This document shows, piece by piece, positions 1 to 64,000 of a DNA stretch of 64,000 nt. The position numbers and the translations under genes were made by a program. The first letter of the stretch is position 1. Every line of letters begins with the position of its first letter. The stretch is from Octopus vulgaris (taxonomy: Eukaryota): assembly GCA_951406725.2 (NCBI GenBank), contig OX597825.1, forward strand, positions 82,336,001 to 82,400,000, read 5' to 3'. The notes below the pieces were generated by a model. That model made no database searches. It worked only from the letters and a program-made list of their open reading frames with translations, and was not told the origin of the DNA.

Positions 1-12864: not shown

Positions 12865-14440
12865 AATTTAGATCACAAAAATACAAAAAAATACTGAAAA
12901 CTAAGAGGGGAGGGCATACCACCCACCTATCCTTTTTAAGAACATTGTGAATGGTGTCCGAAAAAGGATTTCGAATATGTCCTCCATTAGAAAACTTTTC
13001 GACGTCACGCCTCCCTATTTGGCATCCAGTCGGTTTAAGGACCGCATCTATATGTCTGTCCCCAAAACTCACAGAATAAGTGCTACCATAAAGACGTATG
13101 ATTTGCCCCATCCTTCGCATTCAATGTCAAGATTTGCGTGGGATGGATATTCCCTAGATTATTGAACAAACACTTCACAGAGTCACATAGATACGGTCTT
13201 TGTTTAAGAGACACCACTTAGGGGACTCTTTCATGTGTGCGCCCAGCATTGAAAAATATCAGTGAGCGATCCAAAACCACGCACAGATGCAGGATGCTCA
13301 TCCAGGGTTAACAATGAGTACGCAGCAGATACGATGGTTGCTGCAACTCAGAGGGTGTAGTGGATGAGACTGAGTGAGTGACCGGCACTGGTAAGTGCAG
13401 CGTCGACTTTAGCAGCAACAATAGCAACGACGCCATCAACTCAGTCACCGATAGCAACAGCGGTGATAGCAATCGTAACGGTGGTGGAAATTACACCAGC
13501 AACTTGTCAAGCGGTGGTGGGATCAATAGCAACAGAAGCTACAGCAACTACAGCACCAGCAGTGGAGGCGCAATGGCCCAATGGTTTGGGCAGCGGACTC
13601 GCGGTCAGAGGATCGTAGTTTCAATTCCCAGACGGGAATTGTGTGTGTTTATTGAGCGAAAACACCTAAATCTCCACGAGGCTCCGGCAGGGGGTGGTGG
13701 CGACCCCTCTTGTACTCTTTCACCACAACTTTCTCTCACTCTTTCTTCCTGTTTCTTGTCCCCGATTTCCTACGCAACCGCTGAGCCTGGATGCGCATTC
13801 ACCCATCCGTCGATGCTCTCGGTGTTGGGGGTTGACCTGCTTTCTCTTCTGCGGGTCTTACGAATAGCAAAGGACCACGTTTCGGACTTCTCAGAAGACC
13901 ATTTCGCTCAACAAACAAACAAACAAACAAGCACCAGCACCAACACCAATGGCAGCAGCAATCCCAGCTGTGGCAGCAGCAGCAGAACCAGTGGAGGCAG
14001 CAGCACTGACAATGTTTCCCGTACTGACAACAGTAACAGCAGCGATAACGACAACAGCAGCTGTGTTACCATGAGCACAAGGGTACAGGCACGGAAATAT
14101 GTCAGTTCTTCAGGATTTTCCGTTCAAGTATCGTGTTAGCAATTACAGGTCCCCCTTTACGATATTAGAGATGCACAACACTAGGTCCCAGGCCAGCTAC
14201 GTATGGCATTTCAAAGAGGAAAGGAGCCATACAAAATTGAATGAAATCTCCTAGAACAACCGAAGCCGTACTTCAGCGGGTGCAAACGATGTAAGCTTTG
14301 CTTGGATGAAAGAACAAGAATCCTGAAAATTTCACTGGACTTGGTAACCTATTTAAACTCTAAAAAAGAGATGTTTAGTCAGTGCCCACATCAGAGGAAA
14401 TTCCTGTTAGGAACACAGAATTTTTCATTTGTCGAGTAGA
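12865..14440 (+). mobile_element. Decayed Penelope-like element C-terminal region (RT thumb, linker, GIY-YIG endonuclease)
   Basis: Frameshifted translation HPPILFKNIVNGVRKRISNMSS / *FAPSFAFNVKICVG..RLLNKHF (WFNPP-like) / DGCCNSEGVV / KYVSSS..FKYRVSNY / ASYVWHFK / YKIE*NLLEQPKPYFSGCKRCKLCLDERTRIL...LNSKKEMFSQCPHQRKFLL. Confidence 0.85.
13562..13929 (+). mobile_element. SINE family C inserted in the Penelope remnant
   Basis: tRNA-like head, (AAAC)n tail, 10-bp TSD agcaccagca at 13552-13561 and 13930-13939. Confidence 0.9.
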
Positions 14441-14644
14441 GAAATGTTAACACCTTCACACACTATTGTGTCCACGACTGGAGCCGATCTAAGGGAGATG
14501 ACTCCGCCCGGATAAAGATTTTAGCAGTAGAGAATCTTTTTCGAATCTTTACTTACAAAATTAATTGATCATGACGTTTTCCTCCCGCCAGTTGTAAAAA
14601 GGTTAACACACACACACATACACACATACGTTTTGTCTGTCTTG

Positions 14645-14675
<31 letters not shown>

Positions 14676-15180
14676 ACGCACACATGTATATATATATATA
14701 TATTTATATACGTACGTGTTTATATAAACACGTGTACTCAAGTGCACTGTTGCACAATTAGGGAGAGAGCTCGGGAAGGGAGTGAATATGAACAGAATGT
14801 CAAGAATGGAAACCACATCCCTGAGTTCACTCGGTTAAACATAATTCCACTCTGTTGCCTTCATCACATGCATTTACATATTTAATTAAATTTTGACTTC
14901 TCATTCCTTTCTCTCGCTCTCTCTTTCTTTCTTTTTCTCTTAATTCATTAGGAAAATAAACTAACCCTGTGTTGTTTCATCGGTTTATGGAAGAAAGGAT
15001 TAGAGGAAATAAACAAACAAACACACCAACAAACAGGAAGTGATCAGTTCAGTTAATTTCCTGTTTACATGCGAGTGCGACCAGGAATGTCTTCTACGAT
15101 GTGAAACAAAAACAAAAAGAAACAAATAAGAAAAAGAAAAAATACTACTAACAAACAAAAAAGCAATATTGTTGTTGTTA

Positions 15181-15560
15181 AGGAGGCGAATTTGTAGAAA
15201 CGTTAGCACGCCGGGTAAAAGGCTTAGCAGCATTTAGTCCGTTTTTACGTTCAGAGATCAAATTCCGTCGAGGTCGGCTTTCCCTTTCATCCTTTCGGGG
15301 TCGATTAGATAAGTACCAGTTACGCACTGGGGTCGATATAATCGACTTAATCCGTTTGTCTGTCCTTGTCTGCCCTCTCTGTGTTTAGCCCCTTGTGGGT
15401 AATAAAGAAATAGATATTTCTTCTGCCGTTACGTTCTGAGTTCAAATTCCGCCGAGGTCGACTTTGCTTTTTATCCGTTTGGGTTCAATAAACAAAGCAC
15501 CAATTGACCACTGAAGTCGACTTGTCCCTTCCCTGAAAGTTGCTGGCCTTGTGCCCAAAC
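15181..15560 (+). mobile_element. SINE family B with duplicated core
   Basis: Head aggaggcgaatttgtagaaacgttagcacgccggg; core gaggtcg..tt..c.tt.atcc.tt.gggt occurs twice. Confidence 0.8.
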
Positions 15561-16399
15561 TTCTTGTTGTTTGTGGTGCAGTTAAGTGCTGTTGAGTTGC
15601 TGAATCTTTCAGCCGGAAGGAGAAATCTTTTGTTATGTTTCTTCAGTCGTTTATGTTCTAAACACAGAGGAGACAAACAAGGACAGACAAACGGATTAAG
15701 TCGATTATATCGACCCCAGTGCGTAAATGGTACTTATTTAATCGACCCGGAAACGATGAAAGGCAAAATCGACCTCGACGGAATTTGAACTCGGAACGTA
15801 ACAGCAGGTGAAATACGATTACGCATTTCGCCCGCTAACGTTTCTGCCCGCTCGCCGCCCTCTGGCTGCGATAACAATAATGTAAATATTGTTAGGATAT
15901 TTTCTCCCCATCATCTCCTTATTCCTGAACATTTTACAAATATTCTTTCATAAGAGCCAACTTATTGTTTTTGATATAAAAGTGTATTTTTCGAATCCTA
16001 TGAATAATAAAGATAACAAATTTTATGAAAATCAGTGCCGGTGGTGTTTTAACAGATTATGACAGACAGGTCTATGTGAGGGGGATGTCGACAAACATCG
16101 AAACACCGTAGGCATAATGCTCCAAATGTTATGAAAACGATAACAACAAATACATTTTAACGCTGCCATTATTGTCTTTAAAAAGGGCATGAGAGGAAGG
16201 CAGAGTTTTAACAGATTAAACTGCCTCGCGGTATTTAGTTACGTTTGCATACATTGTCAGTTCAAATCCCATCAAGGTCATCTTAGACTTTTATCGTTTT
16301 AGGGTCAATGAAATAAAGTAGAGATCAAATGCATTCAACTAAGTCCTTCGTTCAAAAATAACTGGTCTTGAACCCAAAATTTTAAACCATTTTTCTTTT

Positions 16400-16790
16400 C
16401 TACTCTAGACACAAGGCTCGAAATTTTTGGGAGGGGGCAGTCGATTAGATCGACCTCAGTATGTAACTGGTACTTAATTTATCGACTCCGAAAGGGTGAA
16501 AGGCAAAGTCGACCTCGGCGGAATTTGAACTCAGAACATAAAGACAGACGAAATACCTATTTCTTTACTACCCACAAGGGGCTAAAAACAAAGGGGACAA
16601 ACAAGGACAGGCAAACGAATTAAATCGATTACATCGACCTCAGTGCGTAACTGGTACTTAATTTATCGACTCCGATAGGATGAAAGGCTAAGTCGACCTC
16701 GGCGGAATTTGAACTCAGAACGTAAAGTCAGACGAAATACCGCTAAGCATTTCGCCCGGCGTGCTAACGTTTCGGCCAGATCGCCGTCTT
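16400..16790 (-). mobile_element. SINE family B with duplicated core
   Basis: cgacctcagt..gtaactggtacttaatttatcgactccga...aagtcgacctcggcggaatttgaactcagaac repeated at about 183 bp spacing. Confidence 0.85.
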
Positions 16791-17096
16791 CACCAATCAT
16801 ATAGTGGAGCGGTTTACTAATGGCTGTGTCATCTCGTAATATTTAGTATGCGGCTGTGTTAGAAATTACTAATGCTGCAATCTATCGAGGAGACATATAT
16901 AGCGGCATTCCATCCATGCCACACACAACACAGTACTTTCTTGTTTTCTAAAATGGCGGGATGTTTCTTTGTGCTCGTATGGCTTCGTAGTATTTGAGTG
17001 TCTGCTTGAATGTGCCTTTCGATCTCAGTGCTACTGTGTGCAGGTGTGTGTGCGTGTACCTAGTGTGCATTTTCTTTGTTTCTTTTACTTTTTCCC

Positions 17097-17164
<68 letters not shown>

Positions 17165-17355
17165 GTATTGTTAATGTTATATACTCCGAGAATCTTGTAT
17201 GGTTAAGGGATTATATTCAGTATTATCCAACGGAGCATATCTCTAAATACTTATCTCATGTGCATATTATTGGATTTATATATTAACTGTCGAAGAGCCT
17301 ATTTTGAATATCTAACTGAGTGCAAACCGGTAAACGTTTGTAGGTCCCAAGAAGA

Positions 17356-20113
<2,758 letters not shown>

Positions 20114-20542
20114 TGTATATATGTGTGTGTGGGAGTGATGAGTATGTGTATGTATGCATTCATGGGCAGGTATATCTATGAATGCATACTTACACACACA
20201 TGCACACTCACACACAGATAGAGATATGCTTTCGGTCAACAATGGAGAGATATAGGCAAAAAAAATAACAACAAAGACTAATTAAATCTTTGCCTATACT
20301 TCTCCGTCGCATCTGTTACTTATTATCATCAGTATCAGCATCACTGTCATCGCCATCGTCATCACAGTAATTACGACACGAAGTTAGTTATATTTATTGT
20401 GACTTCTGGAAAAATGTTCTTGTGGAAGTCCTAGTATTGTTTTGTTTCGGTGCGTGTGTTTATAAATTCTTTTAATCCTAGAAAAATTACTATTTTAAAA
20501 TCTCACAACCAGAGTTATTCAGCAACAGTACTTTGAGTAAAG

Positions 20543-20669
20543 ATTGTTTGCCAACATAACATGGCAGTCCTGGTTTAGGATGAATGTTGCTGTAATTTAG
20601 CCCCAGGAGACATTGTTTGCCAACATAACATGGCAGTCCTAAGCCAGGACTGCCATGTTATGTTGGCAA
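20543..20669. repeat. 29-bp direct repeat plus inverted third copy
   Basis: attgtttgccaacataacatggcagtcct at 20543 and 20612; inverted aggactgccatgttatgttggcaa at 20646. Confidence 0.9.
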
Positions 20670-20802
20670 CCAACATTCTTTTAATCTTGTTCGGTATTTC
20701 TCTCCTTCCATTCTTCAGTCTCTCTCAGTTGGGCAACTTTCAAGATTTACTTCTGTAGTTGTATGTTTTGTTTCGACTACCATTCACAGACATGTATGTA
20801 TT

Positions 20803-21150
20803 GTGGAGGCGCAGTGGCCCAGGGATAACGGCAGCGAACTCGCGGTTTCGATTCCCAGACTAGGCGTTGTGAGTGTTTATTGAGCGAAAACACCTAAAGC
20901 TCCCCGAGGCGCCGGCATGGGGTGACGGCGAACCGTGCTGTACTCTTCACCACAACTTTCATTCTTTCTGTTGTACCTGTATTTCAAAGGGGCCAGCCTT
21001 GTCACTCTCTGTGTCACGCTGAATCTCCCCGAGAACTACGTTAAGGGTTCGCATATCTGTGGAGTGCTCAGCCACATGCACGTTAATTTCACAAGCAGGC
21101 TGTTCCGTGGATCGGATCAACTTGAACTCTAGTCGTCGTAACCGACGGAG
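20803..21150 (+). mobile_element. SINE family C
   Basis: Head gtggaggcgcagtggcccag; tail shared with 7235-7430. Confidence 0.85.
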
Positions 21151-21680
21151 AGCTGTAGTATGTATTATGTACGTATGTATGTATGTATGTATGTATGTAT
21201 GCATGCATGCATGTATGTATGTATGTAAGCATGCATGTATGTATGTATGTATGTATGTATGTATGTATGTATGTATGTATGTATGTATGTATGTATGTAT
21301 GTATGTATGTATGTATGTATGTATGTATGTATGCATGTATGTATGTATGTATGTATGTATGTATGTATGTATGTATGTATGTATGTATGTATGTATGTAT
21401 GTATGTATGTATGTATGTATGTATGTATGTATGTATGTATGTATGTATGTATGTATGTATGTGTGTATGCATGTATGTAAATATATTCATAAACACACAC
21501 AAACACAAAAATCTGTACAGCTTGTAATGAAACTTAGTTGTATCGAATAGCGGTAACACGAAACTCGGTGTGCCGACAGCGTAACATATCAGTTTAAATT
21601 GGTTTTATTATATAAAATGTACACACGCACGCACACACACACACATGCATTTATATACATATATATATATGTCTGTTTAT

Positions 21681-21738
<58 letters not shown>

Positions 21739-22059
21739 GTATATAAATGCATGTCTGTATGTGTGTGTGCATGCATGTATGCATGGGTGTGTATGTATGT
21801 CTGTGTGTGTAATTATTTATGTGTGTATGTATGTATGTGTGTGTATGGATATATGTGTATATGTATATATGCATGTGTGTATGTATGTATGTATATATGT
21901 ATGCATGTATTATGTGTGTATGTATGTATGTATGTATGTACGTGTCTTGAAGATGCCAATTGTTTCTCCAAACATTGAGAAGCTGTCTACGAAGCAGACA
22001 CAACTGTCCTTCCCTTTCCGCCTCCCACCCCTCTAGTTAGCGTTATCAGCAAGCACATC

Positions 22060-22196
22060 ACCATCACCATCATCATCTTAATCTCTGATGAACACCATCA
22101 CTATCACAAAAAACACGGTCATCATCATCACCATCGTCATAATCATCGTCGTCGTCGTCATCGTCATCATCATCATCATCATCATCATCATCGTGG

Positions 22197-22232
<36 letters not shown>

Positions 22233-22285
22233 CCATCATCGTGGTCATCATCATCATCGTCCACGTCGTCGTTATCATCATCATT

Positions 22286-22326
<41 letters not shown>

Positions 22327-22753
22327 TATTATCATCATCATCATCATCATCATCCACGTCGTCGTTATCATCATCATCATCATCATCATCATCATTATCA
22401 TCATCATCATCATCCACGTCGTCGTTATCATCATCATCATCATTATCATCATCATACAACTACAACCAGAACCATTGTCATCATCACCATTCTCACCGCC
22501 AGCGCTAACATCAGCATCATCGCCATCATGATCACCTCTGTCCCCGCCTCCTCACCATCTCCACCTACTTGATAAAAATGGCGTGTGCCTGGAGCGTTGC
22601 ATTAAACTCGTCTCATCTGTTTCCTGCTTACCGTACGCCATGGCTTCAGTCCATAGGCTCTTTTCCTTCCCCTTCCGCCTCAACCTCACTTCCTCACCCG
22701 CTTCCTCCTCCCGCTCCTCCTCCTCCTCCCCCCTTATCTTCCTACATGTCACT

Positions 22754-22786
<33 letters not shown>

Positions 22787-22791
22787 TTCAA

Positions 22792-22838
<47 letters not shown>

Positions 22839-23110
22839 ACATCATCCTCATCATCATCATCATCATCATCATAACCACCATCATCATCGCCATCATCATC
22901 AGCACCACCACCAGGATTATGATGATCGTGATGAGCATCGTAGTCCTGGCTACTAAAGCCACCTCCTTGTCTTCTTCCTCATCATAATCATCATCATAAT
23001 CATCATCAGCATAGTCCTCCTCCTCGCCACCACATCATCATCTGCATTCTCCTCCTCCTCCTCCTCGTCACCATCATCATCATCATCACCATCTGCAGCA
23101 GCAGCAGCAG
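22060..23110. repeat. (CAT)n / (CCT)n low-complexity arrays
   Basis: Trinucleotide arrays with a recurring catccacgtcgtcgttatcatc interruption. Confidence 0.9.
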
Positions 23111-23464
23111 TAGGGGTGGTCACTGCTGCATTTAGAATAGAACAAATTAAACTTCACACGCTTCTTATCTTCCCCTTCGTCTCCTCACCACCATCATCAG
23201 CAACGCCACCAACGGGAACCACACTATGATAACAACAGTAGAAGCACCACCACCACCACCACTATCACCACCCATACTATTACAAAAATCATCATGACCA
23301 CAACCAACACTATCACCATCACCAACCTCGCATTTAATGCCACAACCAGCCATACCACTACGACGACGTCGAATATGTATGTATGCATGTACGTACATAC
23401 ATACATACATACATACATACATACATACATACATACATACATACATACATACATACATACATAA

Positions 23465-23680
23465 TGTTAATCCAAACATGAAAACTCCAAGAGAAAACAC
23501 AACAACGCGAGGATGTGGAACAAGTATAGTATCATTGGACGCTCAGGAAAGAAGGATAGAAGGAGGATCTAACGTTTCGAGCGGAGCTCTTCGTCAGAAA
23601 CATAGGAAAAGGAAAGATTTAAAGAAGGGAAGACGGAGGAAAAAAAATCGCCTACGGCACACACGCGGTCACATTTTGAA
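23465..23680 (-). mobile_element. Short HHR-bearing element, family 2
   Basis: Minus strand ttt-CTGACGA-a-gagc-tcc-gctc-GAAA-cgtt-aga (23566-23602), followed by ttcctgagcg...atacta as in the 4670 and 48000 copies; inserted in (CATA)n. Confidence 0.7.
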
Positions 23681-23949
23681 TCACATACATACATACATGC
23701 ACACATACACACATATATACATACATACATACATACATACACACATACATACGTACATATATATCATGAAAGAACTGTTACTTTCTCAGACGCAGCACGG
23801 AATTTTGTCAGTGAACAGGTCGCAGTTTAAAAGCAACGAAAATATTTTGGCAAATTAAATTTAAATGTTGAATCTAACGGTTTTTGTGTTTCTTAAATGA
23901 CTCATAAACTCTTTCCACGCTGCAATTGTTTTATATATATATATATATA

Positions 23950-23986
<37 letters not shown>

Positions 23987-24156
23987 TTGTGTGTCTGTGT
24001 TTGTCCCTCCACCCATCGCTCTTGACAACCGTAACTTTGAGGTAAGGCAAAACAGACCAATAGAATAAGAACGAGGCTTACTTAGACTAAAGGCGGTGCT
24101 CCAGCATGACCACAGTAAAATAAATGAAACAAGTAAAAGAATGAAAGAAAATATAA

Positions 24157-24196
<40 letters not shown>

Positions 24197-24201
<5 letters not shown>

Positions 24202-24392
24202 CTATTATGCAAAAGTGTCGTAAGTCCAGAATGTTGCTTTTTCAGAAACCGAAAAAGTAGTTTCACCATTCCATAGCAAAACGGTTGTACTACACTTTGA
24301 TAATATTTGATATCTTGGCATCTGAAGCAGCTGGAGATACGATAGTTTGTCCAATAGAACCGGCAATTGCAAGCAAAAATAAATATTGAAAA
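24197..24392. repeat. ~195 bp dispersed repeat, copy 1 (copy 2 at 25436-25632)
   Basis: Shared tgatatcttggcatc.gaagcagctggagatacgatagtttg and colinear flanks. Confidence 0.85.
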
Positions 24393-24461
24393 GAAAACGC
24401 ATTTGGCCAAATTTGGATGTGCAACAGACCAACATATTTACAACTGTGTATGTATTGTATA

Positions 24462-24855
24462 TCTTTATATATAAATGTAAGGTTGTGTGTCTGTCTCCTA
24501 CGATTTAGATTCCTAACTACTCCCACATTTTGCGGTGCAGTTTAACCAAAACCGGGCATCTTATAGTCGTGATTCATATCGAGCCCTTCTGGGTATTAGC
24601 GCGCGTCTACGATGAGTCTACGATTTAAAAAAAAAATTACCATCATTTTTTCCATTTTAATGCATTTTTCGCTATTATATAAGGGAAGTAACTCTCTAAA
24701 AATGTCTACGATGAGTCAACGATTTTTAAAAAAATTACCATCATTTTTTTTTCCATTTTTAATGCCTTTTTTGTTATTTCTGGTTATAACTCTCTAAAAA
24801 ATGTTTATATAGTTATTTCCCTTACAAACCCGAGCAACGCCGGGCGATACTGCTA

Positions 24856-24856
<1 letters not shown>
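24462..24856 (+). mobile_element. Non-autonomous Helitron
   Basis: 5' TC after A (a|tctttatatataaa), 3' hairpin cccgagcaacgccggg then CTAG|t; 3' part shared with 58213-58595. Confidence 0.85.
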
Positions 24857-24897
<41 letters not shown>

Positions 24898-24899
<2 letters not shown>

Positions 24900-25377
24900 C
24901 AATAATAATTCTCTAAATGAGTTATAGACAGTGACTGCTCCGTAATATAAGGGATATTAGCCAACCGAATATGGCTAGGGACAGGGCAGGGTGGTGGGGG
25001 TGTCGGTTGGCTAATATCCCTTATATTACGGAGCAGTCACTGTCTATAACTCATTTAGAGAATTATTATTGCTGTCGAACGGATTTTCGAAATCAGTAAA
25101 TGTATTTACTAGAAAATCCTTATATGTATCTTGCAAAGTTGGTCGTTCATCGAGAAGCGATGCCTACCACACGTTGATAATAGGCAACACACCTTGAAAC
25201 CTAGGTCCGTGTGTGGTATCGGCTTCTTGGTGAGTGATCTCCCTTTGCAAGATAAAGGACGTCGTGATGACGTCAGGCCTATCTGGTGACGTTGATGTTC
25301 GCCTGGGGCTAAATGCAACAGTGACACCCCCACCACCCTGCCCTGTCCCTAGCCATATTCGGTTGGCTAATATCCCT

Positions 25378-25384
<7 letters not shown>
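24898..25384 (+). mobile_element. Retrozyme-like element family 1, copy 2 (356-bp monomer, 26-bp terminal redundancy, inverted 5' piece)
   Basis: tcggttggctaatatcccttatatta at 25003 and 25359; 24898-25004 is the exact reverse complement of the end-to-start junction; flanked by (TA)n on both sides. Confidence 0.85.
25168..25213 (+). ncRNA. Type I minimal hammerhead ribozyme, U3-A8 variant
   Basis: cacacg-TTGATAA-t-agg-caacaca-cct-t-GAAA-cctagg-TC-cgtgtg. Perfect 6-bp stem I, palindromic stem III ACCTAGGT, GUC site. Confidence 0.8.
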
Positions 25385-25437
<53 letters not shown>

Positions 25438-26504
25438 CGTTGTTATTATGCAAAACTGTCTTGTGTCCGAAACGTTGATTTTTCAGAAAACGGAAAAATA
25501 GTTTCATCGTTCCATAACGAAACCGTTGTGCTACACTTTGACAATTTTTGATATCTTGGCATCCGAAGCAGCTGGAGATACGATAGTTTGACCAAAAAAA
25601 CCGGCAATTACTAGCAAAAATATATATTGAAATGGAAACGTGGAGGAACAGACACAGACACACAAATATATATATACGATGGGCTTCTTTCAGTTTCCGT
25701 CAACCAAATCCAATCACAAGGCTTTGATCGGCCCGAGACTATAGGAGAAGACACTTGCCAAAGGTGTCACGTAGTGGGACTGAACCCGAAGTCATGTGGT
25801 TGTGAAGCAAGGTTCTTACCACACAGCCACGCTTGCGCCTGTATATATTTATTTTATCTATAACTTGTTTCGGTCATCAGACTGCGGCCAGGCTGGAGCG
25901 CCTCCTTAAAGGGTTTTAGTCAAACTAATCGACCACAGGACAAATTTTCTTTATTAGCCTGGTATTTATACTATCGGTGACCTTTGCCGAACTGTTAAGT
26001 TACGGCCACATAAACACGCCACCAGTGGTTGACATGCGTTGGTGGTGGACAAACACAGACACACAGACACTCATACCGAAGCACACAAATATACATACAC
26101 ACACACACACAGACTTGATAAGTGCCAACACACGAAATACTCGGACCTGGAGTCACTCTGTTGCTTCTGCTAAATATTAATAAAAAAAAAATACATACTC
26201 ACACACACACATTTACACATGCATACCTACATACATGTGTTTGTGTGTTGTATGTGTTGTGTTGGGGTCCGGTGTGGGTGTGCGCCGACTCCCCAACGGA
26301 ATCTAAGCCTGCCAAATGACATCGTGTCATGCGTAGATCTCATCACCGATAAATCATTCATTATTATCTTCCAACGGTTATCAGATCTGTCACCCATATT
26401 CACCTATTCCTCCCACCCCAACACTTCGCGGTATCATTATTTCATCACCAACTTCTCTATTGAAATTCTTTATGTTTATATCACCCTTGTGGCCAATATA
26501 AAGC

Positions 26505-26685
<181 letters not shown>

Positions 26686-26689
26686 TTTA

Positions 26690-26900
26690 AGGCGGCGAGT
26701 TGGCAGAATTATTAGCACGGCGAGCGAAATGCTTAGCTTTACTTCGCCCGTCGCTGCGTTCTGAGTTCGAATTCCGCCGATGTCGACTTTGCTTTTCATC
26801 CTTTCGTGGTCGATAAACTAAGTACCAGTTGAACACTGGGGTCGATGTAATCGACTCATCCCCTTCTCCCCCAAGTTGCACTTGTTGCAAAAATTTGAAA
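26690..26900 (+). mobile_element. SINE family B
   Basis: aggcggcgagttggcagaattattagcacg head, gagttcgaattcc B-box-like motif, shared core. Confidence 0.85.
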
Positions 26901-26936
26901 TAATCATAATAAAAATAATAATTATTATTATTGTTA

Positions 26937-27009
<73 letters not shown>

Positions 27010-27141
27010 TTAGTTTTATGCTTATAGCGTGCTTTCACTTCACTACCGAGTGCAGCTCTGTGTGCCTTGGGTTGTTGTGATGCTCTGATGGTTACTATAT
27101 TGAAAGTGTTTTGCGTAGGATGTGTGCAGTGCCCTGTAGTG
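27010..27141 (-). mobile_element. RLE-type LINE extreme 3' end (second family)
   Basis: TLQGTAHILRKTLSI* then a UTR matching 47209-47292; within (TAA)n. Confidence 0.65.
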
Positions 27142-27190
27142 TCATTATTATTATTATTATTATTATTATCATTATTATTATTTTTATTAC

Positions 27191-27857
<667 letters not shown>

Positions 27858-27867
27858 ATTATTATTA

Positions 27868-64000: not shown

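Follow-up and report, generated by a model that had tools for sequence, protein, structure and literature searches.

A 64,000-nt stretch of the Octopus vulgaris genome (assembly GCA_951406725.2, contig OX597825.1, positions 82,336,001 to 82,400,000; hereafter the window) carries an insertion that is best read as a very young member of a widespread family of non-coding 356-nt hammerhead repeats, of the non-LTR retrozyme kind known in animals. We favor a mechanism in which young insertions of this family arose by Penelope-type twin priming into (TA)n from one RNA, likely circular, through a borrowed reverse transcriptase (RT)/endonuclease.

Layout of the window copy and its predicted ribozyme

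The insertion consists of two arms joined by their 5′ ends, with both 3′ ends pointing outward into (TA)n (Table 1). Unit positions are window positions minus 25002, and the phase of the 356-nt monomer is arbitrary. A preliminary description of this DNA had reported a non-coding 356-bp unit followed by a repeat of its first 26 bp, and both are present, the direct repeat (25003–25028 and 25359–25384) being 100% identical at a spacing of 356. The 5′ inverted piece that it followed across the end-to-start junction of the unit for 71 bp is a single 107-nt minus-strand arm covering unit 321–356–71, and the insertion into (TA)n is borne out by tract on both flanks (24857–24898 and 25378–25437). Inverted arm sequences pair 24898–24968 with 25003–25073 (71 nt) and 24943–25004 with 25323–25384 (62 nt), both at 100% identity, and because the arms are identical wherever their sequence overlaps, we consider the copy very young. 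The unit had been drawn as starting at 25003; the repeat there is real, but 25003 is a random 5′ truncation point rather than a natural start. The natural fixed ends of the copy are unit 26 (25384) and unit 71 (24898, on the minus arm), which had been missed and are the two fixed reverse-transcription starts that bound the known Penelope ‘tail’. The longest ATG frame of the circularized unit is 62 aa and its GC content 45%, so that it is non-coding and falls in the retrozyme range of 150–450 bp and GC <50%. The monomer is also highly self-paired relative to shuffles, with z −4.9 when folded as a linear and −5.3 as a circular molecule.

Table 1. Features of the insertion, its flanks and its predicted hammerhead, in window coordinates.
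Feature	Position	Strand	Basis or remark
(TA)n target tract, left	24857–24898		Flanks the L arm
L arm, 107 nt, unit 321–356–71	24898–25004	−	Fixed long end (unit 71) at its 3′ terminus, abutting (TA)n
2-nt overlap, meeting point of both truncated 5′ ends	25003–25004		Arm mapping
S arm, 382 nt, unit 1–356–26 (full monomer plus unit 1–26)	25003–25384	+	Fixed short end (unit 26) at its 3′ terminus
356-nt monomer	25003–25358	+	Arbitrary phase; 45% GC; folds far better than shuffles
45-nt ‘tail’, unit 27–71, between both fixed ends	25029–25073	+	Conserved in sister families
Predicted long rod extending ribozyme stem I	25127–25254	+	Contains 7/11 recurrent A>G sites
Predicted type I hammerhead	25159–25220	+	Alignment of relatives, covariation
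Hammerhead stem I	25159–25164/25215–25220 and 25168–25173/25208–25213	+	Predicted fold
Hammerhead core	U3 (25174), A8 (25179)	+	Predicted
Hammerhead stem II, on a U.U mismatch	25182–25184/25192–25194	+	Predicted
Hammerhead stem III, palindromic	25199–25206	+	Predicted; predicted cut after C25207
(TA)n target tract, right	25385–25437		Tract itself spans 25378–25437

The hammerhead lies where the preliminary description had placed it, with proximal stem I at 25168–25173/25208–25213 and C17 at 25207. A search of the window against Rfam gave zero matches at the gathering score, the motif matching HH9 weakly and below threshold (19 bits, E 0.056), and support for the hammerhead therefore comes from covariation, tested on relatives. 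Specifically, we aligned 18 natural monomers from the window family, its 84–93% identical sisters, a 71% identical family and one older family; over 21 pairs, 92.6% of cells were paired, and 10 of the 21 pairs had changed on both sides. Slid controls paired at 26–52%, and 0 of 500 shuffles reached the observed pairing or covariation score, a count that is no probability because shuffles ignore the relatedness of the sequences. The 3–8 core pair was UA in nine monomers, UG in five and CG in four, and U3–A8 is a natural covariant reported to be active in vitro (PMC3088659). Stem III occurs in three different sequences across the alignment, all of them palindromic, which fits dimer cleavage by analogy to that demonstrated for axolotl ribozymes (PMC7229834). 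These patterns show that a type I hammerhead fold is conserved in the family, with self-cleavage as its predicted activity.

In the 2.8-Gb genome (227 contigs), an exact 20-mer from the unit had 108 matches and the ribozyme pattern 307; the 1459 first-look candidates should not be read as a copy number. We analyzed 139 of 143 insertions, comprising 226 outer arms, after dropping one duplicate (L272, of L271) and three nested or complex loci (L099, L053 and L067). L271 and L272 are near-identical insertions with common flanks, 11 kb apart on contig C30, and probably represent a segmental duplication. Insertions entered this sample as best hits or through a motif match, which biases it toward long young copies; the within-insertion variant and editing tallies use an earlier set of 83, minus two or three of the nested or complex loci. 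The family is dispersed and non-coding, with sisters at 84–93% and relatives down to ~71% identity. The window copy carries one ribozyme only; tandem ribozymes are seen elsewhere in the family, which includes homogeneous multimer loci and arms of up to 1266 nt. Related retrozyme families contribute three older copies to the window, at 30123–30481 (two-armed), 9327–9678 (with a canonical C3–G8 core) and 20498–20652. Directly left of the TA tract is a different repeat (24461–24856) with a 3′ hairpin and a CTAG end, which we take to resemble a non-autonomous Helitron; it has matches at 19 of 350 loci, its 3′ end being fixed. Yet another repeat, which starts at a TA tract, is present in two 86%-identical copies (24151–24399 and 25392–25640).

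Fixed 3′ ends and the RNA template

The 226 outer arms end at two places in the unit, 113 at unit 22–26 (S) and 113 at unit 63–86 (L), 87 of the latter at unit 71. (TA)n adjoins 211 of 227 S/L 3′ ends and, by flanking the insertions, masks any target-site duplication from being read. The 5′ ends are instead scattered over the unit and not fixed, and the copies have no fixed terminal repeats. Two-armed insertions almost always combine one end of each kind: 87 of 92 are S+L and 0 are S+S, the exceptions being one L+L (a three-piece copy) and four with a shortened outer end outside both windows. Where two pieces meet, 36 of 47 junctions overlap by 0–7 nt. In the 71%-identical family, whose S end is not TA-like, an eye count gave S+L at the aligned positions for 14 of the 15 insertions with two arms. 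An older, commoner sister family (L199–L228; 2607 first-look candidates) has the canonical core and the same L end. Our search of the open-licence PMC and bioRxiv literature found the one-start-per-arm rule only in qualitative form. In vitro, the Penelope-like protein Poseidon of Anolis cut and extended both strands of AT-rich DNA and started at two internal RNA sites bounding the tail (PMC11167929). The S and L ends, the inverted truncated arm and the AT-rich target match this biochemistry, and by that analogy we are highly confident that mobilization was of the Penelope type. Retrozyme identity and Penelope-type mobilization, both proposed in the preliminary description, are thus supported by the family ends, the S+L rule and ribozyme covariation.

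To compare the arms, we scored 18 polymorphic sites in 80 insertions. Differences amounted to 2/358 between tandem passes of the same arm and 10/615 between opposite arms (12/973 pooled), versus 32049/100326 (32%) between insertions. Six private variants were common to two passes and 110 occurred in one pass only, the latter as expected from later mutation; passes inside one insertion differ by 1.3–1.8%. Among 84 simple two-armed copies, 16 have arms that each contain sequence absent from the other, so neither arm is a DNA copy of its partner. Arms of the exceptional insertion L025 disagree at four sites, with a haplotype switch between unit 232 and 253, away from the cut site, which points to a second template or to conversion. 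Both arms of an insertion were, we conclude with good confidence, copied from one template.

The predicted cut site is crossed by 159 of the 226 arms, at least twice in 43 and at least three times in 9, with a maximum of four crossings. For the window copy, the earlier proposal that the template exceeded one monomer stands, but its circularity does not follow from this copy alone, because a 427-nt linear RNA with one uncut ribozyme would yield both arms. For the family, we think that the template was probably a circular RNA: the ribozyme has been kept by selection, yet its site is always intact in the template, and cutting followed by re-closing would be the simplest explanation. Some arms span exactly one round or exactly two (L005, L010, L025 and L193, with L261 and L263 doing so within microhomology), and 10 arms stop at unit 23–28 against 4.06 expected (p 0.009), although seven other 6-nt windows are more extreme; these exact-round stops looked strong in the first 83 insertions and weaker over the 226 arms. 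Under the favored mechanism, a multimeric copy would be transcribed, paired hammerheads would cut the RNA to monomers and a host ligase would close them. A Penelope-like protein, probably a dimer, would then nick both (TA)n strands; the two DNA ends would prime on a single RNA molecule, at unit 26 and unit 71 respectively, after which each enzyme would run a variable length, at times several rounds, and the truncated cDNA ends would join via a few matching bases. We give an even chance to the more specific possibility that a single ribozyme-made circle is copied by one Penelope-type dimer from two set points simultaneously, one per DNA strand.

The strongest competing explanation keeps the twin priming but takes as template an uncut linear multimer from an earlier tandem insertion, with the ribozyme serving another step. 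Homogeneous multimer loci could act as linear templates, and tandem arms are common (43/226 with at least two cut sites). Ribozyme cleavage was dispensable for insertion by Anolis Poseidon in vitro, where unprocessed RNA was the main substrate (PMC11167929), which leaves uncut multimers a measure of plausibility, and the excess of exact-round stops loses its significance once all windows are considered. Arrays would only shrink per generation unless some step regenerated them, however; up to four cut sites are crossed in a covariation-conserved ribozyme, and ribozymes of a similar kind cleave efficiently in dimeric form (PMC7229834); nor do 5′ ends pile up as a transcript start would have them do. 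On balance we regard this explanation as unlikely. A single 303-nt contig, from read data consisting of assembled contigs from eight runs of uncertain type, covers 25051–25353 across the cut site with two differences and is equally compatible with a circle, uncut RNA or DNA; a motif derived from the reads had 0 matches in the genome.

Copying of ribozyme-cut linear monomers, with the enzyme jumping end to end, would also build seamless multimers, and the two haplotypes of L025 are what a jump might leave. The L025 switch lies at unit 232–253 and not at the cut, however, and cut linear monomers are disfavored because 5′ ends show no excess at the cut site (2 observed versus 3.7 expected, with no pile-up) and 218 of 219 crossings are free of gaps, making this route very improbable next to the circular template.

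Variants that recur in at least two insertions are biased toward A>G over T>C (11 versus 3, binomial p 0.015). Nine of the 11 recurrent A>G sites fall in predicted A–U pairs, and unit 231 is changed on six haplotype backgrounds. Private variants split 13:13, and because the contrast with the recurrent ones gives Fisher p 0.10 and polarity was taken from the majority base, the signal is only suggestive of RNA editing.

Coding Penelope-like families in the same genome

Two intact young coding families insert into (TA)n, each with a minimal hammerhead. The first encodes a 775-aa protein with RT and GIY-YIG domains (Pfam) and follows the S+L rule at all 21 loci with both arms in view, of 23 chosen; a script scored 20 of the 21 as S+L, and the last pairs an S end with an L end that carries a single base change. 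Its minimal hammerhead, read by eye, has the U.U base of stem II. The second (L159–L167; for example L162, 268–3968) has two ORFs. The upstream frame, of 479 aa, matches no Pfam family above the cut-off, and the other is an RT/GIY-YIG frame of 781 aa; the minimal hammerhead of this family has a U3–A8 core as in the retrozyme, and its tail is ~36 nt. The coding-partner search (GIY-YIG plus protein) returned 6136 and 18082 first-look candidates, mostly unscored. A 41-nt match beside one coding family was rejected as a partner link, being a separate older retrozyme copy, and a pair spaced by 5.9 kb on contig C24 (L249, G000:C24:20244500-20254400) turned out to be a sister-family copy interrupted by an element whose LINE-like frame is 1134 aa long. 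At L062, L179 and L321, retrozyme copies share TA tracts with coding Penelope-like ends, marking shared insertion hot spots. Locus L346 (G000:C1:27840000-27849999) holds the 4271-nt coding Penelope-like element in head-to-tail copies. Comparison of two full units there showed them to be identical, other loci differing by 3–11 substitutions, a pattern suggestive of several rounds of copying along a 4.3-kb RNA.

The end structure of the retrozyme is the same in kind as that of the coding families, and partial tandems of such a kind have been described (PMC8557442), as would be expected if the unit were the pseudo-LTR (pLTR) of a coding Penelope-like element and the insertions its truncated copies. 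Among 80 coding Penelope-like loci, drawn from few of the families in the genome, no pLTR resembled the unit, those of the two intact families included, and no 3′ sequence was shared with it. Each monomer is preceded by a further monomer rather than by an ORF, in runs of up to 3.5 copies, and no retrozyme copy has an RT/GIY-YIG ORF fused between two units as its pLTRs, the arrangement of an autonomous element. Pieces of Penelope ORF occur near only 5 of 139 insertions, with varying position and strand and at least 398 nt away except at L179, where the piece lies 194 nt away across the TA tract, and a shared 5′ flank was seen in only one pair among 46 single-piece copies. A pseudo-LTR origin is accordingly slightly less probable even than copying of cut monomers. 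Least probable of all is that the inverted arm and tandem passes were made at the DNA level (fold-back, conversion or unequal exchange) after a single-arm insertion, which would account for variants common to one insertion but leaves unexplained both S+L in 87/92 and mutually exclusive arm content in 16/84, strong homogenization being unlikely because passes in one insertion still differ by the 1.3–1.8% given above.

Relation to known systems and meaning

Retrozymes as a class, their circles (known from coral, mussel and axolotl) and their link to Penelope have already been published, and circle-templated copying by Penelope-like enzymes was proposed for metazoan non-LTR retrozymes by Cervera and de la Pena 2020 (PMC7229834). 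Like those elements, the window family is a self-paired, non-coding repeat of 150–450 bp (350–390 bp in mussel) with GC <50% and a type I hammerhead, and it has the U.U base of stem II and short stem III of axolotl HHR_Amex2 (PMC7229834). It differs in host group and in its U3–A8 core, and the dispersed two-armed (TA)n insertions with two fixed ends are not among the descriptions in the available text of that study; cleavage and circles were demonstrated there, whereas for the window family both are predicted. Li, Clavereau and Pollet 2026 (bioRxiv 10.64898/2026.07.22.740005) treat animal retrozymes as non-autonomous Penelope-like sequences and, from 31 vertebrates, three insects, one coral and no mollusc, favor local DNA-level tandem growth of pLTR pieces. 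The window family is likewise non-autonomous and co-occurs with Penelope-like elements; unlike theirs, it yielded no pLTR homology in the 80 coding loci, and its tandems look made at insertion.

With Penelope-like elements (PMC11167929, PMC8557442) the family shares an AT-rich target, two internal starts, an inverted 5′-truncated copy and a tail at one end, the Penelope tail often being present at one end only (PMC8557442). It differs from Poseidon and its relatives in lacking an ORF, in its 45-nt rather than 30–40-nt tail and in its extended rather than minimal ribozyme. Non-autonomous Chlamys elements such as MRC1 are similarly non-coding and form head-to-tail multi-copy insertions through Penelope-type enzymes, but belong to green algae and have 3′ ends in common with their partners, and canonical hammerheads are reported to be absent from that clade (PMC8557442). 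Our literature search, in open-licence PMC and bioRxiv papers, found no cephalopod retrozyme; Dfam or Repbase may already hold a repeat entry for the family.

The return of animal retrozymes to the genome has so far only been proposed (PMC7229834; Li 2026), and the origin of the tandem, inverted and tail structures of Penelope elements is named as open in the available text of PMC8557442. The window family offers a substrate that is both short and young, with start sites predicted to the nucleotide and an unusually clear insertion footprint, and because the same genome holds two intact candidate enzymes, the model is testable in vitro. If one dimer does copy a single circle, the Penelope tail and the inverted arm would both be explained, the insertions would be genomic evidence that animal retrozyme circles are real templates, and A-to-I edits made on the RNA would be written into the genome.
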